Below, piece by piece: positions 1 through 49,468 of a stretch of DNA of 49,468 nucleotides. Position 1 is the first letter of the stretch, and every line of letters starts with the position of its first letter. The stretch lies in the sequence record SRR20825019_1320. One strand, 5' to 3'. The notes under the pieces were generated by a model. That model searched no databases. It had not been told where the DNA came from and saw nothing but the letters and a program-made list of their open reading frames with translations. A program made the translations under genes and the position numbers.

Positions 1-25
1 AAACCAAGGAATTTTTAATGGAAAA

Positions 26-622
26 ATGGATATAGGTTATGAAAAAGAGCAGTTTACCTGCCTGAGCATCAAAATTTCGATTGCCCTAAAGTATCGAAGG
101 TTTTGCAGGAGACATGGACATTCCCAATCCCTGACCCTGTTGGCCATGGTGGAGTTTTTTGAACATAACGGGATCTCCCCGGACGAACGGATGCACGAGA
201 CCATCGCCAGCCTCAAATACCTGATCAAACGCCGCTTCAATGCCATGGTCGCCATCATGCGGAGCATCGAAAAGGAACAGACCCTGCCCACGGTCAGTAT
301 GATCCAGGCGCTCTTTGAACAGGAACTGGAATCCAATGGGGAAGAACTGGACAATGATTTTGACTTTATCGAACAGCAACTGACGGAGACCAGGAAGCCT
401 TTGGAACCGGAATCCTTTGATGGGGAGATTACCGTTCCGAGGATAAGATTCGAACGTTTGGAGGAGCAATTGGAGGAGTTGAAAAGTGACTTTGGGCATG
501 TCCTTGACCATGTAGTGGAGAGCAGAAACCCATTGGTTAAGAAACATTTGATCATGGATCTGAATCCTGGAGCAATTGAAAAATATAAAAGAAAGCTTAA
601 AAATTTAAAGGATATGGTTTAA
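26..622 (+). CDS. BfmA/BtgA-family mobilization accessory protein
   Basis: N-terminal pattern (SQSLTLLAMVEFFEHNGISP...IKRRFNAMVAIMRSIEKEQTLPT) resembles Bacteroidota BfmA/BtgA proteins; lies inside the element. Confidence 0.7.
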   Translation: MDIGYEKEQFTCLSIKISIALKYRRFCRRHGHSQSLTLLAMVEFFEHNGISPDERMHETIASLKYLIKRRFNAMVAIMRSIEKEQTLPTVSMIQALFEQELESNGEELDNDFDFIEQQLTETRKPLEPESFDGEITVPRIRFERLEEQLEELKSDFGHVLDHVVESRNPLVKKHLIMDLNPGAIEKYKRKLKNLKDMV

Positions 623-1498
623 GCCCACTCCCTTTTCAATTTTCATCAAATGATCATATCGGAGTTTTTCATTCAGGTCCTTGAACCCGCAAAATAGTTC
701 CCTTCCATCCTTGAATTTGCTATGCTGTTCCAATAAAGACTTGGTCATGCTATCCCCGGCGCCATCGTTGTCCAAGAGTAGCTTACAGTGAGTGTAACCA
801 TCAATGAATCCTTTCAGGTTGTTGGCGAAAGCAAGGGAGTTTAAGACCACTATGTCCGAATCCACCAACCATGCCGGGCCAATGGCCTTTAGTGATAGAA
901 AATCGAACATGCCCTCGACAACTGCTAAATACTTTCTATCCTCTTTAATATAGGTTATGGCCTTGGGTGAGGAACATAGTTTTTGAAAGCTGTTTCGGAG
1001 CTCCCATCCTCCCTTTCTATTTTCGAGGCCGATGGCAAAAAAATCCCGGTTGCCCATTTTGAAATGAACCTCCTTTACATAGGAACGTGCAATGGCCATT
1101 GGGATACACCTATGCTCTAGATATTGCACTAGTGCTGGTTGGTATATATCCATTACTTCCCCAACGATGATGCCTTTCTTGGTCTTGGCCGTTGCTTTTA
1201 TCGGGGCAGGGGACATGGAATATGAACCTTCATCCAATAGTTCCAATACCTCGGACACGGAAGAACCGGTAATTCTCGTCATCAGGTCAATTAGGTTTCC
1301 ACCAACGCCCTCCCCATGGTCATACCACCTGTTCAGGACTTTGGAGACCTTGAAAGAAGCTTTGGTCTCCTTTCGAAAAGGACTGAGGAACCATGCTTCC
1401 CTTTTGGATTCCCTAGTCGGGAAATGTCCCATATCCGCCAATGCAGATAAGATGCAAAGATTGCGTGCCGTTTCACAGTTCATTCTTTTTTCTTTCAT
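605..1498 (-). CDS. DnaG-like Toprim primase with degenerate CHC2-type N-terminal domain
   Basis: SPFR..E..ASF.V...WYDHG.G.GG N-terminal domain; Toprim motifs VVEGMFDFLS and LDNDGAG; start placed at MKEKR (1498) rather than 1579. Confidence 0.85.
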   Translation of the reverse strand: MKEKRMNCETARNLCILSALADMGHFPTRESKREAWFLSPFRKETKASFKVSKVLNRWYDHGEGVGGNLIDLMTRITGSSVSEVLELLDEGSYSMSPAPIKATAKTKKGIIVGEVMDIYQPALVQYLEHRCIPMAIARSYVKEVHFKMGNRDFFAIGLENRKGGWELRNSFQKLCSSPKAITYIKEDRKYLAVVEGMFDFLSLKAIGPAWLVDSDIVVLNSLAFANNLKGFIDGYTHCKLLLDNDGAGDSMTKSLLEQHSKFKDGRELFCGFKDLNEKLRYDHLMKIEKGVGLNHIL

Positions 1499-1517
1499 GG
1501 CTTTGTTGTTGGGTGAT

Positions 1518-1728
1518 TTTTGATGATTTGATGACAAATCTTTGGGGAGTCCTATTAACACTGATGGTTCCCAAGTCATCGTTTTATCATCGGTTCATCG
1601 TTTTATTTTTTTTCTTCATGGGCCCTGTCATCATTTTTTATTTTGATGACAAAATGATGATAAAGTGATGATAGCCTAAACCATTATAAACATTGGGATT
1701 TTCTCAATCTGTCATCAAATCATCAAAA
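1518..1728. repeat. Iteron-like TGATGA/TCATC repeat cluster bounded by a perfect 19-bp inverted repeat (putative element origin)
   Basis: TTTTGATGATTTGATGACA at 1518-1536 and its exact reverse complement at 1710-1728; TGATGA at 1644, 1655 and 1666 (11-bp period); TCATCG at 1576, 1587 and 1595. Confidence 0.75.
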
Positions 1729-2909
1729 TTTTGGACCAAAAATTCCTTTTTAATGGTAAAGTACCTCCCTTTGGCATCTTCGGCATTGATCTCACCGTTG
1801 TTCCAGATGGTTATTTTTTGGTACTTGTTGGAGTTCGGCTGGTTGTCCAGTTTCCAATCTTTCTTCAACAGCCTCCTCAGTTGGGTCAGATCGGTCTTGA
1901 CCCTTGTCCGATTGAGCAGGTGTAGGGCATCGATGGGACAGAGGTCTACTGAGTCCACATCAAATTTTTCCATGGCACTGACCAAGAGGCTGGCCAGTTC
2001 CTTTTCTACACGATTACGGTTGTTGTACACCAGTTTCTTTAATGCTGGGGTATATACTTCCTTTGGGGAAAACCACATCCGTGATCGTTGCAGGGAATGG
2101 AGCTTTCTTTTTGTCAAGTGATGTAAAAAGGTAGGGATTTCTTTTGTTAATTGTTCCAAATACTCCGTATCTTCTTTTTTTAATGGTGGTATTTTTCGTA
2201 CCCAGAACCTGGTCTCATGGGCATCGATCTTGATAAAGTTATCCTCGTTATTGCTACAAAGGATGAACTTGCCAAAAAATTCCACTTCCCTTTTGTCCTT
2301 GCCCTTGGCCTCCAATTTGTTTCGGTTGGTGGTACTCAGGTACTTGATGCGCTCGGTGAGTTCCTCTTTGTTGAACAACACCTCGTCAATACAAATCAAT
2401 AGTTTGTTGGCCCAATCCGAGTTGAACTGACTTCCGAAACTGTCATTGGTCAGATAGGTCAGGTTATTCCCGAAAATTTCCTTGAGCCATTTGAGAAAGG
2501 TACTTTTCCCAGTGTTCCTTTCCTTGGAAACCAGACACAGAATTGGAAGTATCTGGACAGGTTTTTGGTACAATAACTGCAGATAGTCCAGTCCCAATTT
2601 CAATTGATGTCCAAAAATATGTTTCAAAAAGGACAGGGTATGTGGAAAGTCCCCGGCTTGGAGCTCGTGCTCCAATGGTGAGTAGGTATTGTAAAACCCA
2701 TGGTGTTCTTTTTTGAAATCAACATGGCTGGGAATACAGGCGAACCCATCGTATTTTGGGACATTGCTTAAATAATCCTTTCCGTGGTCCTGTTTGATGA
2801 TGTGTTCGTTCCATGGTACCAGTAGCTCATTGAAATGTCCCGATATGGTGGGTATTCTGACCAACTTGTAAAAAGTGGTCCCAACCCTGATGTAGGGAAT
2901 ATTTTTCAT
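1704..2909 (-). CDS. Primase-associated P-loop helicase (DUF5906/SF3-like primase-helicase family)
   Basis: Walker A KERNTGKST, Walker B LICIDE, motif C ILCSNN; N-terminus MKNIPYIRVGTTFYK typical of Bacteroidota mobile elements. Confidence 0.8.
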   Translation of the reverse strand: MKNIPYIRVGTTFYKLVRIPTISGHFNELLVPWNEHIIKQDHGKDYLSNVPKYDGFACIPSHVDFKKEHHGFYNTYSPLEHELQAGDFPHTLSFLKHIFGHQLKLGLDYLQLLYQKPVQILPILCLVSKERNTGKSTFLKWLKEIFGNNLTYLTNDSFGSQFNSDWANKLLICIDEVLFNKEELTERIKYLSTTNRNKLEAKGKDKREVEFFGKFILCSNNEDNFIKIDAHETRFWVRKIPPLKKEDTEYLEQLTKEIPTFLHHLTKRKLHSLQRSRMWFSPKEVYTPALKKLVYNNRNRVEKELASLLVSAMEKFDVDSVDLCPIDALHLLNRTRVKTDLTQLRRLLKKDWKLDNQPNSNKYQKITIWNNGEINAEDAKGRYFTIKKEFLVQNFDDLMTD

Positions 2910-2967
2910 ATGTAATGATTTTTTAGCTATTTGGAGAAATAGCATGAGGTGTTGATATGAAACATGG

Positions 2968-3249
2968 CTATCCCTTTCTCAGGATATATTCAACCGCTTG
3001 GTCGTTGGTTTCACAGGTGGATTTTCTATCATTTCTCAACAGCCATTTGTTGAGACGATCGATGTCAAAATAAATCAACTTTCCGTTGGGCTTGCTATGG
3101 GGTATTTTACCTGCGGCGGTCAGTTTGTAGAGATAACTTCTGGATATCCCTGTGTAGTCACAGGCCTCGTCAAAAGTGAGTACCTTTTTTGATCCCAACA
3201 AAAGACGTTCGATGTTGTTGAGTTTCTCGTTTAATTCAATATTGTTCAT
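2968..3249 (-). CDS. Excisionase / MerR-like helix-turn-helix DNA-binding protein
   Basis: KKVLTFDEACDYTGISRSYLYKLT...IPHSKPNGKLIYF is the HTH_17 excisionase pattern; directly downstream of the integrase. Confidence 0.9.
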   Translation of the reverse strand: MNNIELNEKLNNIERLLLGSKKVLTFDEACDYTGISRSYLYKLTAAGKIPHSKPNGKLIYFDIDRLNKWLLRNDRKSTCETNDQAVEYILRKG

Positions 3250-3561
3250 TTTTTCGGATTTAAAAATTCAAAATGAACAAAGCGCTTTGTTTCCTATGGT
3301 AGAATTCTGTAGATAAAGGTAGGGAGAAAAGGCAGTTTAAAATATGTGGGCATTGGTGAAAATATTCACAAAATACAGATATACAGTAAGTTGTATTGTT
3401 TTGGTGTCGTTTGAATATAAATGACCTCAATGTCCAACAAAAATAATCAGGGGTTGGGCTGAAAAGTATGGGTTATCAACAAGGTAATTATAGAATCACA
3501 TATATTTTTTGGGCATAAGGGATTGGTTCAAGGACATAAGGACCAAATTCGGGAATTAAAT

Positions 3562-4725
3562 TCAGGACAATCCCATGGTTTCCAGATTCAACTTGGGAAG
3601 CATCTCCGCTGCTTGCTTCATCTTTTCATCAATGATCTTGGCATAGATTTGGGTGGTTCTGATTTCCCTGTGGCCCAATCGCTTGGATACCGTGTATATG
3701 TCCGCACCGTTTTCCAATAGTAGGACAGCATTGGTATGTCTTGCGGAGTGGAAAGTAATATGTTTGGTGATTCCCGCTTGCATGCACCATTTTAATAACT
3801 GAATGTTCATATGGGCACTGTAGCAGAGCCCAGTGAACACCCTGTCTTCGGGTTTCCGTCGTTCACCCAATAAATCTCTTGCCTGTTTCGATATATATAG
3901 GTATTCCACTCCATCGGTCTTTTTTTGTTTGAACACAATACGGTACATAGGTCTTCCCGATTGATCGGTCCCTTCATCACGTACTTCTTCCCATTTGAGT
4001 TTGTTAATATCCGACCATCTGACTCCGGTAAGGGCTGAAAAGAGGAAGGCGCGTTTGAGCTTTGGGAATCTGCATTCTGTTCTTGCCAGGTTCTGAAGCT
4101 CTTGGGAAGTGAGGTATTCCCTGGTAGATTCGGCCATGGTAAATCCTTTGACCTTTTTTACCAAATTCTCTTTTAGGAATCCCTCATCGAATGCTGCCCT
4201 GAGACAAGCCTTGAACTTATTGAAATAGGTATGCTTGGTATTCTGGGATAATTTTTTCTCACTTTTGGTGACCGCTACAGTGTCCAGGTACTTTCTAAAG
4301 CCTTTTATGAAATCCACATCGACATCATGGAATGTGATGTGTTCGGGACAGTACTTTTCCAAATGCTTTTGAGCGGCATCCCAGTTGTCATAATTGCCCT
4401 TGGTCTCATAGCGTTCCTCTTTTTTAAGTTCATAATAGGAAAGAAATGTTGTTTTACCCTTGAAGTTGTTCTGTATTTTGAATTTTCCTTGATAGACTTC
4501 AGCTTTTCGGATCGCCAGGATTTTCTTGGCCAATTCTAGTTGTTCCTTATTGGTCCTTTTATCTTGAGCTGTTTGGGGGTCATTTATTAAATAAAGATCT
4601 AGATATTCAAATTCTCGAAAATGTTTAATTTTATTCTTGGAGGTGCTTTTATGACCTTTATAATATTCAATATAAAGGCTCGTTTTTCCACTTTTGAGTT
4701 TTTTCTTTTTGAGGTGTATTTTCAT
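3562..4725 (-). CDS. Tyrosine recombinase / site-specific integrase (Bacteroidota type)
   Basis: Catalytic residues intact: R (TGVRWSD), K (QKKT), HxxR (HSARHT), H (LGH), Y (TQIYA); N-terminal arm-binding segment KKKLKSGKTSLYIEYY; ATG at 4725. Confidence 0.95.
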   Translation of the reverse strand: MKIHLKKKKLKSGKTSLYIEYYKGHKSTSKNKIKHFREFEYLDLYLINDPQTAQDKRTNKEQLELAKKILAIRKAEVYQGKFKIQNNFKGKTTFLSYYELKKEERYETKGNYDNWDAAQKHLEKYCPEHITFHDVDVDFIKGFRKYLDTVAVTKSEKKLSQNTKHTYFNKFKACLRAAFDEGFLKENLVKKVKGFTMAESTREYLTSQELQNLARTECRFPKLKRAFLFSALTGVRWSDINKLKWEEVRDEGTDQSGRPMYRIVFKQKKTDGVEYLYISKQARDLLGERRKPEDRVFTGLCYSAHMNIQLLKWCMQAGITKHITFHSARHTNAVLLLENGADIYTVSKRLGHREIRTTQIYAKIIDEKMKQAAEMLPKLNLETMGLS

Positions 4726-4748
4726 TTGAGGTGTAAATGAGGTGTAAA
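4710..4748. repeat. Direct repeats TGAGGTGTA(AA), putative integrase arm-type sites
   Basis: TGAGGTGTAAA in tandem at 4727-4737 and 4738-4748; third TGAGGTGTA at 4710-4718. Confidence 0.65.
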
Positions 4749-4866
4749 AATTACTTAAAAAAGGGGTAAGTAAGGAAGATGTTGGCAAAAAAGTTATAAT
4801 ATAAAGTGTTGATAACTAATAATATAGCATCAAATCGAATCAAATTAAATCAAAAAAAATTGGCGC

Positions 4867-4884
4867 TTATTTGCCGATACAGAA
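4867..4884 (-). other. Putative att core: last 18 bp of mnmE (TTCTGTATCGGCAAATAA)
   Basis: Integrase starts 142 bp downstream of the mnmE stop; the trmE 3' end is an established integration hotspot; the second copy would lie outside the window. Confidence 0.6.
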
Positions 4885-6237
4885 ATTGGAAAAAATGTTG
4901 CCCAAAAGGTCATCAGTGGTAACGCTTCCCGTAATTTCCCCTAAGTGATAGAGTGCCTGTCGAATATCGATGGCCATCAAATCACTGGAAAGCTCCATGT
5001 CCAAACCTTCTTTTACTTTTTGGATTTCTTCCAAAGCTTTCAATAGCGCATCGTAGTGTCGACTATTTGTAATGATGGTGGTATCGCCGCTCAATGCCCC
5101 TGAATCCACCAAAGAAAGAAGCTTGCTTTCAAGTTCGGGAATCCCTTCTTTAAATTTTGCTGAAAGGAATAGTACATTGGGTATTTCGGATGTTATTTTT
5201 TCTTTCTGCCCAAGGCTCAGCAAATCCATTTTATTGCAGATTGGCAACAATTGTTTGTTAGGGTAGCGTTTTTGAATCAGGTCGAGTTCTGCTTTGTCAA
5301 ATTCCATCCCGTCAAAAAGGTAAATGATGAGACGGGCCTTTTCAATTTTGTCGAAGGTGCGTTCAATCCCAATTTTTTCAACAATATCAACAGTTTCCCT
5401 GATTCCTGCGGTATCGATAAACCTGAAATTGATGCCTTTGATGCTGATATGGTCTTCGACGGTATCACGAGTGGTACCTGCAATCTCGCTTACTATGGCT
5501 CTTTCCTCGTTGAGCAGAACATTGAGCAGGGTCGATTTTCCCACATTCGGTTGGCCCACAATGGCCACGGGTATTCCGTTTTTGATGACGTTGCCAAGTG
5601 CGAAGGAATCAATCAACTTTTTAAGTACCGAACTGATGCGATTCAACAACTCGTTGAACTGGGTTCTATCGGCAAATTCCACATCTTCTTGGGAGAAGTC
5701 AAGTTCCAGTTCAATCAATGATGCAAAATTCAACAACTCTTGTCGCAATTCCTGAATTTCGTTGCTGAATCCACCGCGCATCTGTTGCATCGCAATGTCG
5801 TGGGCAGCTTCGCTATCACTGGCAATAAGGTCGGCCACAGCTTCGGCCTGGCTTAAATCCATTTTACCATTCAGGAAAGCCCTTAAGGTAAACTCCCCGG
5901 CCGATGCAGAACGACAACCATTCCTTAACAATAATTGAATAATTTGTTGTTGAATAAAAGGGGAGCCGTGACACGAAATCTCCACCACATTTTCACCTGT
6001 GTAGGAATGTGGCCCTTTAAAAATGGACACCAATGCCTCATCCAGAATTTTATCACCATCAACGATATTTCCCAAATGGATGGTGTGACTCTTTTGTTCC
6101 ACCAACTTTTTATTTTTTATAGACTTGAACAATGGGTCCATCAATGTAATGGCATCCGGTCCAGAGACCCTGATTACTGCAATCGCCCCTGTTCCTGAAG
6201 GCGTTGCCAAGGCTACAATGTTATCTGTATACGACAT
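4867..6237 (-). CDS. mnmE: tRNA modification GTPase MnmE
   Basis: IVALATPSGTGAIAVIRVSG, GQPNVGKS, GTTRD, DTAG, NKMD and C-terminal FCIGK. Confidence 0.98.
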   Translation of the reverse strand: MSYTDNIVALATPSGTGAIAVIRVSGPDAITLMDPLFKSIKNKKLVEQKSHTIHLGNIVDGDKILDEALVSIFKGPHSYTGENVVEISCHGSPFIQQQIIQLLLRNGCRSASAGEFTLRAFLNGKMDLSQAEAVADLIASDSEAAHDIAMQQMRGGFSNEIQELRQELLNFASLIELELDFSQEDVEFADRTQFNELLNRISSVLKKLIDSFALGNVIKNGIPVAIVGQPNVGKSTLLNVLLNEERAIVSEIAGTTRDTVEDHISIKGINFRFIDTAGIRETVDIVEKIGIERTFDKIEKARLIIYLFDGMEFDKAELDLIQKRYPNKQLLPICNKMDLLSLGQKEKITSEIPNVLFLSAKFKEGIPELESKLLSLVDSGALSGDTTIITNSRHYDALLKALEEIQKVKEGLDMELSSDLMAIDIRQALYHLGEITGSVTTDDLLGNIFSNFCIGK

Positions 6238-6242
6238 GGGCA

Positions 6243-6250
6243 CAAAAGTA
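6243..6250 (-). promoter_or_regulatory. Bacteroidota -7 promoter box (TACTTTTG) of mnmE
   Basis: Matches TAnnTTTG, only 5 nt upstream of the ATG. Confidence 0.6.
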
Positions 6251-6323
6251 CGAATTCATGCGTGTTTGTAACATTTTTAGTGATTTGAATACTAATAAGA
6301 TGAATCATCAAAATCAATCAAAA

Positions 6324-6686
6324 ATGGAAGTTATAAATCAAAAAGCGGTCAGAACAGACAATACCTTGTTGGCCGTGACGCATCTTACGCAACTGTTATC
6401 CTATGTAACCGGCTTTGGAAGCCTAATCGTTCCTTTGATTATTTGGTTGTCCTCCAAAGATAGGGTCGAGGGTATGAACGAACATGGAAAGGCCATCATC
6501 AATTTTCAGATTAGCCTTATACTTTATATCATCATCAGTATTCCGGCCATTTTACTTTTGGGCTTGGGTATATTGGGTTTGATAGGAGTAGCAATCATTG
6601 GGTTTATATTGCCTATCGTAAATGCAGTGAAGGCTGCAAATGGTGAATCCCCATCACATTTTATGACGATCAGGTTTATATCGTAA
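6324..6686 (+). CDS. DUF4870-family membrane protein
   Basis: LAVTHLTQLL...PLIIW...HGKAIINFQIS...KAANGE pattern with several hydrophobic segments. Confidence 0.85.
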   Translation: MEVINQKAVRTDNTLLAVTHLTQLLSYVTGFGSLIVPLIIWLSSKDRVEGMNEHGKAIINFQISLILYIIISIPAILLLGLGILGLIGVAIIGFILPIVNAVKAANGESPSHFMTIRFIS

Positions 6687-6689
6687 AAC

Positions 6690-6722
6690 AAAAAAGCTGG
6701 AACAATTTGCTCCAGCTTTTTC
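6690..6722. terminator. Bidirectional intrinsic terminator
   Basis: AAAAAAGCTGGA-N9-TCCAGCTTTTTT between convergent genes. Confidence 0.85.
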
Positions 6723-6745
6723 AATTTTATGGTTGGGTAGTTAAT

Positions 6746-7864
6746 TTAGTTGTTCAGCATCACAGGCATCACCAACATCGTCACGTGCTCGCCTTCGTCC
6801 AATCCATCGATAGGGGTAAGGATTCCTGCTCTGTTTGGCAAACTCATTTCAAGTGAAACTTCATCCGAAGACAAATTGTTCAACATTTCCAGAAGAAATC
6901 TAGAGTTGAATCCAATCTGCATATCGTCTCCTTGATAGGAACAGGACAATCTTTCTTCCGCTTTGTTGCTGTAATCCACATCTTCGGCAGAAATATTGAG
7001 TTCAGCTCCTGCAATCTTCAAACGGATTTGATGCGTGGTCTTGTTGGAGAAAATGGAAACCCTTCTCACCGAGCTAAGGAATTGATTTCTTGCAATCGTT
7101 AATTTGTTCGGGTTTTCCTTTGGAATTACCGCTTCGTAGTTTGGATATTTTCCATCGATCAATCGACACACCAATTCTGTATTGTCAAAATAGAACTTGG
7201 CATTACTGTCATTGTATTCTATGGTCACTTCGGATTCGGAACCTGCCAAAATTCCTTTCAATAACGTCAAAGGCTTTTTGGGCATGATGAATTCCGCTAC
7301 TTGGGAAGCTGTTACATCTTGTCGTTGGTATTTCACCAATTTGTGCGCATCGGTGGCCACAAAGGTCAAATTCTCTGGAGAAAATTGGAAGAACACACCG
7401 CTCATTACGGGGCGAAGGTCGTCGTTTCCTGCAGCGAATATGGTCTTGTTGATAGCCGTTGCCAAAATATCGCCCAATAGGGTAGTGGAGCTCGGGTTGG
7501 AGACTTCCACCGCTTTCGGGAATTCCGCTCCATCGGCATAGGCCAAGGCATATTTACCGTGATTGGAACTAATTTCTACCGTGTTGTTGTCCTCAACAAC
7601 AAAGGTCAACGGTTGTTCAGGGAATGTTTTTAGGGTATCCAAAAGCAAACGAGCAGGAACTGCTATGGTTCCTTCGGAATCGGAATCCACTTCCAAAACA
7701 GTGCTCATGGTAGTTTCCAAATCGGATGCGGAAACCGTTAACTTACTTTCTTTAAGATCGAACAAAAAATTGTCAAGAATGGGCAAGGGGTTGCTATTGT
7801 TGATAACTCCTCCCAAAACCTGAAGCTGCTTCAATAAATATGTACTGGATACGATAAATTTCAT
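6746..7864 (-). CDS. dnaN: DNA polymerase III beta sliding clamp
   Basis: LTVSASDLE, VATDAHKL, GKYPNYEAVIP, IGFNSRFL, LVMPVML. Confidence 0.97.
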   Translation of the reverse strand: MKFIVSSTYLLKQLQVLGGVINNSNPLPILDNFLFDLKESKLTVSASDLETTMSTVLEVDSDSEGTIAVPARLLLDTLKTFPEQPLTFVVEDNNTVEISSNHGKYALAYADGAEFPKAVEVSNPSSTTLLGDILATAINKTIFAAGNDDLRPVMSGVFFQFSPENLTFVATDAHKLVKYQRQDVTASQVAEFIMPKKPLTLLKGILAGSESEVTIEYNDSNAKFYFDNTELVCRLIDGKYPNYEAVIPKENPNKLTIARNQFLSSVRRVSIFSNKTTHQIRLKIAGAELNISAEDVDYSNKAEERLSCSYQGDDMQIGFNSRFLLEMLNNLSSDEVSLEMSLPNRAGILTPIDGLDEGEHVTMLVMPVMLNN

Positions 7865-7984
7865 CAACGAAATACTTTAGTATAGTTGCTTTTTGTGCAA
7901 TTAATTCGCGTTTTACGGCCTGTAAAATCAATAAAAACAAATATATCCCAAATGGATTTAGCAGAGAAACAAATTTATCAACAC

Positions 7985-9649
7985 TTAAGTGGTAAACTTG
8001 CGTTTTCTGTAATAGCCAAAGAAGAGACCGAACAGCAGGGTCAAAACTACTGGAAGTCCAATGTTTACAAGCTGCCACTTGTTTTTTTGTGCTGCTATTT
8101 TTTTAACATCCAAAAGAGGAATGGATACTTTCTTGTTTCGAATGTTAATAAGCCCCGTGTTGTCCAAAAGGTAATTTGTGCTGTTCACCAAAAATTCCTT
8201 GTTCCCATAGCGGTTGTTGGTCCATTTATCGTAGCCCAATTCCAGCGGTCTGCCATTCCGTAATTGGTTTTTGATGACGTCCCCATCCGAGATTACGATC
8301 ATTTTGTTTTCGGGGCCTTCCTCCAAGGTATTTTGAAGCTTTAAGGGTTTTACCCTGTTCTTGTACATTGAGGTAAATTTTCCCTCTATCAAGACGGCCA
8401 ATGGAAGATTGCCATTGTTGTAAGTTTCCTGATCAGGTTGTTGGTTGATCATGTCGAGACTGACAACTCTTGGAATTCCGTCTGTTTTGGAAAGTGGTGA
8501 ACTCTGTAACAAGATAGTCTTCTCATAATCGTTTTCCAATACATCCATCGGACTGGTAAACTGTAATCGTACCGCCTCAATGTTGGTGTTGATGGGATGA
8601 TTGTTCTGCGAAAAAACCATGGGATAATAAAACCAAGGCAGGGGATTGTACTGTGAATCGTTCCCTTCACCCGAAGCCAGTACTATTTGGGTAAAATATA
8701 GGTCATTGACCAAAACAGGATTGATGCGGACCCCATATTTGAAGAACAAATCTTTCAGGTTCAAATCTCGGGGAACAGCAATGGCCTCTCCACCACCTGC
8801 ATAAATGCTGTCCATTTCCATATTGACTTGGTCTACCATCCAAATGGACTTGCCTCCTTGAACCATATATTGATCCATCACATATTTTTCTTGATCGGTA
8901 AACGCCTCCGTAGGTTTGGCAATCAGCGCAAGGTCAAAGTTTTTAAGCTGATTTAATACATTTTGCGGATTGCTGGCCACTGAATCCAAGGTTATGGCGC
9001 CAATGTTGTAGTAGTCGCGAATGGTAGTGAGGTAATCCGCGATATAAATATCATCCAGTTCGCCATTTCCTTTGATAACGGCAATGCTCTTTTTTTCTTC
9101 TATGCTCAATTTGGTAAAGGCATCGGCAAAGGCGTATTCCAGTTGCTGTACCGAATTATTGATGCGATCTTCGGCTGAAGAACCCAATTTATTCTTGAGC
9201 AATGGCACTTTTACCGTCTGGTCGTTGTAGTTGACCATGGCCCAAGGGAAAACCAGCTCATTGGATACCTTTCCGTTTTCCTCTACGGTAACATTGGCAG
9301 GCTGTAGACCCAAGCTCTCCAATTGGGCAACAGTTTCCTGTGGATTTTCGCTATCCTCCAAAGGGTCCACCAAATTATATTTGATGTTGCTATTTTTAGA
9401 CCCGAAGGATTCCAAGAGTTGTATGGTCTCCGTTTTCAGTTTGGCAAACTCTGCTGGAATGTTGCCATCCAACAGCAGGTCAACAATTACAGGGGTTTCA
9501 AATTTTTGTGCTACCGCTACGGCAGGTTCGGAGAGTGTATAGCGTTTTTCCTCCGTAAGGTCGAAACGGGTGTACACAAAACTGGCCAATAGGTTGATGA
9601 CCACCACGGCCACAATCACTTTTACGATGGATACAAAAAACTTCCCCAT
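7985..9649 (-). CDS. gldG: Gliding motility ABC transporter accessory protein GldG
   Basis: RFDLTEEKRYTLS, GNGEL, LELGYDKWT..YGNKEFL; follows gldF and precedes dnaN as in Flavobacterium. Confidence 0.93.
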   Translation of the reverse strand: MGKFFVSIVKVIVAVVVINLLASFVYTRFDLTEEKRYTLSEPAVAVAQKFETPVIVDLLLDGNIPAEFAKLKTETIQLLESFGSKNSNIKYNLVDPLEDSENPQETVAQLESLGLQPANVTVEENGKVSNELVFPWAMVNYNDQTVKVPLLKNKLGSSAEDRINNSVQQLEYAFADAFTKLSIEEKKSIAVIKGNGELDDIYIADYLTTIRDYYNIGAITLDSVASNPQNVLNQLKNFDLALIAKPTEAFTDQEKYVMDQYMVQGGKSIWMVDQVNMEMDSIYAGGGEAIAVPRDLNLKDLFFKYGVRINPVLVNDLYFTQIVLASGEGNDSQYNPLPWFYYPMVFSQNNHPINTNIEAVRLQFTSPMDVLENDYEKTILLQSSPLSKTDGIPRVVSLDMINQQPDQETYNNGNLPLAVLIEGKFTSMYKNRVKPLKLQNTLEEGPENKMIVISDGDVIKNQLRNGRPLELGYDKWTNNRYGNKEFLVNSTNYLLDNTGLINIRNKKVSIPLLDVKKIAAQKNKWQLVNIGLPVVLTLLFGLFFGYYRKRKFTT

Positions 9650-10380
9650 TACCTTGGCAATTGTTTTAAACGTTGAAAAGTGAGATACAGAAACAACAAT
9701 GTCAATGAAATAAAGAAGACCAAATCACGGGTGTCTATCACACCTCTTGCAATACTATCAAAATGTGTCTTTGCTCCGAGCGATTGTATGGTTTGTTGCG
9801 TTTCTCCATTGGAAAACAGCGAAGATGCAGCATCAAACCCGTTAAAAATCAGAAAGCAGACCAAAATCCCCACCAAAAATGCAATGATTTGATTATCGGA
9901 AAGGGTAGAGGCAAATATCCCGATGGATGTGTAACAGGCCATCAAAAACAACAATCCAAAGTAAGAGCCCAGTACGACGCCAAGGTCGTAATTGCCCTCT
10001 GTCATTCCCAATCCAGATATGGCGAAAACATACACTATCGTCGGGATTACTGCGATAACGCACAAAAGAAAGGCGCCCCAAAATTTCCCGAGTACCAATT
10101 TCCAGATGGAGATGGGTTTGATCAACAGCAATTCCAGCGTACCCATTTTCCGTTCTTCGGAAAAGCTCTTCATGGTTATGGCGGGCACCAAAAAAATAAA
10201 AATCCAAGGAGCCAGCAAAAAGAAGTTGCTCAAATCGGCAAAGCCGTAATCAAAAATGTTGTATTCGCTTTTGAAGACCCAAAGGAACAGTCCATTGAGC
10301 AGTAAAAACGACCCCACGATCAAATAACCGATGGGCGATGTGAAAAAAGACCGTACCTCTCTCTTAAAAATTGCGAACAT
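9649..10380 (-). CDS. gldF: Gliding motility ABC transporter permease GldF
   Basis: FFTSPIGYL, PAITMKSFSEERKMGTLELL, RGVIDTRD; TAATG overlap with gldG. Confidence 0.94.
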   Translation of the reverse strand: MFAIFKREVRSFFTSPIGYLIVGSFLLLNGLFLWVFKSEYNIFDYGFADLSNFFLLAPWIFIFLVPAITMKSFSEERKMGTLELLLIKPISIWKLVLGKFWGAFLLCVIAVIPTIVYVFAISGLGMTEGNYDLGVVLGSYFGLLFLMACYTSIGIFASTLSDNQIIAFLVGILVCFLIFNGFDAASSLFSNGETQQTIQSLGAKTHFDSIARGVIDTRDLVFFISLTLLFLYLTFQRLKQLPR

Positions 10381-10682
10381 TAAGATGGGTTTGTTGATTG
10401 AATTTTATGAACACTCCAAGCTTCGGGTTTATCGGCGAACAATTTTTTGGTATTGCCCCAAACCCCTTTAAAGAAATCCGAGTTTCTATAGTTGTCCAGA
10501 TGGGCTTCCGTATCCCAAAAACTATAGGTGAAAAATATGTTGGAATTCGTAATGTCTTGATACAGTTCTACCATATTACAACCATCGAAAGACAAGATGC
10601 CATTTTTAGATTCTTCAAAGATTCGCTCAAAACTAGCAATATTTTCGGGTTTAAAAGTCAGTTTTACAATGCGTATCAACAT
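10380..10682 (-). CDS. Antibiotic-biosynthesis-monooxygenase (ABM) domain protein
   Basis: MLIRIVKLTF...FFTYSFW...YRNSDFF...PEAWS. Confidence 0.8.
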   Translation of the reverse strand: MLIRIVKLTFKPENIASFERIFEESKNGILSFDGCNMVELYQDITNSNIFFTYSFWDTEAHLDNYRNSDFFKGVWGNTKKLFADKPEAWSVHKIQSTNPS

Positions 10683-11513
10683 TTACAGGAAATTTATGGT
10701 TACCGTGTCCCTGTAATTCAGTCCAAGGAGCGAAGATGCTCCCCCAACGGAATTCAGGTCACTTTTATAAATGGCGAGCTCAATATAGCCGGCAGAATTG
10801 AACAGGGCGAGCGCATCTCCTGGACCTTTGCGCTGGTTCCGTTCCAAATTATAGTTGATGATGCCGTTATAGCTCTGGTGCACTTGCCGTATTTTGGTGG
10901 TCCGTGCAATAATCTCAAAATCACGACCGCTACGATAGGCCTCAAAAAGACTTTTCTGGATATTGGTGACCACATTCCCGTAGTTATCAATATAAATAAC
11001 ATTGCCCGTAATGGATTTGCCTTCATTGGTGATGCGTGGTTCAAAATCGCGTAGCTCTTTCAAGTTTTCGAAGGGTCGGCCTATAACTTCTAGTTTCCCG
11101 CCGCGAGCAATATGGCAGGCTACCTGAACAAAAATGTGGAGTACGGGAAAAGCACCGGCTTCCGCATTGGGTAGATTGATTTCCACGACTTTTTCGGGTT
11201 GAACCTCGGAAGTTATCAAGGAAATAACACCACTGTTGGCGCTTACAAAATACTGCCCGTCCACTTGAACCACAATATGCTCGTTTTCTGGTGAAATTTC
11301 CGAATCCACTCCAACAATATGAACCGTTCCCTTTGGGAACGAACGGTAGGCGTTCCTAAGGATATAGGCACATTCCTGAATGTTGAAAGGACTAATGGAG
11401 TGCGAAATATCAACAATACTAATATCAGGGATGTTGCTCAGTATTGCCCCTTTAACAGCACCCACAAAGTGGTCCTTGTATCCAAAATCGGTAGTTAGGG
11501 TTATGATTGGCAT
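10683..11513 (-). CDS. SAM hydroxide adenosyltransferase (DUF62; SAM-dependent chlorinase/fluorinase family)
   Basis: IITLTTDFG, FPKGTVH, IYIDNYGNVVTNI, FNSAGYIELAI. Confidence 0.9.
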   Translation of the reverse strand: MPIITLTTDFGYKDHFVGAVKGAILSNIPDISIVDISHSISPFNIQECAYILRNAYRSFPKGTVHIVGVDSEISPENEHIVVQVDGQYFVSANSGVISLITSEVQPEKVVEINLPNAEAGAFPVLHIFVQVACHIARGGKLEVIGRPFENLKELRDFEPRITNEGKSITGNVIYIDNYGNVVTNIQKSLFEAYRSGRDFEIIARTTKIRQVHQSYNGIINYNLERNQRKGPGDALALFNSAGYIELAIYKSDLNSVGGASSLLGLNYRDTVTINFL

Positions 11514-11632
11514 ACAATACTGTTGATATGTTTTTCCGCGTTCAAATTGATTTTTAGTTAAGTTTGTTTGTAAAATTAGTCAAAAAAGAAAGAATTAAAT
11601 TCTTCAAAAACAACTGTAACACCTCACAATTT

Positions 11633-12592
11633 TTGAACGAACTAATAATTGAACTTACGGATATTAGCCCCCAGGAATTTTTTGGACAACAAAATTCCAA
11701 TATCGAGTTGCTTAAAAAGTATTTTCCTAAACTTAAGATTGTGGCTCGGGGCAACAAAATCAAGGTATTTGGTGATGAAGAGCTTTTGGAAGAGTTCGAC
11801 AAGCGCTTTGACGAGCTTACCAGCCAATTTGCCAAATACAACAAACTCGATGAAAACATGATCGAGCGAGTGCTTACCAGTAGTAGCAAGGAGGAATATA
11901 CATCTTCCAAAAGTAGTGGTGATGTTTTGGTGCACGGTGTCAGTGGCAGATTGATAAAGGCCCAGACCGCCAATCAAAGACGATTGGTGGATGCCTGTAA
12001 AGTGGACGATATGGTCTTTGCCATTGGTCCTGCCGGTACCGGTAAGACCTACACCGGTGTTGCCTTGGCCGTAAAAGCTTTGAAAGAAAAACAAGTGAGG
12101 CGTATTATTCTTACACGACCTGCTGTGGAAGCAGGTGAGAACCTAGGTTTTCTTCCCGGCGACCTTAAAGAGAAGCTAGATCCCTATATGCAGCCTTTGT
12201 ATGATGCACTTCGTGATATGATTCCTTCTGAAAAATTGGAAAAGTATATCGAGGACGGTACAATCCAGATTGCGCCGATGGCCTTCATGCGCGGACGCAC
12301 TTTGGATAATGCCTTTGTAATCTTGGACGAGGCGCAGAATACCACCCACGCCCAAATGAAAATGTTCCTGACACGTATGGGTAAAAACGCCAAGTTTTTG
12401 TTGACAGGCGACCCCGGGCAGATAGATTTGCCACGTAGGGTAATTTCAGGTCTCAAAGAGGCTTTGCTTATTTTGAAGAATGTGGAGGGCATCAGTATCA
12501 TTTACTTGGATGATAAAGATGTGATACGGCACAAATTGGTGAAAAAGGTGATTGATGCCTATAAAAACATAGAGCACCAAAATCAATACTAA
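11633..12592 (+). CDS. phoH: PhoH-family ATPase
   Basis: GPAGTGKT, LTRPAVEAGENLGFLPGD, MRGRTL, LDEAQN, GDPGQIDL; probable TTG start at 11633 after a TAAGTTTG box at 11559-11566. Confidence 0.93.
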   Translation: MNELIIELTDISPQEFFGQQNSNIELLKKYFPKLKIVARGNKIKVFGDEELLEEFDKRFDELTSQFAKYNKLDENMIERVLTSSSKEEYTSSKSSGDVLVHGVSGRLIKAQTANQRRLVDACKVDDMVFAIGPAGTGKTYTGVALAVKALKEKQVRRIILTRPAVEAGENLGFLPGDLKEKLDPYMQPLYDALRDMIPSEKLEKYIEDGTIQIAPMAFMRGRTLDNAFVILDEAQNTTHAQMKMFLTRMGKNAKFLLTGDPGQIDLPRRVISGLKEALLILKNVEGISIIYLDDKDVIRHKLVKKVIDAYKNIEHQNQY

Positions 12593-12598
12593 AAAAAT

Positions 12599-13552
12599 AT
12601 GGGAATGAATACGCTTATGTCCACGGATTTTAACTTTCCTGGACAAAAATCGGTTTATAAAGGAAAGGTAAGAGAGGTTTATACATTGGACAACGATATT
12701 TTGGTGATGGTGGCCACAGACCGCCTTTCTGCATTTGACGTGGTGATGCCCAAGGGAATTCCCTATAAAGGTCAGATTTTAAATCAAATAGCCACCAAAA
12801 TGATGAAGGATACCGAGGATATTGTTCCCAACTGGTTGATGGCCACTCCAGATCCCAATGTAGCTATCGGAAAGGCTTGCGAGCCCTATAAAGTGGAAAT
12901 AGTGATCAGGGGCTACATGTCAGGCCACGCCTCTCGTGAGTACAAAGCTGGTAAAAGATTGCTTTGTGGGGTGCCAATGCCCGAAGGGATGAAAGAGAAC
13001 GATAAGTTTCCGGAACCCATCATCACGCCGGCTACCAAAGCGGAAAAGGGAGATCATGACGAGGATATTTCCAAAGAAGATATTTTAAAACGAGGTATTG
13101 TATCCAAAGAAGATTATGAAGTCTTAGAAAAATATACCCGTGCTCTTTTTCAAAGAGGAACCGAAATCGCGGCCAAACGAGGATTGATTTTAGTTGATAC
13201 CAAATATGAATTCGGTAAGACCAAAGATGGTGAAATTGTGTTGATTGATGAGATACATACTCCGGATTCATCACGTTATTTTTATGCAGAGGGTTACGAG
13301 GAACGTCAGGATAAAGGAGAAGCTCAAAAACAATTGTCCAAAGAATTTGTTAGACAATGGTTGATTTCCAATGGATTCCAAGGACTGGAGGGGCAATCGG
13401 TTCCCGAAATGTCGGATGAGTACATCGAATCGGTGTCCAATCGATATATCGAACTTTATGAGAATATTACTGGAGAGAAATTTGTGAAAAGTGATATCTC
13501 TGATCTACAGGAAAGAATTTTATCCAATGTAACCGCATATTTGGCAAAATAA
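12599..13552 (+). CDS. purC: SAICAR synthase
   Basis: [47 protein letters not shown]. Confidence 0.97.
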
Positions 13553-13584
13553 TCATTGCACACTTGTTATGTGACCAATAAAAG

Positions 13585-13613
13585 AAAGGGAATTCTGTGA
13601 ATTCCCTTTTTTT
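13585..13613 (+). terminator. Intrinsic terminator after purC
   Basis: AAAGGGAATTC-TGT-GAATTCCCTTTTTTT. Confidence 0.85.
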
Positions 13614-13694
13614 GTTGCCTCAATAGTAATAAATCTTAAAACTAAATTGATATATTGACATGGCACAAAGGAATTAACTAAACAAACCAACACC

Positions 13695-13958
13695 ATGTCA
13701 GAAAAACAAAAAAAGGCTACCGCATATTGGAGAGAGAATTTAAAGTATTTGACGATTTTACTCCTCATATGGTTCTTGGTCTCCTACGGGGCCGGCATTC
13801 TCTTTAAGGATGCGTTGGATTCCATCCGCATTGGAGGCTTTAAACTGGGATTTTGGTTTGCCCAGCAAGGAGCTATCTATGTATTTGTCATTCTCATTTT
13901 TGTATACGTTCGGCTTATGAACAAGTTGGACAAAAAATACGGCTACAACGAGGATTAA
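13695..13958 (+). CDS. DUF4212 small membrane partner of a solute:sodium symporter
   Basis: AYWRENL...GFKLGFWFAQQGAIYVF; immediately upstream of an SSS gene. Confidence 0.88.
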   Translation: MSEKQKKATAYWRENLKYLTILLLIWFLVSYGAGILFKDALDSIRIGGFKLGFWFAQQGAIYVFVILIFVYVRLMNKLDKKYGYNED

Positions 13959-13978
13959 CCAATCATTAAAACTTTATT

Positions 13979-15694
13979 ATGAGTGATGTTCAAATTTGGA
14001 CCTATGCATTGGTCGCACTATCCTTTGGTCTGTATATAGGAATTGCCATTTGGTCCCGGGCTGGTTCCACAAAAGAATTCTACGTGGCCGGTGGAGGAGT
14101 GTCTCCTTTGGCCAACGGAATGGCAACCGCAGCCGATTGGATGTCGGCGGCCTCCTTTATCTCCATGGCAGGAATCATATCCTTTGCAGGGTATGACGGA
14201 GCTGTGTATTTAATGGGATGGACTGGTGGCTACGTGCTTTTGGCCCTTTTATTGGCACCATACCTAAGAAAGTTCGGAAAGTTTACCGTGCCCGATTTTA
14301 TCGGGGAACGTTACTATTCCAAAACGGCACGTGTTGTTGCAGTTATCTGTGCGCTTATTGTTTCCTTTACCTATGTGGCGGGGCAAATGCGAGGAGTTGG
14401 AATCGTATTTTCTAGATACCTCGAGGTTGATATAAACACAGGCGTCGTTATCGGAATGGTGATTGTATTGTTCTATGCCGTTCTCGGGGGGATGAAGGGA
14501 ATTACCTATACCCAAGTGGCCCAATACTGCGTATTGATATTTGCCTTTATGGTGCCCGCTATATTTATTTCAATCCAAATGACGGGTAACCCTGTTCCCC
14601 AGTTAGGTTTTGGGGATACCTTATCCGATGGGTCCGGGACTTATCTTTTGGATAAACTGGATGGTCTTTCCGAAGAATTGGGTTTTGCGGCATATACGGA
14701 TGGTAGCAAAAGTACCGTAGATGTGTTTGCAATAACACTTGCTTTAATGGTGGGTACGGCGGGACTGCCACATGTGATTGTACGATTTTTTACCGTAAAA
14801 CGGGTCCGAGATGCCAGAAAATCGGCGGGATTGGCCCTCTTGTTCATTGCAATACTCTACACAACGGCACCAGCAGTGGCCGTTTTTGCCAGAACTAATC
14901 TTATTGAAACGGTAAGTGGAAAAGAGTATGATCAAATGCCAGAATGGTTCAGTAGGTGGGAAAAAACAGGGTTGATTGCGCACGAGGATAAAAACGGTGA
15001 CGGAAAAATACAGTACGTGGCATCTCCAGAGGTAAACGAACTTACGGTAGATCGCGACATCATGGTATTGGCCAACCCGGAGATTGCCGACCTTCCCGCT
15101 TGGGTCATTGGCTTGATTGCCGCAGGAGGACTTGCCGCGGCACTGTCAACCGCTGCAGGGTTATTGCTAGTGATTTCTTCCTCGGTTTCCCATGATTTGA
15201 TAAAGAACGTCCTTAAACCTGATCTTTCGGAAAAAGCGGAGCTATGGGCGGCCCGACTTTCGGCAGCTGTGGCGGTTGTAGTAGCTGGTTACTTTGGCAT
15301 AAATCCGCCCGGATTTGTGGCTGCAGTAGTCGCTTTGGCCTTTGGTTTAGCTGCGGCATCGTTTTTCCCTGCCATTATTCTAGGGATTTTTTATAAAAAG
15401 ATGAACAGTAAAGGTGCCGTCTCCGGAATGATTGTTGGTCTTTGCTTAATGCTTTTCTATATGCTCAAATTCAAGTTTGGAATATTTGATGGAGGTCAAG
15501 AAGCAGTGGCTGGCCTACAGGAAAATTGGTGGTTCGGAGTTTCACCAGAAGGGTTCGGAAGTATCGCTATGATTGTCAATTTCGTGGTGGCCATCATTGT
15601 TAACACGTTTACGGCTGATCCTCCGGAGGAAGTACAGGAAATTGTAGAAAATATTCGGGTTCCAAGTGGGGCGGGAGAGGCAATTGAACATTAG
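13979..15694 (+). CDS. actP: Sodium:solute symporter, ActP-like (probable acetate/monocarboxylate permease)
   Basis: NGMATAADWMSAASF, GKFTVPDF, GGMKGITYTQVAQY, GTAGLPHV; adjacent to acs. Confidence 0.85.
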   Translation: MSDVQIWTYALVALSFGLYIGIAIWSRAGSTKEFYVAGGGVSPLANGMATAADWMSAASFISMAGIISFAGYDGAVYLMGWTGGYVLLALLLAPYLRKFGKFTVPDFIGERYYSKTARVVAVICALIVSFTYVAGQMRGVGIVFSRYLEVDINTGVVIGMVIVLFYAVLGGMKGITYTQVAQYCVLIFAFMVPAIFISIQMTGNPVPQLGFGDTLSDGSGTYLLDKLDGLSEELGFAAYTDGSKSTVDVFAITLALMVGTAGLPHVIVRFFTVKRVRDARKSAGLALLFIAILYTTAPAVAVFARTNLIETVSGKEYDQMPEWFSRWEKTGLIAHEDKNGDGKIQYVASPEVNELTVDRDIMVLANPEIADLPAWVIGLIAAGGLAAALSTAAGLLLVISSSVSHDLIKNVLKPDLSEKAELWAARLSAAVAVVVAGYFGINPPGFVAAVVALAFGLAAASFFPAIILGIFYKKMNSKGAVSGMIVGLCLMLFYMLKFKFGIFDGGQEAVAGLQENWWFGVSPEGFGSIAMIVNFVVAIIVNTFTADPPEEVQEIVENIRVPSGAGEAIEH

Positions 15695-15758
15695 AATAGC
15701 TGTGAAATCACTCCGTTTTTCCTTATTTTTAAAGCAGCTTAAAATTTAATTGAACATA

Positions 15759-17666
15759 ATGAGTAACTACCACATTAAACACTTGGAGGAGTATTTTCAG
15801 GTGTATCGAAAATCCGTAAGGAACCCTGAAGGATTTTGGGAAGAAGTAGCAGAAGAACACTTTCATTGGCGAAAAAAATGGGATTCAGTTTTAGAATGGG
15901 ACTTTACAAAACCAGAGGTTAGCTGGTTCAAAGGGGCCAAATTGAACATTACCGAGAACTGTATCGACCGCCACCTCCGGATAAGGGGAGATAAAACGGC
16001 TATTCTTTTTGAACCGAACGACCCTAACGAGGAAGCAGAACATATAACTTACAGCCAACTTCACGAGCGTGTTTGCAAATATGCGAATGTGTTGAAGGAG
16101 CAAGGTGTTGAAAAGGGGGATAGGGTAGTTATTTATTTACCAATGATTCCTGATTTGGCTATCTCTCTTTTGGCCTGTGCTCGTATTGGGGCCATTCATT
16201 CTGTAGTTTTTGCAGGGTTTTCATCAACCGCATTAGCAACAAGAATCAACGATTGTGGCGCTAAAATGGTACTTACTTCAGATGGTTCTTACCGAGGAAA
16301 AAAGGTTATTGATCTAAAAGCAATCGTGGATGAAGCTTTGGAAAGTTGCCCTGATGTGAAAACTGTGTTGGTTTCTAAACGAACCGGAGGGGAAGTAAAC
16401 ATGAAAGGCGGTAGGGATGTTTGGGTTCAACCCCTATTGGATAAAGCATATTCTGATTGCGATCCGGAAATAATGGATGCTGAAGACCCATTGTTTATTC
16501 TTTATACCTCTGGCTCTACAGGTAGGCCCAAAGGAATGGTTCACACCACGGGAGGTTATATGGTTTATACTGCCTACACCTTTAAAAATGTATTCCAATA
16601 TCGCGAAGAGGATGTGTATTGGTGTACTGCTGATATAGGGTGGATTACTGGACACTCTTATATTGTATATGGGCCATTGGCCAACGGGGCCACAACGGTA
16701 ATGTTTGAAGGTGTTCCGTCTTACCCGGACTTTGGACGCTTTTGGGATGTGGTACAAAAACACAAAGTAACGCAGTTCTACACGGCACCTACGGCAATAC
16801 GGGCATTGGCCAAAGAGAATCTGGATTTTGTGACCAATCACGATCTTTCCAGCCTTAAAGTTCTGGGTACTGTGGGAGAGCCGATCAATGAAGAAGCATG
16901 GCATTGGTACAATGATCACGTAGGTGATAAAAAATGCCCCATTGTGGATACTTGGTGGCAAACAGAGACCGGAGGTATCCTTATTTCACCAATACCTTTC
17001 TCCACACCAACGAAGCCGACGTATGCTACTTTGCCCATGCCAGGTATTCAACCGGCACTGATGGATGAAAATGGTAAGGAAATCAAAGGAAACCAAGTTG
17101 ATGGAAGGCTTTGCATCAAGTATCCATGGCCATCCATTGCAAGAACCATCTGGGGTAATCACCAGCGATATAAGGACACCTATTTTTCTGCTTTTGAAGG
17201 GAAATATTTTACCGGTGATGGAGCACTCAGGGATGAGGTGGGCTACTATCGAATCACCGGTAGGGTTGATGATGTTATCATCGTGTCCGGTCATAATTTA
17301 GGAACGGCACCCATCGAAGATGCCATAAACGAGCATCCAGCCGTGGCCGAATCCGCCATTGTTGGTTTCCCACACGATATCAAAGGAAATGCATTGTACG
17401 GTTATATTATTCTGAAGGAAACAGGGGAAGATCGTAATCGTGATAACCTCAAAAAGGAAATCAATCAATTGATTACCGAACATATTGGACCCATTGCCAA
17501 GCTGGATAAAATCCAGTTTGTGGAAGGATTGCCAAAAACACGAAGCGGTAAGATCATGAGGAGAATCCTTAGAAAGATAGCTTCCAAGGATACAGGCAAC
17601 TTGGGGGACACTTCAACTTTATTGAATCCGGAAGTAGTGGAATCGATAATGAAGGAGAGTCTTTAA
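15759..17666 (+). CDS. acs: Acetyl-CoA synthetase (AMP-forming)
   Basis: YTSGSTGRPKG, WCTADIGWITGH, DTWWQTETG, LPKTRSGKIMRR. Confidence 0.97.
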   Translation: MSNYHIKHLEEYFQVYRKSVRNPEGFWEEVAEEHFHWRKKWDSVLEWDFTKPEVSWFKGAKLNITENCIDRHLRIRGDKTAILFEPNDPNEEAEHITYSQLHERVCKYANVLKEQGVEKGDRVVIYLPMIPDLAISLLACARIGAIHSVVFAGFSSTALATRINDCGAKMVLTSDGSYRGKKVIDLKAIVDEALESCPDVKTVLVSKRTGGEVNMKGGRDVWVQPLLDKAYSDCDPEIMDAEDPLFILYTSGSTGRPKGMVHTTGGYMVYTAYTFKNVFQYREEDVYWCTADIGWITGHSYIVYGPLANGATTVMFEGVPSYPDFGRFWDVVQKHKVTQFYTAPTAIRALAKENLDFVTNHDLSSLKVLGTVGEPINEEAWHWYNDHVGDKKCPIVDTWWQTETGGILISPIPFSTPTKPTYATLPMPGIQPALMDENGKEIKGNQVDGRLCIKYPWPSIARTIWGNHQRYKDTYFSAFEGKYFTGDGALRDEVGYYRITGRVDDVIIVSGHNLGTAPIEDAINEHPAVAESAIVGFPHDIKGNALYGYIILKETGEDRNRDNLKKEINQLITEHIGPIAKLDKIQFVEGLPKTRSGKIMRRILRKIASKDTGNLGDTSTLLNPEVVESIMKESL

Positions 17667-17690
17667 AAAGGCTTGTTCAATAAAATGAAG

Positions 17691-17718
17691 AAGGACCTCT
17701 TTATCTTAGGAGGTCCTT
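17691..17718. terminator. Hairpin terminator between acs and the exonuclease gene
   Basis: AAGGACCTC...GAGGTCCTT stem spanning the exonuclease stop codon. Confidence 0.55.
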
Positions 17719-18351
17719 TATTTTTTGAGGTTTTAGTTTTTCAATGGTTCTCAAAAAAGCTATAGCTGTAATAAAGGCGTCGCCTAAAGCTGTATGTCTA
17801 TCTTTTCTGGAGATACTGAATTTTTTGGCAAGGTCGTCCAAGGAGTATCTTTCCTTTTTTTGGACCACAGAAGAAATCAAAAGGGTTCTAATGTATAGGG
17901 ATTCAGTGTCCAATGTCTTGTTTTTGAGTTTGGGCAATCCGTTCCTTTTGAGCGCGGCATTGATCATATTGACATCGAACATCACATGGTGTCCCACCAG
18001 TATATAACTTTTGACATATACCAAAAATTGCTTCAGGGCTTCAAGTTCGGAAATAGTGTTCTTCTTACTTTTCTTAAGGATTCCATGGATTTCAGCACTT
18101 TCGGAATCATAGTGTTCCTGTTGGATATAAACTTCAAAAGTGTCCTTGACCACAATATTGTTGTCCTTAAGCTTTAGGGCACCTATACAGAGCATTCGGT
18201 CCTTTGTGAAACTAAAACCGGTGGTCTCCGTATCCAACACTACAAAAATATTTTCATGGATATCCTCTGGAAGCTTTTCTTTGAAATGCTCCTCATAGGC
18301 CCGCCAGAAATCGGGCAGTTCCAGCGGTTTCTTTTTGGAGAACGGCCACAT
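17701..18351 (-). CDS. DEDDh 3'-5' exonuclease (DnaQ/PolC-like)
   Basis: VVLDTETTG, VGHHVMFD, RHTALGDA; start overlaps the stop of the DUF294 gene. Confidence 0.9.
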   Translation of the reverse strand: MWPFSKKKPLELPDFWRAYEEHFKEKLPEDIHENIFVVLDTETTGFSFTKDRMLCIGALKLKDNNIVVKDTFEVYIQQEHYDSESAEIHGILKKSKKNTISELEALKQFLVYVKSYILVGHHVMFDVNMINAALKRNGLPKLKNKTLDTESLYIRTLLISSVVQKKERYSLDDLAKKFSISRKDRHTALGDAFITAIAFLRTIEKLKPQKIKDLLR

Positions 18352-20270
18352 TAGCGTAAAAGGTTTTTTACTTGGAACCTCACCTCTATCAAGGATTGAA
18401 TTTCCTTGACAGTCTTGAAGGTTCTCTTCAGTTTGATTTTTTCTTCTTTGTTCAATTTATCCAAAGCAATATATCGGCCCGAATCGTTATGCAACAGCCC
18501 CTGTCTCGTTCTAAATTTCAACAATGCTTTACTGGCATAGGAGCAGGCGAGATAAAGCTCTTTATTATTGGGCTCCAATTCTGCGAGTTTTTCATAACGT
18601 TCGGCTGTATTGTTGATAGATTTGATGGAGTGGGATAAAATCAATACCCGTGCAGCATCTATAATGGGCATTAGGGCACGAAGTTTTAAATCGAAAAAAT
18701 CCTTGTGCTCACCATCTTGCTCTACAAGAAAATCCCTAAAAAAACCAGAAGGAGAAGGGTTTTGCAGTGCACCGCTTGCCAAATGGGTAAAAAATAGGGG
18801 ATATCCCTGTACACTGTCAAAAATACTTTGTGAGAGTTCATCGGCCAATGCCTTGTCACCAAAAGTAACATTGTAATCAAAAAATATGGATAATAAAAGT
18901 ATTTCATCTGGCCCAGGGTTATGTATCCAATGTCTTGTTACATCCTTCCATTCACTAAGGCTATGGCACCACGAAAGGTTGGAAGCCATCATATCCGCTG
19001 GACAATATTCAAAACCAATGGTATTTAGCATTTTGGAAATCCGTTCGCCCAATTTTAAGAAATAGGACCGGGTAACTTCTAAATTCTCCTTTGGTACATC
19101 TTCAAAAATAATGGCATTGTCTTGGTCAGTGTTCAATAATTGTTCGCCACGACCTTGGCTGCCCATGCTCAACCAAGTAAATTTTACAGGGGGTTCTTTT
19201 TCCATTTTCGACAATGCGATTTTTACCACCTGCTTCGTGGAGGCATCATTGAGTTCGGAAATAATTTTGGAAACTAGTCCCAACGGAATGTTCTGTTCCA
19301 AATAACCTTGAAGCAGATTCATGATTCCATGTCGAATGCTGCGTAGTCTTTTTGCTTTGGAAGCCCTTTTTATGGCGCGTAAAAGTACTGCGGGGTTGTT
19401 CCCGACAGCTACCATTATATCATGTTTGGATAAGATTCCTGCCACTTTTGAGTCCGTAGTCCCATCCTCTGTGAGCACTAAATGACTGATATCGCTCTTC
19501 ATCATGGCCATTTGCGATTGCGCCAAAGTAAGTCCTTTGGGGTAGGTGATAATGGGAGATGACATTATAGATTGGGCGGATGCAGTAATGGGATATAATC
19601 CTGTTGCCACTTTTTTCCGGATATCCTTGTCCGTTATGATACCCACGGGAAGGTCTTCCCGAACCACCAACATACAACCTACATTGTGCTTGGTCATTTT
19701 GTTGGCAATGGTCTTTACTTGTGTGCCCTCCTTGCAAGTGATGAGCTTGGTTGAATATTTAATGGGCTGCAAATCCAGCATTTTGTCGCTGGAATATTGA
19801 TTGGAATCGATGTTGTCCCCATAGAGCTTGCCACGATGTTTAATGGAATAGGGGTTTCCCGTATTGGAAGCAAAGCTTTCTATCAAAAAATTCCCGATAC
19901 GTTTGTTTTCGAGAGCCAGTGGCTTGAAATCTTTGATGGGAATGGCGTAGAGGATGGTTTCTTCATAGGCCTTCGCTTCCAATTTATAACTTTCATTGGC
20001 CAGCAAGGGGCGCAATCCGAACACATCACCTTCATCACAAATATCCAATATCTGGCTTGAACCTGATTTGGAAAGTGCCACGGCACCTTTGTTCACCACA
20101 TAAAAATTGTCGTGCGGACTTTCACCTTGGGAGAAAACCACCGTGTTGGTCTCTTTGTGGATTATGGTGACCTCAATGGACAACTGCTCCAGCTGTTTGG
20201 ATTCCATGGCATTGAAGGGGGGGTAGCTTTTTAGAAAATCGGCAATACGCTCGGATATGGTGTTTTTCAT
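18351..20270 (-). CDS. cNMP-binding + CBS pair + DUF294 nucleotidyltransferase protein
   Basis: N-terminal cNMP-like fold (YVVNKGAV..EGDVFG), CBS pair (GIITDKDIR; GILSKHDI), pol-beta NTase motif GSQGRGEQ....DQDNA, C-terminal DUF294_C helical region. Confidence 0.9.
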   Translation of the reverse strand: MKNTISERIADFLKSYPPFNAMESKQLEQLSIEVTIIHKETNTVVFSQGESPHDNFYVVNKGAVALSKSGSSQILDICDEGDVFGLRPLLANESYKLEAKAYEETILYAIPIKDFKPLALENKRIGNFLIESFASNTGNPYSIKHRGKLYGDNIDSNQYSSDKMLDLQPIKYSTKLITCKEGTQVKTIANKMTKHNVGCMLVVREDLPVGIITDKDIRKKVATGLYPITASAQSIMSSPIITYPKGLTLAQSQMAMMKSDISHLVLTEDGTTDSKVAGILSKHDIMVAVGNNPAVLLRAIKRASKAKRLRSIRHGIMNLLQGYLEQNIPLGLVSKIISELNDASTKQVVKIALSKMEKEPPVKFTWLSMGSQGRGEQLLNTDQDNAIIFEDVPKENLEVTRSYFLKLGERISKMLNTIGFEYCPADMMASNLSWCHSLSEWKDVTRHWIHNPGPDEILLLSIFFDYNVTFGDKALADELSQSIFDSVQGYPLFFTHLASGALQNPSPSGFFRDFLVEQDGEHKDFFDLKLRALMPIIDAARVLILSHSIKSINNTAERYEKLAELEPNNKELYLACSYASKALLKFRTRQGLLHNDSGRYIALDKLNKEEKIKLKRTFKTVKEIQSLIEVRFQVKNLLR

Positions 20271-20458
20271 ACTACTAATTTAAGCCTTGGTTTCATTTTC
20301 AAGAAATTATTGCTCCATAACCTTTTGATGGATAATTGTCTCATGTATACTGTATTCCTCAAAGTAATCACCAACTTTTTACCTTGCCCATAAACACCTA
20401 TCTTTGCCCATCGGAAAAACAAGAATCCAATTTTCTAATAATCTATTAATCATATACA

Positions 20459-21391
20459 ATGCAAGACGGAATCTACGCAAAGTTCAATACTTCCAAAGGT
20501 GAAATATTGGTGAAGCTTACGCATGATAAAACACCTGGAACGGTTGGCAACTTTGTTGCACTGGCAGAAGGGAATATGGAGAACAGTGCTAAGCCACAAG
20601 GAAAACCGTATTATGATGGACTAAAGTTCCACAGGGTAATTGCCGATTTTATGGTTCAGGGCGGATGTCCTTCCGGAACTGGAACCGGAGACCCAGGATA
20701 CAAGTTTGATGATGAATTCCATCCAGATTTGGTGCATGATGGACCTGGAGTACTATCCATGGCCAACGCAGGGCCCGGTACCAATGGGAGCCAATTTTTT
20801 ATCACTCATGTAGCCACCCCATGGTTGGACAATAAGCATACTGTGTTCGGTCGTGTTGAAGAAGGTCAGGATGTTGTGGATGCCATTTCTCAAGGAGATT
20901 CGATTGAAACCTTGGAAATTGTAAGGGTAGGTGAAGAGGCCCAAAAATGGAACGCTATTGAGGCTTTCCGTACATTTGAAGGTGCAAGGGAAAAGCGTAT
21001 CGCAGAGCAAAAGGCTGCCGCTGAGGCTGAAATGGAAAAGTTGGCCGCCGGTTTTGATAAGACCGATAGTGGGCTTCGTTATAAGATTATTCAAAAAGGT
21101 AGCGGTGCCAAAGCAGAAAAAGGTAAAACCGTATCCGTGCATTATGAAGGTGCTTTGACGAATGGTCAAGTATTCGATTCATCCTATAAAAGAAAGCAAC
21201 CCATAGATTTTTCATTGGGCATTGGACAAGTAATTCCCGGTTGGGATGAAGGTATCAGTTTGCTAAAAGTTGGTGACAAGGCCCGTTTTGTGATACCATC
21301 GCACTTAGCCTATGGAAGTACCGGAGCAGGCGGAGTTATTCCACCCAACGCAACATTGATTTTTGATGTAGAATTGATGAACGTGAAATAA
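20459..21391 (+). CDS. Peptidyl-prolyl isomerase, cyclophilin + FKBP fusion
   Basis: [31 protein letters not shown] (cyclophilin); VHYEG...FDSS...VIPGWDEG...[13 protein letters not shown] (FKBP). Confidence 0.95.
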
Positions 21392-21413
21392 GAAATTTCA
21401 CATCAAAACATAG

Positions 21414-21441
21414 AAAGCCTTCAGTAATGGAGGCTTTTTTT
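21414..21441. terminator. Intrinsic terminator after the PPIase gene (probably bidirectional)
   Basis: AAAGCCTTCA-GTAA-TGGAGGCTTTTTTT. Confidence 0.8.
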
Positions 21442-21523
21442 ATTTGGCCCGGTTTACGCTCAAAAACAATAAACAGGCGTTAAGTGCGAGTAGTGCAACA
21501 AGAATGCTTAAAAAAGTTGTCAT
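21440..21523 (-). CDS. Unannotated 27-aa single-helix microprotein MTTFLSILVALLALNACLLFLSVNRAK
   Basis: Translated by hand; ATG with A-rich upstream context; 14/27 identical, ungapped, to the neighbouring microprotein. Confidence 0.7.
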   Translation of the reverse strand: MTTFLSILVALLALNACLLFLSVNRAK

Positions 21524-21595
21524 GGTTGTAACGTGTTTATTAGGTAACAGTTCAACGGTAAAAAACCCTACCTATTGCCCTAATCGACTTTTTTG

Positions 21596-21682
21596 TTACT
21601 TTTTTGAACCATTGACACTCCATACCAATAGCAGGGCATTGACAATCAATAAAAACGAAAGTACTCCGAAAAAGGTATTCAT
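21596..21682 (-). CDS. Unannotated 28-aa single-helix microprotein MNTFFGVLSFLLIVNALLLVWSVNGSKK
   Basis: Translated by hand; paralogue of 21440-21523 sharing M.TF...L..LL..NA.LL..SVN..K. Confidence 0.7.
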   Translation of the reverse strand: MNTFFGVLSFLLIVNALLLVWSVNGSKK

Positions 21683-21775
21683 TTATTGTTAGGTTTATAT
21701 GGTTATGGGGAACAGTGTTTGTTTATTCCTTAGATAGGAAACTTTGGAATGGTTGCGTAGAATTTGAAAAAAAGC

Positions 21776-21805
21776 AAAAAAAAGCCTGGGCAAAAGCCCA
21801 GGCTT
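21776..21805 (-). terminator. Intrinsic terminator after the cold-shock gene
   Basis: AAGCCTGGGC-TTTT-GCCCAGGCTT followed by a U-run on the minus strand. Confidence 0.85.
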
Positions 21806-21830
21806 GTCTAGAAAAAAAGTTTATTATAAC

Positions 21831-22025
21831 CTAATCCGCAACTTGTACGTTAACGGCGTTCAATCCTTTTTTACCTTGTTGTAGTTCGAATTCTACAACG
21901 TCACCTTCTCTGATTTCATCGATTAAACCTGAAATGTGTACGAAGTGATCTGTGTTTGAACCATCTTCAGTGATAAATCCGTAACCTTTAGAATCATTGA
22001 AGAATTTTACTGTTCCTTTACTCAT
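21831..22025 (-). CDS. Cold-shock protein (CspA family)
   Basis: GTVKFFNDSKGYGFI (RNP1), HFVHISG (RNP2), KGLNAVNV. Confidence 0.96.
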   Translation of the reverse strand: MSKGTVKFFNDSKGYGFITEDGSNTDHFVHISGLIDEIREGDVVEFELQQGKKGLNAVNVQVAD

Positions 22026-22107
22026 AATATAAATTGAAAAAATTAAATTGGCTCCAAAGGTACGTTTAATTTATTGGCAATCAGTTTTTTTCTTCAAATA
22101 AAAAAAA

Positions 22108-22746
22108 TTAAGCTGTTGGATCAGGCGTCAAACGTAGGTATGGTTTTACTTCTTCCACCCCTTTTGTAAAAATATTTTTCGCTTCTTCTGTAGGTATGGC
22201 AGGGCTAACTACCACTTTTTCACCGTTTTTCCAGTTGGCTGGAGTAGCTACTTTATGGTTTGCTGTTAACTGCAATGAATCCACAACTCTGAGCAATTCG
22301 TAAAAATTACGTCCGGTAGAGGCGGGATAGGTGAGCGTAAGTTTGATTTTTTTATCTGGATCGATAATGAATACTGAACGAACGGTCAACGTATTGTCCG
22401 CGTTAGGGTGGATCATATCATAAAGATCGGACACCTTTCGCTCTACGTCTGCAACTATCGGAAAATTCACCTCAGTGTTTTGGGTTTCATTGATGTCCTT
22501 TATCCATTCCAAGTGTGAAGCGGCACCATCGACACTCAAAGCCATCATTTTTACATTTCTTTTGTCAAACTCATCCTTGAATTTGGCCGCGGTACCCAGT
22601 TCAGTTGTGCAAACGGGCGTGAAATCAGCAGGGTGGGAGAACAAAATTCCCCAGCTATCCCCAAGATATTCATAAAAATTCAATGTTCCTTCTGAAGTTA
22701 CCGCAGTAAAATCCGGAGCGGTATCTCCCAATCTTAAAGTTGCCAT
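22108..22746 (-). CDS. 1-Cys peroxiredoxin (Prx6 family)
   Basis: FSHPADFTPVCTTE, YPASTGRNF.E.LR, VATPANW. Confidence 0.95.
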   Translation of the reverse strand: MATLRLGDTAPDFTAVTSEGTLNFYEYLGDSWGILFSHPADFTPVCTTELGTAAKFKDEFDKRNVKMMALSVDGAASHLEWIKDINETQNTEVNFPIVADVERKVSDLYDMIHPNADNTLTVRSVFIIDPDKKIKLTLTYPASTGRNFYELLRVVDSLQLTANHKVATPANWKNGEKVVVSPAIPTEEAKNIFTKGVEEVKPYLRLTPDPTA

Positions 22747-22891
22747 ATATTTTAATTTTTAGGTTTATAAATTAGTACTCTACAAAATTACTAGATTATT
22801 TGGTTGTCTAGTTGTAAATCAGTTAAAAGTGTATTAAAATACGGCTTTTTGATGAAGTGTGTTATTGCCAAAAAGTTATTATTTTTAGTTT

Positions 22892-23434
22892 ATGGAAAAT
22901 GAAACCTTGGAACAACTGCGCTATCCGATAGGAAAATTTGAGATTCCTGATGCTATTACAAGTGATGATCTCGAAAAATGGATCACTGATTTGGAAACAC
23001 TCCCTCAAAGATTGAGCGATTTGGTTGCCCCGCTTTCGGAGCAACAACTCGAAACTCCTTATCGTCCCGGAGGTTGGACGGTACGGCAGTTGGTCCATCA
23101 TATTTCTGATAGTCACCATAACAGCTATATACGTTTTAAGTGGGCTTTGACAGAGGATACTCCGACCATAAAGGCCTACAATGAAAAGGCTTGGGCGGAG
23201 CTGTTCGATACAAGAACCGCTCCAATACTCATGTCGTTGTACCATTTGAGTGCCATACATGCCAAGTTGGTGTATTTGTTGAAGGGGCTTTCAGAAGAGG
23301 ATTTGCAACGGAGTTTTATCCATCCAGATGGAAACCAAAAAACCAATTTAAAGGAGAACATTGGGCGTTATGCATGGCACGGTAATCACCATTACTCGCA
23401 TATCTTAAATTTGGTTGAACGCAAAGGGTGGTAG
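22892..23434 (+). CDS. YfiT/BstA-like bacillithiol S-transferase (DinB superfamily)
   Basis: LRYPIG, TPYRPGGWTVRQLVHHISDSH, YAWHGNHH. Confidence 0.88.
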   Translation: MENETLEQLRYPIGKFEIPDAITSDDLEKWITDLETLPQRLSDLVAPLSEQQLETPYRPGGWTVRQLVHHISDSHHNSYIRFKWALTEDTPTIKAYNEKAWAELFDTRTAPILMSLYHLSAIHAKLVYLLKGLSEEDLQRSFIHPDGNQKTNLKENIGRYAWHGNHHYSHILNLVERKGW

Positions 23435-23435
23435 G

Positions 23436-23978
23436 CTAAAGTTCTTTGGTCAAAATATACATGGGCTTCTCTTCTGGTTTTACATGGGGAAGTGTTACTT
23501 CGCTCTCCCTTTTGATGATAAAGCCATTTTTTTGATAAAACTGTACCGGTTTGCCTTTTTGCATGGCATCCAGCCAAATGACTTTTTTGTTCAGTGCCCT
23601 GGCCGTTTCTTCAATAAACTGAATCAATTGTTTGCCAATGCCTTTGCCTGAATGCTCTTTCAAAAGATAGATTTTTTCGGCTTTTAATGCCTCGGTATCC
23701 GATATTTCATCAATGCCACAGTCTTTTAGCAATTTAAGGACGCCAACCGTTTCTTCTCCCAAGTTGACCAGAAAATTCAAAACATTGGGGTCTTGTAGTT
23801 CACGTTCTACAACATCAGACGTAAAACCATTTGAAATGTATGGTGTTGGGTCTTCATTTTCCCATAAATGGAGGTAATTCTCGCGATAGGATTTAATGCC
23901 AATGGTCAAGTAGGTTGTATGGTTGTCGTGGTTGACAGGAACTAATGTTACGGTATTGTCCAAAACATCACAGTTCAT
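23436..23978 (-). CDS. GNAT-family N-acetyltransferase
   Basis: KIYLLKEHSGKGIGKQL motif A; FYQKNGF. Confidence 0.88.
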   Translation of the reverse strand: MNCDVLDNTVTLVPVNHDNHTTYLTIGIKSYRENYLHLWENEDPTPYISNGFTSDVVERELQDPNVLNFLVNLGEETVGVLKLLKDCGIDEISDTEALKAEKIYLLKEHSGKGIGKQLIQFIEETARALNKKVIWLDAMQKGKPVQFYQKNGFIIKRESEVTLPHVKPEEKPMYILTKEL

Positions 23979-23984
23979 TTATAG

Positions 23985-24545
23985 TTAGGTGTTTTTCCAT
24001 TTGATATTACATCCCAAACTCGGTTTTTGGTCTTGCTCAACCTCTTTTCCTTCCAGAATAGCGTCCATTGCTTTTTTAAGATCGGATCCTGTTAGGGGAA
24101 CATCGTTTCCAGGTCTGGAGCCATCAAGTTGCCCCCTATAAACCAAGGTTAGTTGAGGATCAAAAAGATAAATATCCGGTGTACAAGCTGCATCGTAGGC
24201 TTTGGCGACCTCTTGGGTTTCATCATACAGATACGGAAACGTATACCCCTCTTCTTTTGCTTTTTGTTTCATAAGATCTGGGGAGTCCTGGGGGTAGTTT
24301 TCCACATCGTTACTCGATATAGCGACAAACGCAATACCTTTTTCTTGATACTTCTTGGCCAATTCAACAATCATTGGGTTTACGTGAAGTACAAAAGGGC
24401 AGTGGTTGCATATGAACATTACTACCGTACCCTTTTCACCTTTTGCACTGTTCAACGATATGGATGTGCCGGAAATGGTATCGAAAAGTTTAAAATCAGG
24501 TGCCTTGGTGCCCAAGGGAAGCATGTTGCTGGGTGTCCTAGCCAT
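23985..24545 (-). CDS. Thioredoxin/AhpC-TSA-like redoxin
   Basis: MFICNHCPFV, AYDAACTPD, YRGQLD.SRP, GCNIKW. Confidence 0.9.
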   Translation of the reverse strand: MARTPSNMLPLGTKAPDFKLFDTISGTSISLNSAKGEKGTVVMFICNHCPFVLHVNPMIVELAKKYQEKGIAFVAISSNDVENYPQDSPDLMKQKAKEEGYTFPYLYDETQEVAKAYDAACTPDIYLFDPQLTLVYRGQLDGSRPGNDVPLTGSDLKKAMDAILEGKEVEQDQKPSLGCNIKWKNT

Positions 24546-24585
24546 GGTTCTTAGTTTTTTGTTGTGGTAACGCTATGGTAAAAAT

Positions 24586-24617
24586 AAAAAAACGACCTGC
24601 AAAATACAGGTCGTTTT
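24586..24617 (-). terminator. Intrinsic terminator after the PUR-family gene
   Basis: AAAACGACCTG-N7-CAGGTCGTTTT with extended A-run on the plus strand. Confidence 0.75.
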
Positions 24618-24639
24618 AAATTATTGAAGGAATTGTTTT

Positions 24640-25020
24640 TTAGATATCGTCAAAACTCACATCGGTAAAATTGCTACCGGTGGCAGTTCCATTTTCACTG
24701 AAAGTTTCTTCTTCATCCTCCTTTTTAAAATCTTTTTGGTGGCGTTCGGAGATGACCTCGCTTCCTTTTTCATCAATGATGTAGTCCATCATCTCTTCCA
24801 TAATCTCACGGAAAGCGCTAAAATCCTCTTTGTACAAATAAATTTTATGCTTTTTGTAATGGAAAGAACCATCATCGTGAGTAAACTTTTTACTCTCTGT
24901 TATGGTAAGGTAATAGTCTCCGGCCTTGGTGCTTCTGACGTCGAAAAAGTAGGTTCTTCTTCCTGCTCTTAAGACTTTCGAATAAATCTCTTCCTGATCC
25001 ATTGTATCTTTCTGGCCCAT
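24640..25020 (-). CDS. PUR-family (DUF3276) ssDNA/RNA-binding protein
   Basis: SKVLRAGRRTYFFDV...YLTITESKK...KHKIYLYKEDF. Confidence 0.9.
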   Translation of the reverse strand: MGQKDTMDQEEIYSKVLRAGRRTYFFDVRSTKAGDYYLTITESKKFTHDDGSFHYKKHKIYLYKEDFSAFREIMEEMMDYIIDEKGSEVISERHQKDFKKEDEEETFSENGTATGSNFTDVSFDDI

Positions 25021-25095
25021 ATGGTATAGTGTATTTAGTACTATGTTGAATTACGTTACCAAAAATGTAAAAAAAAAGCTAATTCAGCAACTTTT

Positions 25096-26850
25096 TTATG
25101 ATTCTTTGCCCGAAAGCTGATTAATGTAAAGGTCTTTATAATACCCATCAGTATTGTTCAGTTCTTCATGTGTGCCTTCTTGTATGATGCTTCCATTGTC
25201 CAATACGATAATCTTATCCGCGTTTTTGGCAGATGATACCCTATGGCTCACAATCAATGTGGTCTTGCTTTTTGAAACTTTTTTCAAATTATTGAGAATC
25301 TCTTCCTCCGTTTCGGTATCCACTGCAGAAAGGGAATCATCGAACAAATAGATTTTTGGGTCTTTGAGCAATGCCCGGGCAATGGAAACACGCTGTTTTT
25401 GTCCTCCACTCAACGTAATGCCGCGTTCGCCCAAAATAGTATTGTATTTTTTGGCAAACCCTTCAATGTTTTTATGGACGACCGCTTTTTTTGCGACCGC
25501 TACAATTTCATCATGGGTGGCGTTCTCATTACCAAAACGGATATTGTTCTCAATAGTGTCCGAGAATAGAAAAGCATCTTGCGGTACGGCACCGATAGAA
25601 CTTCGTAAACTGTCCAAATTTAGATTTTGAACGGGTATTCCATCAATCAATACTTCGCCTGAAGAGGTGTCGTACAAACGTGCCACCAAATCCAATATGG
25701 TAGATTTTCCGGAACCTGTTTTTCCTAAAATGGCTACGGTCTGGCCTGCTTTTACCGAGAACGAAACATTTTTGAGGGCAGTGATGTTGGTGTCCTCGTA
25801 AGTGAAAGTCACATTCTTGAATTCGATATCGCCTTTGATCGGGGTAGGCTCCTTTACCATATTTTGGATGGAGGGTTCCTCTTTCAAAAATTCGTTGATT
25901 CTTTTTTGTGAAGCTTCTGCGCGTTGTACAATGGATGTTAGCCATCCTACAATGGCAACGGGCCATGTAAGCATATTGACATATAATATAAATTCTGCAA
26001 TAATTCCAATGGTTTCAATTTCCCCATTGATGTATTGGCGTCCTCCAATATATATAACGAACAGGTTGCTCACCCCGATCAATAATATCATCAAAGGAAA
26101 GAACCATGCATTTACTTTGGCCAAGGCCATACTGGTATCTTTTCCCTCTTGGGCCAAATCGCGTAGTTCATTATTGATACGAGGCTCAATACTGTATGCT
26201 TTGATTACAGAAATTCCTGAAAAGGATTCTTGGGTAAACGTGGAAAGGGTGGATAGAAATTCCTGCACCTTGGTGCTCCTTTTGTGGATTATCTTGCTGA
26301 TTTGATATATCAAAACCGATAAGATGGGTAACGGGAGCAGGGTATAGGCTGCAAGAGTGGGAGCTTTTATGAACATTAGGGGAATCAAGCAGACAAAAAG
26401 GGTCAAGGTCTGTATACCGTACATAATGGCAGGCCCACCGTACAATCGCACCTGGTTGATGTCCTCGCTGATTCGGTTCATTAAATCCCCGATTCGGTTT
26501 TTCTTGTAAAAATTAAGACTGAGGAGCTGGTAATGGTCGAACACCTCGTTTTTGAGGTCATATTCAATATATCGAGATACATTTATAATGGTCTGGCGCA
26601 TCAGAAAAGTGAACAATCCTGATAAAAAAGCTGCGCCGACAATAATCAAAATGTACTGGAGCAGTAATCCTTTGGCATCGGACAACGTAATCACATCCGA
26701 CATAAAATCCTCCACGGCCTGGATGGATTTGTTCACGTAAGAAGGCATTACAAGGGAAAAAATCCGTGCAATTATGGTAATCAATATACCCAATAGCAGT
26801 TTAAGCCAATATTTCTTAAAATATTTATTTAAGTGCTTCAGTTCTTTCAT
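25096..26850 (-). CDS. ABC exporter, fused permease + ATPase (MdlA-like)
   Basis: Six-TM N-terminal half; GKTGSGKS, LSGGQKQR, LFDD, SHR. Confidence 0.92.
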   Translation of the reverse strand: MKELKHLNKYFKKYWLKLLLGILITIIARIFSLVMPSYVNKSIQAVEDFMSDVITLSDAKGLLLQYILIIVGAAFLSGLFTFLMRQTIINVSRYIEYDLKNEVFDHYQLLSLNFYKKNRIGDLMNRISEDINQVRLYGGPAIMYGIQTLTLFVCLIPLMFIKAPTLAAYTLLPLPILSVLIYQISKIIHKRSTKVQEFLSTLSTFTQESFSGISVIKAYSIEPRINNELRDLAQEGKDTSMALAKVNAWFFPLMILLIGVSNLFVIYIGGRQYINGEIETIGIIAEFILYVNMLTWPVAIVGWLTSIVQRAEASQKRINEFLKEEPSIQNMVKEPTPIKGDIEFKNVTFTYEDTNITALKNVSFSVKAGQTVAILGKTGSGKSTILDLVARLYDTSSGEVLIDGIPVQNLNLDSLRSSIGAVPQDAFLFSDTIENNIRFGNENATHDEIVAVAKKAVVHKNIEGFAKKYNTILGERGITLSGGQKQRVSIARALLKDPKIYLFDDSLSAVDTETEEEILNNLKKVSKSKTTLIVSHRVSSAKNADKIIVLDNGSIIQEGTHEELNNTDGYYKDLYINQLSGKES

Positions 26851-27031
26851 AAGAGGGAGAAAGGTGGTTTTTTAGCTTCGATGTAAGCAGACAATCCCGC
26901 AAATATATACCATACCTCACAAAGTAAATGTTATAAAACTGATAAGAAAGTAACTTTGGTAGGTAAGAATCAAATATAAGATTACTTTTGCGGTGTGAAA
27001 GCCAAATAATGACTTTAAAAGTTCTTTAAAC

Positions 27032-27979
27032 ATGTTAACCAGAAGGCACATTAGGGTAAAAGTGATGCAATGTATCTATGCATTGGTGCAATCCAAGGAC
27101 GATTCGCTTCAAAAGCAGGAAAAGTTCCTAAGAGTGAGTATAGAAAATATGTATGTTCTATATCTTTTGATTTTAAGCCTTTTGGCAGAACTGCACCGTT
27201 TGGCCGAGAAACATGTAAGCCACGCTTCCAAAAAATACGTGGCCACCGAAGAGGATAAATATCCCAATCCAGAAAAATTTGTAAAAAACCGATTGCTTTT
27301 GCAACTGGTCAACAACGAGGCATTGAAGAATGAACTCTCCAAGCGCAAACTGGACAATTGGTACCTGAACGATGAATATGTAAAGATCATCTACAGGGAA
27401 ATCATGGCCAGTGATATTTATAAGCAATATATGCTGAACGGAGCCGATGATCATACTGATGACCGTGATGTGGTGCTACAATTGTTCAAAGAGATTATAG
27501 CTCCCAACGAAAAAATCTACGATTACTTTGAGGACGATAAGCTTACTTGGGTAGATGATTTCCCCATTGTAAATACTTTTTTGGTCAAACGTCTTAAAAA
27601 GGCCAAGCCAGATTCTGGAGACCGTTTCTTTTTACCTGCATTGCTCAAGGATCAACAGGATTTGGATTTTGCCAATGACCTTTTGACCAAGACACTTCTT
27701 AACGATGGTAAATGGGAGAAAGAAATTGAAGGAAAAACTCCGAATTGGGACAACGACCGTATTGCTGAGATTGACTCCATTATCCTTAAAATGGCAATAT
27801 GCGAGTTACTTAACTTTCCCTCCATTCCAGAAAAAGTGACCCTGAACGAGTATTTGGAGATTGCCAAAGAGTATTCTACACCCAAGAGTAGTATATTTAT
27901 AAATGGGGTGTTGGATAAGTTGGCAAAAGAGTACAAATCGGATGGAAGGCTGCAAAAAATAGGTAGGGGTCTACAATAA
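27032..27979 (+). CDS. nusB: Transcription antitermination factor NusB (long Bacteroidota form)
   Basis: MLTRRHIRVKVMQ; NWDNDRIA.ID, VTLNEYLEIAKEYST.KS..FINGVLD; TACTTTTG box at 26983-26990. Confidence 0.93.
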   Translation: MLTRRHIRVKVMQCIYALVQSKDDSLQKQEKFLRVSIENMYVLYLLILSLLAELHRLAEKHVSHASKKYVATEEDKYPNPEKFVKNRLLLQLVNNEALKNELSKRKLDNWYLNDEYVKIIYREIMASDIYKQYMLNGADDHTDDRDVVLQLFKEIIAPNEKIYDYFEDDKLTWVDDFPIVNTFLVKRLKKAKPDSGDRFFLPALLKDQQDLDFANDLLTKTLLNDGKWEKEIEGKTPNWDNDRIAEIDSIILKMAICELLNFPSIPEKVTLNEYLEIAKEYSTPKSSIFINGVLDKLAKEYKSDGRLQKIGRGLQ

Positions 27980-28017
27980 ACAATAATTCCTTAATTTTGG
28001 GAAAACAAATTTTAATC

Positions 28018-28494
28018 ATGAAAAGAATAACAACAATTTTGAGTTTGATCGCAGTGGTTACCCTAACCAGTGTATCATGCAAGGACAAAGCATCGCAAAA
28101 GATAGTTGCTGACAATGTTGAAAGCGCTGTAAGCAGAGATGAGGCCGATAAAAAAGTTCCTGTAATGACCTTTGAGAAAACCGAGCACGATTTCGGTACC
28201 ATCCAAAGAGGAACACCTCAAGAAACCGTATTTACATTTACCAATACAGGTGATGCCCCATTGATCATTACCGATGCTAAAAGTAGCTGTGGCTGTACAG
28301 TGCCAAACCCTCCAAAGGAGCCTATTGCACCGGGTGAAAAAGGTGAGTTGTTGGTGAAATTCAACGGTTCTGGTCAAAATCAGGTGACCAAAACCATTAC
28401 GGTAACAGCAAACACCGCCAAAGGTTCTGAAATCGTAAGAATCAAAGCATTTGTACAAGCACCAGAAGCTACACCAGCTGGTCCTGTAAAATAA
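28018..28494 (+). CDS. DUF1573 domain lipoprotein
   Basis: Lipobox SVSC; HDFG.I, FTNTGDAPLII, SSCGCT.P. Confidence 0.88.
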   Translation: MKRITTILSLIAVVTLTSVSCKDKASQKIVADNVESAVSRDEADKKVPVMTFEKTEHDFGTIQRGTPQETVFTFTNTGDAPLIITDAKSSCGCTVPNPPKEPIAPGEKGELLVKFNGSGQNQVTKTITVTANTAKGSEIVRIKAFVQAPEATPAGPVK

Positions 28495-28508
28495 TTTAAA
28501 AGACCTAA

Positions 28509-28799
28509 ATGGAAAACTTACAACAGTTTTTACCGCTGATATTGATTTTTGCCGTGGCATACTTTTTTATGATTCGCCCGCAGATCAAACGTCAGAAGGA
28601 TGAGAAAAAATTCGCTTCCGAATTAAAAAAAGGAGACAAAATTATTACCAAGAGTGGTTTGCACGGTAAGATTGTGGAATTGAACGACAAGGATTTTTCC
28701 TGTGTCATTGAGACCATGGCTGGCCGTTTAAAGTTTGATCGCTCTGCCATTTCCATGGAAATGAGCAAAAAATTAAATACTCCCGACGAAAAGAAGTAA
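28509..28799 (+). CDS. yajC: Preprotein translocase subunit YajC
   Basis: YFFMIRPQ.KR, LKKGDKIIT.SGLHGKI. Confidence 0.94.
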   Translation: MENLQQFLPLILIFAVAYFFMIRPQIKRQKDEKKFASELKKGDKIITKSGLHGKIVELNDKDFSCVIETMAGRLKFDRSAISMEMSKKLNTPDEKK

Positions 28800-28823
28800 G
28801 CGAAAACAGTATATTACATCAAG

Positions 28824-28863
28824 AACGTCCCTTAGGAATTACATTTCGAGGGACGTTTTTTTT
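28824..28863 (+). terminator. Intrinsic terminator after yajC
   Basis: AACGTCCCT...AGGGACGTT followed by a U-run. Confidence 0.75.
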
Positions 28864-28890
28864 GTATCTTATCCCAAATTTTGAAAAAAT

Positions 28891-30240
28891 ATGGGAACCA
28901 GAAGACAGTTTGTAAAGCAAAGCAGTTTGGGAGCTGCGGCCATGGGAGCATCAATGGTATTGCCAACGGAGTTGCTGGCATCGATTAGAAAAACCATCAG
29001 TCCAAATGATAAAATTCAGGTTGGCCTTATTGGTTGTAAAGGAATGGGCTTTTCCGATTTGAGTTCTATGTTGCAGAACAGCGAGGTCGAAGTTGTAGCC
29101 CTTTGCGATGTGGATGAAAATGTACTTCGCGAAAAAACTGCCGAACTGGAAAAGGGAGGAATCAAAAAGCCTAAATGGTATTCCGATTACCGAAAACTGT
29201 TGGAAGATAAAGATATTCATATCGCGATTATTGGAACGCCGGACCACTGGCATTGCCTACAACTTACCGATGCCATTGATGCCGGTAAGGATGTATATTG
29301 TGAAAAGCCCATAGCCAATTCAGTGGCAGAGAGCGATGCCATGCTTGCCAAGGTAAATGCAAGCGACAGAATGGTGCAGATAGGACAATGGCAACGCAGC
29401 GAACCCCATTTTGTGGATGCCATCAGCTATGTGCATTCCGGTAAGTTGGGTCAGATAAGACTGGTAAAAACATGGGCGTACCAAGGTTGGATGTCATCCG
29501 TTCCCGTGGTGCCCAATGGCCCTGTACCTGCTGGCGTAGATTATGATATGTGGTTGGGACCTGCGGAGAACAGACCCTTCAACCCAAACAGGTTTCACTT
29601 TAATTTTAGATGGTTTTGGGACTATGCAGGAGGATTAATGACGGATTGGGGTGTTCATTTGATTGATTACGCTCTTTTCGGAATGAAAGCATCTACGCCC
29701 AAATCTGTGATGGCCATGGGAGGTAAGTTTGCCTACCCCAACGATGCGGCCGAAACCCCTGATACTTTACAAACCATTTATGATTTTGGTGATTTTTCCC
29801 TGCTTTGGGAGCATGCCACCGGGATTGATGGTGGCAATTACGGGCGTAACCACGGTATTGCTTTTATCGGGAACAATGGAACTTTGGTGCTCGACCGTGG
29901 TGGCTGGGAGGTGATCCCGGAGCATGATCGTCCACATTGGAGTCAAGATTTGGGACCAAAAATAGAAGCTGTACCCTTACAGCAGGGTGTTGGCCAAGGT
30001 TTGGGATTGCACACACAAAACTTTTTAGAAGCGGTAAAGTCGAGGGATAAATCAATCTTGAAGGCACCGATTAAAATCGGTTATGATGCAGCTGTGGTGA
30101 GCCACATGGGTAACATTGCTTACAAAACAGGGGAACGTTTGTTCTGGGATGCGGAGAACAACAAGTTCAACCATTCGGAAGCCGATGCTCTAATATCCAA
30201 GCAATACCATAATGGATGGAAGTTCCCGAAGATGGGGTAA
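28891..30240 (+). CDS. Tat-exported Gfo/Idh/MocA oxidoreductase
   Basis: TRRQFVK twin-arginine signal; GLIGCKGMG, GTPDHWH, YCEKP, DWGVHLID. Confidence 0.9.
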   Translation: MGTRRQFVKQSSLGAAAMGASMVLPTELLASIRKTISPNDKIQVGLIGCKGMGFSDLSSMLQNSEVEVVALCDVDENVLREKTAELEKGGIKKPKWYSDYRKLLEDKDIHIAIIGTPDHWHCLQLTDAIDAGKDVYCEKPIANSVAESDAMLAKVNASDRMVQIGQWQRSEPHFVDAISYVHSGKLGQIRLVKTWAYQGWMSSVPVVPNGPVPAGVDYDMWLGPAENRPFNPNRFHFNFRWFWDYAGGLMTDWGVHLIDYALFGMKASTPKSVMAMGGKFAYPNDAAETPDTLQTIYDFGDFSLLWEHATGIDGGNYGRNHGIAFIGNNGTLVLDRGGWEVIPEHDRPHWSQDLGPKIEAVPLQQGVGQGLGLHTQNFLEAVKSRDKSILKAPIKIGYDAAVVSHMGNIAYKTGERLFWDAENNKFNHSEADALISKQYHNGWKFPKMG

Positions 30241-30286
30241 AAGACAGGTTTTTGGTTGAAATTAACAGTGACTGACGGAGCTCGAC

Positions 30287-31273
30287 TTACCGTTCAGCGT
30301 CTGTGGCAACTGTTATTTTTCCATTTTGCCACCCTTTGGGTAGATGTAGGTTCATTCCAGTTTTATTTTCAACATCGATTAAATCATTCCTAAGGGAAAT
30401 ACTTCGTAATCCGATAACATTTCTATTGTTGTTTGTCGTTTCCAAAGCTGTATCATCCGTAATGGCTCCAAGAAATCCATAGGATGTTAATGCATGATTA
30501 TTTAAAGCTGCAGTTCGCCAATCTTCTATTTGGGCTAATTCGTACGGTGATATTTCACCCTGTTTCAGTGTATTTAATAATTTTGGCCTTAAATAAGCGT
30601 AGATGGTATCTTTCGAATTATAATTTACGGATATTGAATTATGGTGACTTAAAATCACGGATCCCCATAGGTTGTTCCCTGTAAGCCGTTCACCTGGATA
30701 ACCATACTCTTTTAAAATTTGCTCCAGTTGTTCTAACTGCTGCTCGCTATGAGGGGCAAATTTTTTTTCTGAATACCTCCTTTTGGCTTTTTGTCCAATT
30801 CTGAACAATGCCCCAAGTGCTTTTTTCTGGTCCTTTTTGAACATTTCATGGACTTGTTCCTTGAGCAGAGGATTTAGTCCCGATAAGTATATTTGGTGGA
30901 GGGAATCATATTCGGATAAAAGCTTTGACCATTCCGAAGATTTTTTTAATGACTGTAAATTGTCATTTTTTTTGATGCTTTTCAGTGTCCAACCAGCTTT
31001 GATTCCCATTCTCGTGAATTGTAATCCTGATTGATAATCATTTTGATATGCACTGAGCTCAGTAGCAACTTTGATGTCTCTTAAAAACGAGAAATCAAAC
31101 TGTTTAAATAGAGAATCAAATGTATCAATCGCAGAAGAGTATTTTCCTTCAGCAATCAGCTGTTCACACTCAATTACTTTGGAATGGTAGTTCAGGTAGT
31201 TTTCTTGGGCTTTACTTTTGACAGAAAACAAAAGACAGCCAATAAAAATAAGGGTCAGTGAAAATTTAGCCAT
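30287..31273 (-). CDS. Hypothetical secreted protein
   Basis: Signal peptide MAKFSLTLIFIGCLLFSVKSKA; helical body with DQ and YGYPGE segments; start placed at 31273. Confidence 0.7.
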   Translation of the reverse strand: MAKFSLTLIFIGCLLFSVKSKAQENYLNYHSKVIECEQLIAEGKYSSAIDTFDSLFKQFDFSFLRDIKVATELSAYQNDYQSGLQFTRMGIKAGWTLKSIKKNDNLQSLKKSSEWSKLLSEYDSLHQIYLSGLNPLLKEQVHEMFKKDQKKALGALFRIGQKAKRRYSEKKFAPHSEQQLEQLEQILKEYGYPGERLTGNNLWGSVILSHHNSISVNYNSKDTIYAYLRPKLLNTLKQGEISPYELAQIEDWRTAALNNHALTSYGFLGAITDDTALETTNNNRNVIGLRSISLRNDLIDVENKTGMNLHLPKGWQNGKITVATDAER

Positions 31274-31442
31274 AAAACAAAAGAATGCATTTTGACTATA
31301 AATGGCTGTCAATGAATCGTTAAATGTGGTTTCAAGGTTAAATCTGTAGTTAAGATTAACCAATATATTCTTTTTGAGCTGCTGTTGATGATTATCGGAG
31401 AATGTGTTTGTCGGCAACTAAGAACTTGAGCAAAAAATAGTA

Positions 31443-32414
31443 TTATTTTTCAATAATGCCAATATCCTTAGAATGTGCTATGGCATCGCTACTGTTATTA
31501 AAATAAAGATACTTAACGTTTAAGGACCTAACGTTCTTTAAAATGCTTTTTACCTTTTCTTTAGGTTTGTTGCCCGTTTGGCGTATATAAATTGCTTTGA
31601 TGTTTTTAGGGAAAACCTTGCATATACGTTCATAAAGGTAGGGGTCTTTTTGTGAATCATCGCCCAACAATACATAATCGAGTTCCGGGTAAAAGGAAAT
31701 GATATCTTTAATTTTCTCAAATTTGTGATCGTGACTTCCGCCTCCTGTGAAAAAGAAATCCCCGAGTCCAGTTTTGATTTTCTTTAATTTGACCACGGCT
31801 TTGGGCAATCTGTATTTATTGGCGATGGCAACTATGAACGAATAAAGGTTCCATTCGCTACTGGAAACATAAAAAAATGAATTAAAGGAATTATTATCCT
31901 TTAGTCCGGCCATACTTAATGCTTGGTAATGTGAAGGTACATCATCGAATATTTTTCGCTTATCAATATTTTGAGTCAACATCACATAAAGTTTTTTAAA
32001 GATATTGGAACTGTGCGATATCAAAAATGTATCGTCAATATCGGAAATAATTCCATATCTGCCAGTATGTGGTTTTAAGATTTCGCCATTGGTCACAATA
32101 TTAAATTTACCATAATCGCATCTCACACTACAGGGATACCAGCCGCTTGTCAATGGTTTGTCAAAAGGGATTCTAAAATTAAAATAACCATCTTTCATTG
32201 TTTTGGTCGATACCGATTCACCTTGAAATTGAAGTGTGACCTTTTCATTGGATAGTGGTTTTACCGTAAACATTTTCAGTATGGAGAAGGCATGTTTAAT
32301 GGCTCTCCTTTCAATGCTGTATTGGCTAGGTGCCCAAGATTTGAAAACATGTCCCGAGATTATTAATTCCTTGTTATTCATATAACCACGATAAATGCTT
32401 ATATCCACCTTCAT
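31443..32414 (-). CDS. App1-like phosphatidate phosphatase (DUF2183)
   Basis: GIISDIDDT (DxDxT), FYVSSSEWNLY, LLGDDSQKDP.LY, AIYIR. Confidence 0.85.
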   Translation of the reverse strand: MKVDISIYRGYMNNKELIISGHVFKSWAPSQYSIERRAIKHAFSILKMFTVKPLSNEKVTLQFQGESVSTKTMKDGYFNFRIPFDKPLTSGWYPCSVRCDYGKFNIVTNGEILKPHTGRYGIISDIDDTFLISHSSNIFKKLYVMLTQNIDKRKIFDDVPSHYQALSMAGLKDNNSFNSFFYVSSSEWNLYSFIVAIANKYRLPKAVVKLKKIKTGLGDFFFTGGGSHDHKFEKIKDIISFYPELDYVLLGDDSQKDPYLYERICKVFPKNIKAIYIRQTGNKPKEKVKSILKNVRSLNVKYLYFNNSSDAIAHSKDIGIIEK

Positions 32415-32471
32415 ACGAACTGTTGCTGAAAAAATGATAAATTTATCATTAGGATAATATATTAAAATATA

Positions 32472-33353
32472 ATGAAAGAGAATCTTCTATTAATCATAAA
32501 CCCAACTGCAGGTTCTATTAATGTAAGTGAAGTAATGGACTTGGTTGATGAATGGTCCAATGAATCCAGATTCAATATTGAAACCTATAAAACTTCTGGA
32601 AAAAATGACGAAAAGAAGATTGAGAAATTACTACAGGACAAAGCATATGCACGAGTAGTTGCAGCTGGTGGTGATGGAACCATAAATATGGTAGCTTCCA
32701 AACTTTTGAACAAAGATATTGTATTGGGAATTTTAGCTTGTGGTTCCGCAAATGGACTGGCTACTTCTATGCAAATTCCAAAAAACTTGAACCAGCAATT
32801 TGATATCGCCTTGAATGGTGATCCTTTAACCATTGACAGTCTTTTTATCAATGATATATTTTGTGCCCATATCGCAGATGTTGGAATCAATGCTGAATTG
32901 ATTTATAACTATGAAAAGTCAGGGGCTAGTGGAATGTGGGGGTATGCCGTTCAAAGCATTCCAACCTTGTTGAAATCCAACTACCCTTATAAATTCAAGA
33001 TTTCCATTGAGGATAAGGTGATAGAAAGAGAAGGTGTACTGCTGGTTTTTTCCAATGCCAGAAAATATGGAACGGGAGCCATCGTAAATCCAGAGGGTAA
33101 GATTGATGATGGCAATTTTGAAGTGATTTTGTATAAAAAATTAGGTGTTCGTGAAGTTTTGGAAACCTTTCGAGGCAACAGTCTAAAAAAAGAGACTTCC
33201 ATGGAAATGTATCAAGCCACGTCTGTATCGGTCGAATGCGAATCACCGATCGCCCTTCAGGTAGATGGTGAATTTATTGGCAAATACAATACTTTTTCGG
33301 TCCATATACAACCACAGAGTTTACAATTGGCCGTTCCCAAATCAGTCAGGTAA
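32472..33353 (+). CDS. Diacylglycerol/lipid kinase family protein (YegS/DagK-like)
   Basis: IINPTAG, AAGGDGT, GSANGLA, QVDGE. Confidence 0.9.
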   Translation: MKENLLLIINPTAGSINVSEVMDLVDEWSNESRFNIETYKTSGKNDEKKIEKLLQDKAYARVVAAGGDGTINMVASKLLNKDIVLGILACGSANGLATSMQIPKNLNQQFDIALNGDPLTIDSLFINDIFCAHIADVGINAELIYNYEKSGASGMWGYAVQSIPTLLKSNYPYKFKISIEDKVIEREGVLLVFSNARKYGTGAIVNPEGKIDDGNFEVILYKKLGVREVLETFRGNSLKKETSMEMYQATSVSVECESPIALQVDGEFIGKYNTFSVHIQPQSLQLAVPKSVR

Positions 33354-33473
33354 AGAAAACAGGTAATTAGAAAGGATGGAAAGCTTTTTGGGTTCACCTA
33401 TCGTTAAAGGTATGATTCGTTTTAATTATGATGACCGATGCCTTGTTTCAATTGACTGATGATGAGATGCCGA

Positions 33474-34064
33474 TTACCTATACCCATCATTCAACCCGAC
33501 ACCATCTTTGATCATGGGAAGTATTTTTTCCAACCTGCGCAGTTTGGTTTTTTCTTGTTTGGCCTCGGCAATGTACTCACAGAACTCTTTTTGTTTGTAT
33601 GGAGTGAAATTTTCAAAGGAAGATTTTAAAACGGAATCACTGTCAAGTTTGGATTGTAGCAATTCGGGAATCTCTATCTCTTTGGTTTTCTCGGCTTTTA
33701 TTTCCAATCCTTTTTTTTGATTTTCCAAGGCTTCGTTCATATAGGCCAGTACAGCCTTTTCGTTGACTTCTTCCAAATCGTGGAACTTCCAATGGCGCAT
33801 CCCCTTGGTCTTGCCATCCTGTGCATTCTCCAAAACCTTTTTTGGATCCTTTAAAAATACACCATTAAAAAACCAAACACCGAAATAACTCTTGAACTTT
33901 CCAATGCCAAATACATTTTTGCCATCCAACGTATAAACAGGTATACTCCATTTAAAGTCCTCTACGGCTTCTGTTTTTAGGGCAATCTCTCGCAGTAGAG
34001 CAATGCCGCCCTTATACGGATGCTCGCTTTCGTAAAAAGACTCCAGTTTTTCGATTTTATCCAC
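33474..34064 (-). CDS. DUF1801 / YdeI-OmdA family protein
   Basis: EDFKWSIPVY, WFFNGVFLKD, TPYKQKEFCEYIAEAKQEKT..RRLEK; GTG start just after the pepT stop. Confidence 0.85.
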   Translation of the reverse strand: MDKIEKLESFYESEHPYKGGIALLREIALKTEAVEDFKWSIPVYTLDGKNVFGIGKFKSYFGVWFFNGVFLKDPKKVLENAQDGKTKGMRHWKFHDLEEVNEKAVLAYMNEALENQKKGLEIKAEKTKEIEIPELLQSKLDSDSVLKSSFENFTPYKQKEFCEYIAEAKQEKTKLRRLEKILPMIKDGVGLNDGYR

Positions 34065-34066
34065 AA

Positions 34067-35296
34067 CTATCTGATTTGACTAGCGGTAAGTTCGCAAATT
34101 TTGGCGATAACCAGCACAGCTTTTTCCATGCTTTCCAAGGGAACGTACTCGTATTTGCCATGGAAATTGTGCCCACCGGCAAAAATGTTGGGGCAGGGCA
34201 GTCCCATAAAACTGAGTTGGGAGCCATCGGTCCCTCCACGGATAGGTTTAATGATTGGTTCTATTTGGAGAGATTTCATAGCTTCTTCCGCTATTTCTAC
34301 AATATGAAAGACCGGTTCCACCTTCTCTCTCATATTCTTATACTGGTCCTCAATGGTCAGGCTGATGAACTCTCCATATTTTTTGTTGAGTTTTTCCTTT
34401 ATGTCGTTTAAAAGGTCTTTTCTGGCTTGAAAATGTACAGCATCGTGATCACGGATGATAAGTTCTATTTCTGCTTTTTCAATTTCCCCCTTGATTTTGT
34501 GAACATGGAAAAAACCTTCCCGACCCGTGGTGTGTTCGGGTACTTCGCTTGGGGGCAAATGGGTTAAATAGTCGTTGGCAATCCCAATGGCGTTTACCAT
34601 TTTGTTCTTTGCATATCCGGGATGCACACTTTTTCCCGATACGGTAATCTTGGCCTTTGCGGCATTGAAGTTTTCATATTCCAGCTCGCCAACTTGGCTA
34701 CCATCCATGGTGTAGGCCCATTCGGCGCCAAATTTTTCCACATCAAATTTGTGGGCACCGCGTCCAATTTCTTCATCGGGAGTAAAGGCAATCCTAATTT
34801 TTCCATGTTTGATCTCAGGATGTTGAATCAAGTATTCCATTGCAGTAATAATTTCGGCAATACCTGCTTTGTCATCAGCGCCCAAGAGAGTCGTGCCATC
34901 CGTGGTAATCAATGTCTGCCCTATGTAAGCCTTTAAATCTTCAAAATAATCCGGAGATAGAACAATGTTGTTCAACTTGTTGAGCACAATATCTTTCCCG
35001 TCATAATTTTCAATGATCTGTGGTTTTACATTTCTGCCCGAGAAATCCGGGGAAGTATCAAAATGAGACACAAATCCAATGGTAGGTACTTTTTTATCAG
35101 TATTGCTGGGCAAGGTTGCCATTATGTAGGCATTTTCGTCGATTGAGACCTCCTGCATACCGATTTGGTGCAGTTCCATCACTAATTTTTTCGCTAGGTC
35201 CCATTGTTTTTCTGTACTTGGAGTGGTCTTGGAATAGGGGGCGCTCTGTGTGTCAGTGGTCACGTAATCTAAAAATCGGGACAATAACTTTTCCAT
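34067..35296 (-). CDS. pepT: Peptidase T (tripeptide aminopeptidase)
   Basis: [40 protein letters not shown]. Confidence 0.96.
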
Positions 35297-35400
35297 GGTC
35301 GGGTGTCGAGTTTCATCAAAAATAAGGCTTATTCAAACGTAATTTTGCAAATCAAGGGCATTAATAAGTATCTTTCACGAACCATTAAAATCAACTTCAC

Positions 35401-35820
35401 TTGAAACCGCTGGTATATTTTCTTTTTTTGATATCTGGATTTTACGGAACCGCCCAGATGGATTGTATTTTAGGTGTTGGCGGTAGGGATAACGAGACCA
35501 TTACCAAAGTTTTTGAGCTCACTGAAGAGCAAAAGGACAACTTGAAAAATTGGAGTGCCGAACTAAAGATCAGGAACGATATTTTTAAGGAACGGGCAGA
35601 GTACCTAATGAAACAAAACGAGGATAGCTCGCCCGAAGTTCTGATTGAAGTGTCCAAAAAGTACCAATCCTTTATCGATAGCATGGCAAAAAATGTCCAT
35701 ATGATGGATAAAAGACTGCTGGAAAGTTTCACCCAAACACAATATGATAGGTATTTGAAGCTGTGCAACCAAATGACCCTGCGCCCCATCTATGTAAATA
35801 GGTCTGTTGACGAAAATTGA
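35401..35820 (+). CDS. Hypothetical secreted helical protein
   Basis: TTG start, N-terminal hydrophobic signal, fills the gap between pepT and pyrD. Confidence 0.7.
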   Translation: MKPLVYFLFLISGFYGTAQMDCILGVGGRDNETITKVFELTEEQKDNLKNWSAELKIRNDIFKERAEYLMKQNEDSSPEVLIEVSKKYQSFIDSMAKNVHMMDKRLLESFTQTQYDRYLKLCNQMTLRPIYVNRSVDEN

Positions 35821-35876
35821 CCGAAATGTTAAGAACTGTTTTAAGAGTTTTTATTTTTGTCCAAAATCCATTCTGA

Positions 35877-36917
35877 ATGTACAAAATCCTTATTCGTCCG
35901 GTACTTTTTTTGTTTGACCCAGAAGCCGTGCACCACTTTACTTTTAGGGCTATAAAGTTTTTTTCAAGATTGGGTTTGGGCAGTATTTTTCGAAAGATTT
36001 TTGTTGTTGATGACCCGAGATTGAAACGGGAAGTATTTGGAGTGAGATTTAAGAATCCAGTTGGTTTGGCCGCTGGTTTTGATAAAGATGCCAAATTGTA
36101 CAACGAGTTTTCGGATTTTGGGTTTGGATTTGTGGAAATCGGAACTGTAACTCCGAAACCACAGCCGGGGAACCCTAAAAAAAGATTATTCAGATTAAAG
36201 GATGATAAGGCCATTATAAATAGAATGGGGTTCAACAACAAAGGGGTTTTTGAGGCTGTTGAGCAGTTGAAGAAAGGGCACCGTGTAATTGTTGGAGGTA
36301 ATATTGGAAAGAACAAAGTAACAGCTAACGAGGACGCATTGAAGGATTATCTCATCTGTTTTGAAGCTTTGTTTGATCATGTGGACTATTTTGTGGTAAA
36401 TGTGAGTTCACCCAATACGCCAGGCCTAAGAGAGTTACAGGATAGGGAGCCGTTGACCAATTTGCTCAAAAAGCTAAAAAGTCAGAATAAAAAACTGGCC
36501 AAGAGCACGTCCAAGAAAGAGAAACCGATATTATTGAAGATTGCCCCTGATTTAACGGACGACCAACTGTTGGACATCATCGAAATTGTTGCCGACACAA
36601 AAATTGATGGTGTAATTGCCACAAACACTACTATTGCGCGAAACGATTTAAAATCACATCTTACCTTATCTGAAGAAACTGGAGGATTAAGCGGTAAACC
36701 CTTAACTAATAGGAGTACAGAGGTAATCCGATTTTTGGCCGATAACAGTAGAAAAGCATTTCCGATTATTGGGGTGGGAGGTATTCATTCAGAAGCCGAT
36801 GCATTGGAAAAATTGGAGGCAGGCGCGGATTTGGTTCAACTTTATACCGGTTTTATTTACGAGGGCCCTGCACTTATCAAAAAAATCAACAAAGCCATTT
36901 TGGAGAAAATGGGTTAA
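35877..36917 (+). CDS. pyrD: Quinone-dependent dihydroorotate dehydrogenase
   Basis: [42 protein letters not shown]. Confidence 0.97.
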
Positions 36918-36923
36918 GAAAAT

Positions 36924-37580
36924 ATGTACGGTTTGCTACTATTTCTGGAAACCATCAATACCCCTATATTGATTGGCTTTTTAGTCTCATCTTTGGTACT
37001 CGCCATTTCGCCGGGACCTGATAATATTTTTGTACTTACCCAAAGTATCAGTAACGGCACAAAATCTGGTTTGGCCACTGTTTTTGGATTGGTTTCGGGC
37101 TGTTTGGTGCATACCACACTGTTGGCTTTTGGGGTGTCCGAAATCATTAAACAAAGCGATACCTTGTTTTTTGTCATCAAATTGTTTGGTGCCATATATT
37201 TATTGTATTTGGCCTATCAAGTTTATCGTAGCGATGCTTCAATTCTTTTGGATAACAAAAACAAAACTGTTAAATCACCCCGAAAACTTTTTTGGACTGG
37301 GTTCACCATGAATGTGCTCAACCCCAAGGTCACTATCTTTTTTTTGGCATTTTTTCCTGGTTTTTTGTTCAGTGACAGTCTCAGTACCGTTGTTCAATTT
37401 TATATTTTGGGATTGCTTTTTATGCTTTCTGCCCTTATTGTTTTCGGTACAATTGCAGTTTTGGCGGGTAAAATCACCAAGTATCTTTCGCGTCATCAAA
37501 AAACAGGATTCTATTTAAAATGGGTGCAGATAGTTGTTTTTGTGGGGATTGCTCTTTATCTATTTCTGTCGGAGAAATAA
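36924..37580 (+). CDS. LysE/RhtB-family exporter (start uncertain)
   Basis: SPGPDN, GAIYLLYLA, NVLNPKVTIFFLAFFP. Confidence 0.9.
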   Translation: MYGLLLFLETINTPILIGFLVSSLVLAISPGPDNIFVLTQSISNGTKSGLATVFGLVSGCLVHTTLLAFGVSEIIKQSDTLFFVIKLFGAIYLLYLAYQVYRSDASILLDNKNKTVKSPRKLFWTGFTMNVLNPKVTIFFLAFFPGFLFSDSLSTVVQFYILGLLFMLSALIVFGTIAVLAGKITKYLSRHQKTGFYLKWVQIVVFVGIALYLFLSEK

Positions 37581-37601
37581 GTGCTATTTTTACGGGAGAC
37601 T

Positions 37602-38465
37602 ATGCAAAAAGTTAAACTCATAGAATGTCCAAGGGATGCCATGCAGGGTATCAAAACCTTTATCCCCACGGATGAAAAGGTAAAGTATATCCAATCCTTG
37701 TTGGGTTGCGGTTTTGATACGATTGACTTTGGAAGTTTTGTATCCCCCAAGGCTATACCGCAGATGCAGGATACAGCAGAGGTTTTGGCAAAGTTGGATT
37801 TGTCACGCACTCGAAGTAAACTTTTGGCTATAGTGGCAAATGTACGAGGCGCTCAAGATGCATGCGAACACAAAGCAATCGATTATCTAGGTTTTCCTTT
37901 TTCCATTTCCGAAAACTTTCAGATGCGGAATACCCACAAGACCATCGATCAATCGGTGGAAACGTTAAAGGGAATCTTGGAACTGGCAGATGCAAACAAT
38001 AAAGAAGTGGTCACCTATATTTCCATGGGGTTTGGGAATCCCTACGGAGATCCTTGGAACGTGGAGATAGTGGGGGAGTGGACCGAAAAACTGGCCGAAA
38101 TGGGAACCAGAATACTATCATTGTCGGATACCATTGGCAGTTCTACATCCGAGGTCATAGATTATTTGTTTTCCAACTTAATCCCCAAATATCCAGATAT
38201 TGAATTCGGGGCCCATTTGCACACAACGCCCACAAAATGGCACGAAAAGGTGGATGCGGCCTATAAAGCCGGTTGCCGCCGTTTTGATGGAGCTGTGCAA
38301 GGTTTTGGCGGTTGCCCAATGGCCAAGGACGAATTGACGGGCAATATGCCCACCGAAAAAATGCTCTCCTATTTTACCACGGAAAAAGCCGATTCAGGTG
38401 TCAACTGGATGGTTTTTGAAGCTGCCTACAATAAGGCTACGGAATTGTTCTCTGTGTACCATTAA
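37602..38465 (+). CDS. Hydroxymethylglutaryl-CoA lyase family protein
   Basis: ECPRDAMQG, SFVSPKAIPQM, LSDTIG, HLH, GFGGCP. Confidence 0.9.
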   Translation: MQKVKLIECPRDAMQGIKTFIPTDEKVKYIQSLLGCGFDTIDFGSFVSPKAIPQMQDTAEVLAKLDLSRTRSKLLAIVANVRGAQDACEHKAIDYLGFPFSISENFQMRNTHKTIDQSVETLKGILELADANNKEVVTYISMGFGNPYGDPWNVEIVGEWTEKLAEMGTRILSLSDTIGSSTSEVIDYLFSNLIPKYPDIEFGAHLHTTPTKWHEKVDAAYKAGCRRFDGAVQGFGGCPMAKDELTGNMPTEKMLSYFTTEKADSGVNWMVFEAAYNKATELFSVYH

Positions 38466-38499
38466 ACCTTTTCAGAATAGATAAAATCACTCTTCATTT

Positions 38500-38518
38500 A
38501 TTTAGATTGAGTCTAAAT
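38500..38518. promoter_or_regulatory. Palindromic operator ATTTAGA-N5-TCTAAAT next to a -7 box (TATATTTG, 38522-38529)
   Basis: Perfect 7-5-7 inverted repeat; near-identical copy at 39436-39460. Confidence 0.7.
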
Positions 38519-38551
38519 TGATATATTTGATGCTTCCAACGATTCACCTTT

Positions 38552-39070
38552 ATGAAGTACAACGGACTATTGCCCAATTTACCCAAAGAACTGCGTGTTT
38601 TTATTGCAACTTTCGTGATTGTTCTCTCAGTGGGATATTTCACAGGATTGCTTTTTATCCAAGAAACCGAGTCGACAACCCCAGTTGGGATTGAAGAAAA
38701 TTACTTGGGCAATGAAGAGGATGAAGATGCCGAGGTGATGAAATTTAAAAAAGGAAATCGGGAAATGTTGACGGTCGTTCACACACACGTGCTATCCATG
38801 TCCCTTATATTTTTTCTATTGGGTATATTGGTTTGGCTTACAAAGGCAACAAAGAAACTAAAGCTATTTTTGACCCTAGAACCATTTCTTTCCATTGTTC
38901 TAACCTTCGGTGGTATCTATGTGATGTGGTCCGGAGTCAGCTGGTTTAGGTACATCGTTGTTTTTTCCGGAATTTTGATGACCGTTACCTATACGGGCTC
39001 GGCAATTTTGGTGCTTTGGCAATGTTTATTCCCGAACAAATTCAAAATATCAGGTATCAGTTCTCGATGA
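38552..39070 (+). CDS. Hypothetical four-TM membrane protein with an HxH motif
   Basis: Hydrophobic segments, acidic loop EEDEDAE, VVHTHVLSM. Confidence 0.8.
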   Translation: MKYNGLLPNLPKELRVFIATFVIVLSVGYFTGLLFIQETESTTPVGIEENYLGNEEDEDAEVMKFKKGNREMLTVVHTHVLSMSLIFFLLGILVWLTKATKKLKLFLTLEPFLSIVLTFGGIYVMWSGVSWFRYIVVFSGILMTVTYTGSAILVLWQCLFPNKFKISGISSR

Positions 39071-39407
39071 ATTGATAGTCGATTTCATCATGACTTAATA
39101 ACTCTACCCCTTGCTTTTCAAAGCACAATAAGCTTAATAGTTCGCTGACCTCTTCCTTGTTTACCAAGATGATGAAGTGCTTTTTGCCCACGGAGATTGG
39201 AATTTTACGTTGATGGCTCCAGTTTTTCAAGTGTTTTTCCCAATAGGGAATATCCAGTTGCTCAATGTGTTCCCTTAAAGCGTCGAGCTCCCATTCATAC
39301 AACTCAAAACAGAGGTTGTTGTATAATAATTGAAATAATTTGGTGTGGTCACAGAAAGTCAATACACCATTTTTCGACCGGTTCATTACATTCAAAAATC
39401 TGCACAT
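39057..39407 (-). CDS. Hypothetical protein (DUF6686-like)
   Basis: MC...NG...C....FQLLYNNLCF pattern and C-terminal I.YQFIEN; start placed at MCRF. Confidence 0.7.
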   Translation of the reverse strand: MCRFLNVMNRSKNGVLTFCDHTKLFQLLYNNLCFELYEWELDALREHIEQLDIPYWEKHLKNWSHQRKIPISVGKKHFIILVNKEEVSELLSLLCFEKQGVELLSHDEIDYQFIEN

Positions 39408-39435
39408 AAAAAAGGTTTGAACCCTAAAGGTAACA

Positions 39436-39460
39436 ATTATATAGAATGATTCTAAATAAT
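39436..39460. promoter_or_regulatory. Palindromic operator ATTATATAGA-N5-TCTAAATAAT upstream of 39407(-)
   Basis: 9/10 inverted repeat with the same core as 38500-38518. Confidence 0.7.
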
Positions 39461-39559
39461 TGAACAAATTTCTGGGAGTCGGAAAAAATGTAATCCAGGC
39501 ACAGCGAGGTAATCCAATAAATTAGTGGTATATTTGCACGCAATTAATCCGTAATTGCA

Positions 39560-41032
39560 ATGGAAGCTCACCAGAACAAAATTGTTGGAGAAGGACTTAC
39601 GTACGACGACGTTCTTCTTGTGCCGGCATACTCCGAAGTACTTCCCCGAGAAGTAAATATTCAATCAAAATTTACAAAGAACATCACCATAAATGTGCCC
39701 ATTGTTTCCGCAGCGATGGATACAGTGACCGAATCCCGTATGGCCATAGCCATGGCAAGGGAAGGCGGTATTGGTGTGCTTCACAAAAACATGACCATTG
39801 AGCAACAGGCACTTAAGGTCAGAAAAGTAAAGCGGGCAGAGAGTGGAATGATCATGGATCCTGTCACTCTGCCATTGGAATCCGTGGTGCGCGATGCCAA
39901 AGCAAGCATGAGAGAGCATAGTATCGGTGGAATTCCCATTGTGGACAGCAACAAAAAGCTGATTGGTATTGTGACCAATCGCGATCTTCGTTTTGAGAAA
40001 AATGACGATAGGCCCATTGCGGATGTAATGACGTCCGAAAATTTGGTGACTGTCGCCGAGGGTACTTCACTTCAACAGGCAGAAGTGATCCTGCAAGAGA
40101 ACAAAATTGAAAAGCTTCCAGTAATAAACGACAATGACGAGCTTATAGGCCTCATTACCTTTAGGGATATTACAAAACTTACCCAAAAACCCATAGCCAA
40201 TAAGGACCAGTACGGACGATTGCGCGTAGCTGCTGCCATCGGCGTTACTGCAGATGCCGTAGACCGCGCCGGAGCATTGGTGAAATCGGGTGTGGATGCC
40301 ATCATTATAGATACTGCTCACGGACACACCAAAGGTGTTGTCAGTATCTTAAAAGAGGTCAAGAAATCCTTTCCGGAATTGGAAGTTGTGGTAGGTAACA
40401 TTGCCACGGCCGAGGCTGCCAAATATTTGGTGGAAGCTGGTGCTGATGCCGTAAAAGTAGGTATTGGACCTGGTTCTATTTGTACCACTCGAGTGGTTGC
40501 CGGTGTGGGTTTTCCACAGTTCTCAGCAGTTTTGGAGGTTTCTGCGGCATTAAAAGGTACGGGAGTCCCTGTTATTGCAGATGGGGGAATCCGGTACACT
40601 GGTGATATTCCAAAAGCCTTGGCCGCTGGAGCCGATACCGTAATGTTAGGGTCATTATTGGCCGGGACCAAGGAGTCACCTGGAGAGACCATTATTTATG
40701 AAGGTCGTAAGTTCAAATCCTACCGTGGAATGGGTTCTGTTGAGGCTATGAAGCAAGGTAGTAAGGACCGTTATTTCCAAGATGTTGAGGACGATATCAA
40801 AAAATTGGTTCCCGAAGGTATTGTTGGGCGTGTGCCTTACAAAGGCGAGTTGGTGGAAAGTATGCATCAATTTATTGGAGGACTACGTGCCGGTATGGGC
40901 TATTGTGGAGCCAAGGATATTGAGACCTTAAAAAACAATGCGCAATTTGTGAAGATAACATCCAGCGGAATTCACGAGAGCCATCCGCATAATGTTACGA
41001 TTACGAAAGAAAGTCCGAACTATAGCAGATAA
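39560..41032 (+). CDS. guaB: IMP dehydrogenase
   Basis: [45 protein letters not shown] box at 39529-39536. Confidence 0.98.
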
Positions 41033-41060
41033 GAAATAAGGCCAAAGTGGCTGGGGAATT

Positions 41061-41576
41061 TTATTTCCCAGCATAGCTTTGCCAGTCCTTGTCCTTGTAG
41101 ATGTTCTCGCCAAAATATTTGGCAATCTGCATAAAGGGTTCCACTTGTTGATAACCAGGAACGGGAGACAGCATATTTAGAGATTCATCCAAGAAAACAA
41201 CGGTCGGATAGCTCATTTTTCCTTGCAAAAGTGCCGCTGCCAGCTCGTGGTAGCCTCTTCTTCCCGAGGGGACGTACTTGAAAGTCTTGCCTTGATATAC
41301 AATTGGTTCTTTACCTTCAGCGTCCATTTTTACCATATAGAAGTTGTCCTGCATGTATTTGGATACTTCGGGGTTTTGAAAAGTGTTTTGATCCATTTTT
41401 TTGCACCATCCGCACCAGTCCGTATAAACATCCACAAATATTTTTTTGGGTTTGGCATCCGTTTTGGAAAGTTCAACAGCTTCCTCCCAGGAAATCCAAT
41501 TAATATCTTGGGCTTGTACATTTAAGCCCGAGAATACTAGAAAAAGTAAGCAGATTTGGGTAAAAATTGAGCGCAT
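41061..41576 (-). CDS. Secreted thioredoxin-fold protein (DUF255-like)
   Basis: Signal peptide; VDVYTDWCGWCKKMD; SYPT. Confidence 0.88.
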   Translation of the reverse strand: MRSIFTQICLLFLVFSGLNVQAQDINWISWEEAVELSKTDAKPKKIFVDVYTDWCGWCKKMDQNTFQNPEVSKYMQDNFYMVKMDAEGKEPIVYQGKTFKYVPSGRRGYHELAAALLQGKMSYPTVVFLDESLNMLSPVPGYQQVEPFMQIAKYFGENIYKDKDWQSYAGK

Positions 41577-41677
41577 AGTCTTGGTTTTTTGACGTAATCG
41601 TCATCATATCAATACAAAGCTAACGAAAATTGTACCAAAAAAGTATTGCCTTTAACAGTCTAATAATGCTTTGTGGG

Positions 41678-42916
41678 TTATTTTACAGTTTGCTTTTTTG
41701 ATGGTTCAAAAAGCTCCTTCACATCAACTTGATTGTTCAAGATGTCATCAAAAGTCTCCCTTTTTCTAATTAAATGCGCTTTTCCTTGATACCACAGTAC
41801 CTCTGCAGGCCTATATCTGGAGTTGTAATTGCTGGCCATGGTGAAGCAATAGGCACCTGCATTTTTAAAGCAAAGGATATCCCCTTCGGATATTTCATTG
41901 ATTCTTCGATTGCTTCCAAAGGTATCCGTTTCACAAATGTACCCCACTACGGAGTAATAACGCTCCCTGCCTTTTGGATTGGAGATATTTACAATTTGAT
42001 GAGTAGACCCGTACAACATGGGGCGAATCAAATGGTTGAAACCTGAATCGATACTGGCAAAAACGGTAGAGGTGGTTTGTTTTACCACGTTTACTTTGGC
42101 CAAAAAGAAGCCAGCTTCACTAACCAAGAATTTCCCCGGTTCGAAAGCAAGGGTAAGTTCTCTGCCGTATTCTTTGCAGAACTCATTGAATCTTTTGGTC
42201 AATTTTTTGCCCAACTCATCCACATTGGTCTGTATATCACCTTCTTTATATGGAACTTTAAAACCGCTGCCAAAGTCGATAAACTCTAAGTCCTTGAAGT
42301 TTTTTGCAGTTTCAAAAAGAATTTCTGAAGCGTAGAGGAATACATCAATATCCAAAATATCACTACCTGTGTGCATGTGGATACCGTTGATATTCATGTT
42401 GGTCAACTCCACAATACGCAATAAGTGTGGAATCTGATGTACGCTGATTCCAAATTTGGAATCGATATGTCCCACGGAGATGTTGGAATTTCCTCCCGCC
42501 ATCACATGAGGGTTGATACGGATACAAACGGGAATGTCAGGATGCTTACTTCCAAACTGTTCCAAAATAGAAAGGTTGTCAATATTCACTTGAACCCCAA
42601 GCGCTGCGGCTTCCTCAATCTCTTCCAAAGAAACCCCGTTAGGGGTGAAAATGATAGATTCCGGCTTAAAACCGGCCAAAAGCCCCAATTTTACTTCTTG
42701 TATGGATACCGTATCCAGACCACTTCCAAGGCTGTTCAACAATCGTAGGATGCTAACATTCGACAAAGCCTTGGCCGCATAGTTCAGCTTTAGATTGGGT
42801 ACGCCCTTAAAAGCATTGGTGAGCTTTTTGTATTGTGATGTGATCTTATCGGCATCATAAACATATAGCGGTGCGCCAAATTGCTCGGTTAGCTGAAGTA
42901 AGTCCTTAGAATTCAT
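41678..42916 (-). CDS. lysA: Diaminopimelate decarboxylase
   Basis: YAAKA (PLP lysine), HMHTGS, DFGSGF, EPGKFL, ICETD, MASNYN; start at MNSKDL. Confidence 0.95.
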   Translation of the reverse strand: MNSKDLLQLTEQFGAPLYVYDADKITSQYKKLTNAFKGVPNLKLNYAAKALSNVSILRLLNSLGSGLDTVSIQEVKLGLLAGFKPESIIFTPNGVSLEEIEEAAALGVQVNIDNLSILEQFGSKHPDIPVCIRINPHVMAGGNSNISVGHIDSKFGISVHQIPHLLRIVELTNMNINGIHMHTGSDILDIDVFLYASEILFETAKNFKDLEFIDFGSGFKVPYKEGDIQTNVDELGKKLTKRFNEFCKEYGRELTLAFEPGKFLVSEAGFFLAKVNVVKQTTSTVFASIDSGFNHLIRPMLYGSTHQIVNISNPKGRERYYSVVGYICETDTFGSNRRINEISEGDILCFKNAGAYCFTMASNYNSRYRPAEVLWYQGKAHLIRKRETFDDILNNQVDVKELFEPSKKQTVK

Positions 42917-43077
42917 ATTGTACGGTATTTTGAGCAAAACTATATTTTGTTGTTTATACACGCAAGAAATAAAACATTTTTATCAAAATATAACAAGTTG
43001 TTTGATTTAAAACAACTATAGGTTTTATGGAGTTGCGGGTTTAGGTTTTCATCTGTATTTTTAGGCAAATCGCAATA

Positions 43078-43716
43078 ATGAAACTACCCTTATTCCCATT
43101 ACAGTCGGTATTTTATCCGGGAGAAACGGTGCCGCTACATATTTTTGAAGACCGTTACAAACAATTGATAAACGATTGTAGAAGAGAGGCCATGACCTTT
43201 GGTGTTCCGGTTTATATCAACAATTCTATTTCCTATGGCACCGAGGTGCAATTGGTAGAAGTCGTGAACACATATGATACCGGTGAGATGGATGTCGTTT
43301 GCGTGGCGCGTCAAGTTTTTAAGGTACTGAGCTTTGAAAAGCAGATGGAAGGTAAGCTTTATGGTGGCGGTGAGGTCGAGTTTTTGGATGTCGAGAACGA
43401 TGCCGACGAAAACTTAAGGGATGAGGTGCTTCAAAAAGTGGAGGAACTATACGATATTATGGATGTGCCATTTGCAAAAACATCGCCAAAACAATTCAAC
43501 AGTTATTCGTTGGCCCACAAAATGGGTCTCTCCTTTGAGCAAGAATATGAATTATTACTGATGACCAAAGAAACGGACCGCTTGAATTTTATCAAGGCCC
43601 ATTTAGAAACAACGACCCATGTTCTCAATAAGGTGAATCGAACCAAAGAGGTGATTGAAATGAACGGGCATTTCAAAAATTTTGATCCTTTGGACTTTCA
43701 AGATTTTAAGTTGTAG
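43078..43716 (+). CDS. Stand-alone Lon substrate-binding-domain protein
   Basis: LPLFPL..VFYPGETVPLHIFEDRYKQLI; no AAA+ or protease domain. Confidence 0.88.
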   Translation: MKLPLFPLQSVFYPGETVPLHIFEDRYKQLINDCRREAMTFGVPVYINNSISYGTEVQLVEVVNTYDTGEMDVVCVARQVFKVLSFEKQMEGKLYGGGEVEFLDVENDADENLRDEVLQKVEELYDIMDVPFAKTSPKQFNSYSLAHKMGLSFEQEYELLLMTKETDRLNFIKAHLETTTHVLNKVNRTKEVIEMNGHFKNFDPLDFQDFKL

Positions 43717-43834
43717 TGATTCCATGGAACAAAAGATGCAATTTATAGGTGCTTATCTTTAATTAATCATTTAACATCTTCAATTTGTCAGCGGTGTTTT
43801 CTATTTTTGTCTTCAAACAAAAGTAAATTCACAG

Positions 43835-45028
43835 ATGAATCTTCACGAATATCAAGGAAAAGAGATTTTAGCGAGTTTTGGAGTTAGAATCCAGAGAGGG
43901 ATAGTTGCCCACAACGCCAAGGAAGCGGTAGATGCCGCAAAACAACTTACTGAAGAAACCGGAACCGGATGGCACGTAATCAAAGCGCAAGTACATGCTG
44001 GTGGCCGAGGTAAGGGTGGTGGTGTAAAACTAGCCAAAAACTTGAAGGAAGTAGAAGAGTTGGCAGGTAACATTATAGGAATGAACTTGGTTACCCCACA
44101 AACGTCTGCCGAAGGTAAAAAAGTACACCAAGTTTTGGTGGCCGAGGATGTTTACTATCCTGGTGACAGCGAAACCAGCGAATTTTATATGTCCGTTCTT
44201 CTAAATAGAGGTACGGGAAGAAACATGATCATGTATTCTACCGAAGGAGGTATGGATATTGAAGAAGTGGCCGAAAAAACACCACATTTGATTTTTACTG
44301 AAGAGGTGGACCCGGGATTGGGCCTATTGCCTTTCCAAGCAAGAAGAATCGCTTTCAATCTTGGACTTTCCGGAACTGCATTCAAAGAAATGGTAAAATT
44401 TGTGATGTCTTTGTACAAGGCGTATGTTGAGAGTGATTCCAGTCTTTTTGAGATCAACCCGGTTTTGAAGACTTCCGATGATAAAATTATGGCAGTTGAT
44501 GCCAAGGTGACCATAGACGATAACGCACTTTACAGAAGAAAGACTTATGCAGAAATGCGTGACCTTCGGGAAGAAAACCCAATCGAGGTTGAAGCTCGTG
44601 AAGTTGGTCTTAACTATGTTGATTTGGATGGTAATGTAGGTTGTATGGTAAACGGTGCCGGATTGGCAATGGCCACTATGGACTTAATAAAAATGGCCGG
44701 TGGTGAACCTGCCAACTTCTTGGATGTTGGAGGTACCGCGGATGCCAAAAGGGTAGAGGAAGCCTTCCGTATTATTCTTAAGGATACGAACGTAAAAGCA
44801 ATATTGATCAATATCTTCGGAGGAATCGTTCGTTGTGATCGTGTTGCCCAAGGTGTTGTGGATGCCTATAAAAATATGGGAGATGCCATCCAAGTGCCAA
44901 TTATTGTAAGATTGCAAGGAACCAATGCCGAGTTGGCGAAGGAAATTATCGATAACTCTGGCTTGGCGGTACATTCAGCTGTACAATTTAAAGAAGCTGC
45001 AGATAAGGTAGAGGAAGTGTTGAGCTAG
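43835..45028 (+). CDS. sucC: Succinyl-CoA ligase beta subunit
   Basis: MNLHEYQGK, KAQVHAGGRGKGGGV, MVNGAGLAMATMD, ANFLDVGG, NIFGGIVRCD. Confidence 0.98.
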   Translation: MNLHEYQGKEILASFGVRIQRGIVAHNAKEAVDAAKQLTEETGTGWHVIKAQVHAGGRGKGGGVKLAKNLKEVEELAGNIIGMNLVTPQTSAEGKKVHQVLVAEDVYYPGDSETSEFYMSVLLNRGTGRNMIMYSTEGGMDIEEVAEKTPHLIFTEEVDPGLGLLPFQARRIAFNLGLSGTAFKEMVKFVMSLYKAYVESDSSLFEINPVLKTSDDKIMAVDAKVTIDDNALYRRKTYAEMRDLREENPIEVEAREVGLNYVDLDGNVGCMVNGAGLAMATMDLIKMAGGEPANFLDVGGTADAKRVEEAFRIILKDTNVKAILINIFGGIVRCDRVAQGVVDAYKNMGDAIQVPIIVRLQGTNAELAKEIIDNSGLAVHSAVQFKEAADKVEEVLS

Positions 45029-45048
45029 TTCTACCACTTTAAAAATGG

Positions 45049-45084
45049 AAAAGGGCAACGTTTTATTAACGTTGCCCTTTTTTT
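45049..45084 (+). terminator. Intrinsic terminator after sucC
   Basis: AAAAGGGCAACGTT...AACGTTGCCCTTTTTTT. Confidence 0.88.
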
Positions 45085-45374
45085 ATTCCACAATGTATCC
45101 GTCATAAATTTTAGTGCTTTTCTAGACTGTTAACAGTATTCCCTACGTATTCAATGTGTTCCTTATCATCCTTTGAGTTCTTTATAAAGAAAGGGGTTCA
45201 TTCACTGATATTGTTGCAGAGGTAACTACATTAAACATTTGTTAAATCGTTAAAGAGTGTAACAATTATGTTTTTTTATCGTCTTATTTTTGAGGTGTCA
45301 TTAAAAAGGGAGTTTAATCAACCCTAAATATTGACACATTGTTAATCATCAATTTTAATCAAAAAACAAAAATC

Positions 45375-45710
45375 ATGAGAAAATTTAAAACTGGTACAGT
45401 AGCATTGGTATTTTTTGCAACTATGAGTGCTTTTGCAACAAAGGGAAAGAAAGCTACAAACGACAACAACCTTTCCGGTCAGATTTATGAAATGTTGAAG
45501 GACAATCAATTTAATGCCGACCAGAATGAGTTGACAGCAGAAGTGAAGTTCATCGTTAACGAAAAAGGTGAATTGATCGTACTTTCTGTAGAGACAAAAG
45601 ATGAAGTTTTGGAAGGTTTCGTAAAAAGTCGATTGAACTATAAAAAAGTGCAATTGGACAACGTTGCTCCCGGTAGAGTTTACGAAATCCCAGTAAGAAT
45701 TACCGCTTAA
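45375..45710 (+). CDS. Hypothetical small secreted protein
   Basis: Signal peptide MRKFK...SAFA; A.V.F.VN..GELIVLSV...FVKSRLNY pattern. Confidence 0.8.
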   Translation: MRKFKTGTVALVFFATMSAFATKGKKATNDNNLSGQIYEMLKDNQFNADQNELTAEVKFIVNEKGELIVLSVETKDEVLEGFVKSRLNYKKVQLDNVAPGRVYEIPVRITA

Positions 45711-45737
45711 TAAACGGGAATTGTTTGAGTTAGTTAG

Positions 45738-45765
45738 AAAAAGCCCTGAATTTCAGGGCTTTTTT
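45738..45765 (+). terminator. Intrinsic terminator
   Basis: AAAAAGCCCTGAA-T-TTCAGGGCTTTTTT. Confidence 0.85.
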
Positions 45766-45827
45766 GTGTACTAAAATGAGCTGTTTTGGAGTTATCTATT
45801 TAGGACTCCAAACCAAAACCTTAATTT

Positions 45828-46229
45828 ATGGGTAGTTATGAGGAAAAACTGAGCATTCTCTCCGAGTTGATCGCCTTTGCAAGGGTAGATCATTCCCTGA
45901 AACAATTGGAATATGATTTTTTACTTAAAGTAGCCCATAGTCTGGAGATGGATAAAGATGTTCTCGATAGTCTCCTCAAACAAAAATCTCCCAAAATTCG
46001 ATTAAAAACCCAAGCAGAACGGATTGTACAGTTCCATAGGCTTATGCTTTTGATGAACATAGATCAGGAACAACATAAAAAGGAGATTGATACACTTTAT
46101 AATATTGGGTTGAAAATGGGCTTGCCTCCATCTGCCATAAGTCAGGTGTTGGAGGTTATGCATCGCTACCCGGACAATATTGTTCCACCCGATGTGCTTA
46201 TAAATATCTTTAAGGCATATTATAACTAA
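45828..46229 (+). CDS. TerB-like / DjlA N-terminal-like protein
   Basis: LSELIAFARVD....EYDFLLKVA..L; LMNID....KEI.....IGLKMGL. Confidence 0.75.
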   Translation: MGSYEEKLSILSELIAFARVDHSLKQLEYDFLLKVAHSLEMDKDVLDSLLKQKSPKIRLKTQAERIVQFHRLMLLMNIDQEQHKKEIDTLYNIGLKMGLPPSAISQVLEVMHRYPDNIVPPDVLINIFKAYYN

Positions 46230-46301
46230 TGTCAAATTGGCATCTTTTCTAATTTATTTCATGTCAAATAGGCATGTGTTTTCTGTTGGTATAAGTTTTG
46301 T
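46229..46301 (+). promoter_or_regulatory. hsp20 upstream region: 15-bp direct repeat plus a sigma54-like -24/-12 element
   Basis: ATGTCAAATTGGCAT (46229-46243) and ATGTCAAATAGGCAT (46261-46275); TGGTATAAGTTTTGT (46287-46301). Confidence 0.55.
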
Positions 46302-46345
46302 CTTATACATGGTGATTTGAATGTTTAACTAAAAATTGAATCGCC

Positions 46346-46771
46346 ATGAGTATAGTAAAAAGAAATAACCTGTTTTTTCCATCCTTGATGAACGATTTTG
46401 TAAGTCCTGACTGGTTCGGCGGAACTGAAAAGTGGAATACATCGGTTCCCGCAGTAAACATAAAGGACAATACAGAAGGATATGAATTGGAACTTGCCGT
46501 TCCAGGTATGAAAAAAGATGATTTTAAAGTTGAGATTGACAATGATGTCTTGACCATTTCCAGTGAAATGAAAACTGAGAATGAAGAGAGCAATGATAAT
46601 TATACAAGAAAGGAATTCTCATATTCTTCATTTAAAAGAGCCTTTACATTGCCTGAGACCGTAGACGGTTCCAAAATCGACGCTAAGTACGAGGACGGAG
46701 TGTTGAAATTGACATTGCCCAAAAAACAAGAGGCTTTGCCAAAACCAAAAAGATTGATAGAGATTGCATAA
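46346..46771 (+). CDS. Small heat-shock protein Hsp20 / alpha-crystallin
   Basis: PAVNIK, LAVPGMKKDDF, EFSYSSFKRAFTLP, AKYEDGVL.LTLPK. Confidence 0.96.
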   Translation: MSIVKRNNLFFPSLMNDFVSPDWFGGTEKWNTSVPAVNIKDNTEGYELELAVPGMKKDDFKVEIDNDVLTISSEMKTENEESNDNYTRKEFSYSSFKRAFTLPETVDGSKIDAKYEDGVLKLTLPKKQEALPKPKRLIEIA

Positions 46772-46830
46772 GACATTAGAACACCAACTATAGGTGTTTC
46801 ATGATGGTTGGATTAGTTGGTTAGTTGAGG

Positions 46831-46862
46831 AGCGCTCCTGCATATGCGGGGGCGCTTTTTTT
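46831..46862 (+). terminator. Intrinsic terminator after hsp20
   Basis: AGCGCTCCTGCATATGCGGGGGCGCT followed by a U-run. Confidence 0.8.
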
Positions 46863-46929
46863 GTTTTTTAAAATAATTAATAAAAAAAATCTTACATTTA
46901 AAGTAAGTTTAACCATTAACTATTTAATT

Positions 46930-47700
46930 ATGAAAAATTTTATTAAGACTACAATTATCAGATTGTTTTATGTGAGCTGTATTGTCCTCACACTAAGTTC
47001 ATGTGCAAAAGAGGAGACACCTGCTTTTGAAAATCAAAATCTTGAAACTTTAGAGGTGGATAATCCGGTTATTATGGATGGGGAAGGTTTAAATAATAAA
47101 TCTTCATCTTCTACTACAGCTAAGACCACATGTGATATATTAGGGACTACTACCCCACAAGCTGGAAATCAATATTCCTTTACTTATTCCTCAAATATTT
47201 CAAATCCTACGGTTACATGGACCGTTGAGAGTGGAGCTATCACACTGATAAGTAGTTCGGGCAATTCTGCTACTTTCCAATTTGCTTCTAACTTTAATGG
47301 GGGAAGTATAAAAGCATACGGGACCAATGGCTCTCTTGAATGCTCTGATATACAGTCTTTCAAGCGTGTTCCGAGTATTAGCTGTCCTGGTCAATCTTGT
47401 TTGGGTATTTCACATGTAGAAGGATGTATTGATTTCCTTGCCTATTTACATTGCGCTAACAATGTGGTATCGGTCGACTGGGAATATACCATTGGACCCT
47501 ATAATCATGTATCGTTCGGCAGCACAAATAACCCCAATGGTAATTATACGATACCGCAGGCATTATATCTTCCTACAAATAATTGGAGCAATTATGATCT
47601 ATGGATTTATGCTTATATAACATTGTCCGATGGCAGTACTTGTACTATATCTAAAAAAACAGTTCTGACGAATTGTGGCCCTGGTGGAGGAAATCAATAA
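46930..47700 (+). CDS. Cys-rich lipoprotein with a PKD/Ig-like module
   Basis: Lipobox LSSC; YSFTY...VTWTV..G.ITL.S..GNSATF beta-sandwich pattern; several cysteines. Confidence 0.7.
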   Translation: MKNFIKTTIIRLFYVSCIVLTLSSCAKEETPAFENQNLETLEVDNPVIMDGEGLNNKSSSSTTAKTTCDILGTTTPQAGNQYSFTYSSNISNPTVTWTVESGAITLISSSGNSATFQFASNFNGGSIKAYGTNGSLECSDIQSFKRVPSISCPGQSCLGISHVEGCIDFLAYLHCANNVVSVDWEYTIGPYNHVSFGSTNNPNGNYTIPQALYLPTNNWSNYDLWIYAYITLSDGSTCTISKKTVLTNCGPGGGNQ

Positions 47701-47704
47701 TTAA

Positions 47705-47746
47705 ATAGAAAATGGCCCGCAATTATAATTACGGGCCATTTTCTAT
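47705..47746. terminator. Bidirectional terminator between the lipoprotein gene and uvrB
   Basis: ATAGAAAATGGCCCG-N12-CGGGCCATTTTCTAT. Confidence 0.8.
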
Positions 47747-49468
47747 TCCTTTTCCTGAAGCATTTTTATCTCGTCCCTTAGTTTGGCGGCTTGCATAAAA
47801 TCGAGCTCTTTGGCCGCTTTTTCCATGGCTTTTCGCTTCTCCCTGATTAATTTTTCCTTTTGATCTTCAGTTATATATTTTAAATCAGGTTCGGCAGCTC
47901 TCAATTCTTCCTTTTGAAAGTGGTAGGTGGATACGGAATTTTTGGCTAATGCGCTATCCAGGTTTTTCTTTAATGCTGTTGGGGTGATGTTATTCTCCTT
48001 GTTGTACGTCATCTGCTTGTCCCGACGGTAATTGGTTTCGTCAATGGTCTTTTGCATGCTTTCGGTGATTTTGTCCGCATACATTATGGCCTTTCCGTTT
48101 AAGTTACGCGCGGCTCGGCCCACGGTCTGTGTCAGGGAACGGTTACTGCGTAAAAAACCTTCCTTATCTGCATCCAAAATGGCCACCAGGGATACTTCTG
48201 GTAAATCCAAACCTTCACGTAAGAGGTTTACACCTATCAGCACATCAAAAAGCCCTTTTCGTAAATCCTGCATGATTTCAACTCGCTCCAGTGTATCCAC
48301 ATCACTATGGATATAGCGACAACGGACATCTATCCGTGTTAGATATTTGGTAAGTTCCTCCGCCATTCGTTTGGTCAGGGTGGTGACCAATGTACGCTCA
48401 TCCAGTTCTACCCGTTGCTGAATCTCCTCTACCAAATCATCGATTTGGTTTTCACTGGGCCTAACTTCGATAATGGGGTCCAATAATCCAGTTGGACGGA
48501 TAATCTGTTCCACATAAACCCCTTCACTGAGTTCCAGTTCGTAATCTGCCGGTGTGGCACTTACATAAAGCACTTGGTTTTGAAGTGCTTCAAACTCTTC
48601 AAATTTTAAAGGACGGTTATCCATGGCCGCAGGCAAACGGAAACCATATTCCACCAAATTTTCTTTTCTGGAACGGTCTCCGCCGTACATGGCGTGCACT
48701 TGGGGTATGGTCACGTGGCTTTCATCTATGACCATCAAATAGTCATCTGGAAAATAATCCAACAAGCAGAAGGGCCGCGTTCCTGGTTTTCTCCCATCCA
48801 AATACCTGGAGTAATTCTCGATTCCGGAACAATATCCCAGTTCTCGAATCATTTCAAGGTCGAAATTAGTACGTTCTTCCAAACGTTTGGCTTCCAGAGG
48901 TCGCCCTATTTCTTTGAAGTAATCTATCTGCTTCACAAGGTCGTCCTGTATCTCCTTAATGGCATTCTGGAGTACATCGGGAGAGGTAACGAACATGTTT
49001 GCCGGGTAGATGTTCAGAGTATCATAAACCTCGATTACATTATTATTGTATGGGTCCAATGCTTCGATTTCTTCGATTTCATCACCAAAAAAATGGATAC
49101 GGAACGCATGGTCTGCATATCCGGGGAATACATCCACTACATCTCCCTTTACCCTAAAGTTCCCGTTTCTAAAATCAGCGGTGGTTCGGGCATATAGGCT
49201 TTGCACCAACTGCTTTAAAAACTTGGTTCTTGAAATGACCTGGTCCCTATGAATGGTAATGACGTTTTTCTGGAACTCTATTGGATTACCGATACCGTAC
49301 AGACAGGAAACCGAAGCGACTACAAGCACATCACGCCTTCCGGATAGAAGGGATGAAGTGGTGCTCAATCTCAACTTTTCGATATCCTCGTTAATGGAAA
49401 GGTCTTTTTCAATGTAAAGTCCGCTCGTGGGGATATAGGCCTCTGGCTGATAATAATCGTAGTAGGAT
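47743..49468 (-). CDS. uvrB: Excinuclease ABC subunit B (5' end lies beyond the window)
   Basis: VASVSCLYG, GIENYSR, DESH, VSATP, NLLREGLDLPEV, C-terminal UVR motif; frame open to the window end (YYDYYQPEAY). Confidence 0.97.
   Translation of the reverse strand, partial: SYYDYYQPEAYIPTSGLYIEKDLSINEDIEKLRLSTTSSLLSGRRDVLVVASVSCLYGIGNPIEFQKNVITIHRDQVISRTKFLKQLVQSLYARTTADFRNGNFRVKGDVVDVFPGYADHAFRIHFFGDEIEEIEALDPYNNNVIEVYDTLNIYPANMFVTSPDVLQNAIKEIQDDLVKQIDYFKEIGRPLEAKRLEERTNFDLEMIRELGYCSGIENYSRYLDGRKPGTRPFCLLDYFPDDYLMVIDESHVTIPQVHAMYGGDRSRKENLVEYGFRLPAAMDNRPLKFEEFEALQNQVLYVSATPADYELELSEGVYVEQIIRPTGLLDPIIEVRPSENQIDDLVEEIQQRVELDERTLVTTLTKRMAEELTKYLTRIDVRCRYIHSDVDTLERVEIMQDLRKGLFDVLIGVNLLREGLDLPEVSLVAILDADKEGFLRSNRSLTQTVGRAARNLNGKAIMYADKITESMQKTIDETNYRRDKQMTYNKENNITPTALKKNLDSALAKNSVSTYHFQKEELRAAEPDLKYITEDQKEKLIREKRKAMEKAAKELDFMQAAKLRDEIKMLQEKE

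Follow-up and report, generated by a model that had tools for sequence, protein, structure and literature searches.

A sensor nucleotidyltransferase and a DEDDh exonuclease-fold protein as a candidate regulatory pair at a monocarboxylate uptake and activation locus of a marine flavobacterium

Introduction

Why should a nucleotidyltransferase with sensory domains be encoded together with a stand-alone exonuclease-fold protein, facing genes for the uptake and activation of acetate-like substrates? The question is raised by a locus in a 49,468-nt stretch of marine flavobacterial DNA (hereafter, the window), in which the genes for a DUF4212 protein, a symporter and an acetyl-CoA synthetase (acs) on the + strand converge on a pair of genes on the - strand. 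We refer to the products of this pair as NT (the sensor nucleotidyltransferase, 639 aa) and EXO (the stand-alone DEDDh exonuclease-fold protein, 216 aa). The original prediction for the locus was that an energy-charge-sensing writer and a phosphodiesterase eraser act on ActP, DUF4212 or Acs.

The locus is a real, ordinary copy of a module that is known but biochemically uncharacterised, and it has no new feature of its own. The module is in print as PP_0354/PP_0353 in Pseudomonas putida (alloputida) KT2440, PA3233/PA3232 in P. aeruginosa and Pflu5625 in P. fluorescens, and in Pseudomonas it is controlled by CrbS/R (MxtR/ErdR), PP_0354/PP_0353 being an ErdR-bound operon. Nor is the idea of nucleotidylation new for NT-EXO: two Pseudomonas papers proposed protein nucleotidylation for the module, as speculation without biochemistry. 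The chemistry is uncharacterised, as the original prediction had claimed; we found no biochemical study of NT or EXO in the literature searched, and a September 2026 preprint still calls for one.

Results

All five genes lie where the original prediction had placed them, and domain matches confirm each. The DUF4212 small subunit of the sodium/solute symporter (87 aa, 13695-13958, + strand; PF13937 at 120.3 bits, TIGR03647 at 120.9 bits against a cut-off of 26.05) is followed by the large subunit (571 aa, 13979-15694, + strand), which scores 869.2 bits with the TIGR03648 model of the VC_2705 family, far above its cut-off of 320.75. This displaces the label "ActP" that the symporter had first been given: tried as an ActP equivalog, it stays far under the cut-offs of both ActP models (TIGR02711, 163.9 against 1099.25; NF006903, 200.9 against 750), and its partner is DUF4212, as opposed to the DUF485 (YjcH) of ActP. 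The acetyl-CoA synthetase (acetate--CoA ligase, 638 aa, 15750-17666, + strand, TTG start as listed) scores 967.6 bits with TIGR02188 against a cut-off of 724.95 and carries the Pfam domains ACAS_N, AMP-binding and AMP-binding_C. Between the converging operons, and overlapping the 3' end of the EXO gene, lies a hairpin with a 12-bp stem and a T-run on the + strand (17690-17719), a terminator-like site by consensus match only.

On the - strand, NT (18351-20270; cNMP_binding, two CBS, DUF294 and DUF294_C in Pfam) precedes EXO (17701-18351; PF00929 (RNase_T), 95.9 bits, residues 37-199), and the NT stop and EXO start have one base in common (TAATG), an overlap that bears out the coupling of the pair. 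NT and a gene for a cyclophilin-FKBP isomerase diverge from a 188-bp intergenic region (20271-20458, read from the sequence), which is presumably the NT-EXO promoter region. A sigma-70 promoter scan, which does not cover Bacteroidota promoters, showed no excess of sites over shuffled sequence (11 against a mean of 14.5), and there was no regulator gene among the annotated ORFs of the window between 7 and 30 kb. Short contigs identical to parts of DUF4212 (one spanning 13708-13947), the symporter end and acs (15776-17670) occur in three marine metatranscriptome runs of a single study, and run X1 gave none; none of these contigs overlies NT or EXO, a count that can indicate neither absence nor level.

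The catalytic motif of NT is intact (GSQGRGEQLLNTDQD plus D465), and in 122 NT relatives each of G370, S371, R374, E376, D382, D384 and D465 is either invariant or conserved to at least 90%. In this the first reading of the motif was correct, but its spacing was not: five residues, not four, separate E from DQD (E-x5-DxD). Of 132 NT genes 126 retain the acidic triad, among them 96 of the 98 followed by an EXO gene, and the best 120 database relatives share the architecture of cNMP-like domain, CBS pair, DUF294 and DUF294_C. This is a large family, with 1543 clusters at 50% identity (E<=1e-30), and NT is about 28-30% identical to its distant "EQT" subgroup.

In the full-length AF2 model of NT (mean pLDDT 91.8, with a disordered linker at 136-160), residues 296-639 (18354-19385, - strand; mean pLDDT 96.5) form a nucleotidyltransferase core with a HEPN-like helical domain (DUF294 plus DUF294_C). 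Compared with solved structures (VIA), this region gave Z 26.8 (1v4a), 25.5 (3k7d) and 25.3 (6yx5_B), aligning with both GlnE domains and with DrrA over 302-310 residues at an rmsd of 3.0-4.2, while the next full-length nucleotidyltransferase match reached Z 9.0 and aminoglycoside nucleotidyltransferases did not exceed that value. Only four matches to the core were found by Foldseek at E<=1e-3, and these were GlnE/DrrA. The modelled structure thus supports a GlnE/DrrA-type fold for the NT core, the fold of protein-AMPylating enzymes, and with it the kinship to GlnD/GlnE-type modifiers that had been claimed for DUF294; a 2013 survey also groups DUF294_C with GlnD/GlnE and DrrA. A profile search against PDB sequences gave no GlnE alignment, the columns of full-length NT being dominated by cNMP and CBS matches, and Pfam reported neither a second nucleotidyltransferase-like domain nor an HD domain on NT.

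Upstream of the core lie a CBS pair (residues 165-295; 19386-19778, - strand; PF00571, two stretches, 62.6 bits), the best solved match of which is the CBS protein 2ef7, and an N-terminal domain with a cNMP-binding-like fold (residues 1-135; 19866-20270, - strand; PF00027, 54.6 bits). In canonical cNMP domains a Glu and an Arg of the phosphate-binding cassette are the cNMP contacts. The residues of NT that align with this Glu and Arg in the PKA RII-alpha cassette are Leu86 and Tyr95, and in the family (n=122) the first of these positions is hydrophobic and the second holds Tyr in 91 members and Arg in four. The cNMP domain of the original prediction is thereby confirmed as a fold but not as a cNMP sensor: judged by its sequence, the N-terminal domain lacks the canonical Glu/Arg contacts and is not a canonical cNMP sensor.

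EXO was likewise correctly read as catalytically intact, its DEDDh residues D40, E42, D126, H186 and D191 being present and, in 86 NT-linked relatives, invariant or at least 90% conserved. Among solved sequences, EXO comes closest to the PolC and epsilon exonuclease domains, Cas2-DEDDh and DinG. EXO shares fold and catalytic residues with the DnaQ/PolC proofreading domains, RNase T and oligoribonuclease, but falls below the curated cut-offs for dnaQ_proteo (77.9 against 222.7), RNase T (28.1 against 246.2) and oligoribonuclease (24.5 against 106), has a 36-residue N-terminal extension before its RNase_T domain and is encoded after NT. The C-terminal tail of DnaQ binds the polymerase; EXO, whose catalytic domain extends to residue 199 of 216, lacks a long tail at this end. 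We found no NT-EXO fusion: PF03445 occurs in none of the 120 "longer" EXO relatives listed (120 of 642), and an 836-aa protein considered as a fusion bears no relation to NT outside its EXO part. Many of the longer EXO relatives are sensor-fused forms of about 720 aa.

How constant is the association of the two genes? We compared 120 loci, 40 from a Bacteroidota sample and 80 from Acidobacteriota, Nitrospirota, Thermodesulfobacteriota and others, the latter being the best 80 of 599 matches to one NT subgroup (10-sequence alignment) and not a random set. EXO lies directly downstream of NT on the same strand at 98 of these loci, in several phyla (31/40 Bacteroidota, 67/80 others), with a gap of 30 nt or less in 86 of the 98 and an overlap in 44 pairs. 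As the nearest genome (4.4 Mb) has only five RNase_T-family matches, EXO among them, this pairing is far beyond chance. An adjacent EXO is absent from 9 of the 40 and 13 of the 80 loci, in which an EXO HMM detected no hidden exonuclease. Across 132 NT genes, a downstream EXO accompanied 97 of the 127 with the cNMP-like domain and one of the five without it, numbers too small to be of use, with one of the five cut off by a contig end. The NT partner can also be swapped, for at one locus that has no EXO a calcineurin-like phosphoesterase is in one operon with an sCache-PAS-CBS-DUF294 protein, DUF485 and SSS.

The complex prediction that had been suggested as a check came out in favour of the pair, with an ipSAE of 0.66 for NT and EXO against 0.34 for the best control. 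Among solved complexes 58 of 80 attain the ipSAE mark, and among mismatched pairs 2 of 110 do, a calibration that holds only roughly because ipSAE is the model's own confidence and our own alignments were used. At least 94% of contacts were common to the runs, with a partner pLDDT of at least 79. The predicted interface on NT comprises residues 3-9, 11, 31-40, 61, 104 and 106, and EXO is accordingly predicted to dock on the N-terminal cNMP-like domain.

Turning to the neighbourhood, 54 of the 120 loci have acs or an SSS symporter no more than 10 kb from NT, and 41 (5/40 and 36/80) have acs itself; in the Bacteroidota sample Acs or SSS is that close in just 8 of 40. Unbiased clustering of neighbours within 6 kb put EXO at the top (88 loci), with SSS at 39, Acs at 38 and a sigma-54 response regulator at 31 loci. 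Symporters of both the DUF4212 and the DUF485 type occur near NT. In one family of the phylum sample DUF4212 is present in 16 of 17 genomes with NT and in none of 14 without it, the genes being mostly distant from each other; counted by genome, DUF4212 occurs in the absence of NT in 21 cases and NT in the absence of DUF4212 in 12. These counts support a linkage of the NT-EXO pair to monocarboxylate uptake and activation genes across phyla, and they agree with the recurrence of the neighbourhood asserted in the original prediction.

The Pseudomonas module, compared by description, is of the same type, PP_0354/PP_0353 being a cNMP-like, two-CBS nucleotidyltransferase protein and then an RNase_T-type exonuclease, and, as at the locus here, it is linked to acetate-type transporter and acs genes (PA3232-PA3235). 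It differs in being MxtR/ErdR-driven and in accompanying a DUF485-ActP transporter or lying near glcB, whereas the flavobacterium has DUF4212 and a VC_2705-family symporter. All module genetics come from Proteobacteria, not from the host flavobacterium. On pyruvate, deletion of PP_0353 (EXO) impairs growth like deletion of actP-I or yjcH, but deletion of PP_0354 (NT) does not. On propionate, growth is reduced by the PP_0353 and PP_0354 deletions and not by those of actP-I or yjcH. On acetate, acsA-I is essential. A pflu5625 mutant had no phenotype. One outcome that the original prediction had named as counting against it does hold in P. putida: neither PP_0353 nor PP_0354 deletion caused a growth defect at 20 mM acetate. 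There are the pyruvate and propionate effects and reported low-acetate phenotypes of module mutants. Cofitness in Shewanella and P. stutzeri links DUF4212 transporters to an "RNase T domain protein" encoded nearby. The pyruvate genetics fit an antagonistic NT/EXO pair, and the propionate and 20 mM acetate results complicate it; since both deletions matter on propionate and the transporter deletions do not, "NT inhibits ActP, EXO reverses" is incomplete.

Discussion

What, then, might NT and EXO do together? Our preferred reading, to which we would give somewhat less than an even chance, is that they are one two-subunit regulatory enzyme that adjusts how small monocarboxylates of the acetate, pyruvate, propionate and lactate type are taken up and/or activated. 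The CBS pair and the non-canonical cNMP-like domain would report metabolic state, upon which NT, as a transferase of the GlnE/GlnD/DrrA type, would put a nucleotide or short nucleotide chain on a hydroxyl of the target protein. EXO, seated on the N-terminal domain of NT, would hydrolyse the phosphodiester and release 5'-NMP, the bond having the geometry of those that DEDDh enzymes cleave at the 3' end of a nucleic acid; because of this predicted seat, writer and eraser would be in one complex, as they are in GlnE and GlnD. The preferred target would be the sodium-coupled symporter system, here DUF4212 and the VC_2705-type permease, with Acs as the second candidate, and the modification would be inhibitory, with EXO the activator. 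We infer that the acceptor is a protein and that EXO removes the nucleotide from it, and likewise in which direction the regulation runs and what the target is. A more specific version seems to us possible though doubtful: a GlnD/GlnE-like bifunctional switch in which a DEDDh enzyme was recruited as de-nucleotidylylase, possibly trimming chains on Tyr/Thr, and which gates the sodium-coupled monocarboxylate symporter, and perhaps Acs, by adenylate charge.

Known parallels are GlnE and GlnD, with which NT shares a G-x-G-R-x-E...D-x-D type motif plus a third acid and, in the case of GlnE, the fold of the catalytic module (Z 25.5-26.8, both domains), and in which opposing activities are housed in one regulated enzyme, as is proposed for NT-EXO. 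There the removing activity is within the same polypeptide, as a second nucleotidyltransferase-like domain in GlnE and an HD domain in GlnD. By contrast, the candidate remover here is a separate DEDDh protein, the sensors of NT are CBS and cNMP-like domains, sequence identity is 12-17% and the locus has no visible link to GS or PII. The protein-Tyr AMPylator DrrA has a separate, unrelated eraser, the de-AMPylase SidD. The AMPylation domain of DrrA/SidM resembles NT in its GlnE-like fold over 306 residues (Z 25.3), a comparison of fold only, since DrrA works as a secreted effector on the Rab GTPases of its host and NT would be cytoplasmic and metabolically gated. A further parallel is MntA-HepT (MNT-HEPN), in which short AMP chains are placed on protein Tyr. 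Like NT, it joins a pol-beta nucleotidyltransferase to a HEPN-type helical domain (DUF294_C against HEPN, Z 8-10), and it is a precedent for AMPylation of protein Tyr (entries 7ae2, 8xdj); its HEPN is a separate toxin, however, whereas that of NT is fused and listed as non-catalytic, and we saw no toxin-antitoxin context.

Could the acceptor be RNA instead? NT would then add non-templated nucleotides to a specific mRNA, sRNA or tRNA of the uptake/activation genes and EXO would trim them, controlling expression and not protein activity. The DEDDh site of EXO is complete and of nucleic-acid type, as its nearest solved relatives are, the antagonistic genetics fit equally well and mRNA degradation was speculated upon by Henriquez et al. 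We nevertheless consider this unlikely, given that protein AMPylators align with the NT core at Z 25-27 along some 300 residues while RNA uridylyltransferases reach Foldseek probabilities of only 0.12-0.33 at an rmsd above 23, that Pfam reported no RNA-binding domain and that a calcineurin-like phosphoesterase takes the partner's place at one locus.

If the writer/eraser chemistry is on protein, might it be directed at acetyl-CoA synthetase or a related acyl-CoA ligase, with the AMP released by Acs feeding back through the CBS pair? This would accord with the position of acs (adjoining here, and within 10 kb at 41 of 120 loci), with a propionate requirement for PP_0353 and PP_0354 but not actP-I or yjcH, with the need of P. 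aeruginosa for AcsA on propionate and with the known reversible acetylation of Acs. We think it improbable, for growth at 20 mM acetate withstands either deletion although acsA-I is essential on this substrate, on pyruvate the EXO deletion behaves like the transporter mutants, the cofitness seen involves DUF4212 transporters and it is DUF4212 that co-occurs genome-wide with NT in one family. Equally improbable, in our view, is a nucleotide-signal or small-molecule cycle, in which NT would make a linear oligonucleotide or nucleotidylated metabolite that acts on the transporter or on regulators and that EXO would degrade. Pol-beta-fold ANT enzymes and Hailong HalB, weak matches to NT (Z 6.7-9.0), do nucleotidylate small molecules or make oligonucleotides, a DEDDh enzyme or calcineurin-like phosphoesterase would be a natural degrader, and a cNMP-like domain without the usual contacts could be a product receptor; but the whole 344-residue module is GlnE/DrrA-like, far above the ANT/HalB matches, and the neighbourhoods hold no recurrent candidate receptor except NT itself. 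That there is no joint function, EXO being a housekeeping DNA/RNA exonuclease beside an unrelated sensor, is close to refuted, its resemblance to proofreading domains and the mild mutant phenotypes notwithstanding, by adjacency at 98 of 120 loci across phyla with gaps mostly of 30 nt or less, four further RNase_T-family matches that the nearest genome contains, scores below the cut-offs of the dnaQ, RNase T and oligoribonuclease models, the predicted NT-EXO binding and the single operon of P. putida.

We conclude that the original interpretation is partly supported: gene content, intact catalytic residues, fold class, conserved pairing and conserved linkage are borne out, whereas its "ActP" and cNMP labels fell away and the idea was not new. 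To this our analysis adds a predicted docking site for EXO on the cNMP-like domain, the non-canonical nature of that domain and the transporter as leading target candidate. The writer/eraser reading predicts that loss of NT suppresses loss of EXO, with the transporter as the first target. We know of no DEDDh enzyme that acts on a protein-nucleotide adduct; if the switch is real, EXO would be the first, and the symporter would be the first solute transporter under nucleotidylylation control. In many phyla the NT family stands where acetate, pyruvate and propionate enter metabolism, and a true writer/eraser pair would there represent a new eraser class and a new layer of control on short-chain acid uptake.

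Organization of the locus and identity of the symporter

The five genes of the locus lie where the original prediction had placed them, and their coordinates and domain matches both agree with its description. On the plus strand are a DUF4212 small subunit (13695-13958, 120.9 bits), a sodium/solute symporter (13979-15694) and an acetate--CoA ligase, Acs (15750-17666; TIGR02188 score 967.6 versus a cut-off of 724.95). On the minus strand are the sensor nucleotidyltransferase NT (18351-20270), a 639-residue protein with a cNMP_binding domain, two CBS domains, DUF294 (score 147.9) and DUF294_C, and EXO (17701-18351), a DEDDh exonuclease-fold protein of 216 residues (RNase_T, 95.9 bits, residues 37-199). 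NT and EXO are coupled as claimed, one base (in TAATG) being common to the stop of the former and the start of the latter, and a hairpin with a 12-bp stem (17690-17719) marks the meeting point of the two converging operons. The region is chromosomal and not mobile DNA, its flanks being housekeeping genes (dnaN, an ABC-2 transporter with auxiliary protein, PhoH, PurC, a cyclophilin-FKBP isomerase and peroxiredoxins), and its closest database relatives, 90% identical, carry the names Flagellimonas, Allomuricauda or Muricauda. The isomerase gene (20459-21391, plus strand), divergent from NT, joins cyclophilin-type and FKBP-type peptidyl-prolyl isomerases in one 310-residue protein (Pro_isomerase 150.9 bits, FKBP_C 123.2 bits). 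A small GNAT acetyltransferase of 180 residues is encoded 3 kb from the locus (23436-23978, minus strand); in some bacteria Acs is acetylated by small GNATs. Three marine metatranscriptome libraries from a single study contain identical short contigs over DUF4212, the symporter end and acs (13708-17670), a hint that close relatives express the DUF4212-symporter-acs unit in the sea.

The symporter is no equivalog of ActP (TIGR02711 163.9 versus a cut-off of 1099), and that label had to be abandoned. By its TIGR03648 score (869.2 versus 320.75) it is assigned to the VC_2705 family, which always accompanies DUF4212. Acetate is a putative substrate only because acs adjoins the symporter gene; in mutant fitness data, members of the DUF4212/VC_2705-family pair are tied to the use of D,L-lactate and D-alanine.

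NT resembles protein-modifying nucleotidyltransferases

The catalytic residues of NT are intact as predicted (GSQGRGEQLLNTDQD, with D465 as the third acid), with five residues rather than four between E376 and D382, and the acidic triad is retained in 126 of the 132 NT genes in the loci examined. The family is large, with 1543 clusters at 50% identity (E<=1e-30), and no solved structure was matched by sequence to the DUF294 part. The AlphaFold model has a mean pLDDT of 91.8 for the whole protein, with a disordered linker at 136-160, and of 96.5 for residues 296-639 alone. When residues 296-639 were compared with 48,161 representative PDB chains, the top match was the GlnE N-terminal domain (Z 26.8, 310 residues aligned, rmsd 3.0), followed by the GlnE adenylylation domain (Z 25.5, 302 residues, rmsd 3.1) and the DrrA AMPylation domain (Z 25.3, 306 residues, rmsd 4.2); the next full-length nucleotidyltransferase, ANT(4'), reached only Z 9.0, and Foldseek at E<=1e-3 returned only four chains, the same GlnE and DrrA ones. 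The last 140 residues match HEPN domains (Z 8-10). The stated kinship of DUF294 to GlnD/GlnE-type enzymes is borne out by the predicted GlnE/DrrA-like fold (Z 25-27) and by a 2013 survey, which lists DUF294_C with GlnD/GlnE and DrrA.

What might NT sense? The cNMP-binding fold that had been predicted is present, but its cassette looks non-canonical: Leu86 and Tyr95 align with the Glu and Arg of the PKA RII-alpha cassette, which contact the cyclic nucleotide. Hydrophobic residues occupy position 86 in 122 relatives, and at position 95 Tyr stands in 91 of them and Arg in 4; on these alignments the N-terminal domain is unlikely to be a canonical cAMP/cGMP sensor. The CBS part of the NT profile matched AcuB (PDB entry 9s4w). 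In the Bacillus-type acuABC system, which controls the acetylation of Acs, AcuB is the CBS component, and so offers another example of a CBS sensor next to the control of Acs.

EXO is a conserved and probably bound partner of NT

EXO is a minimal DEDDh domain preceded by a 36-residue extension. The catalytic residues (D40, E42, D126, H186 and D191) are intact, as had been claimed, and are conserved in 86 NT-linked copies. Among solved sequences EXO is closest to the PolC and epsilon proofreading domains, Cas2-DEDDh and DinG, and it falls under every curated cut-off (PRK09145 122.6 versus 189; dnaQ 77.9 versus 222.7; RNase T 28.1 versus 246.2). In some proteins of ~700-740 residues (P0279-P0397 among the listed relatives) an EXO-like domain is joined to an N-terminal sensor region, PAS or another, and one such gene is divergent from an NT gene on a Nitrospira contig (L067:7380-9596, minus strand).

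The complex prediction that had been suggested gave an ipSAE of 0.66 for NT with EXO (0.66, 0.69 and 0.65 in individual runs) versus 0.34 for the best control; 58 of 80 solved complexes attained the mark used, as did 2 of 110 mismatched pairs, counts that are only rough here because our own alignments were used. The runs had at least 94% of contacts in common and partner pLDDT was at least 79. In the predicted interface, an edge strand of the cNMP-like domain of NT (residues 31-40, plus 3-11) meets one of EXO (64-69) and also the EXO helix bearing H186 and D191; the modeling supports binding of the two proteins.

Conservation of the pair and its neighbors

We compared related loci in two sets. 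For the first, a search of 151 genomes from the window's phylum yielded 46 strong DUF294 places, spread over 40 genomes, and 40 places were taken, leaving out two in genome G004, G023:C2, G117:C12, G037:C1 and the window's own twin. For the second, a distant subgroup gave 599 genome hits, of which we kept the best 80; these come from Acidobacteriota, Nitrospirota, Thermodesulfobacteriota, Chloroflexota and other phyla. EXO lies directly downstream of NT on the same strand in 31/40 and 67/80 (best 80 of 599) places, respectively, with gaps of at most 30 nt in 86 of 98 pairs and overlaps in 44, ORF starts having been set mechanically; the nearest genome has only five RNase_T-family matches in 4.4 Mb. 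Unbiased clustering of neighbors within 6 kb ranked EXO first after NT (88 loci), followed by SSS symporters (39), Acs (38) and a sigma-54 response regulator (31). The neighborhood is recurrent, as had been proposed, with Acs or an SSS symporter within 10 kb in 8/40 and 46/80 places, and the small subunits near NT include DUF485 as well as DUF4212.

Eleven more NT genes without their own EXO are upstream copies in NT-NT-EXO arrays. Such tandem arrays are present at L055, L056, L060, L085, L088, L094, L111 and L117 of the second set. In some of them a sigma-54 response regulator sits between the NT genes, and the catalytic aspartates are gone from the upstream copies of L088 and L111. A sodium:neurotransmitter-family (SNF) symporter replaces EXO downstream of NT in one genus (L028:10860-12308 and L030:7755-9173; in L032 judged by position only), so that another sodium-coupled transporter adjoins NT. 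One related genus has two NT-EXO pairs per genome: the copy nearest that of the window (~910 bits; L018, L022, L024, L025) has no acs nearby, whereas for the more distant copy (~550 bits) an acs gene lies no farther than 10 kb away at L034, L036 and L039, though not at L035 and L038. A single pair, of the ~910-bit kind, is present in the window's genome, yet it is beside acs.

DUF4212 was above cut-off in 49 of the 151 genomes. It was present in 28 of the 40 genomes with NT and not found in 12; where NT was not found, it was present in 21 (19 from one family) and not found in 90. In another family DUF4212 was in 16/17 NT genomes and 0/14 NT-less genomes, and in one genus of that family both occurred in the same 8 of 18 genomes. 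Relatives being non-independent, this tally is a pattern and not a statistic. The genes are mostly distant (1.07 Mb and 1.80 Mb in G091, for example) and adjacent in only 4 of 28 genomes. Either one, the symporter or NT, can occur in a genome that lacks the other.

A possible writer and eraser on uptake

The NT-EXO pair belongs to a named, uncharacterised module already known, PP_0354 (NT) and PP_0353 (EXO) of Pseudomonas putida. Our literature searches, in keeping with the original prediction, turned up no biochemical study; its nucleotidylation hypothesis is not new and is already in print as speculation. According to Henriquez et al. (2022), ErdR binds pp_0354-pp_0353, one operon; deletion of either gene left growth on 20 mM acetate or succinate unaffected; growth on pyruvate was impaired by deletion of pp_0353 or actP-I, not of pp_0354; and others' fitness data group pp_0353 with actP-I at 5 mM acetate. 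A September 2026 preprint places the operon among the genes most dependent on MxtR/ErdR and reports impairment of PP_0353, yjcH and actP-I deletions on pyruvate, and of PP_0353 and PP_0354 deletions, not those of yjcH and actP-I, on propionate; its authors propose a protein modification "similar to ... uridylation of PII" and call for protein chemistry. Dolan et al. (2022) report PA3232-PA3235 up ~16-fold on propionate, and the Price et al. (2016) preprint describes a nearby "COG2905 (RNase T domain protein)" cofit with DUF4212 transporters, a gene that, from locus-tag order, we infer to be the exonuclease.

How might such a pair work? The modeled fold points to a protein hydroxyl as the NT acceptor. 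That the DEDDh partner is conserved, coupled and probably bound suggests in turn that EXO hydrolyzes the phosphodiester so formed; a Tyr-O-P-O5'-nucleoside bond would offer a DEDDh site the leaving 5'-NMP that the 3' end of a nucleic acid also offers. One locus, L020, supports the view that the partner acts as a generic phosphodiesterase: its operon (7229-13012, minus strand) encodes, in order, a calcineurin-like phosphoesterase, a 966-residue sCache_2-PAS-PAS-CBS-DUF294 protein, DUF485 and an SSS symporter, with neither a cNMP-like domain nor an EXO gene. NT would then be an inhibitory writer and EXO an activating eraser, both on the symporter system. The pyruvate genetics fit this scheme because loss of EXO resembles loss of the transporter and loss of NT is silent. 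On propionate the phenotypes do not match a simple writer and eraser on the symporter, and suggest either a second target, most obviously Acs, or that cycling is required. We hold a writer and eraser acting on uptake only tentatively, at somewhat short of an even chance; the remaining probability is divided among a switch at RNA 3' ends, Acs as the target, a cycle of a nucleotide or small molecule, and the absence of any joint function.

To the known module our analysis adds three predictions: that EXO may dock on the N-terminal domain of NT, that the cNMP-like domain of NT probably carries a non-canonical cassette, and that NT and DUF4212 would co-occur at the level of the genome even where their genes are unlinked.

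Follow-up and report, generated by a model that had tools for sequence, protein, structure and literature searches.

What is encoded between a cold-shock gene (csp) and a convergent PPIase gene is the question raised by this locus, which lies in a 49,468-nucleotide stretch of DNA from sequence record SRR20825019_1320 (hereafter, the window). The interval looks like a gap, and an earlier note on the same DNA had claimed that it encodes, on the minus strand, two tandem paralogous membrane microproteins of 27 and 28 aa. The locus has the following features:

20459-21391, plus strand: PPIase gene, a cyclophilin+FKBP fusion
21412-21439, scored on the plus strand with 12 pairs: hairpin common to the candidate unit and the convergent PPIase gene
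21440-21523, minus strand: proximal (P) candidate microprotein gene, paralog of D, 27 aa; matches the family profile at E=1.5e-13
21596-21682, minus strand: distal (D) candidate microprotein gene, 28 aa; matches the family profile at E=7e-15
21782-21805, minus strand: predicted intrinsic terminator of csp with 10 pairs, 7 of them G-C, and a T-run; upstream boundary of the unit
21831-22025, minus strand: csp

Both minus-strand ORFs, each with an ATG start, were found where they had been placed and with the peptides claimed, and the gap-free alignment of D with P gave 14 identities over 27 positions, a value that BLASTP reproduced. The D peptide has a short N-terminus, a single hydrophobic helix with Asn15 and a basic tail. 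Because both peptides are rich in leucine, composition was tested by shuffling: 0 of 200,000 shuffled versions of the second peptide reached 14 identities. Among the other pairs of small ORFs (sORFs) of at least 27 aa in the window (23,871 pairs), the next best had 10 identities.

Pfam held no family at E<=1 for either window peptide, NCBIfam had nothing close to its cut-offs for these short forms or for the longer relatives described below, and the ESM Atlas gave no usable match to a 30-aa member. In the region 21000-22300 no Rfam family reached the gathering threshold, and PDB sequences gave 0 matches to the short profile and 5 weak ones (E 0.8-2.7) to the long profile. This lack of matches in Pfam, NCBIfam, Rfam, PDB and Atlas, together with the extreme shortness of the ORFs, is what might be expected if D and P were chance ORFs within an intergenic region or a non-coding RNA. 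A search reaching proteins of 14-70 aa in a set of 5.8 billion proteins returned 59 matches, none of them shorter than 29 aa, which agrees with gene callers missing genes of 27-28 aa.

Comparison among relatives argues strongly against chance ORFs. With the PPIase as anchor, 80 Flavobacteriaceae loci with 8-kb flanks were compared, the closest being that of an uncultured Allomuricauda (L001), whose PPIase is 96% identical. An iterated profile, started from pattern-selected seeds and run against 7,687 ATG-initiated sORFs of 18-70 aa from the window and the 80 loci, converged at 65 matches in the window and 41 of the loci, that is, 63 copies beyond the window pair. All 65 are minus-strand ORFs that begin or end within 27-700 nt past the stop codon of the PPIase gene, and no match fell outside this slot in about 1.2 Mb. 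Two copies are present in 23 sources (window included) and one in 19. When the search was loosened to stop-to-stop frames, one non-ATG copy (L062 8993-9082, E=2.6e-4) and one weak candidate (L063 7859-7948, E=0.2) were gained. In the other 39 of the 80 loci, from Flavobacterium, Aequorivita, Lutibacter, Polaribacter, Dokdonia and others, the slot is empty, therefore the family is not universal; csp and peroxiredoxin are also missing at this spot in those loci. Three of these match-free loci had less than 700 nt of downstream sequence and one had about 1.2 kb, and at least 35 were long enough for the comparison.

In 30 phylogenetically independent nearest-neighbour pairs, compared over codons 2-23, dN/dS was 0.151 in frame and rose to 0.61 and 3.1 when the frame was shifted by +1 and +2. 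Differences at codon positions 1, 2 and 3 numbered 187, 64 and 304, so that third-position changes dominate. The D peptide of locus L010 is identical to that of the window, and the two DNA sequences differ at many sites, all of them synonymous. The earlier note had named a profile search with dN/dS in Flavobacteriaceae as a check, and had held that frameshifts or a lack of coding-type conservation at homologous loci would speak against the genes; what was found instead were intact ORFs in 41 of the 80 loci, a dN/dS of 0.15, and a fixed length and register in all 42 sources (the window and 41 loci). Nor does coding on the opposite strand explain the region. An 82-aa antisense ORF that overlaps the pair (21444-21692, plus strand) is broken in the closest relative, L001, and has no Pfam match, and only 3 of the 23 two-copy sources have an antisense stretch that stays open for at least 70 codons. 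From this conservation, D and P are very probably real translated genes, and chance ORFs or a non-coding RNA appear to be a highly improbable source of such a pattern.

The sequences just before the start codons also look like those of translated genes of this group. Across the 65 leaders, the bases at -13 and -12 are A in 68-69% of cases against a background of 31%, and there is hardly any G between -20 and -1. According to the account of Flavobacterium johnsoniae by Baez et al. (PMC6847099), adenines at -3, -6, -12 and -13 favour initiation and the Shine-Dalgarno sequence is unused. The leaders of D and P both carry an A-run at -12/-13 of the kind typical of Bacteroidetes start sites.

Among 63 unique short peptides of 27-38 aa, M1, L11 and N15 are invariant, and F4, L19 and S22 are at least 90% conserved. 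Mean hydropathy over positions 4-21 is 2.85, a charged residue occurs within positions 1-22 in 7 of the 63 peptides, and the tail after position 22 has a net charge of +1 to +4 in 58 of them. Conservation is periodic at 100 degrees, since 0 of 5,000 shuffles reached the observed moment in the short set, the long set or both together, and no signal appeared at 90, 120 or 160 degrees. The constrained face of the helix consists of F4, I7/L8, L11, N15, L18/L19 and S22; the other positions are hydrophobic and variable. Such a one-face pattern suits a specific helix-helix interface, and not merely a greasy peptide. The basic tail and the positive-inside rule predict a topology with the N-terminus outside and the C-terminus inside. 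By these features D and P appear as members of a new family of small membrane proteins of marine Flavobacteriaceae, with a clade that comprises Muricauda/Allomuricauda/Flagellimonas, Croceitalea, Sediminicola, Arenibacter, Maribacter, Zobellia, Muriicola and Eudoraea. Keyword (not sequence) queries of the literature on small proteins and type I toxins in this bacterial group found no paper on the family.

The short peptides have longer relatives. A profile search of 1.84 billion representatives returned 83 proteins at E<=0.001 (best E 7.7e-10), from which 44 proteins of 51-63 aa with a C-terminus resembling K-K-A-V/I were chosen by eye as the long-form set. These have the same N-terminal helix, with M1, L11, N15 and S22 invariant, followed by a variable basic linker and a C-terminus in which Y55, K56 and A58 are at least 90% conserved. 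Long paralogs of 56-61 aa whose tail ends in YKKA[V/I] occur in the same genera. With a single long form as query 34 matches were obtained, and with the long-form alignment 184. All named records of the family are called "hypothetical protein" and come from Muricauda/Allomuricauda/Flagellimonas, Croceitalea, Croceivirga, Sediminicola, Cellulophaga, Eudoraea and Maribacter. Two named long forms belong to the same assemblies as L006 and L010, therefore such genomes would carry three paralogs, namely long, D and P. Short and long forms present the same face and coexist in the same genomes, an observation that bears on whether a partner might come from within the family.

For one long form, AlphaFold2 predicted a helix over residues 2-25 with pLDDT 93-95 and a low-confidence tail. 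Pfam gave only sub-threshold noise for the long forms, and in the ESM Atlas a 59-aa member matched only unnamed 59-aa clusters of Bacteroidota. In a tree built from 107 helix segments over 26 columns, sequences of the same type (D, P or long) cluster, but no type is monophyletic and resolution is poor, therefore an order of duplication cannot be claimed. A complex prediction for a long and a short form, run with neither alignments nor controls, scored 0.02 and 0.03 where the mark is 0.34, and carries no weight for or against an association. The K-K-A-V/I end of the long paralogs is like the MuA-type C-terminal ClpX degron (RRKKAI in Table 1 of PMC8138137); this is a resemblance only, and it concerns the long paralogs, not the two window peptides.

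The surroundings of the pair are as constant as its position. The recurring gene order is the PPIase gene on the plus strand, then P, D, csp and peroxiredoxin on the minus strand, a DinB-like gene on the plus strand and a GNAT gene on the minus strand, with csp no more than 800 nt upstream in 38 of the 42 sources. In 27 of the 38 loci that have csp there, csp is separated from the first copy by a terminator-like hairpin; between D and P there is none in any of the 23 two-copy sources. Downstream of the last copy, a minus-strand terminator was scored under strict criteria in 10 of 42 loci. In the window, the hairpin at 21412-21439 follows directly 3' of the P stop codon on the minus strand and is weaker in the minus-strand reading; it is a probable two-way terminator that would also form the downstream boundary of the unit. 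The placement of the pair between two terminators, as first described, is borne out by this hairpin and that of csp. A terminator scan of the window found no plus-strand terminator inside the unit.

The genes next to the unit are those for the PPIase, csp, peroxiredoxin, DinB-like and GNAT proteins, and membrane-complex genes adjoin it in 0 of 42 sources. Thiol and peroxide enzymes are abundant nearby, including a 1-Cys peroxiredoxin, a DinB-like protein and an AhpC/TSA protein, and csp is there too; this neighbourhood hints at a stress context. A role as leader peptide or attenuator was considered and rejected, since the minus strand has no gene next in line to be regulated: beyond the P stop codon and the shared hairpin lies the convergent PPIase gene.

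Upstream of the two copies are three conserved elements:

21732-21757, minus strand: motif A, CGCAACC-N16-TCT, an ECF-like element some 75 nt ahead of the D start codon
21707-21712, minus strand: TTCCCC block of the D leader, some 30 nt ahead of the ATG
21545-21571, minus strand: motif B, GTAGGGT-N15-TGTTA, upstream of P; candidate second promoter

The leaders of D and P had been described as similar. This holds for the A-run, at about -12 to -15, and otherwise they differ, since D is preceded by CGCAACC...TCT and TTCCCC and P by GTAGGGT-N15-TGTTA. An ECF-like element upstream of D had been reported as well, and motif A now proves to be conserved before distal copies across genera. Its consensus is ACGCAACC, followed by a T-rich spacer of 15-16 nt with free sequence and then by (A/C/T)(A/G)TCTA. 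The strict pattern of motif A matches once in the window, and this is not significant by itself, since 0.29 occurrences are expected and 24 of 100 shuffles contain at least one. In the 80 loci, the strict pattern has 29 matches, 27 of which lie directly upstream of a profile-matched copy. One of the remaining two is upstream of the weak L063 copy, and the other (L072 695-722), inside a permease gene on the other strand, was set aside as a chance match. With a relaxed pattern (spacer 13-18 nt), motif A precedes 33 of 42 D or single copies at 62-77 nt from the ATG. The CAAC and TCT blocks are invariant in 34 of 34 aligned leaders, and the second block reads CGTCT in Muriicola-like loci and one Zobellia locus (L027). 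RNAalifold found no conserved pair in the motif A leaders. A C-rich block ([TC]CCCC or TTCCC) occurs in the last 60 nt of 15 of 23 D leaders, 12 of 19 single-copy leaders and 5 of 23 P leaders, and is visible as conserved in the leader alignment. Just upstream of motif A there is a T-rich element, TTTGTT(T/C)AAC.

Promoters dependent on ECF sigma factors have an AAC-containing -35 block and a short -10 block about 16 nt apart. Motif A likewise has two blocks, of which the first contains AAC, and a free spacer of 15-16 nt, and from this geometry we infer that it may be an ECF-type promoter (for a classification of ECF sigma factors, see PMC7826278). No sigma factor gene lies within the 49-kb window, and keyword queries on Bacteroidetes ECF promoter motifs and EcfO returned nothing that names a sigma factor.

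Motif B is specific for the proximal copies. It matches once in the window, where 0 of 100 shuffles contain it, and 23 times in the loci, 22 of these upstream of a P-type copy and one a stray match in L001 (4804-4829, plus strand). P-type copies occur in 22 other loci, every one behind motif B. TAGGGT stands upstream of 23 of 23 P copies and 3 single copies and of 0 of 23 D copies; in all 26 leaders the GTAGGGT and TGTT blocks are invariant, and the distance to the ATG is 40-80 nt. Here too RNAalifold found no conserved pair. The motif (GTAGGGT-N15-TGTT) resembles no promoter class that we can name. In L068, a locus with motif B only, what we read as a decayed motif A and a D remnant lie upstream, therefore the case for motif B working alone is weaker.

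The housekeeping -7 box, given as TANNTTTG and refined to TAHHTTTG in PMC6847099, has a copy at 22055-22062, ahead of csp, and one at 20399-20406, ahead of the PPIase gene, and is found on neither strand of 21392-21830. In the loci it precedes 24 of 36 adjacent csp genes, and only 10 of the 65 microprotein copies have it within 120 nt. In six of the 42 D or single copies a perfect -7 box stands immediately ahead of motif A, some 90 nt from the ATG. There, motif A could lie within the transcript and serve as an operator or a leader element. It is conceivable that this applies throughout, that is, that transcription comes from csp read-through or from a housekeeping promoter and the conserved blocks are operators or single-stranded leader elements. 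In favour of this, motif A is immediately preceded by the TTTGTT(T/C)AAC element and in these six copies by a perfect TAHHTTTG box, the TTCCCC block shows that other leader sequence is conserved too, and the strict terminator after csp was scored in only 27 of 38 loci. However, both motifs consist of two invariant blocks at a fixed spacing of about 15-16 nt with a free spacer, the variable distance of motif B from the ATG suits a promoter, and 55 of the 65 copies have no housekeeping box. On balance we consider read-through or housekeeping transcription rather unlikely, and motifs A and B are probably promoters for alternative sigma factors.

Transcription of the unit would then be separate from that of csp. 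The distal copy would be driven by the ECF-sigma-like promoter, motif A, and, since the D-P interval is without a terminator, the motif A transcript probably extends through P. P would also have its own, different promoter-like element, motif B, as a second promoter for P alone. That the pair forms an independent transcription unit for a small-protein family had been suggested at the outset; the suggestion is strengthened by ORFs kept in the same slot, their low dN/dS, the hairpin after csp and the conservation of copy-specific promoter-like motifs.

Our best overall explanation, with a probability of about 0.6, is that D and P are real genes for single-pass, helix-packing microproteins driven by stress promoters. 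The peptides would span the inner membrane, the N-terminus facing outwards and the basic tail facing the cytoplasm, and would come into play once a sigma factor for envelope stress, or for another stress, becomes active. An Asn in the middle of a membrane helix is a driver of helix association, and the conserved Asn15 face may pack onto the transmembrane helix of a partner, which might be a conserved membrane protein or belong to the family itself. D and P would in that case be stress-induced modulators, not enzymes or secreted peptides. We propose this modulator mechanism tentatively, with a little less than even confidence. Stress-induced small membrane protein regulators such as MgrB, AcrZ, MgtS and SidA offer a parallel. 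The class, as presented in PMC12648545, is likewise single-pass and shorter than 50 aa, and a stress promoter and partner binding through the transmembrane helix are presumably shared with it; it is a functional class, not a homologous family, and the peptides showed no detected homology to any family yet described.

The presence of short and long forms in one genome permits a more elaborate mechanism, in which the short peptides are helix-only antagonists of the 59-aa paralog. Short forms are without the cytoplasmic tail of the long form and its MuA-like K-K-A-V/I end. Each short copy would be wired to a different alternative-sigma-type promoter, and the induced short form would join the long-form assembly via the Asn15 face or compete for its partner. 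The result would be a two-input switch in the membrane that works by paralog titration, which we regard as quite improbable.

Two other functions need to be weighed against a helix-packing modulator. D and P might be type I toxin-like peptides that depolarise the membrane, are restrained by an antisense or trans RNA and are released under stress. The search criteria given by Fozo et al. 2010 (PMC2887945) for such toxins are a length below 70 aa, a transmembrane stretch and a polar or charged C-terminus, and the family agrees with them in size (27-38 aa), hydrophobicity (2.85) and charged tail. The tandem toxins of E. coli described there (zorO/zorP, ibs, ldr) likewise have a length of about 30 aa, a single hydrophobic helix and a C-terminus that is polar or basic; their genes are duplicated within an intergenic region and escaped annotation, as D and P escaped the gene callers. 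Polar residues on one face are also compatible with an oligomeric pore of the sort modelled in PMC12648545. The differences weigh more. An antisense RNA has left no sign, with a housekeeping -7 box on the antisense strand in just 2 of 42 loci and no plus-strand terminator to end such a transcript within the unit; a trans RNA, or one from an unusual promoter, may nevertheless be present. Type I toxin mRNAs usually have structured leaders, whereas the leaders here are short, G-poor and without conserved structure. In the tandem pair of EHEC, as described in PMC2887945, similarity continues beyond the coding region; that of D and P ends with it, motif A standing before D and motif B before P, so that the flanks of the copies are unrelated, unlike those of zorO/zorP. 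The NCBIfam scan detected no sequence similarity to known type I toxins. Moreover, the slot is kept in more than 10 genera under strong purifying selection, and the existence of a longer paralog whose cytoplasmic tail is conserved speaks for a function in the cell. Because of the one-face conservation, the unstructured leaders, the rarity of the antisense -7 box and the longer paralog, the evidence favours a helix-packing regulator or stress peptide, and a toxin function seems unlikely.

The peptides might also be constitutive accessory subunits of a conserved membrane complex, similar to CydX or KdpF and encoded away from the genes of the complex. A single conserved face with invariant Asn and Ser would fit a fixed partner, purifying selection is strong, and three paralogs per genome could serve isoforms of the complex. 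However, none of the 42 sources has a membrane-complex gene next to the unit, the promoter-like motifs differ from the housekeeping type, the empty slots belong to genera that share the core membrane complexes, and the named records are confined to one clade. A constitutive subunit is therefore, in our estimate, of low probability, and stress-induced helix-packing modulators remain the reading that we prefer.

Small membrane proteins are routinely missed by annotation, for which the usual gene-calling limit is 90 nt, and the genes for 27-28 aa described here fall under that limit. To our knowledge, almost no small membrane proteins have been described in Bacteroidota. The family is a good small-protein candidate in this group, and does not overturn current ideas. 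It offers an invariant intramembrane Asn on one face of a helix, and short and long paralogs in the same genomes. In addition, motifs A and B could serve to trace sigma factors and their regulons in marine Flavobacteriaceae.

A TTCCCC block is conserved in alignment A3, an alignment of microprotein gene leaders, and is present in the window as follows:

21707-21712, minus strand: TTCCCC block

This block is located ~20-30 nt 5' of the ATG, and the rest of the leader is G-poor and unstructured. C-rich blocks of this kind occurred within the final 60 nt of 15/23 distal leaders and 12/19 leaders of lone copies, and in 5 of the 23 proximal leaders. In addition, many loci carry a TTTGTT(T/C)AAC-like element ~8 nt 5' of the ECF-like motif A (alignment A3, columns ~20-30; for example, L002, L006, L050 and L042), which in 6 copies forms a perfect housekeeping -7 box (TAHHTTTG). 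Its role may be that of an upstream promoter element or of a second promoter.

Two loci from MAGs, L062 (8993-9246) and L063 (7507-8014), seem to contain additional divergent tandem copies, one of which starts with a codon other than ATG. At each of the two loci, motif B, the element found 5' of proximal genes, starts from the stop codon of the copy before it.

The microprotein pair adjoins a redox-themed gene run:

22108-25020: 1-Cys peroxiredoxin, DinB_2/MST-like protein, GNAT acetyltransferase, AhpC/TSA protein and DUF3276 protein

Locus comparison showed that, in many of the loci, the peroxiredoxin-DinB-GNAT block is found together with csp and the microprotein genes. A further gene pair of the window was found again in L001, the closest relative:

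18351-20270, minus strand: 639-aa protein with cNMP-binding, CBS and DUF294 nucleotidyltransferase domains
17701-18351: DEDDh exonuclease, the next gene

The beginning of the window (605-4788) is probably an integrated mobile element, and adjoins mnmE:

605-1579, minus strand: Toprim-like protein
1704-2945, minus strand: DUF5906 protein
3562-4788, minus strand: tyrosine integrase with Arm DNA-binding domain
4867-6243: mnmE

The 56-61-aa long paralogs of the microproteins terminate in Y-K-K-A-V/I (alignments A2 and A4; P0004, P0038, P0105 and others), an end that is absent from the short forms. This C-terminus is similar to RRKKAI, the C-terminal ClpX degron of MuA (PMC8138137, Table 1), and by analogy may be a proteolysis signal of the long paralogs.
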